This document shows positions 1 through 64,000 of a DNA stretch of 64,000 bases, piece by piece. How positions within the stretch are numbered: position 1 is the stretch's first letter; each line of letters starts with the position of its first letter. The notes under the pieces were generated by a model. The model was not told the origin of the DNA and ran no database searches. It worked only from the letters and a program-made list of their open reading frames with translations. Made by a program: the position numbers and the translations under genes. Source of the DNA: Clostridia bacterium (GTDB taxonomy: Bacteria > Bacillota > Clostridia > Oscillospirales > Acutalibacteraceae); the NCBI GenBank assembly GCA_900767025.1, contig CAAFXS010000014.1, positions 1,238-65,237 on the forward strand. Reading direction: 5' to 3'.

Positions 1-1404
1 ATTTGAATACTGGTCATCATAGGGCTTGGGTGCTTTTGGACTTAAATAGCCGTGTGGACGGTGAGTATCAGCAGTTTCCATAGTAAAGTTAAAGGGCTTG
101 CCGGTATTGTAAAGCCTTGTAATTTCATCCTTTGCAAATTCGTAGAGCTTATCGTCCTCATATCCCCACCAAACATTATAATCAGGTGTAACAAGTCCGT
201 TTTCCCTGGCATATACAGCATCCATCAGCTTGATATCGCCGTGAGTTTCATACAAATATCTGAGGCCGCCGAAGCTTGCGTCAGCACCGTACATAGCAGT
301 CTGCTCATAGCCTTGATCCTTAAGCATATCATAAATAGTATACGCACCCGGAAGGAAATTACCCTTGGTTCCGTAGCGGTTTGCCTGGTCCGGAGTTTTC
401 ATTGGAAGACCCGTTGACTGATTAACCACAGATGCAATTGACCACTGTGTACCCGTTGCCTGAAGAGGTCCGCCGAACTTGGTATCGTTATTTGAAAATA
501 CAAAGCCCTCATAGGAAAGCTCTGTCAGCTCCGGCATAAGATTATCCTCCATATAGCCGCCTAAATCCTTGGAAAGATAGCTGTTTTCCATAGACTCAAG
601 ATAAATGTGAATAAGATTTCTCTTTTTCTCCGGGAAAACGACCTCGGTTTCACGGGGGTCAACATAAACATCTTCAATCAAATCGGATTTCAAAATATAT
701 GAATAGTAAACATTCTTAAGCTTAAGTCCGTCAATAATATAGTATGTACCGTAGCCTAAAACAAGCAAGGAAAGCAACAAGCAGATAATACGCTTTGAAA
801 AATCGGTAATCACTGCCTTGGCCTTGCCGTTTCGCTTAACATAAGCAACAAAATCGGAAAAGACAACAAGGCAGAAGATTGCAGTAATCAAGGCTGTTTT
901 AAAGACAGGTCCTTCAAGACATTCCTCATAAACCGAAACATCAGTACCCGATGTGGGCGAAATAAGGTTAATCAAAAGCTGGTCTCCGCTTATTTCACCA
1001 AAGGCAGAAGTTGACCAATCGGTTGCAAAATAGAATGCACATCCAAAGAACACAAAAACGGCTGAAAGAATTTTCACAAAGGTTGCTCCCTTGGATTTTT
1101 TAGTGTTGTCCTTTTCTAATGTGATTGCTCCGTTAAATATTTGGCAAATCAGCACAAAGGCAACGCCCACTGCCAAAGCAAGACAAAAATACTTAATAAA
1201 GGATGACATACCGTAGCCGTCTGTGACAAATATGTGCTTATACTTGAACACCTTAGTCAGCAGCTCCAGGGACACCAGATTGATAATAAATTCATTTTTA
1301 AGGAAAATATGAATATACTCTCCTACCGGTTTCTTCTCTTTGAAAATACACAGCTGCAACACAGTAATGATAATTGCAGCGGCTGTACCGAATAATACAA
1401 ACAT
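1..1404 (-). CDS. LTA-synthase (LtaS)-family sulfatase-domain membrane protein. The N-terminal ~468 codons lie in the window; the gene continues past the window start
   Basis: Read by hand from the minus strand (not in the ORF track because its stop is outside the window). Start ATG is rc of 1402-1404, with a GGAGA RBS upstream. The N-terminus has five hydrophobic segments, followed by a sulfatase-type domain containing ...NLIHIYLESMEN... and ...TMETADTHRPHGY... Confidence 0.75.
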   Translation of the reverse strand, partial: MFVLFGTAAAIIITVLQLCIFKEKKPVGEYIHIFLKNEFIINLVSLELLTKVFKYKHIFVTDGYGMSSFIKYFCLALAVGVAFVLICQIFNGAITLEKDNTKKSKGATFVKILSAVFVFFGCAFYFATDWSTSAFGEISGDQLLINLISPTSGTDVSVYEECLEGPVFKTALITAIFCLVVFSDFVAYVKRNGKAKAVITDFSKRIICLLLSLLVLGYGTYYIIDGLKLKNVYYSYILKSDLIEDVYVDPRETEVVFPEKKRNLIHIYLESMENSYLSKDLGGYMEDNLMPELTELSYEGFVFSNNDTKFGGPLQATGTQWSIASVVNQSTGLPMKTPDQANRYGTKGNFLPGAYTIYDMLKDQGYEQTAMYGADASFGGLRYLYETHGDIKLMDAVYARENGLVTPDYNVWWGYEDDKLYEFAKDEITRLYNTGKPFNFTMETADTHRPHGYLSPKAPKPYDDQYSN

Positions 1405-1438
1405 TTTTTAATTCTCCTCTTCTCTTCATCTGTGAAAG

Positions 1439-3754
1439 CTAATTGATTTTCACTTTAACCTCTGTATCTGCCGAAAGGGTCAGCTTTTTGATAACCGTAT
1501 CGGCATTAAAAACCATTGCGTTAGCGAGCTTATCCTCAACCTGACGCCTTACCGCGTCACGAAGTCCCCTGGCGTTTTTCTTTGAGCCGAAGGCTTCACC
1601 TGCAAGGAACACAGGCACGCTATCGTCATAAACAAGCTCAATTGCTTTATCCTTAAGGCTTTCCTTAAGCTCATCAAGCATAAGCCTTGCTATTTTTTCA
1701 AAATTATCGTGAGTAAGCTGATTAAATAAAACAATCTCATCAACCCTGCCCAAAAATTCAGGTCTTAAAAATCTTTCAAGAGCCTTCATTGTAACCTCTT
1801 TATTGATATCACCTGCGGATTTGTTAAAGCCAAGAGCAGCTGAATCCGTTGAGCCTGCGTTGGAGGTCATAATAATAACGGTGTTTTCAAAATTAACGGT
1901 TCTGCCCTGAGCGTCGGTAATTCTTCCCTCGTCAAGAATTTGAAGAAGGATATTAAGAACATCCTTATGTGCCTTTTCGATTTCATCAAAAAGGATAACG
2001 CTGTAAGGCTTTCTCCTAACCTTTTCCGTCAGCTGACCTGCATCGTCATAGCCAACATATCCCGGAGGCGAGCCGATAATTCTTGATACGCTGAATTTTT
2101 CCATAAACTCACTCATATCAAGCCTGATAAGGTTGTCGGGACTGTCAAAGAGAGCGTCTGCAAGGCGTTTAACAAGCTCGGTTTTACCAACGCCTGTGGG
2201 ACCTACAAAGATAAATGACTGGGGTCTCTTTTGCGGACTGATTTGAATTCTGCCCCGTCTTACTGCGGCGGCAACCTTTTCAACAGCCTCATCCTGACCG
2301 ATAATATGAGCCTTAAGCTCATCCTCGAGTGCCGCAAGCTTTTTGATATCGTTCTGCTCAATTTTTGATGCAGGGATACCCGTCCACAAAGAGATTACTG
2401 CAGCCAAATCCGACTCAAGCACCTGATTGTCCTTTGCCTTTTCCTCAAGCTCCGGCAAGGTTGAATCAATCTGCATTATCTCGCTTTTAATTTTAGTAAT
2501 CAGCTCGTAATCAATAGTATCATTTTCGCCCGGGTCGGAAAGCTTTTCAACATTTGCCTCAAGCATTTCCTTTTTATCCTTTGCCATCTGATACTGACTG
2601 ATAGCAGGATTGCGGAGGTTTGCACTGGTACAGCTTTCATCAAGCAGGTCTATCGCCTTATCGGGAAGATACCTGTCGGTAACAAAGCGCTCGGACATTG
2701 TAACCGCCCTGTAAACCAGGCTGTCGCTAATCTGCACCTTATGATAATCCTCATAATAGCCCTTAATTCCCAAAAGCATTCTGTAAGCATCGTCAATTGA
2801 CGGCTCCTCGATTTTTACAGGCTGAAATCTTCTTTCAAGTGCGGCATCCTTTTCGATATATTTACGGTACTCGTTAAAGGTTGTTGCACCGATAACCTGA
2901 ATTTCACCTCTTGAAAGAGCAGGCTTAAGGATATTTGCGGCATTCATAGTACCCTCGGAATCACCTGTGCCTACAAGGTTATGAACCTCGTCAATGAACA
3001 GGATAATATTGCCCTCGTGCTTAACCTCGTCAACAAGGCCTTTTATTCTGCCCTCAAACTGACCTCTGAACTGTGTTCCGGCAACAAGAGCCGTTAAGTC
3101 AAGAAGATAAATTTCCTTATCCGCAAGCCTTGCAGGCACCTGACCCTTGGCAATTCGGATAGCAAGTCCCTCGGCAACGGCAGTTTTACCTACGCCGGGC
3201 TCACCGATTAAGCAGGGATTATTTTTTGTTCTGCGGCAAAGAATTTGAATTGTCCTCTGAATTTCGCTTTCTCTGCCGATAATGCTGTCAAGCTTGCCGT
3301 CCTTTGCCCTTTGGGTAAGGTTATTACAATAGGTATTAAGGAACTTTCTTGACTCGTCCTGCGAATTTTTCTTTGGTCGCTTTGAACGCTTTTTTGCACC
3401 TGTGTTACCGTCATTGTCGGTATTCTCCTGTGGAGCCAAAGCACCTCCGCCGAAAAGCTCGCTGAAGGGCATTGTCTGTGCTCCGTCCATATTATCGGGG
3501 TTAAACATTTCCCCAAGGCTTTCAAAATTGAAATCGCCCATATTCTGCATAAAATCAGCCATCTGCTGTGAAGCCATTTCAAGCTCCTCATCGGAGATAC
3601 CCATTTTATCAATCATCTGATTAATTGAGCCGATATTGAGCTCCCTTGCACATTTGATGCAAAGTCCCTCGGGGGTAACATTGTCTCCCTCCATTTTTTG
3701 AATAAACACAACTGCCGGGCGCTCACCGCACCTTGAACACATTTGTTGTTTCAT
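1439..3754 (-). CDS. clpE: ATP-dependent Clp protease ATP-binding subunit ClpE. Domain order: N-terminal zinc ribbon, long linker, then two AAA+ modules
   Basis: N-terminal CSRCG...CIKC zinc finger. Walker A of D1 is [15 protein letters not shown] and of D2 is [19 protein letters not shown]-like middle region is present. The ClpC-type double N-domain is absent, which fits ClpE. Confidence 0.85.
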
Positions 3755-3797
3755 TAAATCACCTCTTGGTTAATGATTGTTTGTAATAACAGTTAAA

Positions 3798-4415
3798 TTA
3801 TTTTTTATTCTTCTTTTCTTTAATCTGTCGGATAAATCCCGGGGCATAGCCTAAAAGGGAAATCAAAGTGCAGACTGCCGCAATTGCCACCAAAATCCAG
3901 GTAACAACATCAGGCAGAGTAAAGCCTGTAATTTCGCAAAGTGCACCGTTTCTGCCGAAAGCAAGAATAAATATCATACCGATATAAAATACATTTGTGG
4001 CAACCTTGCCCCAAATTTCTGCGGCAGTGGGACGCATTCCCATTGAAAGCAGAACTACTCCGCCGATAATCATTATCAGCTCCTTGGCAATAAAGAACAT
4101 AAAAAGATATTTTATGGCGTTATCCCAATATGTAACAATGAGAACAATAACAATTGCCATCTGGGACAGCTTGTCGGCAATGGGGTCAAGAATTTTGCCT
4201 AAATTTGAAACCTGATTGAATTTTCTTGCAATTTTGCCGTCAAACAAATCGGTCAAAGCGGCAAGACCCATAATGATGACTGCGGTCAAAATATGACCCT
4301 TGAGAAACAGAACAATAAAGAAAGGTATTGCCCCTATTCTGATAAATGAAAGCCAGTTTGGAATAGTGTTCCAGCCTTCAAAAAGGTCTTTTACATTCTT
4401 TTTTAATTCGCTCAT
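3798..4415 (-). CDS. pgsA: CDP-diacylglycerol--glycerol-3-phosphate 3-phosphatidyltransferase
   Basis: CDP-alcohol phosphatidyltransferase motif DLFDGKIARKF...GKILDPIADKL, in a multi-TM protein. Confidence 0.85.
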   Translation of the reverse strand: MSELKKNVKDLFEGWNTIPNWLSFIRIGAIPFFIVLFLKGHILTAVIIMGLAALTDLFDGKIARKFNQVSNLGKILDPIADKLSQMAIVIVLIVTYWDNAIKYLFMFFIAKELIMIIGGVVLLSMGMRPTAAEIWGKVATNVFYIGMIFILAFGRNGALCEITGFTLPDVVTWILVAIAAVCTLISLLGYAPGFIRQIKEKKNKK

Positions 4416-4418
4416 TTT

Positions 4419-4913
4419 TTAACCTCCTATAAGGGAAAATGGATTGTATGTACTTATATATTCAACAGCATAGCTGTTATTGACTATTTCATAAAACTGA
4501 TTATCCTTTGGTATTATTTCAAGGGCACAGGCTAAAACTGCCGAAAGTGTAATAATTATTACACCTGCTTTGATAAGTCCGAAAACACCACCCAAAAAGG
4601 CGTTTGTGTGCCTAAGGGGCATACCCTTTTTCTTTTGCAGCTTAACAAGGATATTAAGGAGTATGCCGGTTAAAGCCGCAAGAATAACAAAGCAGGCAAA
4701 AAAGGCAACTGCCTTTTGAAGCTGCGGCGAAAGACACGAAAGCCATTCATCAGGAACATAAGGCAAAACATAGCCTGCGGCAAAATACGAACAGGGAATA
4801 ATCAGTATTACCCTTGCCATACTCAAAAGAGAAACAAGGAGTCCTCTGCAGGCACCTGCAATAACAAGGATTACCGCAAGCACCAAAAATGCAATATCAA
4901 TATAACTAATCAT
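4419..4913 (-). CDS. CvpA-family (colicin V production) membrane protein
   Basis: Hydrophobic 4-TM protein starting MISYIDIAFLVLAVIL. The internal ATG at 4913 is preferred over the ORF-track start because it overlaps the upstream gene's stop by 8 nt (ATGATTAG), implying translational coupling. Confidence 0.6.
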   Translation of the reverse strand: MISYIDIAFLVLAVILVIAGACRGLLVSLLSMARVILIIPCSYFAAGYVLPYVPDEWLSCLSPQLQKAVAFFACFVILAALTGILLNILVKLQKKKGMPLRHTNAFLGGVFGLIKAGVIIITLSAVLACALEIIPKDNQFYEIVNNSYAVEYISTYNPFSLIGG

Positions 4914-6090
4914 TTGACGCAACACCCTTATCAACAACCGATTGCCTGTGAATAAACACCGAGGAGCCAAGACGGCAAATGGATTTAACCGAATCGGGAA
5001 CGGCAATTTTTTCCTTTTCCTCGCCGTTTTTGATATTATAGCTGACGATTTCATCAGCAGTTAAGACGGAAACAAGGCTGTCCGTTGCACAAATATCCTT
5101 GGTACCGCCGTCTGTTTTAAACTCATTTTTGATTTTACCGCTTGATTTTACACAGGCTATGGTGTGCTCGGCAGAATTACTGTAGCCGCCGTAGGCGATT
5201 ATCAAATCACCCGAGCCGCTGAAATCAAAGCACTCAGTATTAATTGTGCCCTGTTCATACACCGGGTTATACTTATTATTTTTTATAACTCCGAGATATG
5301 TATCCCCCACTGCCCAAATATTATTTCCGTCATATCTTAAACCTGCAAGGGAGCCTTGGGGCAATGCAACGGAAAGCTCCTCACCGCTGTTAACATCGTA
5401 AATATAAACAGTTGTAGCAAGAGCGGCGTTAACACTGCTAACCGTTGCAACGGCAACCTGCTTTCCGCCGGAGTTAAGGGCAATATCAACTGCATAGCCG
5501 TAGGAAATACTTTTTTCAAGCTTCTTTTCCAGCGAAGTTGAAATGACGTTGATATCGCATAGCTTTTCCTTTGAAGAGGTGGCAACTGCAACAGTGCCGT
5601 TTTTAGCCACATCTGCACAGAATATTGACTTGTCAAGCTCCTCCTCATACACTGCCTCGGAGGTTGTATCAAGCCTGTAGCTGTTGTCCCCCTGGTCGTA
5701 AACAAGAGAATACACACCTGCGGTTTTCAGCACAGGATTTGAATAGCCGTGCTCAAATAAATAGTCAGCCGTTGCCTCCTTGCCGTCAAGCACCGTAAAG
5801 CTGTTTGGCGTAAGCACGCCGATTTTATTGTTAATATTAACAAGCTTAACATTCTGTGACGCGTCAATGCTATACGGGAAATTACTGCTTTCCACACCAT
5901 CTGTTAAAGTAAAATTACCGTTTTCGTCGGTAAAGCGGTCCTTAACATCGTTTACATTTATTTCAAAAATCTTCATCACCGCAAGAATTACAACTATAAC
6001 GGCAATTATTGACCATACTATTGCTTTATTTCGTCTGTCTTTTTTTTCACGCTTTTCACGGCGTTCCATTTCACGCTGATTGCCTGCCAC
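4906..6090 (-). CDS. Membrane-anchored hypothetical protein: basic cytoplasmic tail, single TM helix, large beta-rich extracytoplasmic domain
   Basis: N-terminus MAGNQREMERREKREKKDRRNK followed by one TM (AIVWSIIAVIVVILAV). The remainder is S/T/G/N-rich with repeated ...AV(A/G)... strand-like segments. No recognizable catalytic motif. Confidence 0.5.
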   Translation of the reverse strand: MAGNQREMERREKREKKDRRNKAIVWSIIAVIVVILAVMKIFEINVNDVKDRFTDENGNFTLTDGVESSNFPYSIDASQNVKLVNINNKIGVLTPNSFTVLDGKEATADYLFEHGYSNPVLKTAGVYSLVYDQGDNSYRLDTTSEAVYEEELDKSIFCADVAKNGTVAVATSSKEKLCDINVISTSLEKKLEKSISYGYAVDIALNSGGKQVAVATVSSVNAALATTVYIYDVNSGEELSVALPQGSLAGLRYDGNNIWAVGDTYLGVIKNNKYNPVYEQGTINTECFDFSGSGDLIIAYGGYSNSAEHTIACVKSSGKIKNEFKTDGGTKDICATDSLVSVLTADEIVSYNIKNGEEKEKIAVPDSVKSICRLGSSVFIHRQSVVDKGVASND

Positions 6091-6101
6091 TTTTTCACCG
6101 C

Positions 6102-6836
6102 CTAATAATTAACCTTATTAAGATACAAGCCCTGAGGCGGAGCGGTTTTGCCCGCCCTTTTCCTGTCCTTCGACTTAATTATATCCAAAAGTTCACCCTC
6201 ACCGATTTTGCCCTGAGCAATAAAAAGCAGGGTGCCAACCATAATTCTGACCATATTATAGAGGAAGCCGTCTGCCTCCACCTTAAAGTAAACCATATCC
6301 CCTTCACGCCAAACGGAAAAGGAATACACTGTTCTCACCGTGTCCTCAACATCACTGCCAGCACTGCAAAAGCCACTGTAATCATAGGTGCCCACAAAAG
6401 CCTGTGCCTCACGGTTAAGGTAATCTGTATCAATATTATACCTGTAATGATAGGCATATTTTGAATAAAAAGGATTTCTTATCTCGCCGTTATAGAGCTT
6501 ATACACATACTCCTTTGATTTGCAGGAATACCGCGGGTGAAAATCCTCCGCAACCTGTTGGCAGGAGATAACCGCTATATCGTCGGGCAGATGAGTGTTA
6601 AGCGCCATAACCACTCCCCTGTCGGATATATCCATATCCGTCATAAAGGTAAGGCAGTACATATTGGCGTGAACGCCCGAATCTGTCCTGCTGCAGCCCT
6701 TGACATCAAGGCGTTTTTTGAAAACCTTTTGGACAGCATCCTGAAAAACCTGCTGAACGGTAAGTGCATTTTTCTGCACCTGCCAGCCGTGGTAATCAGA
6801 GCCGTCATATTTAACTGTTACGAGTAAATTTTTCAT
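6102..6836 (-). CDS. truA: tRNA pseudouridine(38-40) synthase
   Basis: TruA family; N-terminal KYDGSDYHGWQ(V)Q motif; approximately 244 aa. Confidence 0.9.
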   Translation of the reverse strand: MKNLLVTVKYDGSDYHGWQVQKNALTVQQVFQDAVQKVFKKRLDVKGCSRTDSGVHANMYCLTFMTDMDISDRGVVMALNTHLPDDIAVISCQQVAEDFHPRYSCKSKEYVYKLYNGEIRNPFYSKYAYHYRYNIDTDYLNREAQAFVGTYDYSGFCSAGSDVEDTVRTVYSFSVWREGDMVYFKVEADGFLYNMVRIMVGTLLFIAQGKIGEGELLDIIKSKDRKRAGKTAPPQGLYLNKVNY

Positions 6837-6853
6837 ATTATTCTTCTGCGGTA

Positions 6854-7666
6854 CTATATGATACCTGCGGCAAAATGATTAACTGCAATTACCCCTGCCA
6901 TAAACAGAGCTACGGCAATAAGGGAAACAAAATCCCTTGTATGCAGCTTCATAACCTTCATTTTTGTTCTGCCATCTCCGCCTCGGTAGCAACGGCACTC
7001 CATTGCGTAGGCAAGCTCGTTTGCTCTTCTAAACGATGACACGAAAAGCGGAATAAGCACCGGCACAAGCGCCTTTGCCCTGTGGACAAGTCCGCCTGAG
7101 TCCATATCGGCGCCCCTTGATTTCTGCGCCGCCATAATTTTTTCAATTTCCTCTACAAGAGTTGGGATAAACCGCAGTGCAATAGTCATTGTCATTGCAA
7201 TTGAATGAACATCTATTTTGATTAGTTTAAGAGGCTTTAACAATCTTTCAAGGGCATCGGTAAGCTCCGTAGGTGATGTGGTATAGGTAAGCAGAGAGCT
7301 GATTACCACAAGCGTTATTATCCTAATTGCCATAAACACTGCCGTTTCAATGCCCGAGGCAGTTATTTTAAGCCTGCCAAGCTGAACAAGGGGCTCGCCC
7401 TTGCCGTAAAACAGATTAAGCACCGCAGTTATTGCTATGATAACCGCAAGTGGTTTAATGCTTTTCAAAATAGTATTAGCCGGTATTTTTGAAAGCACCA
7501 CAAGCAAAATGCAGGCAACAATAACAAGCAACAGTGAAAACACATTTTTGCACAAAAAGATTGAAACAATCAGAAAAAGAATAAGTATAATTTTCATCCT
7601 TGCATCAAGCTTATGCAGTAATGAATTACCCGGGAAATACTGGCCGATTGTGATATCCGAAATCAT
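6854..7666 (-). CDS. ecfT: Energy-coupling-factor transporter transmembrane component EcfT
   Basis: Multi-TM protein following two ABC ATPase genes. It overlaps ecfA2 by 4 nt. The gene order ecfA1-ecfA2-ecfT-truA is typical of Firmicutes. Confidence 0.85.
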   Translation of the reverse strand: MISDITIGQYFPGNSLLHKLDARMKIILILFLIVSIFLCKNVFSLLLVIVACILLVVLSKIPANTILKSIKPLAVIIAITAVLNLFYGKGEPLVQLGRLKITASGIETAVFMAIRIITLVVISSLLTYTTSPTELTDALERLLKPLKLIKIDVHSIAMTMTIALRFIPTLVEEIEKIMAAQKSRGADMDSGGLVHRAKALVPVLIPLFVSSFRRANELAYAMECRCYRGGDGRTKMKVMKLHTRDFVSLIAVALFMAGVIAVNHFAAGII

Positions 7667-8529
7667 ACCTGCACCTCCCTCATAAGACGCTGAAACTCTG
7701 CAACGCCCTGTTCAACGGTATAAATATTTGTTTTACAGGGTACTCCGCTTTCCTTAAGCTTAAGAAAAACATCTGTTATTTCAGGAACATTAAGGCCCAT
7801 TTTCTTAAGCTCGGCACCATGGGAATAAACCTCATCAACGGTGCCGTACATTGCAAGAGAGCCTTTATTCATAACAACTACCTTACTGCAAATTCGGGCA
7901 ACATCCTCCATTGAATGAGAAACGAGAATTACGGTATTACCCATTTTCCGCTGATAGTCACGGACAAGGGAAAGAATAACCTCCCTGCCCTTGGGGTCAA
8001 GACCTGCGCAGGGCTCGTCAAGAACAAGCACCTTTGGCTCCATAGCAATTATTGATGCTATTGCCACACGGCGTTTCTGACCGCCTGAAAGGTCAAAGGG
8101 TGATTTGTCAAGGATTTCAGATGAAATACCCACAAATTCAATGCTCTGCCTTATACGCCTGTCAATTTCATCATCCTCAAGACCCATTTGCTTTGGACCG
8201 AAGGCAATTTCCTTGTATACCGTTTCCTCAAAAATCTGATATTCGGGATACTGAAAGCAAAGACCCACCGCAAAGCGCACCTGACGGATATTCTTTTTAT
8301 TTTCCTTTGACCAAATATCCTTTCCGTCAACAAAGACCTTACCGCCATGAGGCTGTAAAAGACCGTTGAAATGCTGAATAAGGGTTGATTTGCCGGAACC
8401 GGTATGACCGATAATTCCGATTAGCTCCCCCTCTTCAACAGAAAGGCTTATATCACTGACAGCGGCGGTTTCAAATGGTGTGCCAACGCTGTAAAGATAT
8501 TCTAAATTTTCGCAGACGAGAAATGCCAT
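7663..8529 (-). CDS. ecfA2: ECF transporter ATPase EcfA2
   Basis: Walker A GHTGSGKST, ABC signature LSGGQKRRVA, Walker B LVLDEP. Confidence 0.9.
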   Translation of the reverse strand: MAFLVCENLEYLYSVGTPFETAAVSDISLSVEEGELIGIIGHTGSGKSTLIQHFNGLLQPHGGKVFVDGKDIWSKENKKNIRQVRFAVGLCFQYPEYQIFEETVYKEIAFGPKQMGLEDDEIDRRIRQSIEFVGISSEILDKSPFDLSGGQKRRVAIASIIAMEPKVLVLDEPCAGLDPKGREVILSLVRDYQRKMGNTVILVSHSMEDVARICSKVVVMNKGSLAMYGTVDEVYSHGAELKKMGLNVPEITDVFLKLKESGVPCKTNIYTVEQGVAEFQRLMREVQV

Positions 8530-9377
8530 TACTTTACTCCTAACCTGTTTTTTAAAACTTCTGCACAGGCATCGGCATTTAAAACTGTTTCGCCTGTTTC
8601 TATACCTAATCTGTAAATCATTTCCGTGGACTGAGGAACATCAAGACCCAGTGCCTTAACCTCCTCCACACGGCTGAACACACCTTCAGGTGTGCCGTCC
8701 ATTTTAATCTGACCGTTGTCAACCACAATAACCCTGTCAGCCTGAACCGCCTCGTCCATATAGTGAGTGATGAGAACAATAGTTATGCCCTCTTCGCGAT
8801 TAAGCTTTTTAACGGTTTCAATAACCTCTTTCCTGCCGCTGGGGTCAAGCATTGCGGTAGGCTCGTCAAGAACGATACACTGTGGCTTCATAGCAATAAT
8901 TCCTGCAACGGCAATCCTTTGCTTTTGACCGCCGGAAAGCTTTGACGGAGCTTTCTCACGGTACTCGTACATACCAACGGTTTTAAGAGCCTCGTCAACT
9001 CTGCGTCTGCACTCCGAGGGCTCGATGCCCAAATTCTCGACACCGAAGGCAACATCCTCCTCAACGATTGATGACACAATCTGATTGTCGGGATTTTGGA
9101 AAACCATACCAACCTTTTTTCTTATGTCAAAAATCGAGTCATCCTCCTTTGCCACCTGACCGTCAACGACAACCTGACCCTTTTGGGCAAAGAGTATGCC
9201 GTTAGTCAGCTTGGCAATTGTTGACTTGCCTGAGCCGTTATGGCCCAGCACCGCAACAAAGGAGCCTTTTTCTATTGAAAGATTAAGGTTTTCAAGAACC
9301 TTAACCTCTTTTGCCTCTGCGTCATCCTCATCGGAAATATAGGAGAAATCAACATTTTTAAATTCAATTAAATTCAT
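8529..9377 (-). CDS. ecfA1: ECF transporter ATPase EcfA1
   Basis: Walker A GHNGSGKST, signature LSGGQKQRIA, Walker B IVLDEPT. Its stop overlaps the ecfA2 start. Confidence 0.9.
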   Translation of the reverse strand: MNLIEFKNVDFSYISDEDDAEAKEVKVLENLNLSIEKGSFVAVLGHNGSGKSTIAKLTNGILFAQKGQVVVDGQVAKEDDSIFDIRKKVGMVFQNPDNQIVSSIVEEDVAFGVENLGIEPSECRRRVDEALKTVGMYEYREKAPSKLSGGQKQRIAVAGIIAMKPQCIVLDEPTAMLDPSGRKEVIETVKKLNREEGITIVLITHYMDEAVQADRVIVVDNGQIKMDGTPEGVFSRVEEVKALGLDVPQSTEMIYRLGIETGETVLNADACAEVLKNRLGVK

Positions 9378-9391
9378 ATTTATACCTTGGT

Positions 9392-10261
9392 TTATTTTTT
9401 AGTCCATATTGCGGAGGAGCCGCAGGGAAGCACCTGATTTTTTGACAAAACAGGGAGTCCTATTTCGTCAGCCTCCACCTTGCCTCCTCTTTCGGAGGTA
9501 ATTATATCGTCAAGTATATATTTCATAACCGACGCTGAAAGACCCGTGGTGTAGGAATTAAGCAGAACCATTATGGGATCATCGCTTAAAACCTGTGAAA
9601 CAAGCTTAACAAAATCGTAAATACTGTCCTCAAGATGCCATATTTCACCCTTTGGACCTCTGCCGTAGCTTGGAGGGTCAAGAATAATAATATCGTACTT
9701 ACTGCCACGGCGAATTTCACGGGATACAAATTTCATACAATCGTCAACTATCCAGCGAACATCCTCCTCGGCAACGCCTGAAAGCTTGGCATTTTCCTTT
9801 GCCCAGGAAACCATACCCTTTGACGCGTCAACATGAACAACGCTTGCGCCCTCTTTAAGACAGGCAACGGTTGCACCGCCTGTATAGGCAAAAAGGTTAA
9901 GCACCTTAACATCTTCACGACCGCTTTCGCGGATAAGCTGTCTTGTGTAATCCCAGTTAACTGCCTGCTCGGGAAACAAGCCCGTGTGCTTAAAGCCCAT
10001 GGTTTTGATATTAAAGGTTAAATCCTTGTAGCAAATCTGCCAGGAATCGGGAATTCTTTTAAAGGTCTGCCACTTGCCTCCGCCTGTTCTTGAACGGACA
10101 TATCTTGCGCTTGGCTGAAACCAAAGCCTGTGCTTTTTTTCACTTTTCCATATGACCTGTGGGTCCGGGCGAATCAGAACCTCTCTGCGCCAGCGCTCCA
10201 GCTTTTCTCCGCAGGAGCAGTCAATAAGCTCATAATCCTGCCAATCTGTTGTATATCTCAT
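9392..10261 (-). CDS. Class I SAM-dependent (rRNA) methyltransferase, RlmI/YwbD-like, without a PUA domain
   Basis: SAM-binding motif VLNLFAYTGGATV, and DIIILDPPSYGRG (DPP motif of RNA m5C/m6A-type methyltransferases). Confidence 0.7.
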   Translation of the reverse strand: MRYTTDWQDYELIDCSCGEKLERWRREVLIRPDPQVIWKSEKKHRLWFQPSARYVRSRTGGGKWQTFKRIPDSWQICYKDLTFNIKTMGFKHTGLFPEQAVNWDYTRQLIRESGREDVKVLNLFAYTGGATVACLKEGASVVHVDASKGMVSWAKENAKLSGVAEEDVRWIVDDCMKFVSREIRRGSKYDIIILDPPSYGRGPKGEIWHLEDSIYDFVKLVSQVLSDDPIMVLLNSYTTGLSASVMKYILDDIITSERGGKVEADEIGLPVLSKNQVLPCGSSAIWTKK

Positions 10262-10265
10262 AAAT

Positions 10266-11618
10266 TTATCCTAACCGTTCTTTTACTACCTCTGCTATTG
10301 CGTTGCCGAGCCTTGTAATCTGTTCGATATCGGCACCCTCAAGCATTACGCGGACAAGAGGCTCTGTTCCGCTGACTCTTACAAGCACTCTGCCCTCGCC
10401 GGAAAGCTCCATTTCAGCCTCCTGCACGGCAGAAATTATATATTCGTCGTTATTATATTTCTGCTTGCCCTCAGGTGTAACCTTAACATTGATAAGCACC
10501 TGGGGATAAACCTTCATTATGCCTGCAAGCTCGCTGAGCTTTTTGCCGGATTTTACCACTGTTTCCACAAGCTGAACACCCGAAAGCTCGCCGTCGCCTG
10601 TTGTGGCAAGGTCAAGGAAAATTATATGACCGCTTTGCTCGCCGCCGATGTTGTAGCCCTCCTTAAGCATACGCTCAAGAACATATCTGTCGCCTACGGC
10701 TGTTTTTGCACAGTCAATACCGTTTTCCTTGCAGAATTTGAAAAATCCCATATTGCTCATAACGGTAACTACTGCGGTGTTTTTGGCAAGTCTGCCCTCG
10801 TCCTTCATTCGCTTTGAGCAAATGGCAATTACCTTGTCACCGTCGATAAGCACGCCGTTTTCGTCAACCGCCAACATTCTGTCAGCGTCGCCGTCAAAGG
10901 CAAGACCCAAGTCAATGCCTGCGCTTTTTACAAAATGCATAAGCTCCTCAGGATGAGTTGAACCGCAGTTAAGGTTAATATTTTCACCGTCGGGGGTGTC
11001 GGAAAGCATTATGCACTTTGCACCAAGACCTGTAAAAATATCCTTTGCGCAAACCGAGGCACTGCCGTTGGCACAGTCAAGAGCAATAGTAAGGCCCTTA
11101 AAGCTAACCTCTGCGGTAGAAATTACATAGTCAACATAATCCTTAACCGCTGTTTTGCAGTAAAGCCTGTTGCCGACCTCTCCCCCAAGCTTAACGGGAA
11201 TCTCCTCTGAATTATTGAGTATTATATCTTCGATTTCATCCTCGATTGCATCATCAAGCTTATAGCCTGTTTTTTGGAATATTTTGATGCCGTTATACTC
11301 GCAGGGATTGTGTGACGCAGAAATCATAACGCCTGCCTCACAGCCGTACTGCACTGTTAGGTAAGCCACTGCAGGAGTAGGAACAACGCCCACCGAAAGA
11401 ACATTACATCCAACTGATGTTAACCCTGCGGTCAGCGCCGCCTCAAGCATATCACCTGACGCACGGGTATCCCTGCCGATAAGCACCGTAGGCTTTGCGG
11501 ATTTGCACTCTTTGATGAGAACCAAAGCAGCGGCTCTGCCAAGCTTAAGGGCAAGCTCCGAGGTTAAATCCTTATTTGCAATTCCTCTTACACCGTCTGT
11601 TCCGAAAAGTCTTCCCAT
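10266..11618 (-). CDS. glmM: Phosphoglucosamine mutase
   Basis: N-terminal GTDGVRGIAN, active-site SASHNP motif, 450 aa. Confidence 0.92.
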   Translation of the reverse strand: MGRLFGTDGVRGIANKDLTSELALKLGRAAALVLIKECKSAKPTVLIGRDTRASGDMLEAALTAGLTSVGCNVLSVGVVPTPAVAYLTVQYGCEAGVMISASHNPCEYNGIKIFQKTGYKLDDAIEDEIEDIILNNSEEIPVKLGGEVGNRLYCKTAVKDYVDYVISTAEVSFKGLTIALDCANGSASVCAKDIFTGLGAKCIMLSDTPDGENINLNCGSTHPEELMHFVKSAGIDLGLAFDGDADRMLAVDENGVLIDGDKVIAICSKRMKDEGRLAKNTAVVTVMSNMGFFKFCKENGIDCAKTAVGDRYVLERMLKEGYNIGGEQSGHIIFLDLATTGDGELSGVQLVETVVKSGKKLSELAGIMKVYPQVLINVKVTPEGKQKYNNDEYIISAVQEAEMELSGEGRVLVRVSGTEPLVRVMLEGADIEQITRLGNAIAEVVKERLG

Positions 11619-11652
11619 TGTGTTAACAACACCTTTCTGTCAGTTATATCAA

Positions 11653-12687
11653 TTACAGCAGTGACTGCTGACCATCCTGCTCAAAGCCCAGATGCCTGTA
11701 AGCAAGAGCGGTTGCACACCTGCCTCGGGGCGTCCTTGAAAGAAAACCGATTTGCATTAAATACGGCTCATAAACATCCTCAATGGTTACGGCCTCCTCG
11801 CCGATGGATGCGGCTATGGTTTCAAGCCCCACAGGACCGCCGTTATAATTTTTTATCATTGCAGTGAGCAGAACTCTGTCAATATTATCAAGTCCAAGCT
11901 CATCAATTTCCATTCTGCCTAAAGCGTCCGTTGCCGCCTCGTAGCTGATAACGCCGTCATACTTAACCTGTGCAAAATCACGGCTCCTTTTAAGCAGACG
12001 GTTGGCAATACGGGGTGTTCCCCTTGAACGGGAGGCAATTTCCATAGCACCCTTTTCGTCAACAGGAATTTCAAGTATTCCCGCACTTCTTTTAACTATT
12101 GTTGCAAGCTGTTCGGGGGTATACATTTCAAGCCTGAAGATAACGCCGAATCTGTCACGCAAGGGAGCGGAAAGCTGACCCGAACGGGTGGTTGCACCGA
12201 TAAGTGTGAAATGAGGAAGGTCAAGCCTGATTGACCTTGCAGACGGGCCCTTGCCGATAATAATATCAAGAGCGCCGTCCTCCATTGCAGGATACAAAAC
12301 CTCCTCAACCTGACGGTTAAGCCTGTGAATTTCGTCGATGAAAAGCACATCGCCCTCCTGCAAATTAGTAAGCAGTGCCGCCAAATCCCCCTGCTTTTCG
12401 ATTGCAGGACCCGATGTAACACGAATGTTAACACCCATTTCGTTGGCAATAATTCCTGCAAGAGTTGTTTTGCCCAGACCCGGAGGGCCGTAAAGAAGCA
12501 CATGATCAAGCGCCTCTCCTCTTCCTCTTGCCGCCTCAATATATATTTTAAGGTTTTCCTTGATTTTATCCTGCCCGATATATTCTTCAAGAGTTTTAGG
12601 TCTTAAAGAATTTTCAATATCGTTATCCTCCGGGGTAAAATCGGAGGTAATTATTCTGTTTTCAAAATCCATTTCGGTTTCCTGCAT
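11653..12687 (-). CDS. ruvB: Holliday junction branch-migration ATPase RuvB
   Basis: [14 protein letters not shown] Walker A, RuvB-family arrangement, 344 aa. Confidence 0.92.
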
Positions 12688-12699
12688 CGGTTATACCTC

Positions 12700-13305
12700 C
12701 TAAAGATTTTTTGAAAGCTGTTTCAAGCCCAGCCTAATCATTTCATCAACGGAAAGTGATTTATCCATAGCACCAACTGCAACTGACGCATCACTGCGTG
12801 AAAATCCAAGTACCACAAGTGCATCCACCGCCTCGGCGGAATTTGAGCTTTCTGCCACAGAGGAAACGGCGGTTACAATTTCGGAATTATCACCGGTTGC
12901 AATAGCACCCATTTTGTCTTTAAGCTCAAGGACAACTCTTTCAGCGGTCTTTTTGCCAACGCCCTGTGCACGGGTAATTGACTTGGCATCCCCCGATGCA
13001 ATACAAAGTGCAAGCTTATCGGGTGTCAGCTCCGAAAGAATGGCAACAGCCGCCTTGGGACCTATGCCTGAAACGGTGATAAGGAGTTTAAATGCATCAA
13101 GCTCTGCAAGAGTGGCAAAGCCGTACAAATCCATAGCGTCCTCACGAACGGCAAGGTGGGTATAAACATTAACCTCACTGCCTGTTTTGCCTATATTCTT
13201 AACGGTATTAAGAGTGGTAAAGCACTTAAAGCCTACGCCGCCGCACTCAACTACTATGTAATTAACATCGGAAACGGTTAATGTTCCTTTAAGGTTATAA
13301 AGCAT
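12700..13305 (-). CDS. ruvA: Holliday junction DNA helicase subunit RuvA
   Basis: RuvA length and position between ruvC and ruvB. Helix-hairpin-helix GIGPKAA and GVGKKTAERV motifs. Confidence 0.88.
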   Translation of the reverse strand: MLYNLKGTLTVSDVNYIVVECGGVGFKCFTTLNTVKNIGKTGSEVNVYTHLAVREDAMDLYGFATLAELDAFKLLITVSGIGPKAAVAILSELTPDKLALCIASGDAKSITRAQGVGKKTAERVVLELKDKMGAIATGDNSEIVTAVSSVAESSNSAEAVDALVVLGFSRSDASVAVGAMDKSLSVDEMIRLGLKQLSKNL

Positions 13306-13803
13306 TTACCTAAGTCCTCCCATCAGTGAGCCTGTGCAGTGAGCATGGCATATTGCCATTGCCAGCGCGTCCGCCGTGTCGTCAGGCTTTGGAATTTCCG
13401 CAAGGCCAAGCATAACTCTTGTCATTTCCTGCACCTGCTTTTTCTCCGCCCTGCCGTAGCCTACAACCGACTGCTTGACCTGCAGTGGCGTGTATTCAAA
13501 AATATCAACACCGTAATTCTGTGCCGAAAGGGTGATAACACCCCTTGCCTGTGCAACATCAATAACGGTTTTAGCGTTGTTGTTATAGAAAAGCTTTTCC
13601 ATACTCATAACCTGCGGCTTATACTTTTCAAAAATATAGCACATATCGTTATATATGGTTTGGAGCCTTAAAGGAAAAGGAGTATGGGCATCTGTGGTAA
13701 TGGCGCCGTAGCCCATAACCCTGAATTTATTTGCCTTGTATTCAAGCACACCCCAGCCCACAATGGCGTAACCGGGGTCAATTCCCAGAACAATCATACG
13801 CAC
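13306..13803 (-). CDS. ruvC: Crossover junction endodeoxyribonuclease RuvC
   Basis: MRMIVLGIDPGYAIVGWGVL N-terminus (RNase H-like fold), 165 aa, directly adjacent to ruvA. Confidence 0.88.
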   Translation of the reverse strand: MRMIVLGIDPGYAIVGWGVLEYKANKFRVMGYGAITTDAHTPFPLRLQTIYNDMCYIFEKYKPQVMSMEKLFYNNNAKTVIDVAQARGVITLSAQNYGVDIFEYTPLQVKQSVVGYGRAEKKQVQEMTRVMLGLAEIPKPDDTADALAMAICHAHCTGSLMGGLR

Positions 13804-13824
13804 TTCTCCATAGTATAGTCAAGA

Positions 13825-13853
13825 TATTATATCACAAAGTATCTGAATATTCA
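13825..13853 (-). promoter_or_regulatory. Putative sigma-A promoter of the ruvCAB operon
   Basis: On the minus strand: TTGAAT, 17 nt, TATAAT, ending about 20 nt upstream of the ruvC ATG. The plus-strand sequence attata sits at 13825-13830 and attcaa at 13848-13853. Confidence 0.5.
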
Positions 13854-13884
13854 ATATATAATATATAAATTAAAAATAAAAAAG

Positions 13885-13913
13885 CTTTCCGTTGGGAAAG
13901 CTTTTTGCGGGCA
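13885..13913. terminator. Bidirectional Rho-independent terminator
   Basis: Perfect hairpin AAAAAGCTTTCC-gttg-GGAAAGCTTTTT, flanked by A/T runs, immediately after the flavodoxin-like gene (minus strand). Confidence 0.7.
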
Positions 13914-13915
13914 TA

Positions 13916-14464
13916 CTATCCTTTTAGAAAATGGACGAATTTTTCAAGCTCGGTTAGGTTGAAGGTATAATTATTTTTGTCCGTATCGGGAATATAGTAA
14001 CGGGCGCAGACCTCACCGTTCAGGACGGTAAACGCCTGCTTGAGAGTTGAGGTCATATAATCGGCACACTGCCTTGCATTTGAGCCGCTGCAAATTACCA
14101 CCCCTACCCTTTTAGGCTTTTTTATTGGTGGCTTGGCACCTCTTTTAAACCTTGCACTGTAATAACGCTGAAAGCGGTCGATAACTGCTTTAAGGGGCGC
14201 AGGGAAAAAGTTATTATAAACAGGGCTGAAAAAAGCGATATAGTCCGCATTTTCAAAATCCTCAAAGAAAATATCCAAATCCTTTTTGGAGCAGCCGTTA
14301 TGATACTCGCAATATTTGCAGTCGGTACAGGGCGCAGGAGCCATTTTGTAGGTATCGTACTGCTTTATACTGCAATCGGCAAAATATGTTTTAACCTGAT
14401 TAATAAGCTCGGCGGAAACTCCGTTGTCACGGGGCGAGCCGTTAATAATAAGAAAGCTTTTCAT
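13916..14464 (-). CDS. Flavodoxin-like fold NAD(P)H-dependent oxidoreductase / iron-sulfur flavoprotein-like
   Basis: MKSFLIINGSPR N-terminus (FMN-reductase/flavodoxin-like) plus a Cys cluster CTDCKYCEYHNGCS. Confidence 0.6.
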   Translation of the reverse strand: MKSFLIINGSPRDNGVSAELINQVKTYFADCSIKQYDTYKMAPAPCTDCKYCEYHNGCSKKDLDIFFEDFENADYIAFFSPVYNNFFPAPLKAVIDRFQRYYSARFKRGAKPPIKKPKRVGVVICSGSNARQCADYMTSTLKQAFTVLNGEVCARYYIPDTDKNNYTFNLTELEKFVHFLKG

Positions 14465-14551
14465 TTCATCACCAAATTTATTTTATCACAAATTAATATT
14501 GTTTTAAAGCAGAAAATATGATATAACAAAAATAAATTCATTTAAGAGGTT

Positions 14552-15712
14552 ATGCTTATGGCAAAATTACTTATTAGGCTGGCGGTTAAAAACAGCAATG
14601 ACCGCAGAAAAAGTCTCGGTACATTAAGCGGTGTATTCGGTATCACCTGCAACATTTTGCTGTGTATTTTTAAATTTATAGTGGGAAGTGTCAGCGGCTC
14701 CGTTTCAATTACGGCGGACGCGGTGAACAACCTGTCAGATGCAGGCTCGGGAATTGTTACCATTGCAGGAGCAAGGCTTTCAAGCAAGCCTGTGGACAAG
14801 GAGCATCCCTTCGGCCACGGCAGAGCCGAATACATTTCCGCCCTTATTGTATCGTTCCTCATTTTCATAATGGGCTTTGAGCTTGCAAAAAGCTCTGTTG
14901 AAAAAATTATAAACCCCGAGGATATTAAATTCAGTGTTCTTTACATAATTGTTCTTGCGGCAGCGATACTTATTAAGCTCTATATGGCGTATTTTAACAA
15001 CATTCTTTACAGGGAAACGGAAAATATAAATCTCAAAGCGGTTAGGCAGGACAGTCTTAACGACTGCATTGCAACGGCTGCAACAATAATTGCTTTACTT
15101 GTTTCCTCACTGACCTCCTTTAAAAGAGCAGACGGTATAATCGGTCTTTTTGTGGCAGTGGTAATTTTTCTATCCGGCATTGATATTGTTAAGGACATTA
15201 CCGACAGGCTTATGGGCAAGGCTCCCGACAAGCAGCTTGTTGACGATATCGAAAGGCTGATGCTTGAGGAAGAGCTGATTGTGGGAGTTCACGACCTTAT
15301 TATCCACGATTACGGCCCGGGAAGAACAATTGCATCTGCTCACGCAGAGGTGCCGTCAACGGTTGATATTACCGAAATTCACGATGTTATTGACAATGTT
15401 GAAAGGAAAATTTCGAAAGAGCTTAACATTGTTATTTGCATTCATATGGACCCCATTGTTATGAACGATGAGGAAATTGAGAAATACAAGCAGATAACAA
15501 AGAATATTCTTGACAGTATGGAGGGCAGTTACAGCTTTCACGATTTCAAAATGGTTAAGGGTCCAACACATACAAATCTTATTTTTGATTTGGTGGCACC
15601 TTATGATAAAAGAAAAACCAGCTCCGATGTACTCAATGAGCTGATAGGAAAATTCAAAGAATATGACAGCTCAATTAATCTTGTGGTAACGGTTGAACAC
15701 TCATATGTATAG
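14552..15712 (+). CDS. Cation diffusion facilitator (CDF) family divalent-metal efflux transporter
   Basis: TM domain with CDF signature ...SITADAVNNLSD... and HPFGHGRAEY, plus a C-terminal cytoplasmic domain. AAGAGG RBS. Start may be 14552 or 14558. Confidence 0.85.
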   Translation: MLMAKLLIRLAVKNSNDRRKSLGTLSGVFGITCNILLCIFKFIVGSVSGSVSITADAVNNLSDAGSGIVTIAGARLSSKPVDKEHPFGHGRAEYISALIVSFLIFIMGFELAKSSVEKIINPEDIKFSVLYIIVLAAAILIKLYMAYFNNILYRETENINLKAVRQDSLNDCIATAATIIALLVSSLTSFKRADGIIGLFVAVVIFLSGIDIVKDITDRLMGKAPDKQLVDDIERLMLEEELIVGVHDLIIHDYGPGRTIASAHAEVPSTVDITEIHDVIDNVERKISKELNIVICIHMDPIVMNDEEIEKYKQITKNILDSMEGSYSFHDFKMVKGPTHTNLIFDLVAPYDKRKTSSDVLNELIGKFKEYDSSINLVVTVEHSYV

Positions 15713-15745
15713 CAAAAAGGCTTGGATTGCATCCAAGCCTTTTAT

Positions 15746-16129
15746 TTATTGTTTGTATTCTACGGCATTTTCATTGCACCATTCAATAACCTTTTCGGTG
15801 AGATATTTTTTCTCAAAATCATTAAAGCCTGTTGAAATATCCTTATAAGCATTAAAATATTTCCAAAAGGTTTCAACACACTCTTCGCCGTTAACACTGT
15901 CAAAAACTGCCGAAAGCTTTTTGTTGTTGAGAGATTTAATATATGCCCTGATTACCTCCTCGTTGCTGACAGTAACAAAGGGTACATAGCCGAGATTTAT
16001 CAAATCACCGCAATCCTCATCGGGAATATCGCTTAACTTATGAATACGGTAATCGGTGCGTGAAAACCAATATTCTGCCGATGAGCCCCAAGTAAATCTT
16101 AAATTCTCCTCAGATAAAACTAATTGCAT
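15746..16129 (-). CDS. Hypothetical cytoplasmic protein
   Basis: Complete 127-aa ORF with no recognizable motif. It sits between the CDF transporter gene and leuD. Confidence 0.4.
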   Translation of the reverse strand: MQLVLSEENLRFTWGSSAEYWFSRTDYRIHKLSDIPDEDCGDLINLGYVPFVTVSNEEVIRAYIKSLNNKKLSAVFDSVNGEECVETFWKYFNAYKDISTGFNDFEKKYLTEKVIEWCNENAVEYKQ

Positions 16130-16150
16130 TGTATTTCCTCGTAGCGCTGA

Positions 16151-16633
16151 TTATTTGTTAATGGATTTCATCAATCCGCCGTCTTTTATAATATTTTGGA
16201 TAAAAGGCGGGAAGGGCTGTGCCTGATAGCATTTGCCGGTTGTGCAGTTTGTAATCAAACCGCTGTCAAAATCCACCTCAACCTCATCCCCTGCTTTAAT
16301 ATCCCTTGCAGCCTCGTCACATTCAAGGATTGCAAGACCGATATTAATTGCATTTCTGTAAAAGATACGGGCAAAGGTAGATGCGATAACGCAGGAAATA
16401 CCTGACGCTTTAATGGCAATAGGTGCGTGTTCACGGGAGGAACCGCAACCGAAATTTGCCACGGCAACCATTATATCTCCGGGCTTAACCTTATTTACGA
16501 AATCCGCGTCGATATCCTCCATACAGTGAGAGGCAAGCCACGCCTCGTCGCTTTTGTTAAGATAACGCGCAGGGATAATTACATCGGTATCAACATTATC
16601 ACCGAATTTATGTACTAAACCTTTTGCTTTCAT
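16151..16633 (-). CDS. leuD: 3-isopropylmalate dehydratase small subunit
   Basis: LeuD/aconitase swivel-domain family, 160 aa, immediately downstream of leuC. Confidence 0.88.
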
Positions 16634-16636
16634 GGC

Positions 16637-17899
16637 TTATTCCTCCTCTCTGGGGTCGGCAATATAGCCTTTGACAGCCGAAGCCGCCGCTACTGCCGGT
16701 GACGCAAGATAAATCTCGCTCTTGGTATGACCCATTCTGCCTACAAAGTTTCTGTTAGAGGTTGAAACAGCTTTTTCACCTGCTGCAAGGATACCCATAT
16801 GACCGCCTAAGCAGGGACCGCAGGTAGGTGTTGAAACAATAGCGCCTGCCTCAACAAAAATTTCTGCAAGACCCTCTTTAACACAGTTAAGATAAATCTG
16901 CTGTGTGGCAGGAATTACGATACAGCGAACGCCCTTGGCAACCTTTTTGCCCTTGAGGATTTCTGCGGCAATACGCATATCCTCCATTCTGCCGTTGGTA
17001 CAGGAGCCTATAACAACCTGGTCAATATCAATTCTGCCAAGCTCATCAACGGTCTTTGTATTTTCCGGAAGATGAGGACAGGCAACAGTTGGCTTAAGAG
17101 TGCTCAAGTCAATCTCCACAACGCTGTCATATTCAGCATCGGGGTCAGCCTCGTAAACCTTATATTCCCTGATGCTTCTGCCGTTCACATAGTCAAGTGT
17201 GATTTGGTCAACAGGGAAAATTCCGTTTTTGGCACCGCATTCAATAGCCATATTTGAAATGCAAAGCCTGTCGTCCATTGAAAGCTCCTTAATGCCGTCG
17301 CCTGTAAATTCAAGAGACTTGTAAAGAGCACCATCAACGCCGATTTTGCCGATAAGGTGAAGAATAACATCCTTACCGGAAATGCATTTTGCTTTTTTGC
17401 CTGTAATTACAACCTTAATGGCTGAGGGCACCTTAAACCAAGCCTTGCCGGTAATCATACCTGCCGCCATATCAGTTGAGCCTACGCCTGTGGAAAATGC
17501 ACCCAAAGCACCGTAGGTGCAGGTGTGAGAGTCCGCACCGATGATACAGTCACCGCAGGTAACAATACCCTTTTCGGGCAAAAGCGCATGCTCAATGCCC
17601 ATATTACCCACATCGTAGTAATGAAGAATATCGTGCTTTTTTGCAAATTCACGAACCTGCTTGCAGTTTTCGGCAGACTGAATATCCTTGTTAGGAGTAA
17701 AATGGTCCATAACAAGTGAAATTCTTGTTTTGTCAAAAACACTGTCAACACCGAACTTAACCATTTCGTTGATAGCAACAGGAGAGGTTACATCGTTACC
17801 AAGCACCATATCCAGCTTTGCTTCGATAAGCTGACCTGCTTCAACGCTGTCAAGCCCTGCGTGGTCCGCCAAAATTTTCTGCGTCATTGTCATTGCCAT
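16637..17899 (-). CDS. leuC: 3-isopropylmalate dehydratase large subunit
   Basis: Aconitase-family large subunit with Cys ligands (…GSCTNGR…, …CGPCLG…), 420 aa. Confidence 0.9.
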
Positions 17900-17932
17900 A
17901 TATATTCACCTGATTTCATAGTTATTATAGTT

Positions 17933-18448
17933 TTAGATATTTTCGGTAAAGGAGCCCTCTCCTCTTTCAAGTGAGGTAATACCCGTACGGGCAAGCTCAA
18001 CAATACTGAAATCCTTTTCAATTTCTTCAACGAACTCATCAATAGCCGCACCTACGCCTGTGAACTCAAGGGTTACGGTTTCAAGCGAAACATCAAGCAC
18101 CCTTGCGCCGTAGCGTGTATTAAGAGCAAGCAGAGCATTTTTCTGGGGAATACCCTGTGCATGCACTTTTATAAGCAAAAGCTCGGATGAAACGGAGTTT
18201 TCAGGTGTAAGCTCCGATACCTTTTTGACAATTTCAAGCTTTAAAAGCTGACGCTTAATCTGTCTGAAATTTTCAGGCTCGGTGTTGGTTTCAATTGTCA
18301 TTCTTGAAAAATTCGGGTCCTCGGTTTCACTTACGGTAAGGGACGAAATGTTGTATGCCCTTCTTGAAAAAAGGCTGGCAACTCTTTGAAGTACACCGCT
18401 TTCGTTATCAACAAGAACCGATAAAACCAGCTTTTCTTTCATATTCAA
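17933..18448 (-). CDS. ilvN: Acetolactate synthase small (regulatory) subunit
   Basis: ACT-domain N-terminus (LVLSVLVDNESGVLQRVASLFSRRAYNI), 171 aa, directly downstream of ilvB. Confidence 0.88.
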   Translation of the reverse strand: MNMKEKLVLSVLVDNESGVLQRVASLFSRRAYNISSLTVSETEDPNFSRMTIETNTEPENFRQIKRQLLKLEIVKKVSELTPENSVSSELLLIKVHAQGIPQKNALLALNTRYGARVLDVSLETVTLEFTGVGAAIDEFVEEIEKDFSIVELARTGITSLERGEGSFTENI

Positions 18449-18457
18449 TCCGCCTCC

Positions 18458-20122
18458 TTAATTAAATTTTTCAATAATATCCGTATGAGCGCCCCCCGGC
18501 GGAATCATAGGAAGAACATTTGAATCCGGTGAAATTCTGCAGTCGATAAGTACAGGACCCTGATAAGCAAAGGCCTCGTCAAGCACTTCATCAATTTCAT
18601 CATTTGTATTAATTCTCATACCCTTAACGCCGAAGGCTTCTGCAACGGCAACAAAATCTGTTTTTCTGTGAGGGTCGGTATCTGAAAAACGGTTGTCATA
18701 AAACAGCTTCTGCCACTGACGAACCATACCTAAAACCTTATTGTTCATAATAAACATCTTAACAGGAATGTTGTAGGATGCCATTGTAGCAAGCTCGGAC
18801 AAATTCATATGGAAGCCGCCGTCGCCTGCGAACATAACAACCTGCTTATCGGGACAGCCGTAGGCTGCGCCCATTGCCGCACCCATGGAATAGCCCATGG
18901 TACCGAGACCGCCTGAGGTCAAAAGAGTTCTTGGCAGCTTGTACTTGTAGAACTGAGCAGCCCAAAGCTGATGCTGACCTACATCGGTAACAACAATTGC
19001 ATCGTCGGCAGTTTTGTTATCAACAGCCTCAATAAGAGTCTGGGGATTAACATAATCAGCAAGCTGTAACTGCTTAAAGGGACGCCTGAAGCTGTTAATT
19101 TCCTTTTTCCACTCACTGTGGTCAAGCTGTTCAACAAGTCTTGTAAGGAGCGGAATTATCTCTGCCAAATCGCCTCTTAAATGGTAGTTTGAAACAATAT
19201 TCTTATCCATTTCAGCGGCGTCGATATCAATATGTAAAATCTCTGCATTAGGAGCAAACTTCTTTCTGTTTCCTGCAACACGGTCGGAAAATCTTGCACC
19301 GCAGGTGATAAGAACATCGCAGTCGTGAGCCGCCTTGTTTGCCTCAAAATGACCGTGCATACCGATAAGTCCGATATGAAGCGGATGACCGTTGGGAAAT
19401 GCACCGAGACCCATAAGGCTTGAAACAACAGGTGCGTCAATCTTTTCCGCAAAGGTGATAAGGTCCTCACCAACCTCGGACAGAATTGCACCGCCGCCAA
19501 CATAAATAAGGGGCTTTTTAGCGGATTTAAGCAGTTCAACCGCTCTGTCAACGCATTTATCCGAAGGCATTTTGAAAGGCTCAATTACAACCTTTGGTTC
19601 AGGTGTGTACTCACACTCTGCCGATGTAATATCCTTGGGAATATCAACAAGAACAGGTCCTTTTCTGCCGCTTTGCGCAATCATAAATGCTCTGCGGATT
19701 GTGGGAGCAAGCTCTTCAATGGATTTAACCTGGAAATTATGCTTTGTTATGGGCATTGTGATACCGCAGATGTCAACCTCCTGAAAGCTGTCTCTTCCAA
19801 GACCCGAGGTAGCATAGTTGCAGGTAATTGCAACAACGGGAACCGAATCCATATATGCAGTGGCAATACCTGTGACAAGGTTAGTAGAACCCGGACCTGA
19901 TGTTGCAAAGCAAACACCCACCTTGCCGGTAGCCCTTGCATAACCGTCTGCCGCATGGGAAGCACCCTGCTCGTGAGCAGTCAGAATATGCTTAAAAGTA
20001 TCTCCGTACTTGTAAAGCTCGTCAAAAATGTTCAGAATTGTTCCGCCCGGATAGCCGAAAACAGTATCAACCTCCTGTTCTTTAAGAACCTCCAGAACAA
20101 TCTGTGCACCGTTGAGTTTCAT
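18458..20122 (-). CDS. ilvB: Acetolactate synthase large (catalytic) subunit
   Basis: TPP-enzyme family, GDGGFHMN thiamine-diphosphate-binding motif, 554 aa. Confidence 0.9.
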   Translation of the reverse strand: MKLNGAQIVLEVLKEQEVDTVFGYPGGTILNIFDELYKYGDTFKHILTAHEQGASHAADGYARATGKVGVCFATSGPGSTNLVTGIATAYMDSVPVVAITCNYATSGLGRDSFQEVDICGITMPITKHNFQVKSIEELAPTIRRAFMIAQSGRKGPVLVDIPKDITSAECEYTPEPKVVIEPFKMPSDKCVDRAVELLKSAKKPLIYVGGGAILSEVGEDLITFAEKIDAPVVSSLMGLGAFPNGHPLHIGLIGMHGHFEANKAAHDCDVLITCGARFSDRVAGNRKKFAPNAEILHIDIDAAEMDKNIVSNYHLRGDLAEIIPLLTRLVEQLDHSEWKKEINSFRRPFKQLQLADYVNPQTLIEAVDNKTADDAIVVTDVGQHQLWAAQFYKYKLPRTLLTSGGLGTMGYSMGAAMGAAYGCPDKQVVMFAGDGGFHMNLSELATMASYNIPVKMFIMNNKVLGMVRQWQKLFYDNRFSDTDPHRKTDFVAVAEAFGVKGMRINTNDEIDEVLDEAFAYQGPVLIDCRISPDSNVLPMIPPGGAHTDIIEKFN

Positions 20123-20288
20123 TTTATCACTCCTCTTACATTTGGTAAAAAATGATTAATAGTTATGATATATTATTTAACTTATAAAGTCAAGAGCATT
20201 TGGCACTTGTAAAAAGTATTTTTTTGATATATAATGATTTGTTGAACTGTAAGCATTCTTTAAGTATGTATTTTAAGGAGATTAAGAT

Positions 20289-21383
20289 ATGAAGCTTGGT
20301 ATTGTAGGCTTGCCCAATGTGGGAAAAAGCACACTTTTTAATGCAATCACAAACGCAGGAGCGCAAAGTGCAAACTATCCTTTCTGCACCATTGAGCCGA
20401 ATGTGGGTATGGTAAGCGTTCCCGATGAAAGACTTGACAGGCTTGCAGAGATGTATCAGCCGGACAAATTTACACCTGCAACCATTGAATTTGTTGACAT
20501 TGCGGGACTTGTTAAGGGTGCATCACAGGGCGAAGGACTTGGCAACAAATTCCTTTCACACATCCGTGAGGTTGACGCAATAATCCATGTTGTACGCTGC
20601 TTTGAAAACGACGACATAACCCATGTTGACGGCAGCATTGACCCTGCAAGGGATATTGAAACAATTAACCTTGAGCTTATCCTGTCCGACCTTGATATTC
20701 TTTCAAGAAGAATTGACAACAGGAAAAAGGCTATGAAGGGTGACAAAACTCTTGCCGCCGAGGTTGAATTTTTGGAAAGGCTCCAGGCTGAAATGGAACA
20801 GGGCAAAACCGCCAGAAGTGTTGATATCAGCGAGGATGAGGCTGAATATCTCAAGGAGGTTTCACTGCTGACAATTAAGCCTGTAATTTACGCCTGCAAT
20901 ATGGGTGAAAACGATTTCACCGACGGTATTGAAAACAATCCTTACTTTAAAAAGGTTGAGGATATAGCCGCTGCCGAGGGTGCAGAAACACTGCCAATCT
21001 GTGCTGAAATGGAGGCTGAAATTGCCGAGCTTGACCCTGAAGAGAAGGAAATGTTCCTTGCAGATATGGGTCTTGAAAAAAGCGGTCTTGACAGGCTTAT
21101 CAAAAAAAGCTATGCCCTTTTGGGATTAATTTCTTACCTCACCGCCGGCAAGCCGGAGGTAAGAGCCTGGACAATTAAGGAGGGCACCAAGGCTCCTCAG
21201 GCGGCAGGTAAAATCCACACCGATTTTGAAAGAGGCTTTATCAGAGCCGAGGTGGTTTCCTTTGACGATTTAATGAGCTGCGGAAGTATGGCAGCGGCTA
21301 AGGAAAAGGGTCTTGTTCGCTCCGAGGGCAAGGAATATGTTATGAAGGACGGCGACATTGTACTGTTCCGTTTTAATGTATAA
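20289..21383 (+). CDS. ychF: Ribosome-binding ATPase YchF / Ola1
   Basis: MKLGIVGLPNVGKSTLFNAIT G1 motif. C-terminal TGS-like domain. 364 aa. Confidence 0.92.
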   Translation: MKLGIVGLPNVGKSTLFNAITNAGAQSANYPFCTIEPNVGMVSVPDERLDRLAEMYQPDKFTPATIEFVDIAGLVKGASQGEGLGNKFLSHIREVDAIIHVVRCFENDDITHVDGSIDPARDIETINLELILSDLDILSRRIDNRKKAMKGDKTLAAEVEFLERLQAEMEQGKTARSVDISEDEAEYLKEVSLLTIKPVIYACNMGENDFTDGIENNPYFKKVEDIAAAEGAETLPICAEMEAEIAELDPEEKEMFLADMGLEKSGLDRLIKKSYALLGLISYLTAGKPEVRAWTIKEGTKAPQAAGKIHTDFERGFIRAEVVSFDDLMSCGSMAAAKEKGLVRSEGKEYVMKDGDIVLFRFNV

Positions 21384-21486
21384 CGCAAAAATCGGCAATT
21401 TATATAAAAATATTCGATTTTTCCATATATTTTTGTTGACTATTTTCTAATATTCTGTTATTATTAATCTAAGGTGGGAGAGGATT

Positions 21487-22065
21487 ATGTCAGCAGATAA
21501 AAATAAATCAGATGACCTGATTCTTTCAAATGCGCAATCCGGCAATGACGCCGACGCGGAGGCGCTGATTCACAGATACAGGCAGGTTGTTGAGCTTGCG
21601 GCGGCAAGGTACAAGGACTCCCCTATGGAGAGAGAGGATTTAATCCAGGAGGGTATGATCGGTCTTTTAGCCGCCATTAAATCCTATGATGCAAAAAAGG
21701 GTGCCAGCTTTAAAACCTATTCCAAAATCTGTATTGACAACGCTATGCAGACGGCACTGCGGAAATTCAACAGGCTCAAGGACATTCCGGTACAAAATGT
21801 TATTGAGTATCAGGAGGAGGAAATCCCTCTTGAAAGCGGCTTTGCCAGTGCCGAGGATATAGTTATTGCCCAAGAAAGCGTTTCACTGTTAACTAAAGTT
21901 CTTCAGCAAAATCTCTCGGATTTTGAAAATGAAGTCCTGCGGCTTCACATTGTCGGATGCAGTTACAATGAAATTGCAAAGCGGTTATGCAAAACACCTA
22001 AGGCAATTGATAATGCTTTACAAAGAGTCCGTAGGAAAATTACAAACATTTCCCTACAAGGATAA
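21487..22065 (+). CDS. sigH: Sigma-70-family RNA polymerase sigma factor, SigH-like
   Basis: Region 2 DLIQEGMIGLLAAIKSYD and region 4 ...NEIAKRLCKTPKAIDNALQRVRRKI closely parallel Bacillus SigH (KSIDNALQRVKRKL). 192 aa. A TTGACT-17 nt-TATTAT promoter and a GGTGGGAGAGG RBS lie upstream. Confidence 0.6.
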   Translation: MSADKNKSDDLILSNAQSGNDADAEALIHRYRQVVELAAARYKDSPMEREDLIQEGMIGLLAAIKSYDAKKGASFKTYSKICIDNAMQTALRKFNRLKDIPVQNVIEYQEEEIPLESGFASAEDIVIAQESVSLLTKVLQQNLSDFENEVLRLHIVGCSYNEIAKRLCKTPKAIDNALQRVRRKITNISLQG

Positions 22066-22086
22066 CAGAATTGAGAGGTAAAAATT

Positions 22087-22365
22087 ATGTTTGAAGACAA
22101 AACATTAACCTGTAAGGAATGCGGAAACGAGTTCGTTTTCACAGCAGGCGAACAGGAATTCTATGCAGAGAAGGGCTTTGTTAACGAGCCACAGAGATGT
22201 AAGGAATGCCGTGACAAGAGAAAAGCAGCTGCAAGAGCACCGAGAGAGCTTCACGATGCAGTTTGCGCAGAGTGCGGAGCAGAATGCAAGGTGCCATTCG
22301 TACCAAATGGCGAGCGTCCCGTTTACTGCAGCGAATGCTTTGCAAAAATGAAGGAAGAGGCATAA
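22087..22365 (+). CDS. Small double zinc-ribbon protein (four CxxC pairs)
   Basis: CKECGNEF...CKECRDK...CAECGAEC...CSECFAK. 92 aa. Located 22 nt downstream of the sigma factor gene. Confidence 0.6.
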   Translation: MFEDKTLTCKECGNEFVFTAGEQEFYAEKGFVNEPQRCKECRDKRKAAARAPRELHDAVCAECGAECKVPFVPNGERPVYCSECFAKMKEEA

Positions 22366-22466
22366 GTATTCAGTCAAGGGCTGTGCAGGAATGCATGGCC
22401 CTGTTATTTTTTCAAAAAAGTTCTTGACATATTATCTTTCTTGTGTTAATATTATCAAGCACAAAC

Positions 22467-22555
22467 GCAGAGGTATCGAAGTGGTCATAACGAGGCGGTC
22501 TTGAAAACCGTTTGTCCGAAAGGGCGCGTGGGTTCGAATCCCACCCTCTGCGCCA
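22467..22555 (+). tRNA. tRNA-Ser (anticodon TGA), class II with long variable arm and encoded CCA
   Basis: Acceptor GCAGAGG/CCTCTGC; anticodon stem-loop GCGGT-cTTGAaa-ACCGT; long variable arm; T-arm GTGGG-TTCGAAT-CCCAC; G73-CCA. A TTGACA-17 nt-TAATAT promoter lies at 22425-22453. Confidence 0.85.
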
Positions 22556-22596
22556 AAACGAAATCCGTTCTCATATGAGAACGGATTTCGTTTTGT
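22556..22596 (+). terminator. Rho-independent terminator of tRNA-Ser(TGA)
   Basis: Perfect inverted repeat AAACGAAATCCGTTCTC-atat-GAGAACGGATTTCGTTTTG. Confidence 0.75.
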
Positions 22597-22667
22597 ATTA
22601 TTCACTCTTCACTTTTCACTATTAACTAAAAAGATATACTACGATGCACTACGCATATGAAATAATC

Positions 22668-22736
22668 TTTGCGCAGTAAAAAAAGAAATGACACCGCAAG
22701 GGTGTCATTTCTTTTTGGCGCAGAAGGAGAGACTCG
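22668..22736. repeat. Distal copy of a 69-bp direct repeat (tRNA-Ser-GCT 3-prime end plus its terminator hairpin)
   Basis: TTTGCGCAG-TAAAAAAAGAAATGACACCGCAAGGGTGTCATTTCTTTTT-GGCGCAGAAGGAGAGACTCG. It is identical to 22832-22900, which overlaps the real tRNA 3-prime end. Confidence 0.8.
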
Positions 22737-22831
22737 CCCGGGTAAAGATAAATCTTTCCCCGGCACGCACGCAGACAACGAAACAGTCCACCGGACTGTT
22801 TCTTCGCTTCGCGATGTCCTGTTCGAGTCTC

Positions 22832-22900
22832 TTTGCGCAGTAAAAAAAGAAATGACACCGCAAGGGTGTCATTTCTTTTTGGCGCAGAAGGAGAGACTCG
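22832..22900. repeat. Proximal copy of the 69-bp direct repeat (contains the terminator hairpin at 22842-22880 and the tRNA-Ser-GCT 3-prime end)
   Basis: Identical to 22668-22736; period 164 bp. The hairpin GAAATGACACC-gcaag-GGTGTCATTTC with flanking A/T runs acts as a bidirectional terminator. Confidence 0.8.
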
Positions 22901-22970
22901 AACTCTCGCGCCGGTTGCCCGACCTACGCCCTTAGCAGGGGCGCCTCGTCACCAACTTGAGTACTTCTGC
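22880..22970 (-). tRNA. tRNA-Ser (anticodon GCT), class II with encoded CCA
   Basis: Reverse complement reads GCAGAAG-TA-...-CGCCC-cTGCTaa-GGGCG-long variable arm-GAGAG-TTCGAGT-CTCTC-CTTCTGC-G-CCA. Confidence 0.85.
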
Positions 22971-23096
22971 AAGCTGACGGGTTTTACCTGTCAAGTATTT
23001 TGCACTTTCCGTGCGTGATTTACTTTATCATAACTTTTAAAAAAAGTCAAGAGAGAAATATAAATTATTTAAACAAATTAGGATTTGCAGTGGTGT

Positions 23097-23175
23097 TATC
23101 GTAGTGGGCGGATATTATCCGCCCGAATTGGCGGGCGACTGATAGTCGCCCCTACGGTTGTTCATAACAACCATT
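23097..23175 (-). repeat. REP/MITE-like structured repeat, copy 1 (inverted relative to copies 2 and 3)
   Basis: Its reverse complement differs from 49122-49197 by only 1-2 substitutions. Nested hairpins: GGCGACtatcaGTCGCC and GGGCGGATaatATCCGCCC, closed by CGTAGGGG...CCCCTACG. A flanking GGTTGTT-cat-AACAACC hairpin is also present. Confidence 0.75.
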
Positions 23176-23237
23176 TAAACCGGAATTTTTCAATAATCAA
23201 ATGTGCTTACAAAGCATATAATATTATCGGTGATTTT

Positions 23238-23759
23238 ATGAAAAACAATTTGCTTAAAAGAACCGTTGTGGGTTTTGTTTTTGTAAGTATTGCAGGGAGC
23301 CTGTTTCATTTTATATTCCAGTGGAGCGGATACAACCGCCTTGCAGGTATATTTTTTCCTGTTAATGAAAGCATATGGGAGCACCTTAAGCTGATTTATC
23401 TTCCGTTTCTTATTTGGACCATAATTGAATATTATATCCTAAAGAAAGACAAAAGCAACATATTTCCCAAAGCCATAGGCACCCTTTGCGGTATGGCAAC
23501 GATAGTGATTTTTTACTACACCTACACCGGCATCAGCGGAAAAAACATTGAATTTTTAAACATTTTTTCATTTTTCGTAGGTGCGGCGGCAGGATTTGCA
23601 GTTGATTACCTGATGATAAAATCGGAAAAATTCAAAAGCAACAGCACCGCAGGTATAATAATATTTATCATTACAGGAGCAATTTTTGTTGTATTCACCT
23701 TTGCTCCTCCGCTTATTCCCCTATTCAGAGACCCTCAAAGCCTCACCTACGGTTTATAA
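23238..23759 (+). CDS. Small polytopic membrane protein (DUF-type; about 5 TM helices)
   Basis: The internal ATG at 23238 (MKNNLLKRTVVGF...) is preferred over the ORF-track start at 23085, which would read through the REP element. The protein is hydrophobic throughout. Confidence 0.5.
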   Translation: MKNNLLKRTVVGFVFVSIAGSLFHFIFQWSGYNRLAGIFFPVNESIWEHLKLIYLPFLIWTIIEYYILKKDKSNIFPKAIGTLCGMATIVIFYYTYTGISGKNIEFLNIFSFFVGAAAGFAVDYLMIKSEKFKSNSTAGIIIFIITGAIFVVFTFAPPLIPLFRDPQSLTYGL

Positions 23760-24504
23760 GCTCGGTGACAGCCTTAATATTTCTGCCCACATCCTGAACA
23801 CAGTGGGCATCGGAGCCGGTGGAAAATTCAACACCGGCTTTTTTTGCACACTGAAAAAATACGTTATTAACCCCAAGGGATTTTGATGTGTTCATTTCAA
23901 GCTTAACGCCATTATCCTTAAGATTTCTGCAAAGATTTTCATATGTTTCCATCAGGTCATAATCAGGATAAATACCGTGACAGGTAATTAAATCAGGATG
24001 AGCGATAATGTCAAACACACCGCACTGTGCAAGTGTATTTTCCATTTCAAAATACCGCTGATAGATTTTGTTAACATCCCTGCCAAGCCACTGATATTTA
24101 CGCTGATTAAAGGTCCAGTTATCAATCCAGTGAACAGAGCCCAGGATATAATCAAAAAAGCCGTCGGAGGTAATATCCCTAATGAAATCAATATGCTGTT
24201 CAAAATAACAGATTTCAAGCCCGAAGGACACCTTAACAGGATAGGTACGGCTGCGGATATCCTGTGCAAGCCTTTTAAACTCGTCAAGGGTATGGGCAGT
24301 CTTTGCCTTTTCGTCAAACCATCTTCGCTGATAGAGGTTATATTCCCTTGCCTCCTTAAAGGTAGGGTGAAAATCCTTAAATCGAATACTGTGTTCAAGG
24401 AGGCAGATTTCATCAAGGTTTTCCTGCACCGCTTTTTCAATAAACTGTTCAATCCAAGAGACCGTATAGGGTCCCCTTTCAATGTGAATATGTAAATCCT
24501 TCAT
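23743..24504 (-). CDS. PHP-domain metal-dependent phosphoesterase (histidinol-phosphatase HisJ/HisK-like family)
   Basis: MKDLHIHIERGPY... (HxH metal site), ...LLEHS..., ...GSDAH... PHP motifs. 253 aa. Confidence 0.65.
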   Translation of the reverse strand: MKDLHIHIERGPYTVSWIEQFIEKAVQENLDEICLLEHSIRFKDFHPTFKEAREYNLYQRRWFDEKAKTAHTLDEFKRLAQDIRSRTYPVKVSFGLEICYFEQHIDFIRDITSDGFFDYILGSVHWIDNWTFNQRKYQWLGRDVNKIYQRYFEMENTLAQCGVFDIIAHPDLITCHGIYPDYDLMETYENLCRNLKDNGVKLEMNTSKSLGVNNVFFQCAKKAGVEFSTGSDAHCVQDVGRNIKAVTELINRR

Positions 24505-24507
24505 TTT

Positions 24508-26790
24508 TTATATACTGCGATAGGATATGCCGTAAATTTTTGCATTTACGCTGTTGGTTTTTGAGCCGATACGCATACAGGGTATAAGCAGGGTGGAATT
24601 TTTAATGCCATCTTTTTTAACCATATTATTATGGACAAATTTACCCTTTGCCTTTTTAGAGAAAAACCTGCCTGTTTTAACAGCGGTTTTAAGAGCTTCG
24701 GCAGTAATTATCAGATGAATTCTTTTGCCTGCCTGTGGAGTATAGTCAAACTCATACTCGTAGCCCTCGCGGGTAAAGCCGAGCTTGCCGTTATCGGTTA
24801 TACGCAAATCGTAGGGACTGCTGAAAAGTCCGTCGGACTCCATAATAATCTGACCCGGCTTAACCTCGTTAAACATAATATCAACAGTAAGCTCTGTGTT
24901 AAGCGGAAGATTATTTTGACCTGTAACAGCATAGCTGCTGCCGCCGTTAAGTGTAAGGACATTTGAAGAACAGGAGGCATTTTCTGTCTCAAGGGCAGAA
25001 AAATCAAATTTACCTGTTGAAGAAATTTTCTTTTCAAAGGGTGCACCGATTACTGCAGCGGCGTTGTCAACAGCCGCCGCACTATGCTTGCAGGTCATAC
25101 TGCCCCAGGTTTTTTCCGCCATTAAGGGTGCACTGTCCAAAAATCTGTCAAAGGTATCGCCTTCCGTAAGACCGCTTGCACGCTTGTCAATATTATCGTG
25201 CCAAATTGCATACACACCGCCGAGGACTCTTTTCTCACCGGCAGGAAGGTTTGAGTATCTTCCTCCCTTAAGCCTTACACGGCTTGGCTGAAATCCCTTG
25301 AAAACCTTGTTTTTATTGAGATAATCGGTATACATTCCACGCATGCGTGTGCCGTTAGGAACCATATAAAGATAATGGTCAATGGTATTGATAAGCTCAT
25401 AGCCCATATCATACATTTCCCTGCCGTCTGCCCACTGGCTTGACCACAGGTTAATCTGAACATTCTTAATCGCCTCGGGCACAATGGGAGTTGCCGGCTT
25501 ATCCTTAATCCAGGTAAGTCCGCCCCACATTCTGACCTTATTTGTTTTCTTGATATGAGGCACTATTTCATTGATAAACCTACGGTATGCACCGTAGTCA
25601 GTTAGGAATTCGTCTGCACCGATATGCACTGTTACATCACTGCCGAACACAGGATTTTCACCGCCGGTATAGTCATCATAAATTCTTTTGATGAAATCCA
25701 CTGCCTCCGGCTTGCTGACATCAATGTGGTCTGTCAAGGGTCTTTTGGGCATAAGAGGAGATGTTTTGTTTCTCACCATATATTCGGGGAAAACCTTTGT
25801 GAGTGAAAGGGCGTGTGCAGGCACATCAAGCTCCGGAACAATACGCACTCCCCTGTCCGATGCCCAGGCAATAAACTGACGGAATTCATCCTTTGTGTAG
25901 CTGTGGTCCTTGGCAGTTGCCGTTTCGCCCTTTTCATTTTTAACAGAGGATTCAAGACGGAATGCCTCGTAAGCGTCAAAGGTTGAGGCGTCGCCGTTAT
26001 GAGAATAGTTTTCAAGGAAAATATGGTTGTCGCTGAGATGAATCTGAAAATCGTTCATCTTGTACCAGGACATATATTCAACAATGCGCCTGAGCATATT
26101 AAGCGACATAGGCCTCCTGCCCACATCAAGCATAAAGCCCCTGACAGGATAACGGGGATAATCCCTCATTTCACCGAAAGGAAAGCCCTTTTGTGACAAA
26201 AGCTGTAAAATTGTTTTGCCAGCCCAAATAGCTCCCGCTTCAGCCGACACGGTTACACAGATTCCGTTGCTGTCGGCTTTTACGGCGTAGCCCTCGTCGC
26301 CAAGATACGCAACATCACTATTCAGTTCAAAGAATATATCGCCCTGCTGAACACTGTCTCTTTGCTCTACATTAAAGGTACGGCTAAGCACTGTTTCAGC
26401 CTCACTGGAAAAACGGGACACACAGCCCTCAAGCTCATTTGAGGAAAAGGCGATATTTTTAATATCCGATGATTTTACACTGCCTTTGCCCACAGGATAC
26501 CACTGTGCAGGCTCGGGAATGACCTGTGGCTTTGAGGAACAGGCCTTGTGTTCACCTTTAATATTCAAAGGCACATCTGACTCCGTCCTATTGCCGTTAC
26601 CGTCAGTACAGATAAATGACAGAGTTACAGTCATATCCGTAAGCGGTGTATGCACACAAAAATCATCATCAACTATCTGCGGAAAATCCGCACCTAAAAG
26701 CTCAACATTATATCCTTTTAATTCAGAAACAACTACTCTGCCGTTGCTGACTGTCAGCACAGGGGCAATTTTGTTAGCTTTGCCGGACAT
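24508..26790 (-). CDS. GH20 beta-N-acetylhexosaminidase, large multidomain, no signal peptide
   Basis: Catalytic region ...VRIVPELDVPAH... and ...VHIGADEF... (GH20 H-x-G-G-D-E-type motif). Additional N- and C-terminal beta-domains. Confidence 0.75.
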   Translation of the reverse strand: MSGKANKIAPVLTVSNGRVVVSELKGYNVELLGADFPQIVDDDFCVHTPLTDMTVTLSFICTDGNGNRTESDVPLNIKGEHKACSSKPQVIPEPAQWYPVGKGSVKSSDIKNIAFSSNELEGCVSRFSSEAETVLSRTFNVEQRDSVQQGDIFFELNSDVAYLGDEGYAVKADSNGICVTVSAEAGAIWAGKTILQLLSQKGFPFGEMRDYPRYPVRGFMLDVGRRPMSLNMLRRIVEYMSWYKMNDFQIHLSDNHIFLENYSHNGDASTFDAYEAFRLESSVKNEKGETATAKDHSYTKDEFRQFIAWASDRGVRIVPELDVPAHALSLTKVFPEYMVRNKTSPLMPKRPLTDHIDVSKPEAVDFIKRIYDDYTGGENPVFGSDVTVHIGADEFLTDYGAYRRFINEIVPHIKKTNKVRMWGGLTWIKDKPATPIVPEAIKNVQINLWSSQWADGREMYDMGYELINTIDHYLYMVPNGTRMRGMYTDYLNKNKVFKGFQPSRVRLKGGRYSNLPAGEKRVLGGVYAIWHDNIDKRASGLTEGDTFDRFLDSAPLMAEKTWGSMTCKHSAAAVDNAAAVIGAPFEKKISSTGKFDFSALETENASCSSNVLTLNGGSSYAVTGQNNLPLNTELTVDIMFNEVKPGQIIMESDGLFSSPYDLRITDNGKLGFTREGYEYEFDYTPQAGKRIHLIITAEALKTAVKTGRFFSKKAKGKFVHNNMVKKDGIKNSTLLIPCMRIGSKTNSVNAKIYGISYRSI

Positions 26791-26867
26791 ATTAATTCTC
26801 CTTAATTAAATATTTCGACAAAAAGAGGGTGGCAAATGCCATCCTCTTTTATCTATGGAAAATGAAA

Positions 26868-28166
26868 TTATTTATTGTAGCCCTTTTTGAAGCGTTTTTT
26901 ACCCTCTTCACGGAAGGCTTCAATACCGCCCTTTTGGTCGTAAAGCTCAGCAGCCTCAAGACAAATATCAAGTGAAAGGTTAATACATTCCTCGCTGATG
27001 TTGTCGGGTGTATCAAGCCTTGTGTGATAGTAGGTTTTCGGGTCATGGTTAACACCGCAGAAGCCAACTGCCTCGATACCGTAGCGTGAAAAGCCTTCGG
27101 CGTCAACAGCACCCGGGTAAACATCGGTTTCCTTCATCTCAATACCGCAGTTAACACCTGCCTCGTAAACAAGCTCGCCTACTGCGTTTGAATTCTTCTG
27201 TGTGCCTGTGCAGCCCTGAGTATAAATCTGGAGCTGTTCAATCTCACGCATTGTATCCATTGCGATAACAACGGTTTCGATTTCCTGAAGCTCCTTTTGG
27301 TGACGCTTTGCATATGCAACGGCACCTCTTAAGCCTGCCTCCTCCGAACCGGAAAGCAGACAGCAAACCTCTGTATTTTCATATCTCTTGTTATTCTCTG
27401 CCATTTCCTTGAGAACGCCCATTGAAATATAATCAGCAGTAAGGTTGTCATTTGCACCGTCAACAATTACCTTCCAGTTAATGAAGAACATAATTGCAAT
27501 GAAGAAAGGAATTAAAATAAGCTGAATAATGCCTGCAACAAGCCAAATTTTTGAAAGATACATTCCGCCTGCAAGGTCATAAATCGTCCAGATTACATTA
27601 AAAATTGTAATAACAATAAGACCGCCGATTGAACCTGCCATTACAGGTGCAAGGGATTTAATTCCTCCGTGGAGAGAATATGTCCACTCATTAGCGGCAT
27701 CGGTATGACCGCAGAATACAATTCTTCTTTTAACATCACCTGTTGGCTTTCTGCGTGCCATAACATTGCGTGATACTTTTTTCGGGAAAAGGAAATCAAC
27801 AAATTCCCTGTACATCAAAAATTCAATAACAAGGCAGCATACTGCAAATATTGTCAGCAATGTTGCAATAATTGCAAGTGCTGAATTGTGAACAACTCCC
27901 TTGTATGTAAGCCAGTAGAAAACAACAGAAAGAATTCCGATAACTGCTGCAGGCGGAATCCATCCCATAAATGCCGCAGGATGTAGGTCAAAATCCTCCA
28001 TTTCAACCTCGTCAGCCCACTGCTCAAGCTCGCCCTTCAGGAACTTTTGAGCCTTTCGCTCACTGTGTGTTCCCGGGGCTCTGTCCTTAAAATTTTCACA
28101 AATATAACGGATACCGTCTACCATATATTTGTGTGTGCTCTCTGAAGCACCGCCGGTTAATCGCAT
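26868..28166 (-). CDS. M28-family Zn metallopeptidase with membrane-spanning insertions
   Basis: M28 ligand motifs GHTDAANEW (H, D), SGSEEAGLRG (EE) and HTRLDTPDN (H), interrupted by about five hydrophobic helices. Confidence 0.65.
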   Translation of the reverse strand: MRLTGGASESTHKYMVDGIRYICENFKDRAPGTHSERKAQKFLKGELEQWADEVEMEDFDLHPAAFMGWIPPAAVIGILSVVFYWLTYKGVVHNSALAIIATLLTIFAVCCLVIEFLMYREFVDFLFPKKVSRNVMARRKPTGDVKRRIVFCGHTDAANEWTYSLHGGIKSLAPVMAGSIGGLIVITIFNVIWTIYDLAGGMYLSKIWLVAGIIQLILIPFFIAIMFFINWKVIVDGANDNLTADYISMGVLKEMAENNKRYENTEVCCLLSGSEEAGLRGAVAYAKRHQKELQEIETVVIAMDTMREIEQLQIYTQGCTGTQKNSNAVGELVYEAGVNCGIEMKETDVYPGAVDAEGFSRYGIEAVGFCGVNHDPKTYYHTRLDTPDNISEECINLSLDICLEAAELYDQKGGIEAFREEGKKRFKKGYNK

Positions 28167-28252
28167 AATACTCCTCCAATACTATAAGTTAATACCTATT
28201 ATACAACAAACACATCTCAGTTGCAAGAATAAATTAAATATAAGAAATTGCT

Positions 28253-28281
28253 TGACAATCGATGAAAGTTAATATATAATA
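28253..28281 (+). promoter_or_regulatory. Sigma-A promoter of the tRNA-Asp/tRNA-Thr pair
   Basis: TTGACA-17 nt-TATAAT, ending 13 nt before the tRNA-Asp 5-prime end. Confidence 0.65.
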
Positions 28282-28294
28282 CATTCGCAGATGT

Positions 28295-28371
28295 GGCCCG
28301 GTAGTTCAGCTGGTTAGAACGCTAGCCTGTCACGCTAGAGGTCGACGGTTCGAGCCCGTTCCGGGTCGCCA
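28295..28371 (+). tRNA. tRNA-Asp (anticodon GTC)
   Basis: Acceptor GGCCCGG/CCGGGTC (one G.U pair); anticodon arm CTAGC-cTGTCac-GCTAG; T-arm GACGG-TTCGAGC-CCGTT; G-CCA. Confidence 0.85.
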
Positions 28372-28375
28372 CTTT

Positions 28376-28451
28376 GCTGATATGGCTCAGGTGGTAGAGC
28401 ACATCCTTGGTAAGGATGAGGTCACCGGTTCAAGTCCGGTTATCAGCTCCA
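28376..28451 (+). tRNA. tRNA-Thr (anticodon GGT)
   Basis: Acceptor GCTGATA/TATCAGC; anticodon arm CATCC-tTGGTaa-GGATG; T-arm ACCGG-TTCAAGT-CCGGT; T-CCA. Begins 4 nt after tRNA-Asp. Confidence 0.85.
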
Positions 28452-28520
28452 AAAAAAGCATTGAAGTTATGTGCGAGTCCTTTGAGACAACGACGCCGTC
28501 TTCAATGCTTTTTTCTTTTG
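28452..28520 (+). terminator. Terminator after the tRNA pair (long-loop hairpin)
   Basis: AAAAAAGCATTGAAG...(33-nt loop)...CTTCAATGCTTTTTTCTTTTG. Confidence 0.55.
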
Positions 28521-28727
28521 CCAAAGCACCTACAAGAGAGAATTTAAAATTTCAGCGTTCAAAAAGATACATAAATGTTCTTTCGGGATTGTCAAGAAAG
28601 CTTTTGGTAATTTGATAATGCTCTGCTTCCTGGTAATTAACCGATGCTATATATTTTCAATCATCAAAAAATAACTCTTTTAATATGACTGAAAATGCAG
28701 TATAATCAAATACAGAGGGTGATATTT

Positions 28728-30215
28728 ATGGAAGAAAACAAAACATACATAGGTAAAAAAGAAAAAAGAAACTATATTTTCGGCTTATGCGGTCAGAATA
28801 TGGTTTACTCGCTTATCGGCGGTTCATTTTTCACATACTTTATGACAGATATTGCACTGTTCCCTGCTATTGTTGTTTCAGTGCTTTTAATTGTTATGAA
28901 GGTTTGGGACGGAATCAACGACCCTATTGTCGGCTCATTTATCGACAGGCACAGCTTCAAAAACGGTGAAAAAATGCGTCCGTTTTTGAAATATACTCCA
29001 CTGCCCGTTGGCATTTTTACAGTTCTTCTTTTTCTTGTTTTTTCAACAAAGGAGGATTTGCTTTGGCTTAGGGTCGCGTATTTTATAATAATGTATATTT
29101 GCTGGGACCTTGCCTACACGGTTCAGGATGTTTCGGTTTGGGGTATAACTGCAATGATTTCCCCTAATTCTTCGGAACGTGACAAATTAGTTCAATGGGC
29201 AAGGACCTTCGGCAGCTGTGTTTACAGTGCATTAAGCACGGTTATACCTATGGTGCTTGAAATGATTGCAAACGCTAAGGGCGTAAGTATGGCTTTGATC
29301 ACCTTGGTATTTGCCGTAATTTTCGGCTTAGGCGGTGCAATGATCAGTTACAGATGCTCATATGCACAGGAAAGAATACACGTAGAAAAAGAGAACCGAC
29401 AGGAATCAATGAAGGAAAGCTTTCTTTTGCTTTTCAAAAACAAAATGATGCTGCTTGTTACTTTGGCAAATCTTTTCGGTGCGTTAGGATTTGGTATGAA
29501 TCTTGTAACATATTTCTTCAAGTATGAAATCCCCGACAGCTTCCTCGGCAGCAGTATTATCGGTGCTTTAGGCCTTACAACTATTTATTTCATAATTACG
29601 GGACTTCCCGGCTTTATAGGTATGATTTTTGCCGATAAGTTAAAAAAGCTTTTAGGTAACTATGTCAATGTTCTGATTATGATTCAGGTTGTTAATATCA
29701 TTGCAAGAATTTTTGCTTTCGCAGTAGGATTTGAGGGCAAAAAGCTGTGGATATCAATGATTATAATGGGTATCGGCAGTATACCAAGCGGTGCCGCATC
29801 TATTGCGCAAACCTCTATTTTCTGCGACAGTATTGACTATATGGAATGGAAAACAGGCAAGCGTACCGAGGGAATTACATTTTCAATACAGACCTCCTTT
29901 ACTAAAGTCTCAAGCGGTATTACCTCGGGACTTGCAACAATGACTTTGGCTGTTTTGGGCTACAAGGCTATTGACAACGCATCGGTTTATGTAGGCACAC
30001 AGACCGCAGCCTTTGACAAATGGATATGGCCACTGGTTGTTCTCACCCCTGCCATTGCAAGTGTGCTTTACATTATCCCTCTCCTTTTCATCAGATACAC
30101 AAAGGAAAAGAGAGCAATCGTTGAGGGTGATTTAAAGGCAAGAAGAGAGGGCAAGAAGGAATCCGGCTTGTCGCCGTATTGCCTTGATAAATCAAAGAAT
30201 AACAGCGAAGATTGA
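28728..30215 (+). CDS. GPH-family (glycoside-pentoside-hexuronide:cation symporter / MelB-like MFS) transporter
   Basis: 12-TM protein. GPH-type N-terminal loop ...KVWDGINDPIVGSFIDR... GAGGGTGA RBS before the ATG at 28728 (MEENKTYIGK...). Confidence 0.75.
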   Translation: MEENKTYIGKKEKRNYIFGLCGQNMVYSLIGGSFFTYFMTDIALFPAIVVSVLLIVMKVWDGINDPIVGSFIDRHSFKNGEKMRPFLKYTPLPVGIFTVLLFLVFSTKEDLLWLRVAYFIIMYICWDLAYTVQDVSVWGITAMISPNSSERDKLVQWARTFGSCVYSALSTVIPMVLEMIANAKGVSMALITLVFAVIFGLGGAMISYRCSYAQERIHVEKENRQESMKESFLLLFKNKMMLLVTLANLFGALGFGMNLVTYFFKYEIPDSFLGSSIIGALGLTTIYFIITGLPGFIGMIFADKLKKLLGNYVNVLIMIQVVNIIARIFAFAVGFEGKKLWISMIIMGIGSIPSGAASIAQTSIFCDSIDYMEWKTGKRTEGITFSIQTSFTKVSSGITSGLATMTLAVLGYKAIDNASVYVGTQTAAFDKWIWPLVVLTPAIASVLYIIPLLFIRYTKEKRAIVEGDLKARREGKKESGLSPYCLDKSKNNSED

Positions 30216-30253
30216 TGAAAGTATTATTGTTCTTTTTATAATAGAAACATAAT

Positions 30254-30287
30254 TCATCCCCCTCACTCTGATGAATGAGGGGGATAA
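30254..30287. terminator. Bidirectional terminator between the convergent transporter and lysin genes
   Basis: Perfect 10-bp stem ATCCCCCTCA / TGAGGGGGAT with a 10-nt loop and AT-rich flanks. Confidence 0.5.
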
Positions 30288-30288
30288 A

Positions 30289-31404
30289 TTATTTATTATA
30301 CCAAACGGCGCGTTTGTTGCCTTTGTAGTATACAGGAATGTAGCCTGAAGGGATTTCAAGCCAGATATTGCCTGCGGTGTCGGTTGACACGCTTAAAGCT
30401 GAAACAACCGTTCCGGGTGTCAGGATTGCATATGCATCAAGATTTTTGCTTGATGCATGGGCTCTGCCGTCGACGGTAAGGTCTTTGACTTTTTTAATTT
30501 TTGAGCTTGTTGTGGGCTTCGTCCACACATTGATATATGCCGTCAGCTTGTATTTACTGCCTGCATCGTATCTCACAACCTCAATGCCAAGCTTCTTTTG
30601 GTCCTTTGGTCGTAAGACGCCGTTGATATAATCACCGGTATACGGCTTTTCTCGGAGGGTCATTTTGTCGCCGTTGCCGGTGGCATTTTGGTCGTAATAT
30701 TTGAATTCGCCGTCCTTGTTTACCTCCGCAACAATGAAAATATGGCCGTACTTTCCCGATGTTCTTATGCCTATATCACCGGGCTTAAGCTCACCGTTTT
30801 TGTACTTTGGTGTAATCAATTCAAAATTGCTTTTAAGCCATTTATTAGGCTTGGTCCACCATTCCTTTGCGTTGCCCCAAAAGCCTTTTTCAATATCCAG
30901 CACCTTGTCTATAAACGCATCTATAAGGTCCACGCACTGCACGCCGTAGACACCGTCCCGGTCCGTTCGCTTACCTAAATACCTGCCTACAAATGCACTG
31001 AAGGTCATATTATCTCCGCCTTTCTGCTCTTTGTCATTAAAGAATTTATCCTTTATGTAGCTAATTGCAGTAGTAATGATAGGCGGAATATTTATGCCAA
31101 GAGCTCTTGCATTTTCAACGATTGAGGAAATCTCTATCAGGCAAAAGCAAACACAGCTGATTAAGCCGATGGGTGAAAATTCGATATCCGTTGAGCTGAG
31201 TATCAGTGTATCAAGCATCAGGCACATAAGAATCATTCCGAAATAGCCTACGAATTTAGGCACGGACATTCTTAATTTCGAGCTGCTGACACCCTCGACA
31301 AATATACCCTTGCAAAGTCCAAAGATAAAGTCGATAACGAACAGCACCAAAAAGATGATTATTGCTATTAAGCACTTTTTAAAATCTGTTATAAAATATT
31401 CCAT
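30289..31404 (-). CDS. Holin-endolysin in-frame fusion: N-terminal class-I (3-TM) phage holin, then CHAP-domain peptidoglycan hydrolase, then a C-terminal SH3b-like cell-wall-binding region
   Basis: Residues 1-~130 have three TM helices and ...SSK... / ...ENARALG... holin-like motifs. Residues ~133-371 contain CHAP Cys/His (YGVQCVDL ... KYGHIFIV). An internal AAAGGCGGAGA RBS and ATG lie at 31006-31008 in the same frame. Confidence 0.7.
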   Translation of the reverse strand: MEYFITDFKKCLIAIIIFLVLFVIDFIFGLCKGIFVEGVSSSKLRMSVPKFVGYFGMILMCLMLDTLILSSTDIEFSPIGLISCVCFCLIEISSIVENARALGINIPPIITTAISYIKDKFFNDKEQKGGDNMTFSAFVGRYLGKRTDRDGVYGVQCVDLIDAFIDKVLDIEKGFWGNAKEWWTKPNKWLKSNFELITPKYKNGELKPGDIGIRTSGKYGHIFIVAEVNKDGEFKYYDQNATGNGDKMTLREKPYTGDYINGVLRPKDQKKLGIEVVRYDAGSKYKLTAYINVWTKPTTSSKIKKVKDLTVDGRAHASSKNLDAYAILTPGTVVSALSVSTDTAGNIWLEIPSGYIPVYYKGNKRAVWYNK

Positions 31405-31405
31405 T

Positions 31406-33358
31406 TTATTCTCCTTTATTATAATTTCTGTAAGAAAGTCTTGCCGAAAAGCTTACAGTAGCAGTAACCGACTGCATTGCGTAAAGCTCAAACAAGCCGC
31501 CGTTTACTCCCGACGCACCGCCCATTCTTACAGCACATACATCCGTGTTATTACGAGGTTTGCTGAAATTATCACAAAGATAAAGCTTGCTGCTGCCGCC
31601 TGTTGAATCAGGCAGGGTAACACCGCTTTCATATTTTGCAGAGCTGATGAAGCCATTAGCTGACGGATAATCGAAAGATAGTTCGGTATAATTCGTTATG
31701 CTGTTTGAATAGGCATCAGGATTGCTTTCAAGATAATATTTTGAATTATGAAGCAGTATTCCGTCCAGCCAGGTATATCTTTCACCGTAAAGGTTTTCAA
31801 TACCTCTGTATTTTGACTGAGCGGTAACTCCGCCGTAAATAAGCTGTCCCGAAGATGAAGAGATTTGATTTGTCATACCGTTTCTTTTGGTGTTTAACTT
31901 TACACTGAAGGATGAATCAGTAATGATTTCTCCGCCGCTGATAAAGTAACGGTAATATCCTTTATCCATAAGCTCATCAATATCATTTATCAGTTCTATA
32001 CCGGTTACGGTTCTGACTGCCGTACCGTCGTAATCCAAAGGCTCCGGAGACAGATTTTCAGTTATCGGAAAAGCGATTTCCTGACCCACATCAAAAATAC
32101 TGTCAGAATTTGAAACAATGTAGCCGTAGGAAAGTGTATCGGTATTTTCCGTATCAAAAACAGCCCATTCATTAGGATAAAATGTATAAGACTGACTTTT
32201 CTGCTCGTTACCGTATAAAACAGACTGACTGTCAAGGGTTGCAAATTCCACAATAAACAGTGCTTTAATAACCTCATATTCCCAAACATCAAAGCAGTGC
32301 CAGTTTGCTCCCCTTGCAGTTGCAAAGGACCTTGCCTGCGAATAATTGTAATCACCGTAATAAACATTTCCGCTTTTGCTTTCGCCCTTGGTTTTTTCAG
32401 CATCACTGCTCATCATAAATGCAGAAACATAAATTTTGTCAAGCTCTTTGCCATCCTTGTCGATAAACGCTTTTGGAACCTCGTAATACTCGTTAAGCCT
32501 TTCACGGCTGATATACCAGTATTCCCTGCCCAAAGCCTCGTCAAGATAATGCATTAAATAGAACTTGGGGATTTCAACCATAACCTGACCTGCCGAGCCA
32601 TCCTCTGTATATTCGGGATCATCCTCATATGCGGTAACAGAGCCGTCATCTGCAAGAGTGCATTTTTTCATCTGTGACCATGGGTAAATGCGGTCAAAAT
32701 CATTTTGCTCCAGCTCCGTGCCGTTTGAGGCTTTTGCCTTGAGATACCTTGCGTCTGAAAGCCTTGTTAAAGTGGGGTTTTTGGTTTTAAGGTCATAGCA
32801 CACTCCGTATTTTGAGGGGTCAAAATAAAGGCTGTATACCTGTGACGCAATTTCCCTTCTGTCATCTGCGGTAACCACATAGTTGTCACCTTTATCGCCT
32901 TTTTCTCCCTTTTCACCCGGTTCGCCTTTGTCGCCCTTATCTCCCTTGTCACCCTTGAGCCTTCCGCTTTCAACAAGGTTGTTGATAAGGTTGTAATAGT
33001 TTTCAAGAACATCCGGCTGAGGTATCTCCGCCTCGCGGACAATATCACTGTATGAGCCTTTTCTGACGGAAATCATTGTAGGCTCCGGCGAAATTATTCT
33101 GGTATACCTATCTGCCTCAAGGCTATATCCGATAACACCGATAACACAGGTATCACTGTCAAAAGGCGGTGCAATACACTCACCGTTAACCAAAGGCACA
33201 CGCACTCCGTTAAACACCGCCTCTGTTGTTAAATCACCGTATTCCCCGCTGAGATTGAAAACGCATTTTATTTGGTTAATATTGCCCCGGGTTGCTTTTT
33301 CACTGTTATCAACAAGGCGTACACGGCTTTGGGTTACATCAAATTTATATAAAATCAT
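31406..33358 (-). CDS. Phage tail-fibre-like protein with a collagen-like Gly-X-Y repeat (likely trimeric receptor-binding protein)
   Basis: (GDK/GEK)x8 triple-helix segment LKGDKGDKGDKGEPGEKGEKGDKGDN between an N-terminal ~140-aa domain and a ~470-aa C-terminal beta-rich domain. AAGGAAAGG RBS. Its stop lies 1 nt before the holin-lysin start. Confidence 0.6.
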   Translation of the reverse strand: MILYKFDVTQSRVRLVDNSEKATRGNINQIKCVFNLSGEYGDLTTEAVFNGVRVPLVNGECIAPPFDSDTCVIGVIGYSLEADRYTRIISPEPTMISVRKGSYSDIVREAEIPQPDVLENYYNLINNLVESGRLKGDKGDKGDKGEPGEKGEKGDKGDNYVVTADDRREIASQVYSLYFDPSKYGVCYDLKTKNPTLTRLSDARYLKAKASNGTELEQNDFDRIYPWSQMKKCTLADDGSVTAYEDDPEYTEDGSAGQVMVEIPKFYLMHYLDEALGREYWYISRERLNEYYEVPKAFIDKDGKELDKIYVSAFMMSSDAEKTKGESKSGNVYYGDYNYSQARSFATARGANWHCFDVWEYEVIKALFIVEFATLDSQSVLYGNEQKSQSYTFYPNEWAVFDTENTDTLSYGYIVSNSDSIFDVGQEIAFPITENLSPEPLDYDGTAVRTVTGIELINDIDELMDKGYYRYFISGGEIITDSSFSVKLNTKRNGMTNQISSSSGQLIYGGVTAQSKYRGIENLYGERYTWLDGILLHNSKYYLESNPDAYSNSITNYTELSFDYPSANGFISSAKYESGVTLPDSTGGSSKLYLCDNFSKPRNNTDVCAVRMGGASGVNGGLFELYAMQSVTATVSFSARLSYRNYNKGE

Positions 33359-33487
33359 ATTTACATCCTTTCCTTATAACTGTCTTTGAAGAGCTGAGAC
33401 CCTCTTCATTTTCATATTATGAATTTAAACAGAATTGTGCAAGCTGAGGTACAGAGAAAGGGTCTTTATATATTGCCTGTATAGCCT

Positions 33488-33541
33488 AATTTATGCATAA
33501 ATTTATGTGTATATTTATTCAGTTTTATGTATATTTATAAC
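33488..33541 (+). promoter_or_regulatory. AT-rich tandem imperfect palindromes, candidate ArgR (ARG-box) operator of the arg operon
   Basis: TTTATGCATAAATTTATG ... TGTATATTTATTCAG ... TTTTATGTATATTTATAA: repeated TATG-n-ATAAAT-type half-sites immediately upstream of the -35 box. Confidence 0.35.
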
Positions 33542-33558
33542 TATTTTCTCAAATAGTA

Positions 33559-33586
33559 TTGACAATAATATTAGAATGTATATAAT
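33559..33586 (+). promoter_or_regulatory. Sigma-A promoter of argC
   Basis: TTGACA (33559-33564), 16 nt, TATAAT (33581-33586), 38 nt upstream of the argC ATG. Confidence 0.6.
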
Positions 33587-33624
33587 AGATAAGAAATTAG
33601 AAAGATTGCGGAGAATGTATAAAA

Positions 33625-34566
33625 ATGACCAAGGTTTTTATTGACGGAAAGGACGGCACAACCGGCTTAAAAATATACAACAGGTTTGACGGCAGAGATG
33701 ACATCGAGCTTTTGCTCATTGACCCTGAAAAAAGGAAGGATGCCAAGGAGAGGGCAAGGCTTATACACGAAAGCGACATAACCTTTCTCTGTCTGCCGGA
33801 TGCGGCTTCAATTGAGGCGGTTGCACTTGCAGGTGACTGTGACACAAAAATAATTGACACCTCAACGGCACACAGAACTCTTGAGGGCTGGGCATACGGC
33901 TTTGCGGAATTAAGCACTGACCACCGACGAAAAATTGAAAGCAGTAGCAGAATTGCCGTACCCGGCTGTTATGCAACGGGATTTAACTCAATAGTTTATC
34001 CCCTAATAAAAAACGGATTTATCGGCAGTGACTATGACATTGTGTGCCATGCTTTAAGCGGTTACACCGGTGCAGGCAAAAAAGGTATTGCTCAATACGA
34101 GGACGAAAGCAGGGACAGGGAGCTTGACTCGCCAAGGCTTTACGCATTAACACAGGAGCATAAGCACCTTAAGGAAATGAAGGCTGTCAGCGGTCTTGAC
34201 AAATTCCCGATTTTTTCACCTATCATCTGCGATTATCCGAGAGGTATGGTTGTTACCGTTCCCCTTTACACAGACAGGATGAATAAAAAATATTCCAAAG
34301 AGGATATACAAAAAATGTTCAGCGAGCATTATGCAGGCAGTGACATAATCAAGGTCAGAGAGCTTGGATACACTGAAGGTATGATAGGCTGTAACAATTT
34401 TGAAGGCCGTGACGATTTGGAAATTGAAATCAACGGCAATGATGACAGAATACTCATTACCGCCCGCTTTGACAATCTGGGCAAGGGTGCCTCGGGTGCT
34501 GCTATACAGTGTATGAACATTGCTATGGGTATTGACGAAAAAACAGGACTTAATATAGGAGAATGA
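33625..34566 (+). CDS. argC: N-acetyl-gamma-glutamyl-phosphate reductase
   Basis: Short-form ArgC, 313 aa. Catalytic ...AVPGCYATG... Cys motif. Confidence 0.88.
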   Translation: MTKVFIDGKDGTTGLKIYNRFDGRDDIELLLIDPEKRKDAKERARLIHESDITFLCLPDAASIEAVALAGDCDTKIIDTSTAHRTLEGWAYGFAELSTDHRRKIESSSRIAVPGCYATGFNSIVYPLIKNGFIGSDYDIVCHALSGYTGAGKKGIAQYEDESRDRELDSPRLYALTQEHKHLKEMKAVSGLDKFPIFSPIICDYPRGMVVTVPLYTDRMNKKYSKEDIQKMFSEHYAGSDIIKVRELGYTEGMIGCNNFEGRDDLEIEINGNDDRILITARFDNLGKGASGAAIQCMNIAMGIDEKTGLNIGE

Positions 34567-34570
34567 AAAT

Positions 34571-35812
34571 ATGAAAAAAATTGACGGAGGAATTTGTGCG
34601 GCAAAGGGATTTAAGGCAAGCGGCACATATTGCGGAATTAAAAGGCCGGCCAACGATACACCTGATGCAAAGCACAAAAACGATATTTGCCTGTATGTAA
34701 GCGACAGGGCTTGCAACACTGCGGCGGTATACACTCAAAACAAGGTTAAGGGTGCGCCGATTGTTGTTACAAAGGCGAACCTTGAAAAAAGCGGCGGAAA
34801 AGCAATTGCAGTAATTGCAAATTCCAAAAACGCCAACACCTGCAATGCAGACGGCATTGAAAAGGCAAACAAAATGTGTGAGCTTGTGGCAAAGGAGCTT
34901 GGTATTCCGCAGGAGCAGGTTGTTGTGGCAAGCACCGGTGTTATCGGTCAGGTACTACCTATTGAGCCTATTGAAAAGGCTGTTCCCGTTCTTGCAAAGG
35001 AGCTTGATTACGGCAAAAACGAAGATGCCGCAACGGCTATTATGACCACCGACACGGTAAAAAAGGAATATGCCGTTGAATTTGAAATCAGCGGCAAGGT
35101 TTGTCATCTTGGCGGAATGGCAAAGGGCTCGGGTATGATTCACCCGAATATGGCAACAACACTTAATTTCATCACAACAGACTGTGCCATTAGCCAAAGC
35201 CTTTTGCAGAAGGCGCTGAGCGATATTGTTAAGGTTACATACAACTGCCTGTCAATCGACGGTGACACCTCAACAAATGATATGGTTTGTCTTATGGCTA
35301 ACGGCTTGGCAGGAAATGACGAAATAACCGCAGAAAACGATGAATACATAACATTTAAAAATGCACTTTATGAGGTTATGGCTAACCTTACCCGTATGCT
35401 TGCCAAGGACGGCGAGGGTGCAAGCAAGCTCCTTGAATGCATCTGCACAGGTGCAAAGGATTTGGACACCGCAATCACTGTTGCCAAAAGCGTTATCTGC
35501 TCTTCTCTTTTCAAGGCGGCTATGTTCGGCGAGGATGCTAACTGGGGCAGAGTTCTGTGCGCAATCGGCTATGCCGACGCTGATTTTGACATTAACAGGG
35601 TTAATGTTGATTTAAGGAGCGAAAACGGCGTTGTAGCTGTATGCAGAAACGGTGCAGGCGTTGAATTCAGCGAGGAAAAGGCAGGCAAGATTCTTTCTGC
35701 TGATGAAATTTACATTGACATTAACTTAAATGACGGCTCTGTTGAAGCAACCGCATGGGGTTGTGATTTGACCTATGATTATGTAAAAATTAACGGAGAT
35801 TACAGAACCTGA
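34571..35812 (+). CDS. argJ: Bifunctional glutamate N-acetyltransferase / amino-acid acetyltransferase
   Basis: ArgJ family, 413 aa. Self-cleavage region ...HPNMATTLNFITTD.... Confidence 0.88.
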   Translation: MKKIDGGICAAKGFKASGTYCGIKRPANDTPDAKHKNDICLYVSDRACNTAAVYTQNKVKGAPIVVTKANLEKSGGKAIAVIANSKNANTCNADGIEKANKMCELVAKELGIPQEQVVVASTGVIGQVLPIEPIEKAVPVLAKELDYGKNEDAATAIMTTDTVKKEYAVEFEISGKVCHLGGMAKGSGMIHPNMATTLNFITTDCAISQSLLQKALSDIVKVTYNCLSIDGDTSTNDMVCLMANGLAGNDEITAENDEYITFKNALYEVMANLTRMLAKDGEGASKLLECICTGAKDLDTAITVAKSVICSSLFKAAMFGEDANWGRVLCAIGYADADFDINRVNVDLRSENGVVAVCRNGAGVEFSEEKAGKILSADEIYIDINLNDGSVEATAWGCDLTYDYVKINGDYRT

Positions 35813-35839
35813 TTAATCAGGGTTTGTATAGGCGAAATA

Positions 35840-35898
35840 CCGTAGGGGCGACCATTGGTCGCCCGAATATAATCGGGCTTGCAGTGCAAGCCCCTACG
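35840..35898 (+). repeat. REP/MITE-like structured repeat, copy 2 (variant second hairpin), intergenic between argJ and argB
   Basis: CCGTAGGGGCGACcattgGTCGCCCG-aatataat-CGGGCTTGCAgTGCAAGCCC-CTACG. Same outer stem and first hairpin as copies 1 and 3. The second hairpin differs in sequence but remains palindromic. Confidence 0.7.
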
Positions 35899-35959
35899 AA
35901 AGTTTGTTACATTAACACACAAAAAAATACCAATTAATATAAAGCTTCGGAGAAATGCT

Positions 35960-36817
35960 ATGGATATTAACAATGCACAAAAGGCGGAGATAATTGCTCA
36001 CGCTCTGCCACACATACAGAAATACAGGAAGAAAATTGTTGTTGTAAAATACGGCGGAAACGCAATGATTAACCAGGAGCTTAAGGAAGCCGTTATGCGT
36101 GACTTGGTGCTTTTAACAACAGTAGGCATCAAGGTGGTTCTTGTTCACGGCGGAGGCCCCGACATCAGCAGAGTTCTGAGCAAAATGAACATTGAAAGCA
36201 GGTTTGAAAGCGGTCTGCGTGTTACCGACAGGGACACTGTTGAGGTTGTTCAGATGGTGCTTGCAGGCAAGGTTAACAAGGATTTGGTTTGCCAGATAGG
36301 TAATTTGGGCGGTCACGCCATCGGTCTTTCGGGTATGGACGGAAATATGATTGAGTGCGTGCCACTTGATGATACCCACGGCTATGTGGGCAGAATTACA
36401 AATGTTAACACCGATGTTATTGAGGAGGCGCTGGAGCACAGCTTTATCCCTGTTGTTTCAACCATCGGATACGATAAGGAAAGCAACTGCTACAACATTA
36501 ATGCCGACACGGTTGCCGCCGCAATAGCAGGTGCGCTCAACGCAGAGGCTCTTGTTTCAATGACTGACATTGTGGGACTTTTAAGAGACAAGGACGATGA
36601 GTCAACGCTTATTCACAAGGTTTATATTAGTGACACACCTGCCCTTATTTCCGAGGGAATAATCACCGGTGGTATGATACCTAAAATTGATTCAATGACA
36701 CAGGCAATCCGTGAGGGTGTTAAAAAAGCATTTATTATTGACGGACGGGTACCCCACTCTATTCTTATGGAGCTTCTTACCGATGAAGGTATGGGTACAA
36801 TGTTCAGAAGCAGGTGA
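35960..36817 (+). CDS. argB: Acetylglutamate kinase
   Basis: ATG at 35960 with GGAGAAA RBS (the ORF-track start at 35879 would span the REP element). Amino-acid kinase family ...VVVKYGGNAM... 285 aa. Confidence 0.88.
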   Translation: MDINNAQKAEIIAHALPHIQKYRKKIVVVKYGGNAMINQELKEAVMRDLVLLTTVGIKVVLVHGGGPDISRVLSKMNIESRFESGLRVTDRDTVEVVQMVLAGKVNKDLVCQIGNLGGHAIGLSGMDGNMIECVPLDDTHGYVGRITNVNTDVIEEALEHSFIPVVSTIGYDKESNCYNINADTVAAAIAGALNAEALVSMTDIVGLLRDKDDESTLIHKVYISDTPALISEGIITGGMIPKIDSMTQAIREGVKKAFIIDGRVPHSILMELLTDEGMGTMFRSR

Positions 36818-36821
36818 TAAA

Positions 36822-37982
36822 ATGAACACAAAAGAACTTGACATTCAATACATTGCCCATTCCTACGGCAGATTTGATGTGGCGCTTGCAAAGGGCAAGG
36901 GCTCAACGCTCATTGATGAGGAGGGCAAGGAATACATAGATTTCGGCTCCGGAATCGGCGTTACCGCCTTCGGCATTTGTGACGAGGAATGGAAAAAGGC
37001 GGTGAAGGCTCAGCTTGATTTGGTACAACACACAAGCAACCTTTACTACACCTCCCCCTGTGCAAGACTGGCTGAAATGCTTTGCGAAAAATCGGGAATG
37101 AAAAAGGTTTTCTTTGCAAACAGCGGTGCAGAGGCAAACGAGGGTGCTATTAAATTTGCAAGGAAATACAGCTTTGACAAATACGGCGAGGGCAGGAGCA
37201 CAATAATAACACTCGTTAACTCCTTTCACGGCAGGACGATAACTACCCTTTCCGCCACGGGTCAGGACAGCTTTCACACCGTATTCGGACCTTTTACAGA
37301 GGGCTTTAAATACTGCCCTGCTAATGACATTGATACACTTAACAAAATGGCAACTGACGATGTTTGCGCAATTATGTTTGAGTGTGTTCAGGGTGAAGGC
37401 GGAGTTAACAACCTTGATTATGACTTTGTAAAGGCAATCGAAAGGCTTGCAAAGGAAAAGGACATACTGATGATTGTTGACGAGGTGCAGACAGGAAACG
37501 GCAGAACAGGCAAATATTTTGCCTACGAGCATTTTGATATTAAGCCGGACATTGTTTCCACCGCAAAGGGACTTGCAGGCGGTTTACCAATGGGTGCAGT
37601 GTTTTTCGGTGAAAAGCTCAAGGACACGGTGACCCCGGGCTCCCACGGTTCAACCTTCGGCGGAAATCCAATCTGTGCGGCAGGTGCGGTTTCAATAGTA
37701 TCAAGAATTGATGATAAATTTCTTGATGCAGTTAATGAAAAAAGCAAATACATAAAGGATTTTCTGAACAATGTCAGCGGTGTTAAATCCATATCGGGTA
37801 TGGGACTGATGCTTGGCATTGAAACTGAAAAGGACGCAAAGGAAATTGCAGGCGAATGCTTAAAAAACGGCTTGCTTGTACTTACGGCAAAAACAAAAAT
37901 TAGGCTCCTTCCGGCACTTAACATAAGCTACGAGGAGCTTGAAAAGGGACTTAATATCTTAAAGGAGGCAATTGAAAAATGA
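36822..37982 (+). CDS. argD: Acetylornithine aminotransferase
   Basis: ATG at 36822, 5 nt after the argB stop. Class-III PLP aminotransferase; ...DEVQTGNGRTGK... and ...STAKGLAGG... (PLP lysine). Confidence 0.88.
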   Translation: MNTKELDIQYIAHSYGRFDVALAKGKGSTLIDEEGKEYIDFGSGIGVTAFGICDEEWKKAVKAQLDLVQHTSNLYYTSPCARLAEMLCEKSGMKKVFFANSGAEANEGAIKFARKYSFDKYGEGRSTIITLVNSFHGRTITTLSATGQDSFHTVFGPFTEGFKYCPANDIDTLNKMATDDVCAIMFECVQGEGGVNNLDYDFVKAIERLAKEKDILMIVDEVQTGNGRTGKYFAYEHFDIKPDIVSTAKGLAGGLPMGAVFFGEKLKDTVTPGSHGSTFGGNPICAAGAVSIVSRIDDKFLDAVNEKSKYIKDFLNNVSGVKSISGMGLMLGIETEKDAKEIAGECLKNGLLVLTAKTKIRLLPALNISYEELEKGLNILKEAIEK

Positions 37983-38881
37983 AGCATTTACTTAAATTAC
38001 AGGATTTGGATAAGGCTGACATACTCGACATTCTCAACCTTGCGGACCAGCTTAAATACGAAACAAAGCACGGTATTGAGCATCATCACCTTAAGGGCAA
38101 AACCCTTGGTATGATTTTTCAAAAAAGCTCAACAAGAACAAGGGTAAGCTTTGAAACAGGAATGTATCAGCTTGGCGGCCAGGCTCTTTTCCTTTCAAAC
38201 AGGGATTTGCAGATTGGCAGAGGCGAGCCTGTTCAGGACACCGCAAGGGTGCTTTCACGCTATCTTGACGGTATTATGATTAGAACCTTTGAGCAAAAAG
38301 AGGTTGAGGATTTGGCTGAATACGGCTCAATTCCCATTATCAACGGTCTTACCGACTACTGTCATCCTTGCCAGGTGCTTGCAGATTTAATGACAATTAA
38401 GGAATACAAAAAAAGCTTTGACGGACTTAAGCTCTGCTTTATCGGTGACGGCAACAATATGGCAAACAGCCTTATTGTTGGTGCAATTAAAATGGGTATG
38501 AGCTGTGCAATCGCCTGTCCCGACGGCTACAAGCCCGATGCGGAAATTATGAAATGGGCAGAGGAAAACGGCAACTTTATGTGCAGTGACAACATTCTTG
38601 AATGTGCAAAGGACGCTGATGTTCTTTATACAGACGTTTGGGCATCAATGGGTCAGGAAGAGGAAAAGGCTGAAAGAGAAAAGATTTTCAAAGACTATCA
38701 GATTAACGATGAGGTTATGGCTGTGGCTAAAGCAGACGCTATGGTGCTTCACTGCCTGCCTGCTCACAGAGAAGAGGAAATCACCGCAAAGGTATTTGAA
38801 GAACACGCAGACGAAATTTTTGACGAGGCTGAAAACAGACTCCATGCACAGAAGGCAGTCCTTGTTAAGCTGTTAGGATAA
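37979..38881 (+). CDS. argF: Ornithine carbamoyltransferase
   Basis: STRTRVSFE carbamoyl-phosphate-binding motif, HCLP motif, 300 aa. Overlaps argD by 4 nt. Confidence 0.9.
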   Translation: MKHLLKLQDLDKADILDILNLADQLKYETKHGIEHHHLKGKTLGMIFQKSSTRTRVSFETGMYQLGGQALFLSNRDLQIGRGEPVQDTARVLSRYLDGIMIRTFEQKEVEDLAEYGSIPIINGLTDYCHPCQVLADLMTIKEYKKSFDGLKLCFIGDGNNMANSLIVGAIKMGMSCAIACPDGYKPDAEIMKWAEENGNFMCSDNILECAKDADVLYTDVWASMGQEEEKAEREKIFKDYQINDEVMAVAKADAMVLHCLPAHREEEITAKVFEEHADEIFDEAENRLHAQKAVLVKLLG

Positions 38882-38886
38882 TTATT

Positions 38887-39972
38887 ATGAGCGATAACAA
38901 AATTTACATTTGCCTTGCCGACGGCAGTGTGTTTGAGGGCAAAGCCTTCGGTGCAAAGGGCGAGGTTTTAGGCGAGCTTGTGTTCACAACGGGTATGGGC
39001 GGTTATATCGAAACCCTTACCGACCCAAGCTATTTCGGTCAAATAGTAATGCAGACCTTTCCCCTTATCGGCAACTACGGCTTTATTGATGATGATAAGG
39101 AATGTGAAAAAAGCGCCGTTTCGGCTTACATTGTCCGTGAATACTGCGGTGAGCCGTCAAATTTCAGGTGTGACAGAACTCTTGAAGCATACCTGAAGGC
39201 CAACGGAATTGTAGGCGTTTATGATGTTGACACAAGGGAAATCACAAAAATAATCCGTGAATACGGTGTTATGAATGCGCTTATCACCGATAATCCCGAT
39301 AATGCGGATTTAGAAAAAATCAAGGCTTATCAGGTTAAGGATGCGGTTAAATCCGTTTCCGCCGTTAAGCCGTCATTAAGTGCATCCGATGAGCACAGGT
39401 TCAACGTTGTTCTTATTGACTACGGCACAAAGAAAAATATTGTAAGAGAGCTTAACAAAAGGGGCTGTAATGTTGCCGTTGTGCCCTACAACACAAAGGC
39501 AGAGGATATTTTATCCCTTAATCCCGACGGTATTATGCTTTCAAACGGACCCGGCGACCCCCAGGAAAACACAAATGAAATTGAAGAACTGAAAAAGCTT
39601 GCAGGCAAAAAGCCCATATTTGCAATTTGCCTGGGTCATCAGCTTTTGGCACTTTCCCAAGGAGCGGAAACCGCAAAACTGAAATACGGCCACAGAGGTG
39701 TTAACCAGCCTGTTAAAAATCTTGAAAACGGCAGAACCTTTATTTCATCGCAAAATCACGGCTATGCAGTTGTTAACGAAAGCGTTGAAGACACAGGCGG
39801 TAAAATCAGCTTTGTTAATGCAAACGACGGTACCTGTGAGGGAATTGACTATCCCCTGCTAAATGCATTTTCCGTTCAGTTTCACCCGGAGGCTTGCTCA
39901 GGTCCCAAGGACACTAATTTTATTTTTGACAAATTCATTGATATGATGGGAGGTAAAAGCAATGCCTCTTGA
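38887..39972 (+). CDS. carA: Carbamoyl-phosphate synthase small (glutaminase) subunit
   Basis: CarA N-domain plus class-I GATase (...ICLGHQLL..., catalytic Cys). 361 aa. Overlaps the carB start by 11 nt. Confidence 0.9.
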   Translation: MSDNKIYICLADGSVFEGKAFGAKGEVLGELVFTTGMGGYIETLTDPSYFGQIVMQTFPLIGNYGFIDDDKECEKSAVSAYIVREYCGEPSNFRCDRTLEAYLKANGIVGVYDVDTREITKIIREYGVMNALITDNPDNADLEKIKAYQVKDAVKSVSAVKPSLSASDEHRFNVVLIDYGTKKNIVRELNKRGCNVAVVPYNTKAEDILSLNPDGIMLSNGPGDPQENTNEIEELKKLAGKKPIFAICLGHQLLALSQGAETAKLKYGHRGVNQPVKNLENGRTFISSQNHGYAVVNESVEDTGGKISFVNANDGTCEGIDYPLLNAFSVQFHPEACSGPKDTNFIFDKFIDMMGGKSNAS

Positions 39973-42900
39973 TAAAAGCATAAAAAAGGTTCTTGTTATC
40001 GGTTCGGGTCCCATCGTTATCGGTCAGGCGGCGGAATTTGACTACGCAGGCGCACAGGCCTGCCGTGTGCTTAAGGATGAGGGCATCGAGGTTGTTCTCG
40101 TTAACTCCAACCCTGCCACAATAATGACGGACAAGGCTCTTGCCGACCATATTTATCTTGAACCGCTGACGGAAGAAACGGTTAAAAGAATTATTGAAAA
40201 AGAAAGACCCGATTCCATTCTCTGCGGTCTCGGAGGACAGACAGGTCTTACCATAGGTATGCAGCTTGCAAAGGACGGTTATCTTGAACAGATGGGCGTT
40301 CGTTTGCTTGGTACAAACGCCGAAGCCATTGACAAGGCAGAGGACAGGCAGATGTTTAGGGACACCATGGTTAAAATCAATCAGCCTGTTGTTCCAAGCG
40401 ACATTGCGCAGACCGTTGAACACGCAAAGGAAATTGCCAAGGAAATCGGCTACCCTGTTATCATCCGTCCCGCCTTTACATTAGGCGGAGCAGGCGGCGG
40501 TGTTGCAAATGATGAAAAGAAGCTTGAAATAATAGCCAAGAACGGCTTAATGCTCTCCCCTATTACTCAGGTGCTTGTTGAGCGTTACATTGCAGGCTGG
40601 AAGGAAATTGAATTTGAGGTAATGCGTGACGGTGCAGGCAATGTTATTGCCGTATGCTCAATGGAAAACTTTGACCCTGTTGGAGTTCACACCGGTGACA
40701 GCATTGTTATTGCTCCTGCCGTTACTCTTGCGGACAGGGAATATCAAATGCTCCGTTCCGCCTCACTTGACATTATCACCGAGCTTGGTATTGAGGGTGG
40801 CTGCAACTGCCAGTTTGCCCTTAATCCCGAAAGCTTTGAATACTCGGTTATTGAGGTTAATCCAAGAGTTTCAAGGTCGTCTGCTCTGGCGTCAAAGGCA
40901 ACGGGTTACCCCATTGCAAAGGTTACTACAAAAATCGCACTTGGATACACTCTTGATGAAATCAAAAATGATATTACGGGCAAAACCTGTGCCTGCTTTG
41001 AGCCTGCACTTGACTATGTTGTTGTTAAGCTGCCAAAATGGCCCTTTGACAAATTTGTCAATGCCTCAAGAAAATTAGGCACACAGATGAAGGCAACAGG
41101 CGAGGTTATGAGCATTGCACCGAGCTTTGAAATGGCGGTTATGAAAGCGGTTAGAGGTGCTGAAATCGGACTTGACACCCTTAACTGCCCTGTCCTTGAG
41201 GGCACAGAACCGTTGGAAAGGCTTTCACATCAGGACGATTTAAGGATGTTTGCCGTGTTCAGAGCCCTAAAAAACGGCATTTCTATTGACGAAATCCACC
41301 GCATTACAATGATTGACGAGTGGTTTTTGGCAAAGCTGAAAAACCTTGCGGATTACGAAAAGGAAATTGATGGCAAGCCTTTAAGTGAGGAAATGTACCT
41401 TAAAGGCAAAAAGCTTGGCTACACCGACAAAGCACTTGAAAAAATCAGCGGCGGCTCCCTTTTGTATCACAGGGATTGCGTTTACAAAATGGTTGACACC
41501 TGCGGTGCTGAATTCAAGGCGGAAACACCTTATTTTTACTCCACCTATGACAATCACTGCGAGTCAAGAGAGCTTGAAAAAAGCGGTAAGGAAAAAATTA
41601 TCGTGTTAGGCTCAGGTCCTATCCGCATCGGTCAGGGTATTGAATTTGACTACTCCTGCGTTCACTGTGTATGGACCTTAAAGGAGCTTGGCTACGAGGT
41701 TATACTCATTAACAACAACCCCGAAACCGTTTCCACCGATTTTGACACAGGCGACAGGCTTTATTTTGAGCCACTTACCGAAGAAGATGTTATGAACATT
41801 ATCAAGGCGGAAAATCCCCTTGGCGTTGTGGTTGCCTTCGGCGGACAGACGGCTATTAAGCTGACAAAATTCCTTGATGACAACGGCATAACAATCTTCG
41901 GCACAAGTGCAAAATCCATTGACCTTGCGGAAGACAGGGAAAAGTTTGACGCACTCCTTGAAAAATTCAATATTTTCAGGCCAAAGGGCGAAAGCGTTAT
42001 GACCCTTAACGGTGCTTTAGCATCTGCCGAAAGGCTTGGCTATCCTGTTCTTCTTCGCCCCTCCTATGTTATCGGCGGTCAGAATATGACTATTGCTTAC
42101 ACCGACGACGATGTTAAGCAGTATATGGAAATTATTCTTTCCCAGGGCATTACTAATCCCGTGCTTGTGGACAAGTATATGATGGGCACGGAGCTTGAGG
42201 TTGACTGCATCAGCGACGGTGAGGATGTGCTTATCCCGGGTATAATGGAGCATATCGAAAGAGCAGGCGTTCACTCCGGCGACTCCATTGCAGTATATCC
42301 GCCCTATAACCTTAACGATATGATGCTTGACAAGGTTTGCAGGGTTTCCGAAAATCTTGCTTTATCCCTTGGCACAAAGGGACTTGTTAACATTCAGTAT
42401 CTTATCTACCAAAACGAGCTGTTTGTTATTGAGGTTAATCCCAGAGCATCAAGGACCATACCTTACATAAGCAAGGTTACAGGGGTTCCCATGGTTGAGC
42501 TTGCGTCAAAGATAATGGTGGGTGCGTCCCTTAAAGACCTTGGCTACGGAACAGGACTTTATTCAACTCCCCCATACTACGCCGTTAAGGTGCCTGTGTT
42601 CAGCTTTGAAAAGCTAAATGATGTTAACTCCAAGCTTGGTCCCGAAATGAAATCCACAGGCGAGGTTTTGGGCGTAGGCAAAAATCTTGTTGAGGCTTTA
42701 TACAAGGGCCTTGTGTCCGCAGGCTTTAAAACCGATTTTCACCGAAAGGACAACCACGGCGTACTTATCACCGTTACCAAGCAGGACAGATTTGAAATAG
42801 TTAATCTTGCCAAAAAGCTTGATGATTTGGGTGCAAGGATATGGGCAACTCCCGAAACGGCAAAGGCTATTGAAAGCCTTGGAATTGAGGTATCGGTGGT

Positions 42901-43993
42901 TAACAAGCTTCGTGAGGACAATTCAATTATGGATTTGGTTGAAAGCGGTGTGCTTGATTACATTGTATACACAGGCAAAAGCGACAAAAAATCAATTGCC
43001 GACTATATCAAGCTCCACAACAGAGCAAATCAGCTTGGCATTGCAGTTATAACATCCCTTGACACAGCAAATGCCGTGGCGGACATAATTGCATCTCGCT
43101 ACAAGCAGACCAACACAGAGCTTGTGGATATTAACAATATGAGAAAAGAAAAGGGTATCCTTAAATTCTCAAAAATGCAGGGCACCGGCGACGATTATAT
43201 TTTCTTTAACAATCAGTGCGGAATTATTACCTGCCCCGAAAGCTTTGCCATTGAATTTACCGACAGGCACAGAGGTATCGGCGGTGACGGTATTATTCTC
43301 ATTGAAGAAAGCGAAGCTGCCGACGCTAAAATGCGTATATTTAACATTGACGGCTCCGAGGGTAAAATGGCAGGCAACTCCATTAGATGCGTGGGCAAAT
43401 ACCTTTATGACAACGGTATGGTTAACTCAAAGGAAATGGATATTGAAACCGCATCGGGCATCAGGCATCTGTCACTGTTTACAAGAAACGGCAAGGTATC
43501 CTCCGTTACCGTTGATATGGGCAAGGCACAGCTGAAGCCAAGCCGTATTCCCGTTATTGCACAGGGTGAAAGGGTTATTGACTACCCTGTTCAAATCGGT
43601 GGCATTGAATACAAAATCAATTCCTGCAGTATCGGTAATCCCCACTGTGTTGTTTTTGTTGACAATGTTGACAAAATTAACCTTGGGGAAATAGGTCCTC
43701 AATTTGAAACCGCAGACATTTTCCCTGAAAGAATTAACACGGAATTTGTGAGAGTAGTTAATTCAAACACCCTTAAAATGAGGGTTTGGGAAAGAGGTAA
43801 CGGCGAAACACCTGCCTGCGGAACAGGCGCCTGCGCCGCAGTTATCTGTGCAGTTGAAAAAGGACTTTGCCCCAAGGGCGAAAGCATCACCGTAAAGGTA
43901 AAAGGCGGAGATTTAATTGTAAATTACTCCGACGACGGTGTTAAGCTCACAGGCGACTGCAATCTTGTTTACAAAGGCGAAATTGAATATTAA
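39962..43993 (+). CDS. carB: Carbamoyl-phosphate synthase large subunit (residues ~1-1065) fused in frame to a diaminopimelate-epimerase (DapF)-like domain (residues ~1069-1343)
   Basis: Two ATP-grasp halves and an MGS-like domain ending ...ASRYKQTNTELVDINN. This continues without a stop into MRKEKGILKFSKMQGTGDDYIFF...GNSIRC...SIGNPHCVVFV...ACGTGACAA (DapF fold motifs). There is no RBS before the junction Met. Confidence 0.8.
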   Translation: MPLDKSIKKVLVIGSGPIVIGQAAEFDYAGAQACRVLKDEGIEVVLVNSNPATIMTDKALADHIYLEPLTEETVKRIIEKERPDSILCGLGGQTGLTIGMQLAKDGYLEQMGVRLLGTNAEAIDKAEDRQMFRDTMVKINQPVVPSDIAQTVEHAKEIAKEIGYPVIIRPAFTLGGAGGGVANDEKKLEIIAKNGLMLSPITQVLVERYIAGWKEIEFEVMRDGAGNVIAVCSMENFDPVGVHTGDSIVIAPAVTLADREYQMLRSASLDIITELGIEGGCNCQFALNPESFEYSVIEVNPRVSRSSALASKATGYPIAKVTTKIALGYTLDEIKNDITGKTCACFEPALDYVVVKLPKWPFDKFVNASRKLGTQMKATGEVMSIAPSFEMAVMKAVRGAEIGLDTLNCPVLEGTEPLERLSHQDDLRMFAVFRALKNGISIDEIHRITMIDEWFLAKLKNLADYEKEIDGKPLSEEMYLKGKKLGYTDKALEKISGGSLLYHRDCVYKMVDTCGAEFKAETPYFYSTYDNHCESRELEKSGKEKIIVLGSGPIRIGQGIEFDYSCVHCVWTLKELGYEVILINNNPETVSTDFDTGDRLYFEPLTEEDVMNIIKAENPLGVVVAFGGQTAIKLTKFLDDNGITIFGTSAKSIDLAEDREKFDALLEKFNIFRPKGESVMTLNGALASAERLGYPVLLRPSYVIGGQNMTIAYTDDDVKQYMEIILSQGITNPVLVDKYMMGTELEVDCISDGEDVLIPGIMEHIERAGVHSGDSIAVYPPYNLNDMMLDKVCRVSENLALSLGTKGLVNIQYLIYQNELFVIEVNPRASRTIPYISKVTGVPMVELASKIMVGASLKDLGYGTGLYSTPPYYAVKVPVFSFEKLNDVNSKLGPEMKSTGEVLGVGKNLVEALYKGLVSAGFKTDFHRKDNHGVLITVTKQDRFEIVNLAKKLDDLGARIWATPETAKAIESLGIEVSVVNKLREDNSIMDLVESGVLDYIVYTGKSDKKSIADYIKLHNRANQLGIAVITSLDTANAVADIIASRYKQTNTELVDINNMRKEKGILKFSKMQGTGDDYIFFNNQCGIITCPESFAIEFTDRHRGIGGDGIILIEESEAADAKMRIFNIDGSEGKMAGNSIRCVGKYLYDNGMVNSKEMDIETASGIRHLSLFTRNGKVSSVTVDMGKAQLKPSRIPVIAQGERVIDYPVQIGGIEYKINSCSIGNPHCVVFVDNVDKINLGEIGPQFETADIFPERINTEFVRVVNSNTLKMRVWERGNGETPACGTGACAAVICAVEKGLCPKGESITVKVKGGDLIVNYSDDGVKLTGDCNLVYKGEIEY

Positions 43994-44036
43994 AAAACAG
44001 GACTTGAGTTTGTTTGAACTCAAGTCCTGTTATATT
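43992..44036. terminator. Bidirectional Rho-independent terminator
   Basis: ACAGGACTTGAGTT-tgttt-GAACTCAAGTCCTGT (15-bp stem) flanked by A-run and T-run. Lies between convergent carB-dapF and BMP genes. Confidence 0.75.
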
Positions 44037-44049
44037 TACATTAAGTATT

Positions 44050-45900
44050 TTATTTTAATGAAATGCCTTCCACAAACCAGCCGTTAAGGGTCAGGCATTT
44101 AGATGCCTTCTGCTCATTAAAGAGCTTGCAGAAATCATATCCTGCTCCGTTTTGAACAGGAGCAAGGCTGATACTGCCGTCGGCAAGAGCCTTATAAACC
44201 TGGTCATATTTTGCCTGAATTTCCTCATCATCGGAAACGAAGGTTGCATAAATTCCGTCTGTTGCACAGTTAGCGGCAACCACACTGCCGCCCTTGAAAT
44301 CTGCAAGGCAATCCTTAACAGCCTCGCCGTAGTTCTTAACAATTGTTGTATATGCGTTGTCGTTGTTTGCGCCTGCGGAATAAACATCAAGCGGGAAATC
44401 ATAATTCCACTTTGCAGTATAAGCGGAGTCTAATGAGCTGCCGCCGTCGAAAATTGCCGTAACGCCCTTGTCGTACATTGTTTCGCAAATTGCGGCATAG
44501 CGGTCAACCATTTCAAAGCTTGTGCTCCAGTAATACTCATTCTCCATTGCAATGCCTGTGGACTCGCCGTAGGTATCACTGTTTTCCCAGTGAGAGAACA
44601 TATAGCCGTCCATAGGTACGGCGGCTGAAACCTCAACCTTATCACCTGCAACATAGGAGCCTGAGCCTGATGACTCACCGTCACCGCCCTGGCCTGTAAC
44701 AACTGTCACATTAAATGTAGGTGTTTCACCGGGCTTATAGGTAGGAACAAGAGTAACATCTCCGTTATCAACAGGCACCCAAATTTCCTTTGAGGTTAAA
44801 TCGGTATCACCTAAATCAGCAGTGGTCTCCCACTTGTCAAAAACCATATATTCGGGAGCAACAGGTGCTTTAACGGAAACGCCGTCGCCGATAGCCGCAT
44901 TATACTGAGCATAAACTGTTTTGCCGTCGGTATCCATAACAGTAACCTCTGCATAGTCGCCCTCAATATCCTTATATGTAGCGGTAATTGTGCAGTCGCA
45001 CTTTTCAACAAGGAGATTCATCTGTGAATCCTTTTCAGAGGAAATGTTAACCTTTTTATCCTTAACGCCCTCGGTATCGCTTTTAACAACCCACTTGTCA
45101 AAAACCTTGCCCTCGGGAGCAGGATTTGCAGTAATTGTTACATTACTGCCCAAAGTATATGTACCTGAGCCTGTACCGTCAACAACATTGACCTCAAAGG
45201 TTTCCTCCTGAGAATCCTCAATTTTTTCATAACAGGCGGTTACTGTGAAATTGTAATTGTAATCAGCAAGCGGTGAATCGTAATCAGCCCAGTCAACGCT
45301 TACGGGAATGCCCATAGAGTCAGCCGCATAGGCCGCACCCTGAACAAAGCCTACGCCGTATCCTGCTGAATCCCTGCTCTTTGCCTCGCCGAAAAATCCA
45401 AGCTCGTTATTACCGCTGATAACGGCTATATAGCCTGCAAGAAATCCGCTTTGCACTGCATCAAAGCTAACGCACATAACATTGCCGAGAAAGCTATTGA
45501 TATTACTTCCGGCGGAATGAGGAAACGCATCAAGAAGAATAAAGTTTACATCAGGATAGCTGCCTGCAATTTCGTAAGCACTGACAGCAAAATCCTCACC
45601 GGGAAAAACAATGAACTGCGCACCGTTCTGTGCCGCAAGGTCAACATATTTCTCAACACTTTCCGTTGTAAGCTCGCCTTTATCATCAAGGGCAGGCTGA
45701 TAGTAACGGCAGGTCATTGAGTTTTCCTCGGCAAAGGAGGAAATGCCCTCCCATGCACTTTGGTTATATCCGCCGTCATTAACGGCGGCGCCGTCGGTAA
45801 TAAGAACAATATCACTCTTAAGCTCTGCCTGCTTGGTACAGCCTGCAAAAACACAGCACACCATAGCAAAACACATCAATAGTGAAACAAGCTTTTTCAT
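44050..45900 (-). CDS. BMP-family (PnrA/Med-like) ABC-transporter substrate-binding lipoprotein with three inserted Flg_new-type repeats
   Basis: Start at 45900 (MKKLVSLLMCFAMVCCVFAGC; lipobox FAGC; GGAGGAAAGCT RBS). BMP fold motifs ...IVLITDGAAVNDGGYNQSAWEG.... Three ~80-aa repeats ending KVFDKWVV / YMVFDKWET / GYMFSHWEN (G-Y-x-F-x-x-W signature of Listeria-Bacteroides repeats). Confidence 0.7.
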   Translation of the reverse strand: MKKLVSLLMCFAMVCCVFAGCTKQAELKSDIVLITDGAAVNDGGYNQSAWEGISSFAEENSMTCRYYQPALDDKGELTTESVEKYVDLAAQNGAQFIVFPGEDFAVSAYEIAGSYPDVNFILLDAFPHSAGSNINSFLGNVMCVSFDAVQSGFLAGYIAVISGNNELGFFGEAKSRDSAGYGVGFVQGAAYAADSMGIPVSVDWADYDSPLADYNYNFTVTACYEKIEDSQEETFEVNVVDGTGSGTYTLGSNVTITANPAPEGKVFDKWVVKSDTEGVKDKKVNISSEKDSQMNLLVEKCDCTITATYKDIEGDYAEVTVMDTDGKTVYAQYNAAIGDGVSVKAPVAPEYMVFDKWETTADLGDTDLTSKEIWVPVDNGDVTLVPTYKPGETPTFNVTVVTGQGGDGESSGSGSYVAGDKVEVSAAVPMDGYMFSHWENSDTYGESTGIAMENEYYWSTSFEMVDRYAAICETMYDKGVTAIFDGGSSLDSAYTAKWNYDFPLDVYSAGANNDNAYTTIVKNYGEAVKDCLADFKGGSVVAANCATDGIYATFVSDDEEIQAKYDQVYKALADGSISLAPVQNGAGYDFCKLFNEQKASKCLTLNGWFVEGISLK

Positions 45901-46020
45901 AGCTTTCCTCCAAAAAGAAATTATCACTAATTAATAATATCAAAAAACCGCAAATAATGCAACACTAATTTGTTGATTTATATATGAAAAGTAATTATAA
46001 TAGTAGCTGAGGTGAGCATT

Positions 46021-46824
46021 ATGCTTGAAAAGGAAATTGAATTTATAAGGTCAAAAACAGACTTTATTCCCGATATTTCACTAGTTTTGGGCAGTGGCCT
46101 CGGCGGCTTTTCCCGGGAAATAAATGAAGCATTTTCAGTTGAATACAGGGAAATACCCGATTTTCCCGTATCCACCGCACCGGGTCATAACGGACGGTTT
46201 ATCTTCGGCACTATCGGTAATAAAAGGGTTGTGGCAATGGACGGAAGAGTTCATCTTTACGAGGGATATTCACCCAAAGAGGTTGTTAAGCCCATAAGGC
46301 TAATGAGGCTTTTGGGGGCGAAAACACTATTGCTGACAAACGCCGCAGGCGGTATCAACAGCAGCTTTAAGCCCGGGGATTTTATGATAATTAACGACCA
46401 TATTTCAAGCTTTGTGCCAAGCCCTCTTATCGGGAAAAATGATGACAGTCTGGGCTTACGCTTTCCCGATATGAGTGAGGTCTATTCAAAAAGGCTTGGA
46501 GATATAATCAAAGCCACTGCCGAAAAACAGGGCACTGATATAAAAAACGGAGTTTACATTCAGTTTACCGGGCCGAATTTCGAAACCCCGGCGGAAATCC
46601 AAATGGCAAAAGCTTTAGGTGCAGACGCCGTGGGTATGAGCACGGTTATTGAGGCTATGGCAGGAAAGCACTGCGGCTTTGAGGTATGCGCCGTTAGCGT
46701 TATCTCTAACCTTGCCTGCGGCATCAGTGAAGCACCCATAACAAGCGAGGAGGTTTGCGAAACCGCCGACAGAGTTGCTCCCCTGTTCAGAAATTTAATT
46801 AAGGAATCAATAGGTAATTTCTAA
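46021..46824 (+). CDS. Purine nucleoside phosphorylase (PNP-I / PunA / MtnP-like family)
   Basis: ATG at 46021 with GAGGTGA RBS. PNP-UDP_1 fold; ...[10 protein letters not shown]... and ...NAAGGIN... motifs. Confidence 0.8.
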
Positions 46825-47801
46825 TGGAAAATTTAAGATTTAAAAACAACAGACTTTTTATACTCGACCAAACTCTTTTGCCGAATGAAGAAAAATGGGT
46901 TGAGATAAAAAATAAAGAGGATGCGTACACCGCAATAAAAGAGCTTATGGTTCGCGGTGCTCCTGCAATCGGTATTTTTGCTGGCTACTGCTGTGCTCTT
47001 TTTGCAAAGGACAATGACATTTACGAGCTGAAAAAATATCTTGACTCATCAAGACCCACTGCAGTTAATCTCAGCTGGGCAACCGCTGAAATCGTAAAGG
47101 CATACGAAAAGGGCAAAAGCCTGATTGACCGTGCGAAAGAAATTCACCGTGAGGACATTGAAATGTGCCGAAAAATAAGTGAGTACGGTCTATCTCTGCT
47201 TAAAGACGGCGACGGCATACTGACCCATTGCAACGCAGGCGAGCTTGCGGCAAGCAGATACGGAACAGGCTTGGGTCCTTTAATTCTCGGTAAGGAAAAG
47301 GGATATAATTTCAAGGTATACTGTGATGAAACAAGACCCCTTCTGCAAGGGGCAAGGCTAACCTCCTATGAGCTTGAAAAGGCTGGAATTGATGTAACCC
47401 TCATATGCGACAATATGGCAAGCCTTGTTATGAAGGAGGGCAAAATCAACGCCGTGCTTGCAGGCTGTGACAGAGTTGCGGCTAACGGCGACACGGCCAA
47501 TAAAATTGGTACAAGCGGTGCGGCAATTCTTGCAAAATACTACAATATTCCCTTTTATATTTTAGGTCCTTATTCCACCGTTGATTTTAACTGCAAAACA
47601 GGTGATGATATTAAAATCGAGGTCAGAGAGCCTGACGAAATTAAGGAAAAGTATTTTGAAAAGCCAACTGCGCTTAAAGAAACAAAATGCTACAATCCTG
47701 CCTTTGATGTGACGGATAATTCACTGATTACCGCTATTATCACCGACAAGGGCATAGCCTATCCCCCCTTAGAAAAAAGCCTTAAGGAGATACTGAAATG
47801 A
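46824..47801 (+). CDS. mtnA: S-methyl-5-thioribose-1-phosphate isomerase (eIF-2B-like)
   Basis: MtnA/eIF2B alpha-beta-delta family. ...RGAPAIG... and ...[16 protein letters not shown]... motifs. Confidence 0.75.
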
Positions 47802-49063
47802 TTAGATTTTTTAACGGCAAAACACTGACAATGAAAGACGGCTTTGATATCACCGACCAAGAGGTTTGGGTTGACGGCAACAAAATATGCTATGTGGGTG
47901 AGAAAAAAGAAAACTGCAATCAGGCTTTTGAAAGAGAAATTGACCTTAACGGAAATCTGCTGATGCCAAGCTTTAAAAACGCACACACTCACTCGGCAAT
48001 GACCTTTTGCAGAAGCTTCAGTGACGATATGCCCCTGCAGGAGTGGCTTTATGACAGGATTTTTCCTATGGAGGCAAGGCTCACAGGTGAGGACATTTAC
48101 AAGTTTTCCAAAATTGCATTTCTCGAATACCTGACAAGCGGAATTACCGCCTGCTTTGATATGTACTATTTCCCGGAGGATATGGCAAGGGCAAGCGTTG
48201 AAACAGGCTTTCGCACTGTAATGTGCGGTGCGGTTAACAATTTTAAGGAGTCTGTTTCACTGCTGGAGGAATATTATAACAGGTACAACAGCTATAATGA
48301 GCTAATCGGTTACAGGCTTGGATTTCATGCAGAATACACCACCGACAAAGCAATAATGAAGGGCATTGCCAAGCTTGCTGACAAATACGAAGCTCCGGTA
48401 TTTACCCATTCAAGCGAAACCATGGAGGAAACGCAAAACTGCATTAATGCATACAACAAAACACCCACACAGCTTTTTGAAAGGCTTGGGCTTTTTGATT
48501 ACGGCGGAGGCGCTTTCCACAGTGTTTGGGTGGACGAAAAGGATTTGGATATTTACAAGAAGCACGGCGTTTATGCGGTTATTAATTCCGGCTCCAACTG
48601 CAAGCTTGCATCAGGGGTTGCACCCGTTCAAAAAATGCTTGACAATGGCGTTAATATTGCAATAGGCACCGACGGTGCAGGCTCCAACAACGGACTTGAT
48701 GTGTTCCGTGAAATGTATTTAACCTGCGTTTTGCAGAAAATTAAAAACAGAGATGCATCCTCAACCGACGCAAACAAAATTCTTCGCTCGGCAACCGTTG
48801 GCTCTGCAAGATGTATGGGACTTGATGACTGCGACTGTATTGACACAGGCAAAAAGGCAGATTTGATTGTTATTGATTTAAACAGACCGAGTATGCAGCC
48901 GATACACAATATTACCAAAAATCTTGTTTACAGCGGCTCAAAGGACTGTGTTAAGCTGACTATGGTTAACGGAAAAATCCTTTACGAAAACGGAGAATTC
49001 CCAACACTTGATATTGAAAAAATATATACCGAGGCAAATAATGCTGTTGAGAGAATAAAATAA
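47798..49063 (+). CDS. Amidohydrolase-family 5-methylthioadenosine/S-adenosylhomocysteine (or adenosine) deaminase, MtaD-like
   Basis: Metal ligands ...[10 protein letters not shown]... (HxH), ...FTHSSE..., ...[11 protein letters not shown].... 421 aa. Overlaps mtnA by 4 nt. Confidence 0.75.
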
Positions 49064-49065
49064 CG

Positions 49066-49100
49066 CAAAAAAATCCCTGCAATAAAATGCAGGGATTTTT
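49066..49100 (+). terminator. Rho-independent terminator
   Basis: ATCCCTGC-aataaaa-TGCAGGGAT followed by TTTTT. Confidence 0.7.
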
Positions 49101-49121
49101 GAATTAAATCGCGGTTTGAGT

Positions 49122-49197
49122 GGTCGTTATGAACAACCGTAGGGGCGACTATCAGTCGCCCGCCAATTCGGGCGGATAATATCCGCCCCTACGATAA
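49122..49197 (+). repeat. REP/MITE-like structured repeat, copy 3
   Basis: GGTCGTTATGAACAACC-GTAGGGGCGACtatcaGTCGCCCG-ccaatt-CGGGCGGATaatATCCGCCC-CTACG. Near-identical to the reverse complement of 23097-23175. Confidence 0.75.
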
Positions 49198-49217
49198 CAC
49201 CGCAACAAGCCCTAATT

Positions 49218-49751
49218 TTACAGCTGAAAGCTATCTATGTAGCTATCTATACAGGTTTGAATAATTTCCTCTGCCACATCTCTTGGTCTAACCTCCGTAA
49301 CAGAGGTATTTTTGTTATGCTCAAGAGTTTTATACACCTCAAAGAAATGCTTGATTTCATCAAACCTATGCTGCGGTATCTGGTCAATATCGGTATAGCA
49401 GTTATAGTTAGGGTCGTTAACGGGAACGGCAATAATTTTTTCATCGCGGTCACCGTTATCCTCCATAATCAGCACACCGATGGGATAACAATCAACAATT
49501 GTCATAGGCTGAATTTTTTCACTGCAAAGCACAAGCACATCAAGAGGGTCGTTATCGCTGGCATAGGTTCTGGGAATAAAGCCGTAATTTGCAGGATAAT
49601 GAGTTGATGTGAAAAGCACGCGGTCAAGCTTCAGCATACCTGTTGCCTTGTCAAGCTCGTATTTGTTCTTACCGCCCTTGGAAATTTCAATAACAGCGTA
49701 AAACCTGTCCTTTTTAATTCTTTTGGGTGAGATGTCATGCCATATATTCAT
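49218..49751 (-). CDS. ppa: Inorganic pyrophosphatase (family I)
   Basis: Start at 49751 (MNIWHDI...; GGAGGCG RBS). ...DNDPLDVLV... and ...MEDNGDRDEKIIAV... active-site motifs. Confidence 0.88.
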   Translation of the reverse strand: MNIWHDISPKRIKKDRFYAVIEISKGGKNKYELDKATGMLKLDRVLFTSTHYPANYGFIPRTYASDNDPLDVLVLCSEKIQPMTIVDCYPIGVLIMEDNGDRDEKIIAVPVNDPNYNCYTDIDQIPQHRFDEIKHFFEVYKTLEHNKNTSVTEVRPRDVAEEIIQTCIDSYIDSFQL

Positions 49752-49923
49752 AATAAAACGCCTCCGCATTAAAAATTCACTGAATTTAAGTATATTATAC
49801 ATATTCTCAAGCAAATTTGCAACAAATATATACAACGCACTGTTAATATAACTATTGCTTTTTTAATGGAAAAATAATATAATGTTAATTAACACTTCAG
49901 AAAATTGAAAAACAGGAGGAATT

Positions 49924-51315
49924 ATGAGCGAGAAAAAAAGAAGCAGCTTCGGCGGTTCACTTGGATTTGTTCTTGCAGCGGCGGGCAGTGCCGTTGGACT
50001 TGGCAATATCTGGCGTTTTCCGTATCTGGCTGCAAAGGACAACGGAGGATTATTTATCCTCATTTACATTATCCTTGTGGTTACTTTCGGCTTTGCACTT
50101 TTGACAACAGAGGTTGCAATCGGAAGAAAAACCAAACAAAGCCCACTGACGGCTTACGGTAAAATCAATAAAAAATTCAAGGGCATCGGTACTCTTGCCA
50201 CTCTCGTACCCACAATTATTTTGCCTTATTACTGCGCTATCGGCGGCTGGGTGCTGAAATACCTGGCTGATTTCACAACAGGCAAGGGCTTTGACTCAGC
50301 GCAGGACGGATATTTCACCGGCTTTATTACCCAAAACATTTCACCTATTGTTACGATGCTTATTTTCCTTGGAATTACTGCTGCAGTAATTTTCGGCGGT
50401 GTTAACAAGGGTATTGAAAAATTAAGCCGCGTGCTTATGCCGATTTTGCTTATTCTTGTTATAGGAATATCCATATATTCCCTAACCTTGAGCTGCACTG
50501 ATGCTGACGGTGTTACAAGGACAGGCCTTGACGGTCTTAAGATTTATCTTATCCCTAACTTTGAGGGACTTACCTTTAAAACCTTCTTTGTAACTCTTAT
50601 GGACGCTATGGGTCAGCTGTTCTTCTCAATCAGCGTTGCTATGGGTATTATGATTACCTACGGCTCTTATGTTAGTGATGATACCAACCTTGTTAAATCC
50701 ATTAACAGAATTGAGTTTTTTGACACAATCGTTGCACTGCTTGCAGGTTTAATGATTGTACCTGCAGTTTATGTATTTATGGGCAAGGACGGTATGTCTG
50801 CAGGACCCTCGCTGATGTTTATTTCTCTGCCAAAGGTATTCGGAAATATGGGCACCATCGGCAATGTTATCGGATTTTTATTTTTCCTTATGGTTGCCTT
50901 TGCGGCTATTACTTCCTCCGTTTCGGTTATGGAGGCAATCGTTTCAAGTATTATGGACAGGTTCGGCTTTTCAAGGAAAAAGAGTGCTGTTATTGTTTTG
51001 ATTTATGCTGTTGTTGTGGGCACAATTGTTTGCCTTGGCTACAACAAGCTCTACTTTGAGCTTACACTTCCAAACGGTGCTGTTGCACAGATACTTGATA
51101 TACTTGACTATATCAGCAACAACATTCTTATGCCTCTTGTTGCTCTTCTCACCTGTATTCTTATCGGTTGGGTTGCAAAGCCGAAAACCATTATTGAAGA
51201 GGTTACCAAAAACGGCGAAAGATTTTCACGCAAGACTCTTTATGTTGTTATGATTAAATTTGTTGTTCCTATTCTTATTGCATTTTTGCTTGTTCAGGCT
51301 TTGGGAATATTTTAA
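49924..51315 (+). CDS. Neurotransmitter:sodium symporter (NSS/SNF) family transporter
   Basis: GLGNIWRFPYLAAKDNGG NSS signature in TM1. 12 TM. AGGAGGA RBS. Confidence 0.88.
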   Translation: MSEKKRSSFGGSLGFVLAAAGSAVGLGNIWRFPYLAAKDNGGLFILIYIILVVTFGFALLTTEVAIGRKTKQSPLTAYGKINKKFKGIGTLATLVPTIILPYYCAIGGWVLKYLADFTTGKGFDSAQDGYFTGFITQNISPIVTMLIFLGITAAVIFGGVNKGIEKLSRVLMPILLILVIGISIYSLTLSCTDADGVTRTGLDGLKIYLIPNFEGLTFKTFFVTLMDAMGQLFFSISVAMGIMITYGSYVSDDTNLVKSINRIEFFDTIVALLAGLMIVPAVYVFMGKDGMSAGPSLMFISLPKVFGNMGTIGNVIGFLFFLMVAFAAITSSVSVMEAIVSSIMDRFGFSRKKSAVIVLIYAVVVGTIVCLGYNKLYFELTLPNGAVAQILDILDYISNNILMPLVALLTCILIGWVAKPKTIIEEVTKNGERFSRKTLYVVMIKFVVPILIAFLLVQALGIF

Positions 51316-51321
51316 CTATAC

Positions 51322-51352
51322 GAGGGAGGGTGTAAAAGCCCTCCCCTGTAAA
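51322..51352 (+). terminator. Possible terminator hairpin after the NSS gene
   Basis: GAGGGAGGG-tgtaaaag-CCCTCCCC stem with a weak T tract. Confidence 0.4.
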
Positions 51353-51395
51353 AATTATAAACAATATTATTTGTTATAAAGAAAGGACTATAACT

Positions 51396-52802
51396 ATGGG
51401 AGGATTTTTTGCGGCAGCGTCCAAAGAGGACTGTGTTTTTGACCTGTTTTTCGGAGTAGACTACCACTCACACCTGGGAACAAGGCGTGCCGGTATGGCA
51501 GTTTGGAGCAAGGAAAACGGCTTTGACAAAGCAATCCACAACATTGAAAACGCACCCTTCAGGACAAAGTTCACCAAGGAATCAAATGAAATGAAAGGAA
51601 CTCTGGGAATAGGCTGTATTTCCGATTTTGAGGCTCAGCCAATCCTTGTGCGTTCACATCACGGCACCTTTGCCATTACCACCGTCGGTAAAATCAATAA
51701 TGCGGATGAGATTGTTGACGGTATTATAAAATCAAACACCCATTTCTTTGAAATGCAAAACGGTGACATCAACCCTACGGAGCTTGTTGCCGCTATCATT
51801 AATCAAAAGGAAAATTTCATTGAGGGTATCAAATATGCCCAGGAAATTGTTGACGGCTCACTGAGTATGCTTATTCTCACGCCAAAGGGCATTTACTGCG
51901 CAAGAGATAAGATGGGCAGAACTCCTATTGTTATCGGACAAAAGGAGGACGGCTTCTGTGCCAGCTTTGAAAGCTTTGCCTATCTTAACTTGGGTTACAG
52001 TGATTACAAGGAGCTTGGCCCCGGTGAAATCGTTGTTATGACCGACAGTGAGGTTAAAACCCTTGTTGCACCGGGAAAGGATATGAAAATATGCACCTTC
52101 CTGTGGATTTACTACGGCTATCCGTCATCCTCATACGAAGGCATCAGCGTTGAGAAAATGCGTTACAACTGCGGAACAGCCCTTGCAAAAAGGGATAATG
52201 TTAAGCCCGATATTGTTGCAGGCGTTCCGGATTCAGGCGTTGCCCACGCAATCGGATATTCAAATGAGTCGGGTATCCCCTTCTCCCGTCCCTTTGTTAA
52301 ATACACTCCAACCTGGCCACGTTCATTTATGCCAACCCATCAGAGCAAGAGAAATCTTATTGCGAAGATGAAGCTGATTCCCGTTCGTGATTTAATTGAG
52401 GGCAAAAGCCTGCTTTTAATTGACGATTCAATCGTAAGGGGCACTCAGCTTAGAGAAACGACAGAGTTCCTTTACAACAGCGGAGCTAAGGAGGTACATA
52501 TAAGACCTGCCTGTCCGCCACTGTTCTTTGGTTGTAAATACCTTAATTTCTCACGCTCAACCTCTGAAATGGAGCTGATAACACGCCGTGTTATTAAGGA
52601 GCTTGAGGGCGGTGAGCCTGATGAAAAAACACTTAAAGAGTACATTGACCCGGACAGCGAAAAGTATCAGCGGATGATTGATAAAATCTGTGAAAAGCTG
52701 CATTTTACATCATTAAGATACCACCGACTTGACGATATGATTGATTCGGTAGGCATCGGTGCAGATAAGCTTTGTACTTATTGCTGGAACGGCGAGGAAT
52801 AA
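51396..52802 (+). CDS. Amidophosphoribosyltransferase-family (PurF-like) protein with a 12-residue propeptide-like N-terminus
   Basis: ...KEDCVFDLFFG... resembles the B. subtilis PurF EEC-GVFGIWGH propeptide junction. PRTase motifs ...VPDSGVAHAIGY... and ...LLLIDDSIVRGTQ.... C-terminal CTYCWNG Cys pair. Confidence 0.65.
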   Translation: MGGFFAAASKEDCVFDLFFGVDYHSHLGTRRAGMAVWSKENGFDKAIHNIENAPFRTKFTKESNEMKGTLGIGCISDFEAQPILVRSHHGTFAITTVGKINNADEIVDGIIKSNTHFFEMQNGDINPTELVAAIINQKENFIEGIKYAQEIVDGSLSMLILTPKGIYCARDKMGRTPIVIGQKEDGFCASFESFAYLNLGYSDYKELGPGEIVVMTDSEVKTLVAPGKDMKICTFLWIYYGYPSSSYEGISVEKMRYNCGTALAKRDNVKPDIVAGVPDSGVAHAIGYSNESGIPFSRPFVKYTPTWPRSFMPTHQSKRNLIAKMKLIPVRDLIEGKSLLLIDDSIVRGTQLRETTEFLYNSGAKEVHIRPACPPLFFGCKYLNFSRSTSEMELITRRVIKELEGGEPDEKTLKEYIDPDSEKYQRMIDKICEKLHFTSLRYHRLDDMIDSVGIGADKLCTYCWNGEE

Positions 52803-52810
52803 TGAATAAC

Positions 52811-52847
52811 AAAAAGGTGTTGACCGCTTGGTCAACACCTTTTTTTG
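52811..52847. terminator. Bidirectional Rho-independent terminator
   Basis: AGGTGTTGACC-gctt-GGTCAACACCT flanked by AAAAA and TTTTTTT. Confidence 0.75.
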
Positions 52848-55496
52848 TTAGAAATTTACTGTTTTTGTTTCGCCGGGGTTAAAGGAAAGAGTTTGCTCTG
52901 AACCGTTATAGGTCACTTTTATTTCCTGCTTAATCTTTGAGGTTATAGTTGCCTGAACAGTGCCCTGTGACATATCCCATTTAAGACTGTCAACAGTTGC
53001 TCGTGTTCTGGCGTTAATGCCTGTAATCTCACCCTTTTCAAGTCCCTTTGGCAGAGCCGGAAGGAGTCCGATTTCACCCTCATTTGAATACACAAGAGCC
53101 TCGTTGATAATTCCGAGATAGCCGATTGCAAAGTCGGTACAATAGCCGCTTCCCCTGTCGTAATCGTGGTTTGTCATAAGTGAATTATAGTAAATCCTAT
53201 GATTCATCAGATTTGCCAAAGCGTCGGTAAGGCTTTCGCTATCCTTAAGCCTTGCGGCAATAAGTGAACGGTGAACAAGTGCGTGTGACGCCTCGTTTTC
53301 GCTTTCACGGTTGGCTATTGCCTGAAGGCAGGCATTTTTCAGCTCCTCATTATTCTGTGTTTCAAACAGGGGCCAAACGCCGTAAAGGTGGCTTAAGTGC
53401 CTGTGCTCGTTATTTTCCTCAAAGGCAGTAGTTGCCCACTCCTTCAGTGCGCCTGTTTCGTCATAGAGATAAGGTGGAAGCTTATCCATAAGTGCCTGCC
53501 ACTGTGATGTGTCGGCACTGCTGTCAAGCTCCTTCATAACTGAAATCAGCATTTCAAGATTATTTCTGCAGGCAGAAATATCAATAGCGCAGTTGGCATC
53601 CGACGGGCTTGGGTAATTTGACGGATTATTCTCCGGCGAATAGCTTGGCAAAATACAATAGGTTTCATCCTCTGCTAATTCTGCTTTGCCCTGCTCGTAA
53701 TGAATACCGCCATTAGCGTCGGTATAATATTCGGGTGTAAGAAGCTGATTCCAATAATTTGCAGACTTTGTCAAAAGCGGAAGAAGTACATTTTCAAGGA
53801 GCTTGAGCTTGCCTTGACCTTCAATTTGTTTGACATCGGCATCTGTCAAATCAAGGATATCCTTAACTGCCTGTAGGTCGAATTCGTCACTGAGAGGAAT
53901 ATCAATATTTCCGTAGGTTTGATATGTTTCATAAAGGGGCTGAAGCATCCAGGAGGTGCCTGCGTTCCAATACCTAAAGGGATAAGGATAGCAGGTTTCG
54001 GTAATTACCGCTTTATCGCCGTCGGTATTAACAGGTGCCTGAATGGCATTTGTAAAGCCGTGGGTTGCATATGCATTTTCCTGCCAGTCGGGAAGCTGAC
54101 GGAGTATAAAATAAGTATAGCCTATGGGGCTTGAGCTGATATTACCTGTGTTCATTGAAGATGTTTGCAGGTTAACATTTGCATCCATAGTATACTTACT
54201 GCCCCATTTTGTATTCCACTCGCCTGTCCACATACCGTAAAGACGGCTTGTTGAATAACCCGAACAGCAAAGATAAGCATATCTGCCTGAATAGTAGGCT
54301 CTTTGTGCAAGAGCAGGATTGATTTCGTCCTTGCCTTTCTGCTCCTTCAGGAGAGCTTCGTTTGACTTTTCACTGTTTTCAAAGCTAACCGTAACTGCAT
54401 CAAACTGTGGCTGATATATTGCAAGATGTGAATTAAGGGCAGAGTTGTAATCAAAATCTCCGTTAATCGTGTACTTATCCGCCACTGCCTTTGCGTCACT
54501 GTAAAGACCGGTTACAAGGTCATAGTCAGTTTGACCTTCAAAATCGGCAAAGGCGCTCATATCATATGTTCTGCCGCTGATTGTTATGAGATAAACCGCA
54601 TCGGCGTCGGTAATTTTAACACCGCCGTTTTCACCGCAGAAAATATTTTCCTCCGTATTTTTATCGAGGATTGCTTTTTCCCTGCTTCCGCCAACATTAA
54701 CTACATATGTAACGGTTGCGTAGCCTCCGTTTTTCAGCTCACTGTTTTCGTAGTCGGGGTAATGAGCCGTAAGTGCAAGCATATCGCCGTTTTCGGAAAC
54801 AAGCTTTTTATACTTAATATTAACCTCGTCACTGCTGCCGAAATTAGCAAGAGTTGAAAGGTCATCATATGAAAGTGTTACATTTACCTTAGCACCCTCG
54901 GATGAAGATGCAAGCTGTGTAATAACTGCTCCGTCTGACATTGAGGTAAAGGATTTCCTTTCCCAAGTGCCGTTTTTATCGGTAAAGCGTACACCCACCT
55001 GTGAGGTTTCGTAATCGGTATACCTTACATAGTCCTTTGCGTTATTCTTTTCAAAATCAAGCCTGAGCTGACCGCCCGGATGAAAACGGTAAACATCATC
55101 ATAGCTGGCATTGTCAACAATATCCTCACCCTTGACGATATTCTGTTTAACCGTTTCAAGCTCGTCAAAGGTTTCGGGGCAATAACGCACATTTGGGTTA
55201 GGCATAATAAAATGCATATACTGATAGATAAATGTGTCACTGTAGGGAGAACCGCTTTCAACAAAGCCCTGAAGACCGTTGCCGGAAACCATACCCTGAC
55301 GCCATTTTTTAGTGCTGTTGGTTTTATTATTTTTTAGCTCCGTATACTTTGTGCTGTAAGAAACCTTTGACTCATCGGCAAAGAGTCCGTCTATTTTTGC
55401 ACTGTCGGTTTTAATTGCAGTGCAGGAGGCCATTGACCACACCGACACCGCACAAAGCACAAGGCACAAGCCTTTCTTAATCTTATTTTTAATCAT
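52848..55496 (-). CDS. Secreted lipoprotein glycoside hydrolase, GH95-like (alpha-L-fucosidase-type six-hairpin enzyme). Family assignment tentative
   Basis: Lipoprotein signal MIKNKIKKGLCLVLCAVSVWSMASC. The N-terminal ...GMVSGNGLQGFVESG... resembles the GH95 N-domain GNGRLGAMVFG motif. ...DANVNLQTSSMNTG... resembles GH95 catalytic-region motifs. 882 aa. Confidence 0.5.
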   Translation of the reverse strand: MIKNKIKKGLCLVLCAVSVWSMASCTAIKTDSAKIDGLFADESKVSYSTKYTELKNNKTNSTKKWRQGMVSGNGLQGFVESGSPYSDTFIYQYMHFIMPNPNVRYCPETFDELETVKQNIVKGEDIVDNASYDDVYRFHPGGQLRLDFEKNNAKDYVRYTDYETSQVGVRFTDKNGTWERKSFTSMSDGAVITQLASSSEGAKVNVTLSYDDLSTLANFGSSDEVNIKYKKLVSENGDMLALTAHYPDYENSELKNGGYATVTYVVNVGGSREKAILDKNTEENIFCGENGGVKITDADAVYLITISGRTYDMSAFADFEGQTDYDLVTGLYSDAKAVADKYTINGDFDYNSALNSHLAIYQPQFDAVTVSFENSEKSNEALLKEQKGKDEINPALAQRAYYSGRYAYLCCSGYSTSRLYGMWTGEWNTKWGSKYTMDANVNLQTSSMNTGNISSSPIGYTYFILRQLPDWQENAYATHGFTNAIQAPVNTDGDKAVITETCYPYPFRYWNAGTSWMLQPLYETYQTYGNIDIPLSDEFDLQAVKDILDLTDADVKQIEGQGKLKLLENVLLPLLTKSANYWNQLLTPEYYTDANGGIHYEQGKAELAEDETYCILPSYSPENNPSNYPSPSDANCAIDISACRNNLEMLISVMKELDSSADTSQWQALMDKLPPYLYDETGALKEWATTAFEENNEHRHLSHLYGVWPLFETQNNEELKNACLQAIANRESENEASHALVHRSLIAARLKDSESLTDALANLMNHRIYYNSLMTNHDYDRGSGYCTDFAIGYLGIINEALVYSNEGEIGLLPALPKGLEKGEITGINARTRATVDSLKWDMSQGTVQATITSKIKQEIKVTYNGSEQTLSFNPGETKTVNF

Positions 55497-55660
55497 ATAA
55501 ATTTCACCTCAATGATATTCATTTACTGATAGTCCTAAACTTTTTAATAAGTGTTTTCATAACAGGTAATATACCCGTCAAAGGTGCCGGCAAAGAGCCT
55601 GCCCTCTGCAAGAGCAATTTCCCCCAATAGATAACAGACATATTGTATTAGTTTAATAAT

Positions 55661-57016
55661 TTACGGTCTGTAAGCGCCGGTACGGCAGACCTCTATTTTG
55701 TCAATATACGGCTCTTTTCTGCATTCCTCAATAACCAGCTTAAGACTGTCGGTAACAACCGGCTTATTGAAAATTGCAATTTTTGAAAAGCCCACAACCG
55801 TGCCGTTATAAACACAGATGTCATTTGCATAAATTTTGAATTTTTCAATTCTCTGTGATTTTGTGGTATCCTCGGAAATACGGATACGGTCAACGGACTG
55901 CTTGTTAAAATTAATATTAATCACCTTTTTATCCGGTGACATTTCATATGTACTGTCAATAACGCAATCGTCCTCTTTTTTCAGCCACTGACCCATTTGA
56001 TTAAGTCGGCGGACATCTCTTTTTGAGAACTGACCCTTCCTGTTAGGCGGAATATTTAAAATCAAAAGGCTGTTACCACCCACAGAGCCGTAGTAAATGC
56101 TCATAAGCCTGTGCAATGATTTAAGGGTTAAGGTCTGCATCGGGTGATGGAACCAGCCAAGCCTTATGGAAACATCAACCTCTGCCGGATACCACATAAA
56201 TGAATTGTAGTTGGCAAGAAATTCTCTTGAGCCCATATCCTTAATCATAATATCCTGGCACTGTTTTTGGAATTTTTTAAGGTTGTCATCGGTTTGGCAT
56301 CCCTCTGCAATATTCTGCTTCTCGTACTGAAATTTGGGAACAACATTCCATTCGCTTTCCCTTGCTTTACCGCTTTCGTTACCCACCCAGCGAACATCGG
56401 GAGCACAGCCTGACATAACAATATTAGGCTGAAGCTTAAGGGCGGTTGACCAAATTCGCTCAAAATCATACTGCTGTTTAGGCTTGCCGTCTGCGTCGGA
56501 ACCGCAGGCACCGTCAAGCCACAGCATAAAGATTTCACCGTAATTTGTTAAAAGCTCGGTTAACTGTTCAATGTAAAAATTATTGTATGCTGGTGTTCCG
56601 TAAAGCTCACTGTTTCTGTCCCAAGGGGAAAGGTAAACACCGAACTTTAATCCGTATTTTCTGCAGGAGTCGGAAAGCTCACGCACCACATCGCCTTTTC
56701 CGTTTTTATAAGGACTGTTCCTTATGCAGTGCTCGGTGGTTTTTGTCTGCCACAGGCAAAAGCCGTCGTGATGCTTACAGGTTAACACAACACCCTTCAT
56801 ACCTGCTGATTTTATTGCCCTGCACCACTGGTCTGTATCCTGATTAGAAGGATTGAACACAGAGGTTGATTCCTTACCGCTGCCCCATTCCTTGCCCGTA
56901 AATGTGTTAACTGTGTAATGCACAAAGGCGTAAAACTTCATATCCTGAACTATCAGCTGACGCTCATTGGGCACTATTGAGGTGTAAAGGTCAATTCTGT
57001 CCTGACTTGTTTCCAT
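55661..57016 (-). CDS. GH29 alpha-L-fucosidase
   Basis: ...VVLTCKHHDGFCLWQT... (GH29 HHDGF motif) and ...LWLDGA.... 451 aa. AAGGAGAAAGCT RBS. Confidence 0.82.
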   Translation of the reverse strand: METSQDRIDLYTSIVPNERQLIVQDMKFYAFVHYTVNTFTGKEWGSGKESTSVFNPSNQDTDQWCRAIKSAGMKGVVLTCKHHDGFCLWQTKTTEHCIRNSPYKNGKGDVVRELSDSCRKYGLKFGVYLSPWDRNSELYGTPAYNNFYIEQLTELLTNYGEIFMLWLDGACGSDADGKPKQQYDFERIWSTALKLQPNIVMSGCAPDVRWVGNESGKARESEWNVVPKFQYEKQNIAEGCQTDDNLKKFQKQCQDIMIKDMGSREFLANYNSFMWYPAEVDVSIRLGWFHHPMQTLTLKSLHRLMSIYYGSVGGNSLLILNIPPNRKGQFSKRDVRRLNQMGQWLKKEDDCVIDSTYEMSPDKKVININFNKQSVDRIRISEDTTKSQRIEKFKIYANDICVYNGTVVGFSKIAIFNKPVVTDSLKLVIEECRKEPYIDKIEVCRTGAYRP

Positions 57017-57058
57017 AGCTTTCTCCTTGTTACATATATTTTTACTACATAACCATTC

Positions 57059-57215
57059 GACTTTAGTTTATCATAAGGCTTTAAGAAAGTAAAGTAATGA
57101 ATAACCATAATGTACTAAAGTCACACATCGCGTCGCAAAAACATCTTTAGTTGAGTACAGAGCCAGAAAAGGCAGTACAATAACTGTGTTACCTACCTGT
57201 TACCAACGAGTTACC
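57059..57215. promoter_or_regulatory. Upstream region of the GH29 gene with two sets of repeats (candidate transcription-factor sites)
   Basis: GACTTTAGT (57059-57067), its inverted copy ACTAAAGTC (57114-57122) and TCTTTAGTT (57145-57153). Three direct repeats GTTACC(t/a)AC at 57188, 57199 and 57210, with exact 11-bp phasing. Confidence 0.35.
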
Positions 57216-57242
57216 AACTAAGCAGAAATATTTATAATTTAT

Positions 57243-57356
57243 ATCTAACAACTGCGGGGGCAGGACCGAGGGAAAGGCAGTAGCTACGAAACAGTCCACA
57301 GGACTGTTTCTCCCAAATTGCAAAGCAATTTGGAGCCTCCTGTCGCAGATTCGTGT
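57243..57356. repeat. Structured non-coding element in the 3-prime flank of tRNA-fMet
   Basis: A 14-nt direct repeat of the tRNA 3-prime end, TGCGGGGGCAGGAC (57243-57256; the tRNA copy is at 57408-57421). Hairpin GAAACAGTCC-aca-GGACTGTTTC (57278-57300). Hairpin CCAAATTGC-aaa-GCAATTTGG. A degenerate inverted copy of the tRNA variable-loop/T-arm, GTCGCAGaTTCGtGTCCTGC (57332-57351). Confidence 0.6.
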
Positions 57357-57370
57357 CCTGCAATTATATG

Positions 57371-57400
57371 AAAAAAAGCACACCGAATGGTGTGCTTTTC
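57371..57400 (-). terminator. Rho-independent terminator of tRNA-fMet (bidirectional)
   Basis: AAAAGCACACC-gaat-GGTGTGCTTTT. Confidence 0.75.
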
Positions 57401-57402
57401 AA

Positions 57403-57478
57403 TGGTTGCGGGGGCAGGACTCGAACCTGCGACCTCCGGGTTATGAGCCCGACGAGCTTCCAACTGCTCTACCCCGCG
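57403..57478 (-). tRNA. Initiator tRNA-fMet (anticodon CAT)
   Basis: Reverse complement reads CGCGGGG-TA-GAGC...-TCGGG-cTCATaa-CCCGG-AGGTC-GCAGG-TTCGAGT-CCTGC-CCCCGCA-A-CCA. It has the C1.A72 mismatch and three G-C pairs in the anticodon stem, both diagnostic of the bacterial initiator. Confidence 0.88.
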
Positions 57479-57497
57479 ATTTCTGTTTGTGCTATAT

Positions 57498-57525
57498 ATT
57501 ATAACAGGAATTTTTTAATTGTCAA
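57498..57525 (-). promoter_or_regulatory. Sigma-A promoter of tRNA-fMet
   Basis: On the minus strand: TTGACA, 16 nt, TATAAT, about 20 nt upstream of the tRNA 5-prime end. Confidence 0.6.
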
Positions 57526-57565
57526 TAGTTTATTTAAAAAAGCAAATAATATTTACGGTGATTTT

Positions 57566-58276
57566 ATGAAAGACAAGGAAATTTTCAGCCTTTCCCTTGA
57601 CATCGGCAGAGAAATTATCAAATGCGGCGGCGAAATCAGCAGAGCCGAGGACACGGTCAAAAGGATTAACAAAGCCTACGGCAACAAGTGTGAGGTATTT
57701 GCTCTGCCGTCTATTATTATTGCACAGTGCGGCGGGCATATGCAGATAAGAAAAATTGACGCCGAGGAAACCGACCTTTCCGAGCTGTCAAGGCTCAACG
57801 CACTTTCACGGAGGCTTTGCAGTGACAAAAACGATGAAATCTCCGTTACAAAAAAAGCAGGCTATTCCTCGGTTAAAAATATTACGGCTATCTGCTTTGC
57901 AATCTCATCCTTTTGTCTGTTTTTCGGCGGAACGGTTATCGATGCGATAATTTCTGCCTTAATCGGCGTAATCATAAGCTATTCGGGTATTCAGCGTTTC
58001 GGCTTTCCCCTATTCACCGACAATCTCATTAGTGCCTTTTTGTCGGCAGTTATTGCAAATCTACCGCTGAAGCTGGGTATTTCCGTTAACCCGAATATGA
58101 TAATAATAGGAACAATAATGCTGTTAGTACCGGGGCTTACCGTGGTCAACTCCATAAGAGATTTAATGAAGGGTGATTTGATAGCGGGAATGTTTGAGCT
58201 TTTCAATTCAATTATGTCCGCCCTGGCAATTGCTCTCGGAACGGCAGGAGGAATAGGAGTGATGAAATGGATTTAG
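57566..58276 (+). CDS. Threonine/serine exporter family protein (ThrE/YjjP-like, N-terminal module)
   Basis: ATG at 57566 (MKDKEIFSLSLDIGREIIKCGGEISRAEDTV...). The ORF-track extension to 57353 would read through the tRNA. C-terminal half is multi-TM. Confidence 0.75.
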   Translation: MKDKEIFSLSLDIGREIIKCGGEISRAEDTVKRINKAYGNKCEVFALPSIIIAQCGGHMQIRKIDAEETDLSELSRLNALSRRLCSDKNDEISVTKKAGYSSVKNITAICFAISSFCLFFGGTVIDAIISALIGVIISYSGIQRFGFPLFTDNLISAFLSAVIANLPLKLGISVNPNMIIIGTIMLLVPGLTVVNSIRDLMKGDLIAGMFELFNSIMSALAIALGTAGGIGVMKWI

Positions 58277-58713
58277 CAATGCAGACAATCTTTTGTGTTA
58301 CAGGCACTGTTGCCTTTGCGGTTACCATGAACGCACCGTCACACACATTAATATATATCGGTATAGGTGCCCTTATCTCTGCAGGGATTGAAAGGACCGT
58401 GTCTGCATTCACAAATGATTTCTCCGCCTGTCTGTCGGCAATGGTTGCCCTGAGCCTTTACTGCGAGGCGGTGGCAAGAATAATTAAAGAGCCTGTGACG
58501 GTTACTCTTATGCCGTCAACAATACCTCTGCTTCCGGGAAGCTCCATATACTATACTATGTTTTATGCCATTAACAGTGACAGGGAGCTGATGGTTAAAT
58601 ACGCAACTGCTACACTTTTGTCGGGCTTGGGCATAGCTTTAGGGGCGGTTATCAGCTCGGCATTTGTTAAAATTATCCACACGGCAGGAAAGCACGGAAA
58701 AGATAAATTTTAA
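58267..58713 (+). CDS. Threonine/serine exporter family protein, second module (YjjB/DUF3815-like)
   Basis: 148-aa 4-TM protein overlapping the upstream gene by 10 nt. This two-gene ThrE arrangement is common. Confidence 0.7.
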   Translation: MDLAMQTIFCVTGTVAFAVTMNAPSHTLIYIGIGALISAGIERTVSAFTNDFSACLSAMVALSLYCEAVARIIKEPVTVTLMPSTIPLLPGSSIYYTMFYAINSDRELMVKYATATLLSGLGIALGAVISSAFVKIIHTAGKHGKDKF

Positions 58714-58780
58714 AAAGATATTGCATTAAATTTGTATTAAATATATAATATATTAAACTATATTTTTAGGAGATTATATT

Positions 58781-58999
58781 ATGAAAGTAAGAATTCCAAA
58801 GCACAGAGAATTTTTAATTCGATTTGAAGACGGCTATGCTCAGGAGGCTGAGGCATGGGAAGCTCTTAACCAAATTGTTAAGGACTACTCCGTTGACGGC
58901 AAGAGCGTTTATACTCCCACCTTCATTGAGGATAATGAGGACAAGGTTAAGGCACTTCAGGAGAAATACGAATTCACATACGAAATCATTGAGAAATGA
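58781..58999 (+). CDS. Small acidic hypothetical protein (72 aa), translationally coupled to the GH38 gene
   Basis: AGGAG RBS 7 nt upstream. Its stop TGA overlaps the first candidate start of the GH38 gene (ATGA). Confidence 0.5.
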   Translation: MKVRIPKHREFLIRFEDGYAQEAEAWEALNQIVKDYSVDGKSVYTPTFIEDNEDKVKALQEKYEFTYEIIEK

Positions 59000-61900
59000 G
59001 GACCGATATGGAAAAGAAAAAGGCTTATGCAGTGTCCACTGCTCATCTTGACACGGTTTGGCGATGGGATATTGCAAAAACAGTTAAGGAATACATACCC
59101 GATACCCTTTCCAAAAACTTTGATTTAATTGAAAAATATCCGGGCTACCGCTTTAACTTTGAGGGCGCATACAGATATGAGCTTATTGAAAAGCTATATC
59201 CGAAAGCCTTTGAAATATTGAAGAATTATGCGGATAAGGACAGGTGGTGTGTTTCCGGCACTGCTTATGAAAACGGTGATGTTAACATTCCGTCACCTGA
59301 GGCAATTATCAGAAATCTGCTTTTGGGCAACGAGTATTTCAAGGAAAAGCTTGGCAAAGCCTCCAAGGATATGTTTTTGCCTGACTGCTTTGGATTTGGC
59401 TGGGCTATGCCATCAATCGCAAGCCACTGCGGTCTTTTGGGCTTTACGACTCAAAAGCTCAGCTGGGGCAGTGCCTACGGCTTGCCCTTTGACCTGGGCA
59501 GATGGGCAGGACCTGACGGAAAGGAAATTTTCGTTTCCCTTAACGCAGGCTCATACAGGTATAAATTTTCAGGTGATTTGAGAGCAGATTTAGGCATTAT
59601 TAATCAGGTTGCAGACAATAATGAAAAAGGTAATCTGCCTTGGTCAAACCACCTTTACGGCACAGGTGACTGGGGCGGCTCGCCCACTGACGAAAGTGTT
59701 GCATCCGTTGAATACAGCGTTAACAACAATAAAAACAGTGACTTTGAGGTTATTTCCGCTCACAGTGACGATGTCTTTAAGGATATGGCAAAGCTCAGCA
59801 AGGCTGAAAAAGAGGCTCTGCCCTTATGGAACACCGAGCTGCTTATGACAAGCCACGGCGCAGGCTGCTACACCTCCCGTTGTATGAGCAAAAGGCTTAA
59901 CAGGCAAAACGAACAGCTTGCCGATACTACTGAAAAAACCTGTGTTCTTGCACAGGCTCTTGGCAGCTATGACTATCCCTTTTCAGTACTTAATCAGGCT
60001 TGGAAAAGGGTTATCAAGCATCAGTTCCATGATGACTTAACAGGCACATCAATCATGGAGGTTTATAACGACAGCTGGAACGATTATTACCTTTCCCTTT
60101 CGCAGTTTAAAAATGAGCTTTTAGGTGCAGGCAAAGCAATAATCGACGAGCTTGACACCTCCTGGGTTGACCCGAAAAGCTCTGCAATTATGGTGGGTAA
60201 TCCCACCCAGTTCAAAAGAAAAAGCGTTACCGAGGCAATTATCCGTTCAACTGTTAATTGCAGTAATGTGAGAATTTTTGACAGGGACGGCAAGGAGTTC
60301 CCCTGCCAGCTTGTTAACAAAAACGGAAAAGAGCTGACTATTGTTTTCCAAACAGAGCTTGATGCGTTTTCATACAAGATTTATGAAATCAGACCGTCGG
60401 CTGAGCCCTGTACTCTTAAAACCGATGTTAAGGCAACAAACCATTCTCTTGAAAACAGTAAATACAAGCTGATATTCAACAAGAACGGCGATATAGCTTA
60501 TCTTTACGACAAGCGTCTCGGCAGGCAGGTTCTTGATAGTCCCGTAAAAATGGCACTTATGCACGACATCGGTTCTCTTGCTTATCCGAGCTGGGAAATG
60601 CGTAAGGAGGATATTGACAAGGAGCCTTACTGCTATGCCAACACTCCGGAATTTACGGTGGTTGAAAACGGTCCTGCAAGGGTTGCAATTAAAATTGTGA
60701 GAGAAGCCGAATACTCCACTGTAACACAGATTATTTCCCTTGATACCGAGGGTGAATATGTTAATGTAAACAACCACATTGACTGGAAAACAAGGCGTAC
60801 AATGCTCAAGGCAGTGTTCCCCACCTCCGCATATAACGATAAGGCAACCTATGATTTAGGCTTGGGTGTTATTGAAAGAGGTAACAACACCGACAAGCTA
60901 TACGAGGTGCCTGCTCAAAAATGGGCGGATATTACCGACCGCAGCGGCGCTTTCGGTGTTTCAGTATTTTCCGACTGCAAATACGGTTGGGACAAGCCCT
61001 GTGACAACACACTGAGGCTTACCTGTATTCACACTCCGTCAGGTGCCTTTACAAAGGAAACCCGTCAGGACTTGCAGGATTTGGGAAGAAATATTTTTTC
61101 CTTTGCAATATACAGCCACGAAAACGGCTTTGAAAACGGAACACAGATGCAAAGCGAGCTTTATGCAAACCCTGTTTTTGTTATTCAAACCGATGACAAA
61201 AACAAGCGTTCACTTAAGGACAGCGTTTCACTTGCCTCTATAAGCAGTGACCGGGTTCTTGTAAGAGCAATAAAAATGGCAGAGGACAAAAGCGGAGCAG
61301 TTATTGTCCGTGTTAACGAGGCTAACGGAAAGGCACACAGAAATGTTTCCCTTAAGCTATTTAAGGAAATCGGTGCCGCCTACGAGGTTAACGGTCTTGA
61401 GGAGGAAATCAAGGAGCTTAAGACAAACAAAAACGGTATTGTGTTTAACATTAAGCCCTTTGAAATTAAAACCTTTAAGCTGATTTACAAGGAAGAGCCT
61501 GCAAGAATTGCAAGAGAGCGTTTTTCACTAATCAAGCTCCCCTTTAATGCAAAAGGCTTTTCACAAAGAAATGACGAGATGCGCCACACAATTTTACAGG
61601 GTGCAGGCTTCTCATTACCCTATGACGCTCTGCCTGAGGATAATATGCTGTTCTGCGGCGGAATTTGTTTTAAATTCCTTCACAGTCCGGGTGCAAGATA
61701 TGATGTTCTTGTGTGCAGAGGACAGGAAATCAAGCTAAAAAAGCAGAACACATCAAGAGTTTATTTCATTGCAGGCTCCACAATGGGCAGACAGGATATT
61801 AAAATCCGTGTGGGCGACAACAAGGAAATTCCACTGACAATCAAGCCTATAAACGAGCCTGTCAGCAGATGGGATATGGCAGGTCTTAATCAGGTGGCAA

Positions 61901-62301
61901 ATGTTAATCAAAACGAAAAGCTTGCCTTTGAATTTGACCGTGTTCACCATCCCGAAGGAATTATTTTTGAAAAAGCGCGTTTTTATCTTTACAGTATCAA
62001 TGTAAAGAATTACCATTCAATTGTTTTGCCTGAAAACAACAAGGTTGTAATTCTTGCGGCAACGGAAATTAAGGAATACGCAAAAAGCAATCTTGTAAGC
62101 AAATTTGAGGATACTGCCGGAAAGGATTATTCCTTTGACAGTGAAATTCCGCCTATCGACAAAATTATCGACAAGTCGGAATTTTTGACAATCAGGGCAG
62201 GAAAAATTCAGGATCAAAGAAATTCCGGAAAAGGCAAAGGCATCAAGCGTGATAACATTATCACAAATATCATCCGTTCATATACAAAAAGTGAATGGTA
62301 A
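58996..62301 (+). CDS. GH38 alpha-mannosidase (cytoplasmic, ~1100 aa)
   Basis: N-terminal ...VSTAHLDTVWRWD... (GH38 H-x-D-x-x-W motif), ...LPDCFGFGW... (DxFG), plus central and C-terminal GH38 beta-domains. Start may be 58996 or 59008; the latter has a GAGGA RBS. Confidence 0.8.
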   Translation: MRTDMEKKKAYAVSTAHLDTVWRWDIAKTVKEYIPDTLSKNFDLIEKYPGYRFNFEGAYRYELIEKLYPKAFEILKNYADKDRWCVSGTAYENGDVNIPSPEAIIRNLLLGNEYFKEKLGKASKDMFLPDCFGFGWAMPSIASHCGLLGFTTQKLSWGSAYGLPFDLGRWAGPDGKEIFVSLNAGSYRYKFSGDLRADLGIINQVADNNEKGNLPWSNHLYGTGDWGGSPTDESVASVEYSVNNNKNSDFEVISAHSDDVFKDMAKLSKAEKEALPLWNTELLMTSHGAGCYTSRCMSKRLNRQNEQLADTTEKTCVLAQALGSYDYPFSVLNQAWKRVIKHQFHDDLTGTSIMEVYNDSWNDYYLSLSQFKNELLGAGKAIIDELDTSWVDPKSSAIMVGNPTQFKRKSVTEAIIRSTVNCSNVRIFDRDGKEFPCQLVNKNGKELTIVFQTELDAFSYKIYEIRPSAEPCTLKTDVKATNHSLENSKYKLIFNKNGDIAYLYDKRLGRQVLDSPVKMALMHDIGSLAYPSWEMRKEDIDKEPYCYANTPEFTVVENGPARVAIKIVREAEYSTVTQIISLDTEGEYVNVNNHIDWKTRRTMLKAVFPTSAYNDKATYDLGLGVIERGNNTDKLYEVPAQKWADITDRSGAFGVSVFSDCKYGWDKPCDNTLRLTCIHTPSGAFTKETRQDLQDLGRNIFSFAIYSHENGFENGTQMQSELYANPVFVIQTDDKNKRSLKDSVSLASISSDRVLVRAIKMAEDKSGAVIVRVNEANGKAHRNVSLKLFKEIGAAYEVNGLEEEIKELKTNKNGIVFNIKPFEIKTFKLIYKEEPARIARERFSLIKLPFNAKGFSQRNDEMRHTILQGAGFSLPYDALPEDNMLFCGGICFKFLHSPGARYDVLVCRGQEIKLKKQNTSRVYFIAGSTMGRQDIKIRVGDNKEIPLTIKPINEPVSRWDMAGLNQVANVNQNEKLAFEFDRVHHPEGIIFEKARFYLYSINVKNYHSIVLPENNKVVILAATEIKEYAKSNLVSKFEDTAGKDYSFDSEIPPIDKIIDKSEFLTIRAGKIQDQRNSGKGKGIKRDNIITNIIRSYTKSEW

Positions 62302-62318
62302 TACATCAATATACACAG

Positions 62319-62358
62319 CTCCCGTATGTATAAAATGCATACGGGAGTTTCATTTTTT
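62319..62358 (+). terminator. Rho-independent terminator after the GH38 gene
   Basis: CTCCCGTATG-tataaaat-GCATACGGGAG followed by TTTCATTTTTT. Confidence 0.7.
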
Positions 62359-62565
62359 GTAATGGTATTATACTTTACACTTGTTGCTTTTGTTAAAGCA
62401 TTGCGGAAAACTATGTTAAAAATGTTGAAAACTCAAATTTTGTGAATTATAATTGCTGAAAAGTATGTTGAAAATGTTGAAATTGTAAAGCAATTAACTT
62501 GTCTTTAACAGATTTTTCCACAATCCAGGCTTTGAATATACAAATTGACAAAATAATCATCAACT

Positions 62566-62608
62566 GTATAAAAAAACACTCCCTGCCGTTAATGACAGGG
62601 AGTGTTTT
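62566..62608 (-). terminator. Rho-independent terminator after ftsZ
   Basis: On the minus strand: AACACTCCCTG-tcattaacgg-CAGGGAGTGTT followed by TTTTTTATAC. Confidence 0.7.
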
Positions 62609-62639
62609 GTATGGAAGAATTTTTATGAAATTCGAATTC

Positions 62640-63743
62640 TTATTTCTTAAAGAAATTAACGATATCTGAAAAAGCATCGTCATCGTTATCATTAAAGCTT
62701 GAAGGAGCTGCTGCCGGTGCAATAGGAGCAGGAGGAGCAACCTCGTTATTAGCAGTAATTGACTTAATCTGACCGTTTGGTCCGTCCTCGCCGAAACGAG
62801 TTGCAATTACTGTAATAATCATTTCATCCTCAAGGTTCTCGTCAAAGTTAGCACCCCAGATGATTTCACAGTCAGGATGAACTGCAGCTGTTACGATTGA
62901 AGAAGCAGCGTCAATTTCCTCAAGACCGATATCTGTTGAAGCTGTGATGTTAAGAAGAATACCGTGAGCACCGTCGATAGAGGTGTTAAGAAGCGGAGAG
63001 GAAATAGCTGCACGAGCGGCAACCTCTGCCTTATCCTTGCCCTTTGCACGGCCAACGCCCATATGAGCAAAGCCTGCATCCTTCATAATCTCGGTAACAT
63101 CGGCAAAGTCGGAGTTAACAAGACCTGTTGCGTTTACAAGGTCGGAAATGGACTGAACGCCCTGACGAAGAACATCGTTTGCAATCTCAAAAGCGTTGAG
63201 AAGAGTAATCTTTTCAGTTGCAACCTCTTTAAGTCTTTCATTAGGAATAACCATAAGAGAGTCAACATTCTTAGCAAGTTCGTCAATACCCTTTGTAGCC
63301 TGGTCCATACGGCGCTTACCCTCGAATGCGAAAGGAGTTGTAACAACACCTACAGTGAGGATACCCATATCCTTGGCAATTTTAGCAACATAAGGAGCTG
63401 CACCGGTACCTGTACCGCCGCCCATACCGGCAGTAATGAACACCATATCTGCACCGGTAAGAACATCGGTAAGAGCTTCCTTGCTCTCCTCTGCTGCACG
63501 GGCACCAACCTCAGGCTTAGCACCTGCGCCCATACCCTTTGTTACCTTTTCACCGATAAGAATTTTATGTGTAGCTGTTGATTTTGCAAGAGCAGGCTTA
63601 TCTGAGTTAACTGCTACAAATTCAACATCCTGGATATTACAATGAACCATACGGTTAACGGCATTTCCACCGCCGCCGCCAACGCCGACAACTTTAATCT
63701 GTACTACCTTTGAATCTTCTGTATCAATTTCATAACGACCCAT
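62640..63743 (-). CDS. ftsZ: Cell division GTPase FtsZ
   Basis: GGGTGTG tubulin signature, ...NTDAQ.../...GLVN... equivalents. 367 aa. Confidence 0.92.
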   Translation of the reverse strand: MGRYEIDTEDSKVVQIKVVGVGGGGGNAVNRMVHCNIQDVEFVAVNSDKPALAKSTATHKILIGEKVTKGMGAGAKPEVGARAAEESKEALTDVLTGADMVFITAGMGGGTGTGAAPYVAKIAKDMGILTVGVVTTPFAFEGKRRMDQATKGIDELAKNVDSLMVIPNERLKEVATEKITLLNAFEIANDVLRQGVQSISDLVNATGLVNSDFADVTEIMKDAGFAHMGVGRAKGKDKAEVAARAAISSPLLNTSIDGAHGILLNITASTDIGLEEIDAASSIVTAAVHPDCEIIWGANFDENLEDEMIITVIATRFGEDGPNGQIKSITANNEVAPPAPIAPAAAPSSFNDNDDDAFSDIVNFFKK

Positions 63744-64000
63744 ATTTTAATTCTCCTTATGTATTTTACTAAATCGTGTCCGATTCGTTACATAAACCAT
63801 TGTAACAGTTTTGTAATTGTTTTGCAATACTTTTTTAGAATAATTCTCAAATATTTTGACAAAGTTAAAATAAATTTTTCTTTGCTTATTTGTACAAGTT
63901 GCACAATTAGTGAATTTTGCGACTTTTGTGACAAGTTAATTACTTTACACTTATTTCTCTGTAAAGTAAACCTGCTTGCCACCGCTCAAGGTCATTGTTC

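Follow-up and report, generated by a model that had tools for sequence, protein, structure and literature searches.

A probable gene-less integrative element at the 3′ end of a clostridial tRNA-Ser(GCT) gene and the family to which it belongs

The 3′ end of the tRNA-Ser(GCT) gene is present twice in a 64,000-nt stretch of clostridial DNA (the window). We interpret the 164 nt that separate the starts of the two copies as a gene-less, non-autonomous, site-specific integrative element that is mobilised in trans, a reading to which we give a probability of roughly two in three. The unit belongs to a family with a common architecture, whose members match their own targets, cross over at the T-loop, carry a covarying structure, are present or absent in different relatives, occur in tandem and cargo-bearing forms, and have no recombinase nearby. 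The family is widespread and apparently undescribed; open-access text searched by sequence string and by concept yielded no description of it.

The duplicated end of tRNA-Ser(GCT)

Using tRNA prediction and repeat analysis, we identified the following features at the Ser locus.

22880..22970, minus strand: tRNA-Ser(GCT), the intact target gene (ARAGORN; Rfam tRNA model, 51.7 bits in a local scan)
22830..22900, minus strand: A2, the proximal copy of the 71-nt repeat, made of Y, the terminator and 14 nt (x′); 100% identity
22844..22880, minus strand: intrinsic terminator hairpin with a 16-bp stem and T-runs on both sides (inverted-repeat analysis)
22821..22843, minus strand: X′, a diverged inverted copy of the tRNA 3′ end
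22737..22829, minus strand: spacer B, 93 nt, the structured scaffold of sub-family iii, homologous with substitutions in L147
22780..22802, unstranded: HP, a hairpin with a 10-bp stem, GAAACAGTCC-NNN-GGACTGTTTC, the invariant family signature
22666..22736, minus strand: A1, the distal copy of the 71-nt repeat, made of the displaced tRNA 3′ end, the terminator and x′

The direct repeat (22666-22736 and 22830-22900) is perfect, and each copy contains the last 21 nt of tRNA-Ser(GCT) (CGAGTCTCTCCTTCTGCGCCA), the 16-bp-stem terminator hairpin and a further 14 nt; in A2 the tRNA-derived part is Y, which begins in the T-loop. Given a repeat of 71 nt and a start-to-start spacing of 164 nt, the spacer is 93 nt long (22737-22829). 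An earlier note on this DNA had correctly described two identical copies of the tRNA end with its terminator and two hairpins between them; the lengths it gave, 69 nt for the repeat and 95 nt for the insert, are revised here to 71 and 93 nt. The hairpins are CCGGG..CCCGG (22737-22763) and GAAACAGTCC-ACC-GGACTGTTTC (22780-22802). In sense order, spacer B runs through the 5′ half of P1, a small hairpin (22804-22814) and HP, followed by the 3′ half of P1 (22772-22779), the linker GCGTGCGTGCC (22762-22772), which is conserved, and P4 (22737-22763).

A pattern of such length is not expected by chance, with no match in 100 shuffles. The region as a whole is a long imperfect palindrome with its centre at the terminator. 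An insert of 93 nt has no room for a gene, and the ORFs called mechanically here (60-88 aa) overlap with the repeat region; ARAGORN detected no tRNA in 22666-22879. We rejected a tRNA pseudogene or a tandem tRNA duplication because only X′ and Y are tRNA-derived and the scaffold is common to elements at unrelated genes. The earlier note had also pointed to a plus-strand, T-arm-like copy able to pair with the real tRNA end, and this is borne out by GTTCGAGTCTCT (22821-22832), the best 12 nt of X′, which is complementary at 12/12 positions to 22892-22903 in the T-loop and T-stem. Relative to TTC/, the junction in the T-loop (marked by the slash), these 12 nt cover positions -4 to +8.

Relatives were found via the neighbouring DUF6512 and ThrE proteins. 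The closest of them, L143, has the sequence of the window with exactly 164 nt missing, so that A1 is its sole repeat copy and the spacer is absent, as the earlier note had predicted for an insertion; this precise presence/absence polymorphism comes from a single MAG contig. The empty site of L143 retains x′, the start of the inverted copy, and is therefore not naive. Its sequence would equally be given by simple homologous deletion between the 71-nt repeats, and an assembler that skipped the A-B-A loop could in principle account for it. A more distant relative, L147, differs in its terminator, and its spacer is a diverged homolog that includes a compensatory change in a hairpin. In this independent assembly the spacer has a tRNA 3′ end on both sides, indicating that the arrangement is not an artefact of one assembly. 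Contigs of the same strain either reproduce the window or break inside the repeat, and a 41-mer from within the repeat had 0 matches in a metagenome collection.

A family with target-matched ends

The window contains a second element, downstream of a tRNA-Met(CAT) gene whose acceptor end, judged by eye, is C1:A72, as in an initiator tRNA.

57403..57478, minus strand: tRNA-Met(CAT), the target of the second element (ARAGORN; sequence)
57371..57399, minus strand: terminator hairpin between tRNA-Met and X′ (sequence)
57342..57361, minus strand: X′, a diverged T-arm copy; its plus strand reads GTCGCAGATTCGTGTCCTGC
57270..57341, minus strand: scaffold (sub-family ii) with P1, P2 (57311-57334, CCAAAT..ATTTGG) and HP (57288-57310), then GTAG
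57253..57269, minus strand: Y, a distal partial copy of the tRNA-Met 3′ end

The 23-nt hairpin of the Ser spacer recurs here at 57288-57310 with 1 mismatch, 93 nt downstream of tRNA-Met and in the same layout as at the Ser locus. The Met element (57253-57406) has its own direct and inverted tRNA copies and belongs to a different sub-family from the Ser element. Its Y contains TGCGGGGGCAGGAC, identical to 57407-57420 (a 14-nt repeat with a start-to-start spacing of 154 nt), and the complement of its X′ in tRNA-Met spans -11 to +9 around TTC/. Relatives of the Met locus are wholly different downstream of the tRNA, leaving this element with no clean empty-site comparator.

A scan of public genomes found HP in at least 118 loci, mostly in Clostridia together with Burkholderiales and Alphaproteobacteria. 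The earlier note had taken an absence of spacer homologs elsewhere as evidence against a mobile unit; they are clearly present, both at 57288-57310 and in these public loci. The scan demanded the exact hairpin sequence, so the invariance of HP is an ascertainment effect and the breadth of the family is not given by the scan. A search for compensatory changes in HP returned only two variants, both with a single mismatch, and L042 contains one unit that has no hairpin. Among the matches listed, 32 hairpins lie downstream of a tRNA and 0 upstream, all in a single orientation and covering at least 13 amino-acid identities. The tRNA-linked hairpins (about 30 of the at least 118 loci) are located 70-115 nt downstream of the tRNA gene. 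Other hairpins follow the same layout at gyrB and rubrerythrin-like genes, where they lie at the 3′ end and the displaced native C-terminal codons remain in frame.

The order of parts is constant: the target gene, a terminator or cargo genes, X′, the conserved three-way junction, and a direct copy of the 3′ end of the target that starts in the T-loop. We found that in 24 of 30 elements the identity of Y sets in at a position between -2 and +2 nt relative to the T-loop TTC/. X′ scores on average 11.6 against its own tRNA and 6.5 against other tRNAs, and always spans the junction. The direct copy corresponds to the 3′ end of the gene and varies in length from 14 to >75 nt, and tandem arrays contain 2-3 units. 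More than 60 distinct copies fall into one compact size class (~110-170 nt) with one covarying fold. With its 71-nt repeat, its intact tRNA and the T-loop crossover seen in 24/30 elements, the Ser locus has the attL/attR-like footprint of tRNA integration that the earlier note had recognised. Of the options in that note, a tRNA-targeting miniature element is the one supported, by the second copy at tRNA-Met, dozens at other tRNAs, the empty site in L143 and the cargo forms. Beyond what that note described, the T-arm copy is systematic and target-matched family-wide, protein genes are also targets, and the terminator occupies the cargo slot.

The terminator at tRNA-Ser(GCT) lies in the position that other family members use for cargo: L006 has a 306-aa ORF between two units of X′, scaffold and Y, and L042 carries 5.5 kb of cargo including a Schlafen/AlbA_2 protein. 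No recombinase adjoins the window copies, and neither L006 nor L042 contains an integrase. The 389 ORFs located up to 3 kb from the hairpins included no recurrent recombinase or transposase: none of these Pfam families matched twice in any batch. We found no autonomous parent bearing the scaffold in the at least 118 genome loci (the loci themselves rather than whole genomes), 21 IMG/VR contigs, or the phage and plasmid collections, and no parent IS for the mini-elements. The IMG/VR hairpin matches were rejected as parents, being host flanks of prophages at tRNA-Pro rather than scaffold plus integrase, and PLSDB plasmids gave no hairpin match. The lone match in the phage collection was rejected as an ssDNA phage; it is a 5.4-kb unannotated faecal scaffold that looks bacterial and has REP-like repeats. 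An ORF beside the hairpin on that scaffold is, by eye, a candidate YebC-like gene. REP-like GTAG hairpins are plentiful in the genomes that carry the elements.

The three-way junction is conserved by covariation, with 89% of cells paired, 10 pairs showing double changes and 0/500 shuffles reaching the same level; slid controls were much lower. The Ser element folds far more strongly than shuffles (sense strand, z = -4.5 as RNA and -5.9 as DNA), and the whole 341-nt Ser region has a fold z of -9. Both window elements are predicted to close with an X′:Y stem around the junction (z = -4 to -6). Of 64 elements, 44 have a sense strand that is more stable than the antisense strand (p ~5e-5). This preference is modest, and in the Met element it is the antisense strand that folds better. 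No significant replication-strand bias by GC skew was observed (25/42 loci). At neither window locus did a promoter scan detect a sense-strand promoter in the stretch from the terminator to X′. By eye, several sub-family ii members have TATAAT-like boxes ahead of X′, among them the Met element with CATATAAT at ~57362-57369. In Rfam 15, only tRNAs and a glycine riboswitch matched in the window and 19 loci, and a permissive local scan gave chance-level matches only.

A model for movement and its alternatives

In circular form the element would have the order Y, terminator, X′ and scaffold. Y provides a replacement of the target's 3′ end that begins in the T-loop, X′ is an inverted copy of the target site across the crossover point, and the scaffold is the conserved three-way junction that holds GAAACAGTCC-NNN-GGACTGTTTC. 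Insertion into the T-loop of tRNA-Ser(GCT) would rebuild an intact tRNA with the element's own terminator and push the original tRNA 3′ end downstream, which would give rise to the direct repeat. The mover would be a trans-acting enzyme encoded elsewhere that recognises the hairpin or the scaffold. We infer both enzyme and chemistry, and the latter could be that of a tyrosine recombinase, an HUH nuclease or another enzyme. By analogy with integron attC sites, the folded attP of CTX phage and the guide pairing of IS608, the attachment site is probably a folded single strand in which X′ would pair with the start of Y to form a duplex copy of the target around the crossover; in sub-family ii, X′ may also pair with an X-like stretch before Y. 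Under such a folded-strand model, target choice would be largely written in nucleic-acid complementarity. That the 71-nt identity extends past the tRNA-derived bases is probably the result of re-insertion at, or deletion to, a site that already had an element-derived terminator and an x′ remnant.

A stronger reading, which we put forward tentatively, is that the family represents an undescribed class of self-addressed integrative cassettes, with the target set by complementarity that the element carries and with no dedicated integrase. X′ would then act as an inverted splint that pairs both with the left half of the target and with the element's replacement gene end, and a widely conserved host enzyme, or one encoded at a distance, would read the hairpin or three-way junction on the folded strand. 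A new X′ and Y would be enough to redirect the element, whether to the T-loop of any tRNA or to codons of gyrB or rubrerythrin, and the gene-less copies in the window would be the minimal form, with the terminator as sole cargo.

A direct repeat of a tRNA 3′ end starting in the T-loop is the classic footprint of a tyrosine integrase. The same tRNAs host integrase-bearing islands in relatives (a Phage_integrase gene adjoins tRNA-Met in L156 and L158), and prophage ends abut mini-elements at tRNA-Pro in IMG/VR contigs. From these observations, the Ser unit could be a decayed scar or CIME-type remnant of an integrase island or prophage that lost its interior and left attL, attR and ~93 nt from the arms of attP; in the parent family, the conserved hairpin would have served as an arm-type binding region or as one for IHF or Xis. 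However, independent deletions are expected to leave varied remnants, whereas more than 60 copies share one size class and a covarying fold. The target-matched inverted copy X′ has no role in a classical attP, no integrase or fragment recurs within 3 kb, the cargo members L006 and L042 also lack integrases, and the viral, phage and plasmid collections yielded no autonomous parent bearing the scaffold. We therefore consider a scar, one of the possibilities raised in the earlier note, unlikely, and it is not supported as the main reading of an insert that is a conserved covarying module with no integrase remnant by any copy. A small structured RNA gene or 3′-flank RNA element, with spread as a secondary matter, was another of those possibilities. 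Its product might be a read-through RNA that pairs with the tRNA 3′ end, or it might act as a processing or stability signal. The covarying fold speaks for it, as does the on average somewhat better folding of the sense strand, with its G-U pairs, and X′ is antisense to the upstream transcript; the TATAAT-like boxes seen by eye in sub-family ii could be added to this. Against it, there is no convincing sense promoter between terminator and X′ at the window loci and a strong terminator lies directly upstream. The module also stands behind unrelated protein genes with replaced C-terminal codons, a DNA-level event, and it shows presence/absence polymorphism, tandem arrays and cargo forms and has no Rfam match. 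An RNA function as the primary explanation is unlikely.

Two explanations dispense with any mobile element. The long imperfect palindrome centred on the terminator, and a repeat that runs 50 nt past the tRNA, would suit a purely local tandem duplication or a replication template switch at the palindrome. This is very improbable, as A-B-A is not a simple tandem duplication and homologs of B occur at many loci and in many genomes; B is absent from the empty-site relative and so was not copied from adjacent DNA. A mis-joined or duplicated repeat in the assembly is the least probable of all, even though several contigs break in or near the repeat (L119 ends in an A-B-A-B loop, and the first base of L145 and of L147 falls within the tRNA or Y): L147 independently has Y on both sides of B, and the layout is found in dozens of unrelated assemblies. 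We also rejected a retron, DGR or group II intron (no RT and no matching motifs), a T-box or tRNA-mimic function (the same module is also at protein genes) and a dif/Xer site (no dif-like core).

Relation to known systems and significance

Elements of the tyrosine-integrase type that target tRNA genes cross over at a fixed sublocation, be it the anticodon loop, the T-loop or the 3′ end, and reportedly include a T-loop class. The window elements resemble these in having flanking tRNA 3′ repeats with an intact tRNA (71 nt at Ser, 14 nt at Met) and a fixed T-loop crossover, and differ in carrying no integrase of their own. The present family shares with tRNA-targeting integrative elements and tycheposons an integration at the tRNA 3′ end with a replacement 3′ end and a displaced partial tRNA as direct repeat, the build-up of tandem arrays by successive insertions, and cargo that is often defence-like. 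Tycheposons are described as integrase-carrying (bioRxiv 10.1101/2020.12.28.424599), whereas the present elements are gene-less or carry cargo only; in a term search of that paper, the word "hairpin" did not occur. Unlike a classical attP, the conserved part of the present family is a ~100-nt covarying fold with a target-matched inverted copy.

The CIMEs of streptococcal ICE/IME families consist of attL and attR around DNA free of recombination genes, are mobilised in trans by a cognate integrase, and derive by deletion from one identifiable ICE, with which they have their att sites in common. The present family is like them in its att-type ends, its lack of recombination genes and its putative mobilisation in trans, but it combines one scaffold with many targets, and no cognate autonomous element was found in the collections named above. 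In integron cassettes with attC sites, CALINs and the folded ssDNA attP of CTX phage, the recombination site is an imperfect palindrome conserved in structure rather than in sequence, with the crossover in an intrastrand duplex. Similarities to these include the absence of a recombinase in cis, gene-less or single-gene cassettes, a crossover in a duplex, and arrays at one platform; the placement of the crossover in a paired region comes from predicted folds, and the covariation supports the internal junction. In contrast to integrons, the present elements have no GTTRRRY/R-L boxes and no IntI by the arrays, near which no Phage_integrase match recurred, and their junctions (GTTC/GAAT and others) have C at the fourth position. 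As platform they use a tRNA or protein gene, whose 3′ end every insertion rebuilds, their arms are copies of the target, and the hairpin is invariant.

IS200/IS605 elements, PATEs and REP/RAYT systems are said to be single-strand hairpin elements. Like them, the present units are small, hairpin-rich and apparently non-autonomous, and the guide/cleavage-site pairing of IS608, by an internal guide near a hairpin, is a parallel. IS200/IS605 guides are 4 nt long with non-canonical pairs, as against Watson-Crick pairing over 12-20 nt here, and those elements make no duplication and no replacement gene end, whereas the present family has a long copy and no adjacent TnpA or RAYT. Hairpins are present, the junction follows (G)TTC and there is no Y1 transposase nearby. 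Elements of the IS110/IS1111 type reportedly use bridge (seek) RNAs. There, target specificity resides in nucleic acid, with two segments that address the left and right halves on opposite strands, and the model proposed here would work on the same principle. The window elements, however, have no DEDD recombinase gene and no two-loop guide RNA, and the direct copy consists of 14-75 nt of genuine gene end instead of a short guide; X′ and Y can pair with one another, so that a guide would be sequestered. The X′/Y-start inverted repeat recalls a MITE, but the duplication is variable (14 to >75 nt) and is a gene 3′ end.

Bacterial tRNA genes are classic landing pads for islands, and in the accepted picture an element-encoded integrase protein reads the site. 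The family described here departs from this picture, with more than 60 distinct copies at 13 or more tRNA identities and at protein-gene ends, from Clostridia to Burkholderiales, and with no recombinase nearby. Even on a conservative view, it accounts for short tRNA-end duplications that island finders ignore, for gut MAG assemblies that break at tRNA genes and for hypervariable terminators downstream of tRNAs. If the proposed mechanism holds, site choice would be largely encoded in base pairing, making the family a natural, compact and re-addressable integration system, and it would offer cargo such as defence genes a route into tRNA hot spots without an integrase of its own.

The duplicated tRNA-Ser end and a second element at tRNA-Met

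The 3′ end of tRNA-Ser(GCT) is present twice in the window. Using a repeat finder, we observe a perfect 71-nt direct repeat at 22666-22736 and 22830-22900 (164 nt from start to start), each copy of which contains the last 21 nt of the tRNA, beginning inside the T-loop (CGAGTCTCTCCTTCTGCGCCA), a terminator with a 16-bp stem and a further 14 nt (x′). The earlier note had recognized the identical copies, and we confirm the duplicated tRNA end, but their length had been given as 69 bp around a 95-bp insert; the repeat extends two bases further at the left and the spacer is therefore 93 nt (22737-22829). The spacer contains both of the hairpins described there. Its length leaves no room for a gene, and the 60-88-aa ORFs that overlap the repeat region are mechanical. 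The T-arm-like copy noticed on the plus strand is equally real, with GTTCGAGTCTCT at 22821-22832 complementary at 12/12 positions to the true T-arm at 22892-22903. Neither the repeat nor the complementarity at this locus was expected by chance, and the region folds with z = -9. Below, X′ denotes the inverted copy of the target site, which begins with x′, and Y the direct copy of the target 3′ end.

Searching the window for the spacer hairpin GAAACAGTCC-ACC-GGACTGTTTC revealed a second element. Read in the tRNA sense, this Met element consists of tRNA-Met, terminator, X′, a hairpin CCAAAT..ATTTGG, the conserved hairpin and Y, the same layout as in the Ser element (22666-22900). The genes beside both elements are housekeeping genes.

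Features of the two elements
22880-22970, minus strand: tRNA-Ser(GCT), by ARAGORN
57403-57478, minus strand: tRNA-Met
57342-57361, plus strand reads GTCGCAGATTCGTGTCCTGC: X′ of the Met element, a diverged inverted T-arm copy
57288-57310: copy of the spacer hairpin with 1 mismatch, 93 nt downstream of tRNA-Met, from the window search
57253-57266: Y of the Met element, TGCGGGGGCAGGAC, identical to 57407-57420

Several other properties of the window were noted. Read by eye, the tRNA-Met acceptor end has C1:A72, as in initiator tRNA, and its T-stem shows a compensatory pair (CAGG/CCTG in the window, TAGG/CCTA in relatives). A whole-window Rfam gathering scan missed tRNA-Ser(GCT) at 22880-22970, which scored 51.7 bits in a local scan; this is a filter effect, relevant when tRNAs are listed by Rfam. 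In a permissive scan the hairpin at 22780-22802 matched the model of the Brucella sRNA CI153 over positions 39-61; the score is at chance level (14.5 bits, E = 0.35), yet fits the occurrence of the hairpin in Alphaproteobacteria. Two REP-like hairpins with GTAG/CTAC feet (CGTAGTGGGCGGATATTATCCGCCCGAA, GGCGGGCGACTGATAGTCGCCCCTACGG) lie at 23095-23160, between tRNA-Ser(GCT) and the DUF6512 gene, where the orthologous locus L143 has other hairpins (alignment columns 720-830); similar GCGGGCGGAT..ATCCGCCCCTAC units near the hairpin elements of L034, L046, L051, L094, L109 and L149 (L numbers denote homologous or orthologous loci from other genomes or contigs) suggest a REP/RAYT-type repeat population in these genomes. 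Finally, genes are mostly on the minus strand at 1-33 kb and on the plus strand at 33.6-52 kb, and cumulative GC skew is lowest at 32-34 kb; ~33400-33600 looks like an origin or inversion boundary.

Polymorphism among relatives

Orthologous tRNA-Ser loci were found through the neighboring DUF6512 protein. In the closest, L143, an NCBI Eubacterium sp. MAG, this protein is 98% identical to that of the window and the aligned flanks are near-identical, with the sequence flank..GAAATAA|TCTTTGCGCAG..terminator..TGGCGCAGAAGGAGAGACTCG|AACTCTCGCG. By alignment to this single MAG contig, L143 has the 71-mer exactly once and lacks the spacer, and the window equals L143 plus exactly 164 nt. The sole copy retains x′, the first bases of the inverted copy, so L143 has the appearance of a previously occupied rather than a naive site; deletion between the 71-nt repeats would yield the same sequence as site-specific excision. 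A more distant relative, L147 (DUF6512 protein 84% identical), also has the spacer at this tRNA, where several bases are substituted; among the differences is a compensatory one, TCGCTTCGCGA to ATTGCTTCGCAAT, within the small hairpin. The proximal terminator of L147 is not that of the window, and its contig starts inside the distal Y. Together, L143 and L147 indicate that the Ser element is long-resident in the clade and polymorphic between close relatives.

The tRNA-Met site is a hot spot. Immediately downstream of the CCA, each relative (L150, L156-L159) has a different terminator and different genes, with a Phage_integrase and HTH_17 island directly after tRNA-Met in L156 and L158. No clean empty allele for the Met element was found among these relatives, whose sequences downstream of the tRNA are wholly different.

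A family of target-matched modules

In a scan that took a single genome from each species and required the exact hairpin stem but left the loop free, we found the hairpin at ≥118 loci. Most of those listed are in Clostridia MAGs (Eubacterium, Oscillospiraceae, Ruminococcaceae and CAG genomes), with some in Burkholderiales and Alphaproteobacteria. Among the matches listed, 32 hairpins lie downstream of a tRNA gene and 0 upstream, ~30 of them at 70-115 nt, and the loop orientation of tRNA-linked hairpins is constant (GGN in the tRNA sense). The targets include tRNAs for Ser, Pro, Thr, Val, Tyr, Leu, Lys, Glu, Arg, Gly, Met, Asn and more. At every tRNA-linked locus the order is tRNA, terminator, X′ of that tRNA's T-arm region, the hairpin scaffold and Y of that tRNA. 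Y identity starts within -2 to +2 nt of the T-loop crossover point (TTC|) in 24/30 loci, and across 30 loci X′ has a mean score of 11.6 against its own tRNA versus 6.5 against other tRNAs. X′ straddles the junction in all, from -3 to +7/+13 in two sub-families and from -11 to +7 in another. Hairpin-flanking sequence distinguishes four sub-families; the Ser element belongs to sub-family iii (linker GYGTGCGTGCC) and the Met element to sub-family ii (CCAAAT..ATTTGGGA-hairpin-GTAG). Of the origins offered in the earlier note, a tRNA-targeting miniature element was thus right, given homologous elements of the same layout elsewhere, and a decayed integration scar largely wrong.

Hairpins without a nearby tRNA are found in this same arrangement at protein-gene 3′ ends. 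In gyrB (L067, L095) the frame ends ..NAKFVQNLDI*, followed by an inverted copy (GACGGCGAGGTTCAA) of upstream codons (TTGAACCTCGCCGT) and the scaffold, past which the displaced native end persists as a second gyrB C-terminus, diverged and in frame. The layout recurs at rubrerythrin-like genes (L003, L011, L049, L088), in tandem in some. The element therefore supplies the proximal copy, whereas the distal one is original to the gene. The same layout at protein genes also rules out a tRNA-specific RNA function.

The elements occur in larger forms as well. We observed arrays of 2-3 units at L011, L021, L041, L049, L086, L088 and L090, and unit triplets with a 159-nt period in IMG/VR contigs. In L006 a 306-aa ORF separates a first unit from a second [X′-scaffold-Y] unit, and in L042 three ORFs, one of which encodes a Schlafen/AlbA_2-HATPase_c_4 protein, form a 5.5-kb block with Y on one side and a further Y-terminator-X′ unit on the other. 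These forms give a general element of [Y - cargo - X′ - scaffold], in which the cargo position of both window copies is filled by the terminator only. In the post-cargo unit of L042 (6940-7137) a short hairpin stands between X′ (GGTGGGATTT) and Y, and the GAAACAGTCC hairpin is missing, indicating that the design of inverted copy, hairpin and direct copy is wider than the hairpin-defined family covered by our scan.

Other observations concern the hairpin and its surroundings. The 23-nt hairpin also occurs, without the X′/Y layout, inside several mutually unrelated intergenic repeat families of Clostridia, Adlercreutzia, Streptococcus and Proteobacteria (L025/L032/L078/L111; L072/L108/L116; L019/L035/L087; L009/L013/L081/L089; L036/L091/L093/L096/L106), and behaves as a module that can be reused. 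Sub-family ii includes a longer variant, situated just past protein-gene stop codons, with an additional conserved 5′ domain, GAGTGAATT-hairpin-AAGAGACACGAG (L005, L012, L017, L034, L039, L046, L050, L051, L057, L061, L079, L080, L083, L094, L149); paired GAG/GAG stretches in its P1 might form tandem G-A pairs, kink-turn-like. IMG/VR units with a partial tRNA-Pro end and the 159-nt period (L123, L124-L127, L131, L132, L134, L136, L137, L140) have different, possibly prophage, adjoining sequence; their repeat boundary is in the terminator loop (..GAATGTCCTGCTTCC), outside the tRNA, and no distal tRNA copy follows, which does not fit a simple T-loop crossover. The commonest Pfam match near hairpins was to HI0933-like flavoprotein genes (5 members). 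Metagenome contigs break in or beside these tRNA genes or repeats at L119, L145, L147, L151-L155 and L160-L162, and the elements probably often cause such breaks in gut MAG assemblies.

Fold, enzyme and comparison with known systems

With RNA or DNA parameters, both window elements are predicted to close by a stem of X′ with the start of Y (z = -4 to -6) that encloses one or two variable hairpins together with the invariant one. In 24 distinct sub-family ii sequences, the three-way junction of P1, P2 and the hairpin reaches 89% pairing and shows double changes at 10 pairs, better than 500/500 column shuffles and all slid controls. The sub-family ii helix extends outward, as the 3′ portion of X′ forms pairs with an X-like segment that immediately precedes Y, placing the crossover point within a long intrastrand duplex that copies the target site. 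Over 64 distinct elements the sense strand folds more stably than the antisense (-47.3 versus -44.6 kcal/mol; 44/64 elements, Wilcoxon p ~5e-5), the Met element of the window being an exception. A lagging-strand bias by GC skew was not significant. No sense-strand promoter was predicted between terminator and X′ at either window locus, which favors a role at the DNA level over an RNA gene.

Integration occurs at the T-loop, or at an equivalent point of protein genes, and replaces the 3′ end of the gene. Elements with target-matched X′ and Y and a conserved fold exist in tandem and cargo forms, differ between relatives and have no recombinase in cis. Of 389 ORFs ≥150 aa within 3 kb of hairpins in the genome loci, no two in any batch matched one Pfam family of recombinases or transposases. 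The elements are non-autonomous. A trans-acting enzyme would recognize the hairpin or junction and use the attachment site as a folded single strand, on which X′ would rebuild a duplex copy of the target around the crossover, possibly acting as a splint that aligns the left half of the target with the Y of the element. A tyrosine recombinase and an HUH-type nuclease are both candidates; that the junction follows (G)TTC within a hairpin loop hints at the latter but proves nothing.

This proposed mode of action has parallels in integron attC, CTX-phage attP and IS608 guide pairing. Classical tRNA-integrating islands, including tycheposons, behave alike; however, their defining element-encoded integrase is absent here, and the structured core and inverted target copy are extras of this family. 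CIMEs are similar, but here there is no identifiable parent and one scaffold serves many targets. Cassettes with attC follow a similar logic, whereas R/L boxes and IntI are absent here. IS200/IS605, PATE and REP elements share guide-like pairing and hairpins, but in this family the target end is duplicated or replaced; nor is the family one of IS110 bridge-RNA elements. Rfam holds no family matching the element, and we found no description of the family in open-access text. The Ser element belongs to a widespread and apparently undescribed family of integrative modules, which are either gene-less or carry cargo. Integration at specific sites in tRNA genes is of an already known kind, but there is a real chance that the mechanism of this family is new in kind.

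Follow-up and report, generated by a model that had tools for sequence, protein, structure and literature searches.

Two genes of phage character, one for a tail-fibre-like protein and one for a holin-endolysin, lie side by side on a contig assigned to a Clostridia bacterium (GCA_900767025.1, CAAFXS010000014.1:1238-65237), between a sugar transporter gene and argC. Their position raises the question of whether they are a leftover of a prophage, a killing device, or part of a lysis function that is kept by the host. The whole stretch of DNA that was analysed, here called the window, comprises 64,000 nucleotides. The module and its control elements are all encoded on the minus strand and consist of the following features:

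33414-33442, minus strand: putative sigma-A-type promoter from sequence reading, with -35 TTGCAC (33442-33437), a 17-nt spacer and -10 TAATAT (33419-33414)
33387-33408, minus strand: leader hairpin TGAAGAG-GGTCTCAG-CTCTTCA between promoter and first gene, from folding and covariation
31406-33358, minus strand: intact tail-fibre gene (650 aa) from ORF reading, with the ribosome-binding site AGGAAAGGA at 33373-33365
32969-33358, minus strand: N-terminal domain of the fibre (aa 1-130), its mosaic part, delimited by the drop in identity to the copy L116
32879-32959, minus strand: collagen-like G-X-Y repeats of the fibre (aa 134-160), GDKGDKGDKGEPGEKGEKGDKGD, nine consecutive triplets in the translation
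31409-32821, minus strand: predicted C-terminal receptor-binding region of the fibre (aa 180-650) with a C-type-lectin/FGE-like fold, from Foldseek
30289-31404, minus strand: intact holin-CHAP-SH3b fusion gene (371 aa), from ORF and Pfam
31045-31404, minus strand: holin domain (aa 1-120) with three hydrophobic helices, from hydropathy and AF2
30610-31008, minus strand: CHAP peptidoglycan hydrolase domain (aa 133-265), from Pfam, alignments and fold
30292-30582, minus strand: SH3b-like C-terminal cell-wall-binding domain (aa 275-371), from the PlyGRCS match and homologues
30249-30292, minus strand: intrinsic terminator hairpin with a 20-pair stem directly after the lysin stop, from a terminator scan

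The original prediction of two adjacent, co-oriented genes separated by 1 nt is confirmed by the two minus-strand ORFs: the fibre gene ends with TAA at 31408-31406, and after the single base 31405 the fusion gene starts with ATG at 31404. The AAAGGAG Shine-Dalgarno sequence of the fusion gene lies inside the 3' end of the fibre gene, and both ORFs are full length relative to their homologues. The proposed placement between a sugar transporter and arg genes is correct as well, the flanks being an MFS_2 (GPH-type) transporter gene convergent with the module and argC divergent from it. Pfam annotation of the neighbours (window 266-64000) bears out the claimed isolation among housekeeping genes, because it revealed no capsid, terminase, integrase or other tail gene; the remaining genes in this range have housekeeping-type Pfam domains or no match, and none is phage-specific. 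No integrase, capsid, terminase or portal gene is contiguous with the tail and lysis genes in the window. The impression that the module is more AT-rich than its surroundings was mistaken: GC of both genes is 0.423 versus 0.431 for the window and 0.404-0.457 for neighbouring genes, while GC3 values of 0.484 and 0.407 are within or just above the neighbours' range of 0.406-0.479. The suggested label of a moron does not fit the module either.

The uniform composition also argues against a mis-assembly in which phage reads of a metagenome were stitched into a chromosomal contig. Such an error could be suspected because the sequence of the window equals that of L006, a contig from a metagenome assembly, and because the MAGs of several relatives break just upstream of argC, which points to a region that is hard to assemble. 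However, an exact look-up of the ArgC protein recovered the same neighbourhood in two contigs, and the module is thus not an artefact of one assembly. Furthermore, chromosomal homology reaches to within about 30 bases of the phage segment on each side, and there is no shared repeat long enough for a de Bruijn join. A mis-assembly is therefore barely credible.

The second gene had been predicted to encode a holin-endolysin, and both parts score above the Pfam cut-offs. Phage_holin_4_1 (PF05105) covers aa 8-119 (profile positions 7-116 of 116) with 70.6 bits against a cut-off of 22.2 (E 1.5e-19), and CHAP (PF05257) covers aa 151-240 with 44.7 bits against a cut-off of 26 (E 1.9e-11); endolysin and holin families of PHROG both match the protein, too. 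The three helices of the holin domain are located at about aa 10-32, 50-72 and 76-98 by hydropathy and at aa 2-39, 48-72 and 74-101 in the AF2 model, and the positive charge of holin loop 1 suggests an N-out/C-in topology. The CHAP domain is preceded by a conserved linker, DKEQKGG, and its residues C157, H221, D238 and N240 are invariant in two alignments of 24 and 22 sequences. An internal start candidate, ATG at Met132 with GGCGGAG five bases upstream, is not conserved, the corresponding column being TTA, GTT or CTT in L002, L143 and L145. The N-out/C-in topology would place the CHAP domain initially in the cytoplasm, a difficulty for its access to the wall that the non-conserved Met132 start does not remove.

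The AF2 model of aa 133-371 has pLDDT values of mostly 80-97, and the CHAP fold matches PlyGRCS (E 2e-11), PlyPy, CHAP-K of LysK (TM 0.64, target-normalised) and LysGH15. PlyGRCS, LysK CHAP-K and PlyPy, which are endolysins of staphylococcal and streptococcal phages, share the CHAP fold and the catalytic Cys/His and rank first among the structural matches (E 2e-11 to 1e-6); the match to PlyGRCS, in which an SH3b wall-binding domain also follows CHAP, extends over about 280 alignment columns. In contrast to the fusion protein, with which they have 19-26% sequence identity, none of these enzymes has an N-terminal membrane domain. Homologous C-terminal domains in relatives give weak SH3_3 matches (E 0.006-0.018).

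Gram-positive cells can be lysed from without by endolysins of the CHAP+SH3b type, PlyGRCS and LysK among them. As these two are the closest folds of the lysin and the two genes are arranged for co-transcription, the module could be regarded as a minimal bacteriocin: its receptor-binding protein would home in on competitors, which CHAP-SH3b would then lyse from outside. However, the lysin is anchored to a three-helix holin and is neither secreted nor fused to the fibre, the window contains no sheath, tube or baseplate genes and no immunity gene accompanies the module, and the same gene order is ordinary in phages. This idea, which the original prediction had brought up, found no support and is highly improbable.

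The Phage_holin_4_1 part is an in-frame domain of the endolysin fusion and not a stand-alone holin gene. About 29 homologous 90%-identity clusters have both holin and CHAP domains, and the same CHAP lysin family is independently fused to Phage_holin_1 and r1t-type holins. Thus, there is a sizeable natural family of holin-endolysin fusions with three holin families on one CHAP-SH3b lysin, which bears on the question of how endolysins cross the membrane. The only mention found in a literature search on natural fusions of this kind was a single TpeE-type case; TpeE is a holin with one transmembrane segment and an amphipathic helix. In this TpeE-family protein of Clostridium sporogenes, likewise a clostridial-type organism, the holin C-terminus is also joined to an endolysin, and its existence has been read as a sign that the enzyme passes through the membrane still joined to the holin, supporting a model of translocation by "C-terminal flipping" (Bruser and Mehner-Breitfeld 2022; PMC9527704). 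The fusion in the window differs from it in having a three-helix Phage_holin_4_1 and a CHAP+SH3b enzyme, and its family, with members in phages and chromosomes, is much larger.

The first gene is tail-fibre-like, as had been predicted: the protein matches the tail protein family phrog_5302 (E 2e-55), and Foldseek against BFVD finds "tail collar fiber" proteins of gut phages (E 2e-37 to 1e-20), including tail fibres of crAss-like phages. The AF2 model has a pLDDT of 72.8 and is confident for aa 180-650, and a 91% identical protein, P0001, has the same length of 650 aa. The fibre is a mosaic. While identity to the L116 copy is 98% across aa 131-650 (dS 0.04), it drops to about 65-70% in aa 1-130, where dS is saturated, and relatives in IMG/VR reach up to 33% identity across aa 1-158; from its position, the N-terminal part is interpreted as a virion-attachment domain. 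The collagen-like stretch remains below the cut-off of Pfam Collagen (PF01391; 17.5 bits versus 27.2, E 0.0035), and the match of many PHROG tail-fibre families is confined to it.

For the C-terminal region, the best PDB match is TaqVP (5vf4; E 1.6e-7, probability 1.0), a variable protein of diversity-generating retroelements (DGRs) as are Mtd-type proteins. A role as a DGR target was considered for this fold match and rejected, as there is no reverse transcriptase among the window genes and no template-repeat copy of the 3' end of the fibre gene was found in the window. In contrast to DGR targets, copies of the fibre differ by few scattered substitutions and not by adenine-directed hypervariation, and the region matches many tail fibres of gut phages and crAss-like phages in the manner of C-type-lectin receptor-binding proteins. 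Baseplate and other virion tail genes are absent from the window, whereas tail genes accompany the near-identical copy L116 and the fibre homologues in L005 and L148. There is no virion for it to attach to within these 64 kb, and the fibre is most likely a passenger brought in by recombination.

The proposed phage origin of the pair is supported by nucleotide comparison. The fibre gene is 97% identical to the L116 copy between window positions 33018 and 31238, and that copy overlaps the stop codon of the gene upstream, which encodes another tail fibre with a Peptidase_S74 chaperone at its end. The whole pair recurs in L001 with 95% nucleotide identity, where unrelated DNA begins 33 bases past the lysin stop. 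Homologues of the fusion gene close the series of late genes in a phi29-like podophage (76%, L002/L003) and lie at the end of a sipho-type prophage (64%, L143), and in another lineage a solitary orphan fusion of the same family stands among housekeeping genes in five contigs (L145-147). Against the phage-context copies, dN/dS is 0.11 for the lysin and 0.24 for the fibre, with a fibre dS of 0.04-0.085. Selection that acted solely on the phage lineage could account for the low dN/dS versus L001 and L116.

These similarities could also be explained by an inert recent prophage remnant: a phage would have recombined with a lysis cassette residing at this site or integrated beside it, and a deletion would have left its last two genes, which are intact only through recency and of no use to the host. 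The 95-97% identical copies in differing, partly phage-like contexts and the small fibre dS agree with this explanation, as does a fibre that is useless without a baseplate, none being encoded in the 64 kb. Moreover, only two contigs of the species are on record, and they provide no population evidence of retention.

The site was compared with related genomes of the Eubacterium coprostanoligenes group, in which 36 loci combine an ArgC of at least 63% identity with sufficient sequence upstream of it. The original prediction had called for a comparison of the region between transporter and argC, and this comparison uncovered no fibre gene at any of the relatives' argC loci. Instead, 25 of the 36 loci, and none of the more distant ones, have an XhlA-like gene divergent from argC, the first gene of a cassette that continues with a holin and an endolysin. 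The XhlA-like gene starts 234-324 nt upstream of argC (17 loci with an unambiguous ORF start), compared to 267 nt for the fibre gene in the window. Of these cassette loci, 20 yielded a holin, either Holin_SPP1 (E 7e-25) or r1t-like, and 22 a lysin of the CHAP, C39-like, M23 or M15_3 type, and an SH3b-like C-terminal domain is common to the CHAP, C39-like and M23 lysins. The match of the small protein to Pfam XhlA is weak and below the cut-off (E 0.0025). The cassettes are flanked by housekeeping genes (M28, M20, Pol IV, GDH, EamA, alpha-galactosidase) and contain no cargo gene. A tblastn search of the window with the relatives' XhlA-like protein had no result (best E 1.9), and the contigs of the closest species (L007, L008, L011) break just upstream of argC.

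Pairwise identities of XhlA-like protein and ArgC are correlated (Mantel r 0.68, reached in 0 of 5000 permutations), and between species dN/dS is 0.07-0.16 for all three cassette genes at near-saturated dS. Catalytic and holin modules are shuffled between species at this locus. The slot and its lysis function are old, but the two genes that now fill it are not long-standing residents, as no relative has the tail gene at its locus. Thus, of the two findings that the original prediction had held against itself, neither was obtained in its plain form: there is no old resident pair and no hidden prophage, but the slot that the pair occupies is old.

The ancestral cassette has the same three-part layout as xhlA-xhlB-xlyA of Bacillus subtilis PBSX and cassettes of the SPbeta/phi105 type, namely a small coiled-coil XhlA-like protein with one TM, a holin and a modular endolysin, and it is likewise kept in the chromosome. 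In contrast to the PBSX cassette, which is part of a complete defective prophage with a regulator and a sigma factor, it stands alone among housekeeping genes, and the window lacks both the XhlA-like gene and a separate holin. Expression of the PBSX holin and endolysin makes holes in the wall and gives rise to membrane vesicles (PMC5589764), and the argC cassette may plausibly act in an analogous way. Other host-retained phage lysis genes serve vesicle production, toxin release or secretion (PMC7918800, PMC12485765, PMC10847048, PMC9527704). Like the argC cassette, the DLP12 lysis module of E. coli, TcdE/TcdL in the PaLoc of C. difficile and the type 10 secretion systems (T10SS) are lysis genes outside a functional prophage. 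However, these are tied to a recognisable defective prophage or cargo locus, whereas the argC cassette carries no cargo and forms an island of three genes that occupies the same housekeeping position in many species and exchanges its modules with phages.

The holin domain of the fusion belongs to Phage_holin_4_1, the Pfam family that also includes TcdE. One possibility is non-lytic export, T10SS-like or of the TcdE/TpeE type, in which the fusion would open membrane and wall locally and release a cargo without signal peptide, possibly the fibre protein. Prophage-derived holin/endolysin pairs are used in protein secretion, the TpeE-family fusion has been taken as support for flipping of the attached enzyme, T10SS-dependent toxin release is documented (PMC10847048), and in terms of translation the fibre and fusion genes are direct neighbours. 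Export is nevertheless very unlikely, because the cassette of the relatives is cargo-free and because fibre and lysin arrived together from a phage late operon, in which their adjacency is plain gene order. No toxin or enzyme cargo is encoded nearby, and the only candidate cargo in the module is the fibre protein.

The two ends of the module show how it is joined to the chromosome. Between argC and the leader hairpin, the intergenic region of the window can be aligned with those of the relatives, and this similarity stops about 30 nt short of the ATG of the first gene. Within it, the position of the promoter and both hexamers are conserved (TTGCAA/TTGACA and TAATAT/TAATCT in relatives). The leader hairpin (-9.0 kcal/mol) has a conserved loop, GGUCUYAG, on stems that covary among relatives: CAGAG/CUCUG in L009, L010, L013 and L017, UUGCAAA/UUUGCAA in L019, and GACAU/GUGUC in L025 and L027. 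It has no match in Rfam, and a scan marks it as terminator-like on the plus strand. The window retains the promoter and leader of the resident cassette, and the argC-side junction follows this chromosomal hairpin. Holin and endolysin functions, which are co-transcribed in a PBSX-type cassette, lie here in one ORF downstream of the conserved promoter and leader. The promoter is presumably active, and the two genes would be co-transcribed. A consensus scan missed the promoter of the window, whose -35 matches three of six positions and is weaker than those of the relatives. On the transporter side, homology to L013 ends at 30229 and homology to L001 at 30256. The terminator, which faces the convergent transporter gene, came with the phage DNA since its core is also present in the phage-context copy L001. 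No recombination mechanism is evident at either junction.

For a remnant that was left by chance next to a resident cassette, these boundaries are very clean: right behind the resident promoter and leader follows a complete gene with its ribosome-binding site, and the terminator is kept. In addition, purifying selection has long maintained a lysis function at the locus of the relatives, which would favour replacement by a working lysin over loss. The catalytic residues are all intact, and an orphan fusion of the same family has been kept among housekeeping genes elsewhere (L145-147). Loss of the XhlA-like gene, on the other hand, adds to the case for a remnant. Taken together, an inert remnant is the more serious of the alternatives although still unlikely.

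The module is probably the outcome of a recent exchange, in which phage DNA took the place of the genes of an old lysis cassette domesticated in the chromosome. The ancestral order would have been argC, a divergent intergenic region and then, on the opposite strand, promoter, leader hairpin, XhlA-like gene, holin gene and endolysin gene. About 3.1 kb (roughly 30256-33375) would have given way to the 3'-terminal part of a late operon from a phage, comprising the last tail-fibre gene, a single-gene lysis function with the holin fused to the CHAP-SH3b endolysin, and the terminator, while the resident promoter and leader stayed in place. A bicistronic mRNA would begin a few bases downstream of the -10 hexamer, and the fusion protein would enter the membrane by its three helices, N-out and C-in. 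Once triggered, the holin domains would form membrane lesions, the tethered CHAP domain (Cys157/His221) would get to the wall, to which the SH3b-like domain would bind, and the producing cell would lyse or its wall would open locally. The module is probably still able to lyse the cell, and it may benefit the host. Several points count against a replacement: the window lacks the XhlA-like gene, which is the best-conserved component of the resident cassette; the fibre gene has no obvious role in a lysis cassette, as would be expected of an accidental remnant; and the -35 of the window is weaker than those of relatives.

A few model organisms are known in which phage lysis genes kept by the host bring about the formation of vesicles, the release of toxins and secretion. 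The comparison of argC loci suggests that an abundant and poorly studied clade of gut anaerobes has kept such a cassette, with genes under purifying selection, at one chromosomal site through speciation. It further suggests that enzymatic and holin modules of this cassette are swapped with phages, the window representing one recent swap. A more far-reaching and rather unlikely reading is that this clade of gut Oscillospirales keeps beside argC a vertically inherited, selected locus for programmed lysis, with a near-consensus promoter, a covarying leader hairpin and genes for an XhlA-like protein, a holin and an endolysin, that this locus serves as a landing pad at which modules are continually exchanged with phages of the clade, and that the operon in the window co-expresses a free receptor-binding protein and a one-polypeptide holin-endolysin, by which a subpopulation lyses and releases the fibre. 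If this were true, the released fibre could be a decoy that occupies phage receptors on kin, or it could exit with vesicles or DNA. If the module were merely a remnant, the finding would be an ordinary one. The cassette beside argC provides a concrete locus for asking whether gut commensals use programmed lysis.

Two co-oriented genes with 1 nt between them are found in the ORF listing exactly where the original prediction had placed them:

31406-33358, minus strand, tail-fibre-like gene (fibre, 650 aa)
30289-31404, minus strand, holin-endolysin gene (fusion, 371 aa)

The fibre gene ends with ...AAT AAA GGA GAA TAA, followed by one base and the ATG of the fusion gene. Because only this base separates stop and start codon, the ribosome-binding site of the fusion gene (AAAGGAG) is located inside the 3' end of the fibre gene. 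The fusion gene is followed by a strong terminator with a 20-pair stem. As had been claimed, the pair is flanked by an MFS_2 sugar-transporter gene on one side and by argC-argJ-argB-argD-argF-carAB on the other, and it is isolated: the neighbouring called genes (window 266-64000) have housekeeping-type Pfam domains or no hit and include RuvABC, ilv/leu enzymes, glycoside hydrolases, FtsZ and tRNAs. Genes for an integrase, a capsid, a terminase or additional tail proteins are missing from the Pfam tables of the called genes from 266-64000. A hidden prophage was thus ruled out by the lack of phage-specific genes among the called genes of the window, and the module does not qualify as a prophage. 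The impression that the module is more AT-rich than its neighbours was not borne out, the GC content being 0.423 in both genes compared with 0.431 in the window and 0.404-0.457 in neighbouring genes; as GC and GC3 resemble the flanks, a compositional anomaly was dismissed. Adjacent tRNA-Asp and tRNA-Thr genes (28295-28451) lie about 1.8 kb from the cassette; tRNAs are directly abutted by the cassette in the related loci L016 and L038, and the transporter gene intervenes in the window and in the related locus L013.

The fibre gene is absent from the locus of every relative, and the position itself carries a lysis cassette in many of them. The organism is a member of the Eubacterium coprostanoligenes-group MAG clade, and the comparison covered 80 loci surrounding relatives of ArgC, taken from species-representative genomes. 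The best ArgC identity among these representatives is 85%, so the species of the window is not included. According to protein mapping, the C-terminal two-thirds of the fusion has homologues in many species, encoded on the strand opposite argC and 0.6-0.8 kb upstream of it. Of the 36 loci whose ArgC is 63% or more identical and whose upstream sequence is long enough, 25 have an XhlA-like gene as the first one divergent from argC; none of the loci with a more distant ArgC (<63%) has it. The product of this gene (roughly 72-87 aa) matches Pfam XhlA only weakly (E 0.0025, below the cut-off) and is considered XhlA-like because of its one transmembrane helix and coiled coil. The XhlA-like gene starts 234-324 nt upstream of argC in the 17 loci with an unambiguous ORF start, and the fibre gene of the window starts 267 nt upstream. 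Twenty of the 25 loci have a holin gene, of the Holin_SPP1 type (E 7e-25) in six and r1t-like in 14, two of the latter (L014, L019) being fused to the lysin. Lysin genes are present in 22 loci and encode a catalytic domain of the CHAP, C39-like cysteine peptidase, M23 or M15_3 type, often combined with the SH3b-like C-terminal domain of the window protein. The XhlA-like gene occurs without holin or lysin in L031 and L033, and L028 has a holin match without a lysin ORF. Twenty further loci have a cassette in the same position as the following:

L016:8576-9747, divergent from argC, lysis cassette
L013:8596-9735, divergent from argC, lysis cassette
L009:8418-9737, divergent from argC, lysis cassette
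L042:8605-9732, divergent from argC, lysis cassette
L018:8673-9755, divergent from argC, lysis cassette

The flanks of the cassette are housekeeping genes (M28 peptidase and tRNAs, M20 peptidase, Pol IV, glutamate dehydrogenase, EamA, alpha-galactosidase), and a small integrase element is found nearby only in L009 and L010. There, the tRNA genes and the cassette are set apart by inserted genes for a tyrosine integrase and a PBECR3-nuclease-domain protein (L009:5502-7951), which form an element distinct from the lysis cassette. In nine assemblies of relatives (L007, L008, L011, L015, L020, L022, L037 from E. coprostanoligenes ATCC 51222, L039 and L045), the contig breaks off 20-370 nt upstream of argC. 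Breaks at this point, the expected start of the cassette, suggest that the region is repeated or varies between strains and cannot be crossed by assemblers.

Pairwise identity of the XhlA-like proteins follows ArgC identity (Mantel r 0.68; reached in 0 of 5000 permutations), and dN/dS between species is 0.07-0.16 for all three cassette genes, with synonymous sites near saturation. This co-divergence and the low dN/dS indicate that the cassette is old and maintained. XhlA-like homologues with 42-49% identity adjoin holin genes in Streptococcus and gut phages, which argues for a cassette of phage origin that has been domesticated.

The window has lost the XhlA-like gene and the separate holin, and its intergenic DNA is homologous to that of relatives from argC to a leader hairpin, about 30 nt before the fibre ATG. 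This region contains the following elements:

TTGCAC-17-TAATAT, minus strand, promoter-like pair of the cassette (relatives: TTGCAA or TTGACA with TAATAT or TAATCT)
33387-33408, minus strand, leader hairpin between cassette promoter and first gene, conserved loop GGUCUYAG (GGUCUCAG)
33494-33586, region in which tandem AT-rich repeats (TGTATATTTATTCA / TATGTATATTTATAA), read as ARG-box-like, precede the argC promoter
33559-33586, perfect sigma-70 argC promoter TTGACA-16-TATAAT

The leader hairpin is found at the same position in L009, L010, L013, L014, L016, L017, L019, L059, L025 and L027, with covarying stems (GAAGAG/CUCUUC, CAGAG/CUCUG, UUGCAAA/UUUGCAA, GACAU/GUGUC); it is also terminator-like on the plus strand. 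No Rfam family was detected in leader or terminator apart from a chance MIR405 match on the terminator (E 0.098). The putative ARG-box-like repeats and the argC promoter are conserved across all aligned relatives; control of the cassette by ArgR was set aside, as the repeats lie more than 50 nt beyond its -35 element, beside the argC promoter. On the other side of the module, homology to the transporter gene of L013 stops at 30229 and homology to L001, a contig with a copy of the pair in phage context, at 30256. From the limits of homology on both sides, the exchanged segment is estimated to span about 30256-33375. A contig identical to the window exists (L006). Mis-assembly is an unlikely source of this arrangement: two contigs have it, and neither junction shows a long shared repeat.

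Among database proteins, P0001 (91% amino acid identity) is most closely related to the fibre. It is encoded on contig L116, where the start of its gene overlaps with the stop codon of the gene before it; the product of this upstream gene ends in a Peptidase_S74 intramolecular chaperone, a hallmark of tail fibres. L116 is 97% identical to the window at the nucleotide level from 33018 to 31238. Codons 1-130 of the fibre are just about 65-70% identical to the L116 copy, with saturated synonymous divergence, and the N-terminal domain is mosaic. L001 encodes both genes with 95% nucleotide identity as well as the terminator hairpin, before it continues into unrelated non-coding DNA; a search for tRNA/att signatures revealed no tRNA beside this copy. 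On the 3' side of its lysin terminator (L001:3050-3508), a repeat of about 60 nt (GGAGCTGATAACCGGACT.ATCAATAACCAACCTGCTACGAAACAGTCC.CCGGACTGT) occurs in two copies and may be an att-like or other repeat element.

In a phi29-like podophage, a 76%-identical homologue of the fusion is encoded by the final gene in the structural block, with Phi29_MCP, connector and tail genes upstream. This small phage contig (L002:126-8559 and L003; tail gene of the Caud_tail_N/phi29 gp9-like type) begins with a SpoVG-family gene, and the fusion is its sole recognisable lysis gene. Its 593-aa protein was rejected as a fibre homologue for lack of similarity. Another homologue (64%) closes a siphovirus-type prophage beside host genes, and a third (62%) is solitary among LysR, Na/Ala-symporter and PrsW genes in five contigs, so that solitary chromosomal fusions are not unique to the window. 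Three of its occurrences, with an HTH-protein gene also in the neighbourhood, are:

L145:10001-11095, orphan holin(4_1)-CHAP fusion
L146:6963-8057, orphan holin(4_1)-CHAP fusion
L147:3351-4445, orphan holin(4_1)-CHAP fusion

The genes of more distant fibre homologues directly precede the lysis genes in a sipho-type prophage or belong to a compact integrase/Xis element. The closest non-orthologous one (L148:1325-8948; 45%, 694 aa) is followed by a Phage_tail_APC gene and lies about 4 kb from genes for an integrase, an Integrase_DNA-domain protein and a Tn916-Xis protein; L148 looks like a compact or reduced element, unlike a standard prophage layout. Scans of IMG/VR and JGI metagenomes yielded no relatives of the fusion; for the fibre, two matches (33% identity) lie in its N-terminal 158 aa and a few (24-28%) in its body, all others being limited to the collagen-repeat region. 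INPHARED likewise gave remote matches only (fusion <26%, to Staphylococcus lysins; fibre 24-33%). Thus, the source phages are not in curated collections. Synonymous divergence (dS) to the nearest copies is 0.04-0.085 for the fibre and 0.30 for the lysin. Based on the contexts of these copies and homologues in L116, L001, the phi29-like phage and prophages, the pair represents the recently acquired 3' end of a phage late operon. The main rival, an inert recent remnant, is less probable: it would account for the fibre gene and for the loss of XhlA, and it leaves unexplained both the tidy joining to the resident promoter and leader and a slot long kept lytic-competent by selection.

The assignment of the first gene as phage tail-fibre-like was confirmed by a match to PHROG 5302 'tail protein' (E 2e-55). 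Its G-X-Y run is short (aa 134-160); many tail-fibre PHROGs match there too, and the Pfam Collagen match scores below the cut-off. An AlphaFold model built with 23 homologues as input is confident over aa 180-650, with low confidence for the N-terminal domain (aa 1-130). Its best PDB match is TaqVP (E 1.6e-7), the C-type-lectin-fold variable protein of a diversity-generating retroelement (DGR), and among predicted viral structures it is matched by dozens of 'tail collar fiber' proteins of gut phages (best E 2e-37), crAss-like tail fibres among them. These structural matches identify the modelled protein as a bona fide phage receptor-binding fibre, with a predicted three-part organization of N-terminal domain, collagen-like stalk and lectin-fold head. 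An active DGR acting on the fibre was ruled out, since neither a reverse transcriptase nor a repeat of the 3' end of the gene is present in the window; near-identical copies differ at few scattered substitutions, which also argues against it, and the fibre does not qualify as a DGR target. Two further, less likely readings, a non-lytic, T10SS-like export of the fibre and a bacteriocin composed of fibre and lysin, have no specific support. The fibre is without partner genes in the window and, most simply, was carried along with the adjacent lysin gene.

The second gene encodes a holin-endolysin, as had been proposed, with Phage_holin_4_1 (aa 8-119, E 1.5e-19) and CHAP (aa 151-240, E 1.9e-11) matches both exceeding the Pfam cut-offs. 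The first 120 residues form three hydrophobic helices, and the positively charged loop 1 suggests an N-out/C-in topology. A conserved linker, DKEQKGG, precedes the CHAP domain, which is followed by a C-terminal beta-domain; C157, H221, D238 and N240 of the CHAP domain are invariant in two homologue alignments. The PDB structures that best match the fusion model are PlyGRCS (a CHAP+SH3b endolysin, E 2e-11), PlyPy and the CHAP domains of both LysK and LysGH15. Clustered at 90% identity, the three-helix-holin/CHAP-SH3b fusions form a family of about 29 clusters. Fusions of this CHAP lysin family to holins of two further families, r1t-like and Phage_holin_1 (PF04531), arose independently; examples are the following, of which those in L014 and L019 occupy the argC slot:

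L014:240-1178, fusion to r1t-like holin or Phage_holin_1 (here r1t-like)
L019:377-1315, fusion to r1t-like holin or Phage_holin_1 (here r1t-like)
P0141, P0150-P0156, P0168 and P0200, proteins with fusion to r1t-like holin or Phage_holin_1

In the window allele, an ATG at Met132 with GGCGGAG five bases upstream is a candidate internal start, which could plausibly give a free lysin. As a conserved feature it was ruled out: the codons aligned with Met132 are TTA in L002, GTT in L143 and CTT in L145, so that, across the family, the protein would function as one polypeptide or undergo cleavage at the linker. The residue at this holin/lysin junction is always M, L or V and comes after DKEQKGG, which together look like a fossil ribosome-binding site and start codon. 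The L and V codons (TTA, CTT, GTT) are not start codons, so DKEQKGG is a linker at the protein level. How the enzyme exits, as a single polypeptide or by cleavage, is a question also taken up in PMC9527704, the only paper describing a natural holin-endolysin fusion that was found in full-text searches.

Full-length ORFs, ribosome-binding sites, catalytic residues, the retained promoter and leader, and the strong terminator are all intact in the window. Both genes would be transcribed from the resident promoter, and the fusion would insert into the membrane. Triggering of the holin would let the tethered CHAP-SH3b enzyme reach the wall, whereupon the producing cell would lyse or its wall would open locally, as was presumably the case with the ancestral cassette. 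In the window allele, some enzyme may be released as free lysin from Met132; family-wide, it would act as a single polypeptide or after cleavage at the conserved linker.

The module is descended from XhlA-holin-endolysin-type lysis cassettes of phages and would work in the same way. Other lysis modules likewise kept outside a functional phage are those of PBSX and DLP12 as well as TcdE/TcdL. The PBSX-type layout is defined by an XhlA-like gene, which the window module lacks. It further differs from the known modules in the fusion of a three-helix holin to a CHAP-SH3b lysin, in having a fibre gene as first cistron, and in its location in a clade-wide conserved slot; none of the hits listed in full-text searches concerned the argC-adjacent locus. 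The wider pattern most worth attention is a conserved, phage-exchanging lysis locus in gut Oscillospirales.

Follow-up and report, generated by a model that had tools for sequence, protein, structure and literature searches.

A putative holin-endolysin fusion gene beside argC in a Clostridia bacterium and the fused lysin family to which it belongs

The window analysed here is a stretch of 64,000 nt from the genome of a Clostridia bacterium (Acutalibacteraceae). On its minus strand, an ORF of 371 codons extends from an ATG at 31404-31402 to a stop codon at 30291-30289. The sequence and the ORF list agree that it is complete and contains no internal stop, so that the original prediction of one reading frame uninterrupted between the holin and lysin parts was borne out. 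The ORF (30289-31404) encodes a full Phage_holin_4_1 module, a linker of 10 residues, a CHAP peptidase and an SH3b-like beta domain, in this order; the first and third parts match PF05105 and PF05257, and a like architecture is found in the homologs P0001-P0024 and in others. A Shine-Dalgarno sequence AAAGGAG (31411-31417) is located 6 nt before the ATG. The start lies 1 nt past the stop (31408-31406) of the upstream, co-oriented gene for a 650-aa phage tail protein (31406-33358; phrog_5302, E 2e-55) with a collagen-like GDKGDKGEPGEKGEKGDKGD repeat, and translational coupling of the two genes is therefore likely. Homologs of the tail protein adjoin lysins at three further loci (L001, L079 and L116). 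Right behind the stop of the fused gene, a scan detected a terminator-like hairpin (30249-30292), which marks the end of the nucleotide similarity to a 95%-identical copy in L116 (the blastn alignment ends at 30256).

The N-terminal module (residues 1-122, positions 31039-31404) matches the holin family PF05105 over the full length of the profile. Residues 8-119 align to profile positions 7-116 of 116 with E 1.5e-19 and a score of 70.6 bits, the curated cut-off being 22.2. Three TM helices at approximately residues 10-30, 51-69 and 79-97 are followed by an amphipathic helix at 108-121, the AlphaFold model has helices at residues 2-35, 42-71, 79-101 and 108-121, and E91, S94, E97, N98 and P107 are conserved. 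Further, free-standing holins of 129-142 aa (P0121-P0132), which precede separate lysin genes, are 72-84% identical to this module. The database search with the holin part only returned 12 such free holins and no fused ones, a result of the limits of the word index and not of a rarity of fusions. As is typical of holins, the module is small, has several TM helices and a charged C-terminal tail, and adjoins an endolysin, here fused in frame. The full-length family match and the identity to free-standing holins thus confirm that the three-TM segment is a true holin homolog, as had been proposed, and it can be regarded as a putative membrane-lesion former.

The CHAP cysteine peptidase domain (residues 133-272, positions 30589-31008) was recognised by Pfam, by PHROG endolysin families and by sequence and fold matches in the PDB (PlyGRCS, LysK CHAPK, LysGH15 and PlyPy). 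PF05257 covers residues 151-240 with E 1.9e-11 and 44.7 bits against a cut-off of 26. The catalytic residues Cys157 in GVQCVDL (30936-30934) and His221 in YGHIF (30744-30742) had been pointed out from the sequence, and together with D238 and N240 they proved to be invariant across the 26 homologs of alignment A1. The lysin part is thus a putative peptidoglycan hydrolase with a predicted intact active site. Its C-terminus (residues 281-371, positions 30292-30564) is a beta-rich, SH3b-like, putative cell-wall-binding domain. The anticipated SH3b-like nature of this tail is in line with the AlphaFold model, in which residues 284-368 form a confidently predicted beta domain (strands with pLDDT >90), with a Foldseek alignment in which CHAP and tail together match PlyGRCS, a CHAP-SH3 endolysin, over 266 columns, and with the SH3_3 (PF08239) matches recorded for homologs, but a Pfam search of residues 270-371 gave no direct match even at E<=1.

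The fusion is not a peculiarity of this genome. Among the 120 nearest lysin protein clusters, 102 are fused to a membrane module and 16 are free, and fusion is, judged from these homologs, the predominant state of this lysin family. The original prediction considered a holin-lysin fusion to be unusual, which holds for the literature but not within this family, where it is the rule. The membrane modules of the fused clusters belong to five unrelated holin-type groups, which are interleaved on the CHAP tree. The commonest is r1t-like, with a strongly basic N-terminus and two TM helices rich in Ala, Gly and Ser. A fused gene of 76% identity was found in two podophage contigs (L117 and L118) after the genes for a phi29-type capsid, connector and tail knob; the 14-kb podophage contig contains no other recognisable holin or lysin. 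A copy of 64% identity is located at a prophage end (L124) and one of 62% identity is an orphan gene (L121-L123). The fusion thus recurs among related gut Clostridia, in phages, at prophage ends and in chromosomal remnants. Small TM or XhlA-like genes lie upstream in many fused loci, not in the window, L121 or L117. In the cultured-phage GenBank records (tblastn against INPHARED) no fused relative was detected, only staphylococcal CHAP lysins of approximately 25% identity, and a 24% 'full-length' match from IMG/VR (L083) proved to be an ordinary separate holin followed by a glucosaminidase lysin. With one uninterrupted frame that recurs in independent genomes, the gene is a natural holin-endolysin fusion as defined in PMC9527704.

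The two parts are connected by the linker NDKEQKGGDN (residues 123-132, positions 31009-31038), which is near-invariant in A1 and disordered in the AlphaFold model (pLDDT 39). It harbours the motif E-Q-[K/L]-G-G, which is found in 96 of the 102 fused clusters and across the five types of holin module. Via this junction, at least five unrelated modules have been exchanged for one another ahead of one and the same lysin. Since its codons vary synonymously, the constraint acts at the protein level. Several other explanations of the motif were rejected. An in-frame Shine-Dalgarno sequence hidden in the invariant Gly-Gly is at odds with codons that are mostly GGC GGN, with the synonymous variation of the E, Q, K and G codons and with the frequent loss of the start codon downstream. 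Double-glycine leaders of the bacteriocin type are expected to have a hydrophobic residue at position -4; this candidate was dropped because position -4 is Gln and the motif is internal. For a signal peptidase I site, small residues at -3 and -1 are common, but such a site is disfavoured by the predicted cytoplasmic location of the C-terminus and by the remoteness of the last TM helix; we regard it as a minor rival.

At the border between linker and CHAP domain, a candidate internal initiation site (31006-31023) is present. AAAGGCGGAGA (31023-31013) with the core GGAG (31017-31014) is separated by a 5-nt spacer from the in-frame ATG of codon 133 (31008-31006). An internal RBS and ATG for a free lysin had been predicted, and the signal indeed exists in the window, but the start is not conserved. 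Of the 16 free lysins in the family, 14 have their residue 1 at the Met133 column, while in 61 of the 102 fused clusters it is occupied by L, T, V, I, Q or F. At the nucleotide level, non-start codons (CTT nine times, TTA, ACG, ATC, ATT, GCG and GTT) were found in 15 of 27 distinct fused loci, among them the phi29-like phage L117 with TTA, and in ten of the 15 the 12 codons to either side contain no in-frame start codon. Where ATG is present, an SD-like core stands at usable spacing in only four of ten fused loci (the window, L116, L014 and L028). The idea that M, L and V at this column reflect alternative starts ATG, TTG and GTG was discarded, since the Leu codons are CTT or TTA and never TTG, and T, I, Q and F occur there, too. 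A promoter-like match within the ORF (31037-31009) ends right at the ATG and thus cannot serve this start. Conservation of an internal start together with its SD, which would be expected of a gene with nested starts, is consequently not seen among the homologs. Because the start codon is missing in many fused relatives, a free lysin from this site would be optional at best, and the full-length fusion is the product kept by selection.

In the window the fused gene is flanked by argCJBDF, a gene for an MFS transporter, tRNA-Asp and tRNA-Thr genes, and genes for an M28 peptidase and a GH20 enzyme. The phage context assumed in the original prediction was not found: the structural, replication and integration genes of an intact prophage do not surround the locus, and only the tail gene accompanies the fused gene in the bacterial chromosome. 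A Pfam scan of the ten flanking ORFs (approximately 24.5-38.9 kb) revealed no other phage structural genes, and neither att-type direct repeats flanking the two-gene island nor an integrase were detected. The window copy is thus a two-gene remnant, namely the last genes of a phage late operon stranded between argC and tRNA-Thr. Upstream of the tail gene lies a conserved 5' region (33359-33624) common to the divergent argC promoter, the boundaries of which were delimited by blastn. According to the alignment with four other genomes (A2), it contains a promoter-like element with TTGCAC (33442-33437), 17 nt and TAATAT (33419-33414), a stem-loop (33407-33388) whose stem covaries and whose loop is conserved, and the SD of the first cassette gene with its ATG, up to which the conservation extends. 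The consensus promoter scan indicated no strong promoter for the window gene, and a search for Rfam families in 30100-33700 gave nothing credible. In related species, other versions of the lysis cassette occupy this slot beside argC.

How the protein may be placed in the membrane was considered on the basis of its charges. The mean K+R counts are 0.9 in the N-terminus, 3.6 in loop 1, 0.2 in loop 2 and 5.1 in the tail, and by the positive-inside rule this distribution predicts an N-out/C-in orientation. Together with an AlphaFold model of pTM 0.44, it predicts that the lysin is held on the cytoplasmic side. We think that the gene probably encodes a single-chain lysis protein, in which the cytoplasmic tail of a three-TM Phage_holin_4_1 holin continues into a CHAP-SH3b endolysin.

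Other explanations have to be weighed against this. That a missed stop codon or a frameshift in the sequencing or assembly merged two genes would fit with how seldom such fusions appear in the literature, the only point in its favour. However, the identical junction is present in independent assemblies at 94%, 87%, 76% and 69% identity and lower, the fused ORF is unbroken in homologs of 44-94% identity, and not one close homolog has a stop codon at the junction, the finding that would have spoken for an error. The recurrence in 102 of 120 clusters also places the fusion far beyond chance. In addition, comparison to the 95%-identical copy in L116 yielded dN/dS values of 0.085 for the holin, 0.138 for CHAP and 0.100 for the tail part, so that purifying selection acts in every part of the ORF and on either side of the junction. 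An artefact is, in our opinion, practically excluded. A design of nested genes, in which the fusion would serve as a regulator or anchor and the free lysin from Met133 would be the real wall-degrading agent, is a further candidate. In its favour are GGAG, the 5-nt spacer and ATG in the window and in L116, and the coincidence of Met133 with the start of the free lysins. In the relatives without a fusion, the lysin SD lies within the 3' end of the holin gene, which overlaps the lysin start, so that the Met133 site descends from a real start. Secondary starts in frame have also been described for other lysin genes, for example Ms6 lysA (PMC3111421). Nevertheless, we consider such a design unlikely in view of the lost start codons, including that of the phage copy, the absence of nearby in-frame substitutes, the few usable SD-like cores and the Gly-Gly codons, which are mostly not the GGA GG expected of a selected SD.

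The N-terminus could, alternatively, be a signal anchor similar to SAR domains, which tethers the lysin outside (C-out) and keeps it inactive until the membrane is depolarised. As expected of a dedicated anchor, members of this lysin family are as a rule fused; the helices of the r1t-like modules are reminiscent of SAR domains in their composition, and positions -3 and -1 relative to the lysin start column often have small residues, in loose resemblance to a signal-peptidase site. Yet in the window module there are three strongly hydrophobic helices and not a single weakly hydrophobic exporting one, its K+R-rich segments alternate as predicted for N-out/C-in with the most basic tail just before the lysin, and its close relatives are ordinary stand-alone holins, the lysins of which have no fused membrane module. 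Moreover, the candidate cleavage site is approximately 35 residues past TM3, and the basic N-termini and two TM helices of the r1t-like modules likewise predict C-in. Export by an anchor thus looks quite improbable. It is, on the other hand, well conceivable, although not the explanation we favour, that the window copy is inert debris that looks intact but is not expressed, a relic of a degraded phage without any function today. Just two phage genes are left, a lone tail protein would be useless, att repeats, an integrase and a strong consensus promoter were not found, and the downstream flank of L116, which differs from that in the window and has tRNA-Thr 3'-end-like repeats typical of an att junction, suggests a recent phage origin. 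Against this, both remaining genes are intact, the slot next to argC contains an intact lysin in nine of nine genomes examined, with lysin identity tracking ArgC identity (Spearman 0.51), the 5' region with the promoter-like element and the covarying stem-loop is conserved to the first start codon, and orphan fused genes are retained elsewhere, too (L121-L123).

Comparison with known systems helps to define what is particular to the fused gene. SAR and signal-peptide endolysins, such as phage P1 Lyz and phage 21 R, have an N-terminal membrane segment and are tethered to the membrane before lysis. SAR domains are single, weakly hydrophobic Gly/Ala-rich helices, which export the enzyme (C-out) and are not homologous to holins, whereas the N-terminus of the window gene is a complete multi-TM holin with predicted C-in orientation. 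The best structural and sequence matches of residues 135-368, PlyGRCS (PDB 8h1i/8xyf) and LysK-type enzymes (4csh), likewise have a CHAP followed by an SH3-type wall-binding domain and the conserved Cys-His pair, but they are soluble, lack a membrane module and share only approximately 20-26% identity with the window lysin. Shorter products of one ORF are also known: CTP1L and CD27L give C-terminal products by in-frame secondary translation. Lambda S107/S105 and Lysin384/Lysin241 of Ms6 lysA (PMC3111421) arise from secondary in-frame starts. The window gene resembles such dual-start genes in having an SD-like GGAG and an ATG at the lysin boundary; in those systems, however, the internal start is a conserved functional feature, while more than half of the fused relatives have lost it. 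A natural fusion was described in Clostridium sporogenes (WP_163247266.1, TpeE/BhlA family; Brueser and Mehner-Breitfeld 2022, PMC9527704), and its authors read it as functional delivery of one cargo by one holin, possibly followed by cleavage. There, too, an endolysin is fused to the holin C-terminus in a host of the Clostridium class, but the holin has a single short TM helix and an amphipathic helix, and the fusion was found in six genomes of one species (PMC9527704). The window gene instead combines a three-TM PF05105 holin, which does not conform to the single-TM type of TpeE/BhlA, with a CHAP-SH3b lysin, and it belongs to a large family in which holin-type modules of five kinds are interchangeable and the E-Q-[K/L]-G-G junction is conserved. 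The same holin family occurs in two-gene holin and endolysin cassettes (small enterococcal podophages, PMC10630273; the unfused relatives L131, L132 and L083), which share with the fused genes the order tail genes-holin-lysin and the position at the end of the late operon. In these cassettes the holin ends with a short charged tail and a stop, and the lysin has its own SD and start, often overlapping the holin end; in the window gene no stop remains and the two frames have become one. Finally, holin-like genes for secretion are known on chromosomes (PMC9527704, PMC8878733). Among them, TcdE of the C. difficile pathogenicity locus is a PF05105 member encoded, as in the window, outside of a prophage in a Clostridia-class chromosome, but TcdE is a small stand-alone protein and releases toxins with no lysis of the cell. 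The window lacks a toxin-like cargo gene, and its holin is fused to a peptidoglycan hydrolase with a predicted intact active site.

For a single-chain lysis protein the following mechanism can be proposed. The holin part would insert N-out/C-in, with the folded lysin tethered harmlessly at the cytoplasmic face. Triggering of the holin would open the membrane, each hole being lined with lysin at 1:1 stoichiometry, and the lysin could then reach and cut the adjacent peptidoglycan, either in its tethered form or once the conserved, disordered linker has been cleaved. In the window copy, the retained GGAG, 5-nt spacer and ATG may add some free lysin. The lambda S105-GFP chimera, which reportedly has GFP at the cytoplasmic C-terminus of the holin, offers a parallel. 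The chimera complements a holin-null prophage (PMC10865782), so that fusion to a folded domain can be tolerated by a class I holin. Against lysis by the fusion alone, it may be argued that the lysin is held by approximately 10 residues, so that its reach in a Gram-positive wall is perhaps insufficient unless it is released. Further, the small TM or XhlA-like genes upstream of many fused loci could be the real triggering holins.

The description of the fused genes is important for several reasons. In textbook phage lysis, the holin as timer and the endolysin as enzyme are separate proteins, the amounts and timing of which can be tuned separately; a family with both on one polypeptide forces 1:1 stoichiometry and membrane tethering. 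It is thus a natural experiment on how endolysins cross or use holin lesions, and it bears on the 2022 model in which the C-terminus flips with its cargo, proposed from a single example. The five modules interchangeable on one junction are ready-made chimeras for dissecting holin function, and fused genes could give compact one-gene lysis cassettes for the engineering of Gram-positive anaerobes. Judging by the homologs, holin::CHAP fusions form a large, evolutionarily maintained and almost undescribed family in gut Clostridia. It is tempting to go further and to speculate, as a combination that we regard as rather doubtful, that the fusion is a widespread, self-sufficient one-gene lysis device in these bacteria, that the disordered junction is functional as a release or processing site or as a hinge for lysin passage through the lesion, and that the copy beside argC is in a cassette slot retained and regulated by the host, with its conserved promoter and covarying 5' stem-loop, for programmed autolysis or release and not for phage. 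The chromosomal copies at a conserved, apparently regulated slot may point to lysis that has been domesticated in gut Clostridia that are abundant but have been little studied.

The holin::CHAP gene is an ORF of 371 aa on the minus strand, extending from the ATG at 31404-31402 to the stop codon at 30291-30289 with zero internal stops. The minus-strand ORF list and the sequence bear out the original prediction of a single 371-codon reading frame. An AAAGGAG box is located 6 nt 5' of the ATG on the minus strand, and since only one base separates the stop codon of an upstream 650-aa gene from the start of the ORF, the two genes are probably translationally coupled. The holin-like segment and the CHAP domain proposed earlier were recovered in Pfam as a full-length match to Phage_holin_4_1 (PF05105; residues 8-119, E 1.5e-19) and a match to CHAP (PF05257; residues 151-240, E 1.9e-11). 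In an AlphaFold model based on 26 homologs (mean pLDDT 80.6), three long helices (residues 2-35, 42-71 and 79-101) and a short amphipathic helix (108-121) are followed by a disordered linker (123-130, pLDDT about 39), an alpha/beta domain (135-272) and a confident beta domain (284-368). The top PDB match is the CHAP-SH3 endolysin PlyGRCS, followed by PlyPy, LysK CHAPK and LysGH15. Since no Pfam match of its own was found for the C-terminal domain, its putative designation as SH3b-like is based on its predicted fold and on SH3_3 matches in homologs. The PHROGs matches of the ORF are to endolysin and holin families. Among the latter, phrog_199 has a profile 545 columns long and phrog_297 aligns to the junction and the first 70 CHAP residues (query residues 125-197); therefore, PHROG holin families may already hold unrecognised fused or truncated holin-lysin proteins.

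When residues 1-124 alone were used as query, they matched stand-alone proteins of 129-142 aa with 72-84% identity. These proteins end in a short acidic tail, and on their contigs tail genes are followed by the holin and then by a separate lysin. At locus L131 this lysin is of another CHAP type and overlaps the holin end by 14 nt, while at locus L132 a separate C39-like peptidase is encoded downstream. Such relatives with tail and lysin genes as neighbours argue that the N-terminal module is an ordinary phage holin, as judged by homology and gene context, and not a mere membrane anchor, the alternative considered in the original prediction.

In a search of 5.8 billion proteins, homologs with 44-94% identity were found to keep the PF05105 and PF05257 architecture at similar length. 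An alignment of 26 sequences shows conservation of the holin part, of the junction NDKEQKGG and of the catalytic Cys157/His221, and the check for a stop codon at the junction in homologs revealed an uninterrupted reading frame in the DNA of independent assemblies as well. In a comparison with L116, a copy identical at 95% of nucleotides, the holin part has a dN/dS of 0.085, CHAP one of 0.138 and the tail domain one of 0.100. For more distant copies dS has reached saturation; dN is 0.08-0.26 in the holin and CHAP parts and up to 0.26-0.81 in the C-terminal domain. The unbroken frame in independent assemblies and the low dN/dS in all three parts exclude an assembly artefact. Thus, the proposed natural fusion is real: a holin homolog and a CHAP lysin with an intact active site constitute one polypeptide under selection.

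Among the 120 protein clusters nearest to the window lysin, 102 are extended at the N-terminus by 65 or more residues that include predicted TM helices, and only 16 are free lysins. The extensions form five groups without detectable mutual similarity, namely r1t-like with two TM helices (62 clusters), PF05105 (30), PF04531 (7), PF16945 (3) and one other type (1). In a neighbour-joining tree of the CHAP domain the module types are thoroughly interleaved (34 runs among 119 leaves), so that the membrane modules must have been swapped many times with the fused state retained. In the fused homolog P0025, the lysin joined to the same PF05105 holin is a different one, a weakly C39-like cysteine peptidase. 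Its junction reads DQKKSGGEGGT-M and its C-terminal beta domain is similar, whereas at L132 the holin and the C39-like lysin are two separate genes.

In 96 of the 102 fused clusters, [E/Q]-Q-[K/L]-G-[G/S/A] and then two to four small residues are found at the junction. The motif's codons vary synonymously (GAA/GAG, CAA/CAG, AAA/AAG, GGC/GGT, GGA/GGT/GGC), showing that the constraint is at the protein level. At 31009-31038 in the window and at the junctions of the homologs P0001-P0114, E-Q-[K/L]-G-G connects the same lysin with five holin-type modules that are unrelated to one another. Candidate roles of this motif are a cleavage site or a hinge; it may also be a recombination scar that selection has retained.

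At codon 133 an in-frame ATG (31008-31006, minus strand) with an upstream RBS-like sequence is indeed present: it is preceded by AAAGGCGGAGA, in which the GGAG core occupies 31017-31014 and is separated from the ATG by 5 nt. Of the 16 free lysins, 14 start exactly at this Met133 column, and in unfused loci the Shine-Dalgarno sequence of the lysin is encoded in the last codons of the holin, which overlap the lysin start in another frame. GGAG-5 nt-ATG in the window thus descends from a real start site. The fused clusters have M (41), L (36), T (18), V (4), I (1), Q (1) or F (1) in this column. At the level of DNA, 27 distinct fused loci harbour ATG in 10 cases, GTG in two and a non-start codon in 15 (CTT nine times, and TTA, ACG, ATC, ATT, GCG and GTT); in 10 of these 15, the 12 codons to either side contain no in-frame ATG, GTG or TTG. 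These counts are consistent with separate genes having merged into one frame, after which the now-dispensable start decayed. The window copy would be at a stage at which both start signals survive, so that some free lysin is possible there, but judged from these codons free lysin from the Met133 start cannot be the conserved function. Thus, the observation behind the original prediction was confirmed and its interpretation partly so. The signals needed for a dual product exist in the window; the nested start is not maintained across fused genes, and it is a relic, unpreserved by selection, that may still fire in the window copy.

In the 26 homologs, the mean number of K+R is 0.9 at the N-terminus, 3.6 in loop 1, 0.2 in loop 2 and 5.1 in the tail after TM3. 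By the positive-inside rule, this concentration in loop 1 and the tail predicts an N-out/C-in module, as in class I holins, with the lysin on the cytoplasmic side. A C-in orientation is likewise predicted for the r1t-like modules, which have two helices and a basic N-terminus. In lambda S105-GFP, GFP is joined to the cytoplasmic C-terminus of the holin. PMC10865782 reports complementation of a holin-null prophage by S105-GFP, which forms rafts ahead of lysis; a class I holin thus tolerates a fused folded domain. Most likely, the fusion would build up harmlessly in the membrane until its holin part triggers, whereupon the lysin, present at every lesion, would reach the wall, either still tethered or released by cleavage within the conserved disordered linker. 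The same alternatives, tethered lysin or cleavage release, were proposed for a natural holin-endolysin fusion of C. sporogenes (PMC9527704, a 2022 review). That fusion has a TpeE-type holin with a single TM, whereas the PF05105 holin of the window has three long helices.

Fused relatives occur in diverse genomic settings. On podophage contigs, P0003 (76% identical) follows genes for a phi29-type major capsid, connector, lower collar and tail knob; its codon at the Met133 column is TTA, and no second recognisable holin or lysin is present on its 14-kb contig. P0006 (64% identical) lies at the end of a siphophage-type prophage. The r1t-like fusion P0088, found in 248 index blocks, lies at the edge of a phage-like element and is preceded by a BppU/collagen tail fibre and by two small genes, of which one weakly resembles XhlA. 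P0009 (62% identical; L121-L123) is an orphan holin::CHAP gene. Its neighbours encode a LysR-type regulator on one side and a 360-aa HTH_3 protein on the other, and phage genes are lacking within 10 kb. A PrsW-family protease is encoded two genes away, and the MAG carrying P0009 contains one more copy on a different contig (L006).

The window itself is bacterial chromosome, in which the cassette is flanked by argC-argJ-argB-argD-argF on one side and by an MFS_2 transporter, tRNA-Thr/tRNA-Asp, an M28 peptidase and a GH20 enzyme on the other. The only accompanying phage gene is the upstream 650-aa tail protein gene (31406-33358, minus strand; phrog_5302, E 2e-55). Around residues 136-158, its product has the collagen-like repeat GDKGDKGDKGEPGEKGEKGDKGD. 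No further virion genes were found near this intact orphan among ten flanking ORFs scanned against Pfam (about 24.5-38.9 kb), and no att-like repeats around the gene pair. The transporter (glycoside-pentoside-hexuronide type; 28695-30215, plus strand) separates lysin and tRNAs only in the window; since the tRNAs directly follow the lysin at L015, it looks like an insertion into the slot.

In eight other genomes (ArgC 65-82% identical to that of the window), a lysin of the same family lies directly beside argC. The slots of L007, L009 and L015 contain a small XhlA-like TM/coiled-coil gene and an r1t-like::CHAP fusion, those of L016 and L019 the XhlA-like gene, an SPP1-type holin as a gene of its own and a free lysin, and those of L023, L024 and L036 a free lysin, accompanied at least in the latter two by the XhlA-like gene and a separate r1t-like holin. 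Unlike these cassettes, the window's slot (30289-33624) holds the tail protein and PF05105::CHAP. The lysin is intact in all nine slots, which lie between argC and tRNA-Thr and belong to nine genomes from different species; L019 and the window have downstream tRNA and M28 genes in common, and lysin identity rises with ArgC identity (Spearman 0.51 over nine loci, the pairs of which are not independent). The 266-nt region between argC and the cassette (33359-33624, minus strand) is homologous in five genomes through the first start codon (alignment A2). A promoter-like TTGCAC-17-TAATAT (33442-33414) and a stem-loop (33407-33388) lie within this region, both on the minus strand, the latter with a covarying stem (GAAGAG/CTCTTC, GAGAG/CTCTC, ACAG/CTGT, TGCAAA/TTTGCA) around the conserved loop GGTCT[C/T]AG; Rfam gave no match for the stem-loop region.

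The similarity to L116 ends 33 nt after the stop codon, just past the terminator hairpin. Beyond this point, L116 has at 3150-3470 two segments of 24-35 nt matching the 3' end of the window's tRNA-Thr, which resemble a prophage att junction. Related sequences of 26-37 nt are found near other tRNA genes of the window. The window stretches concerned in these matches are 28432-28465, 22778-22803 and 57283-57319. The end of similarity and the tRNA-Thr-like segments suggest that the window copy once closed a phage late operon and now occupies a recurrent lysis-cassette slot, which may be either an integration hot spot with remnants or the site of a host-retained cassette.

In the full-text literature available without subscription, PMC9527704 was the only report of natural holin-endolysin fusions that we found, and they go unmentioned in surveys that cover endolysin architectures or the lysis cassettes of enterococcal phages. 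Such fusions were barely described before; the fusion in the window looks functional and is typical of a large undescribed lysin family.
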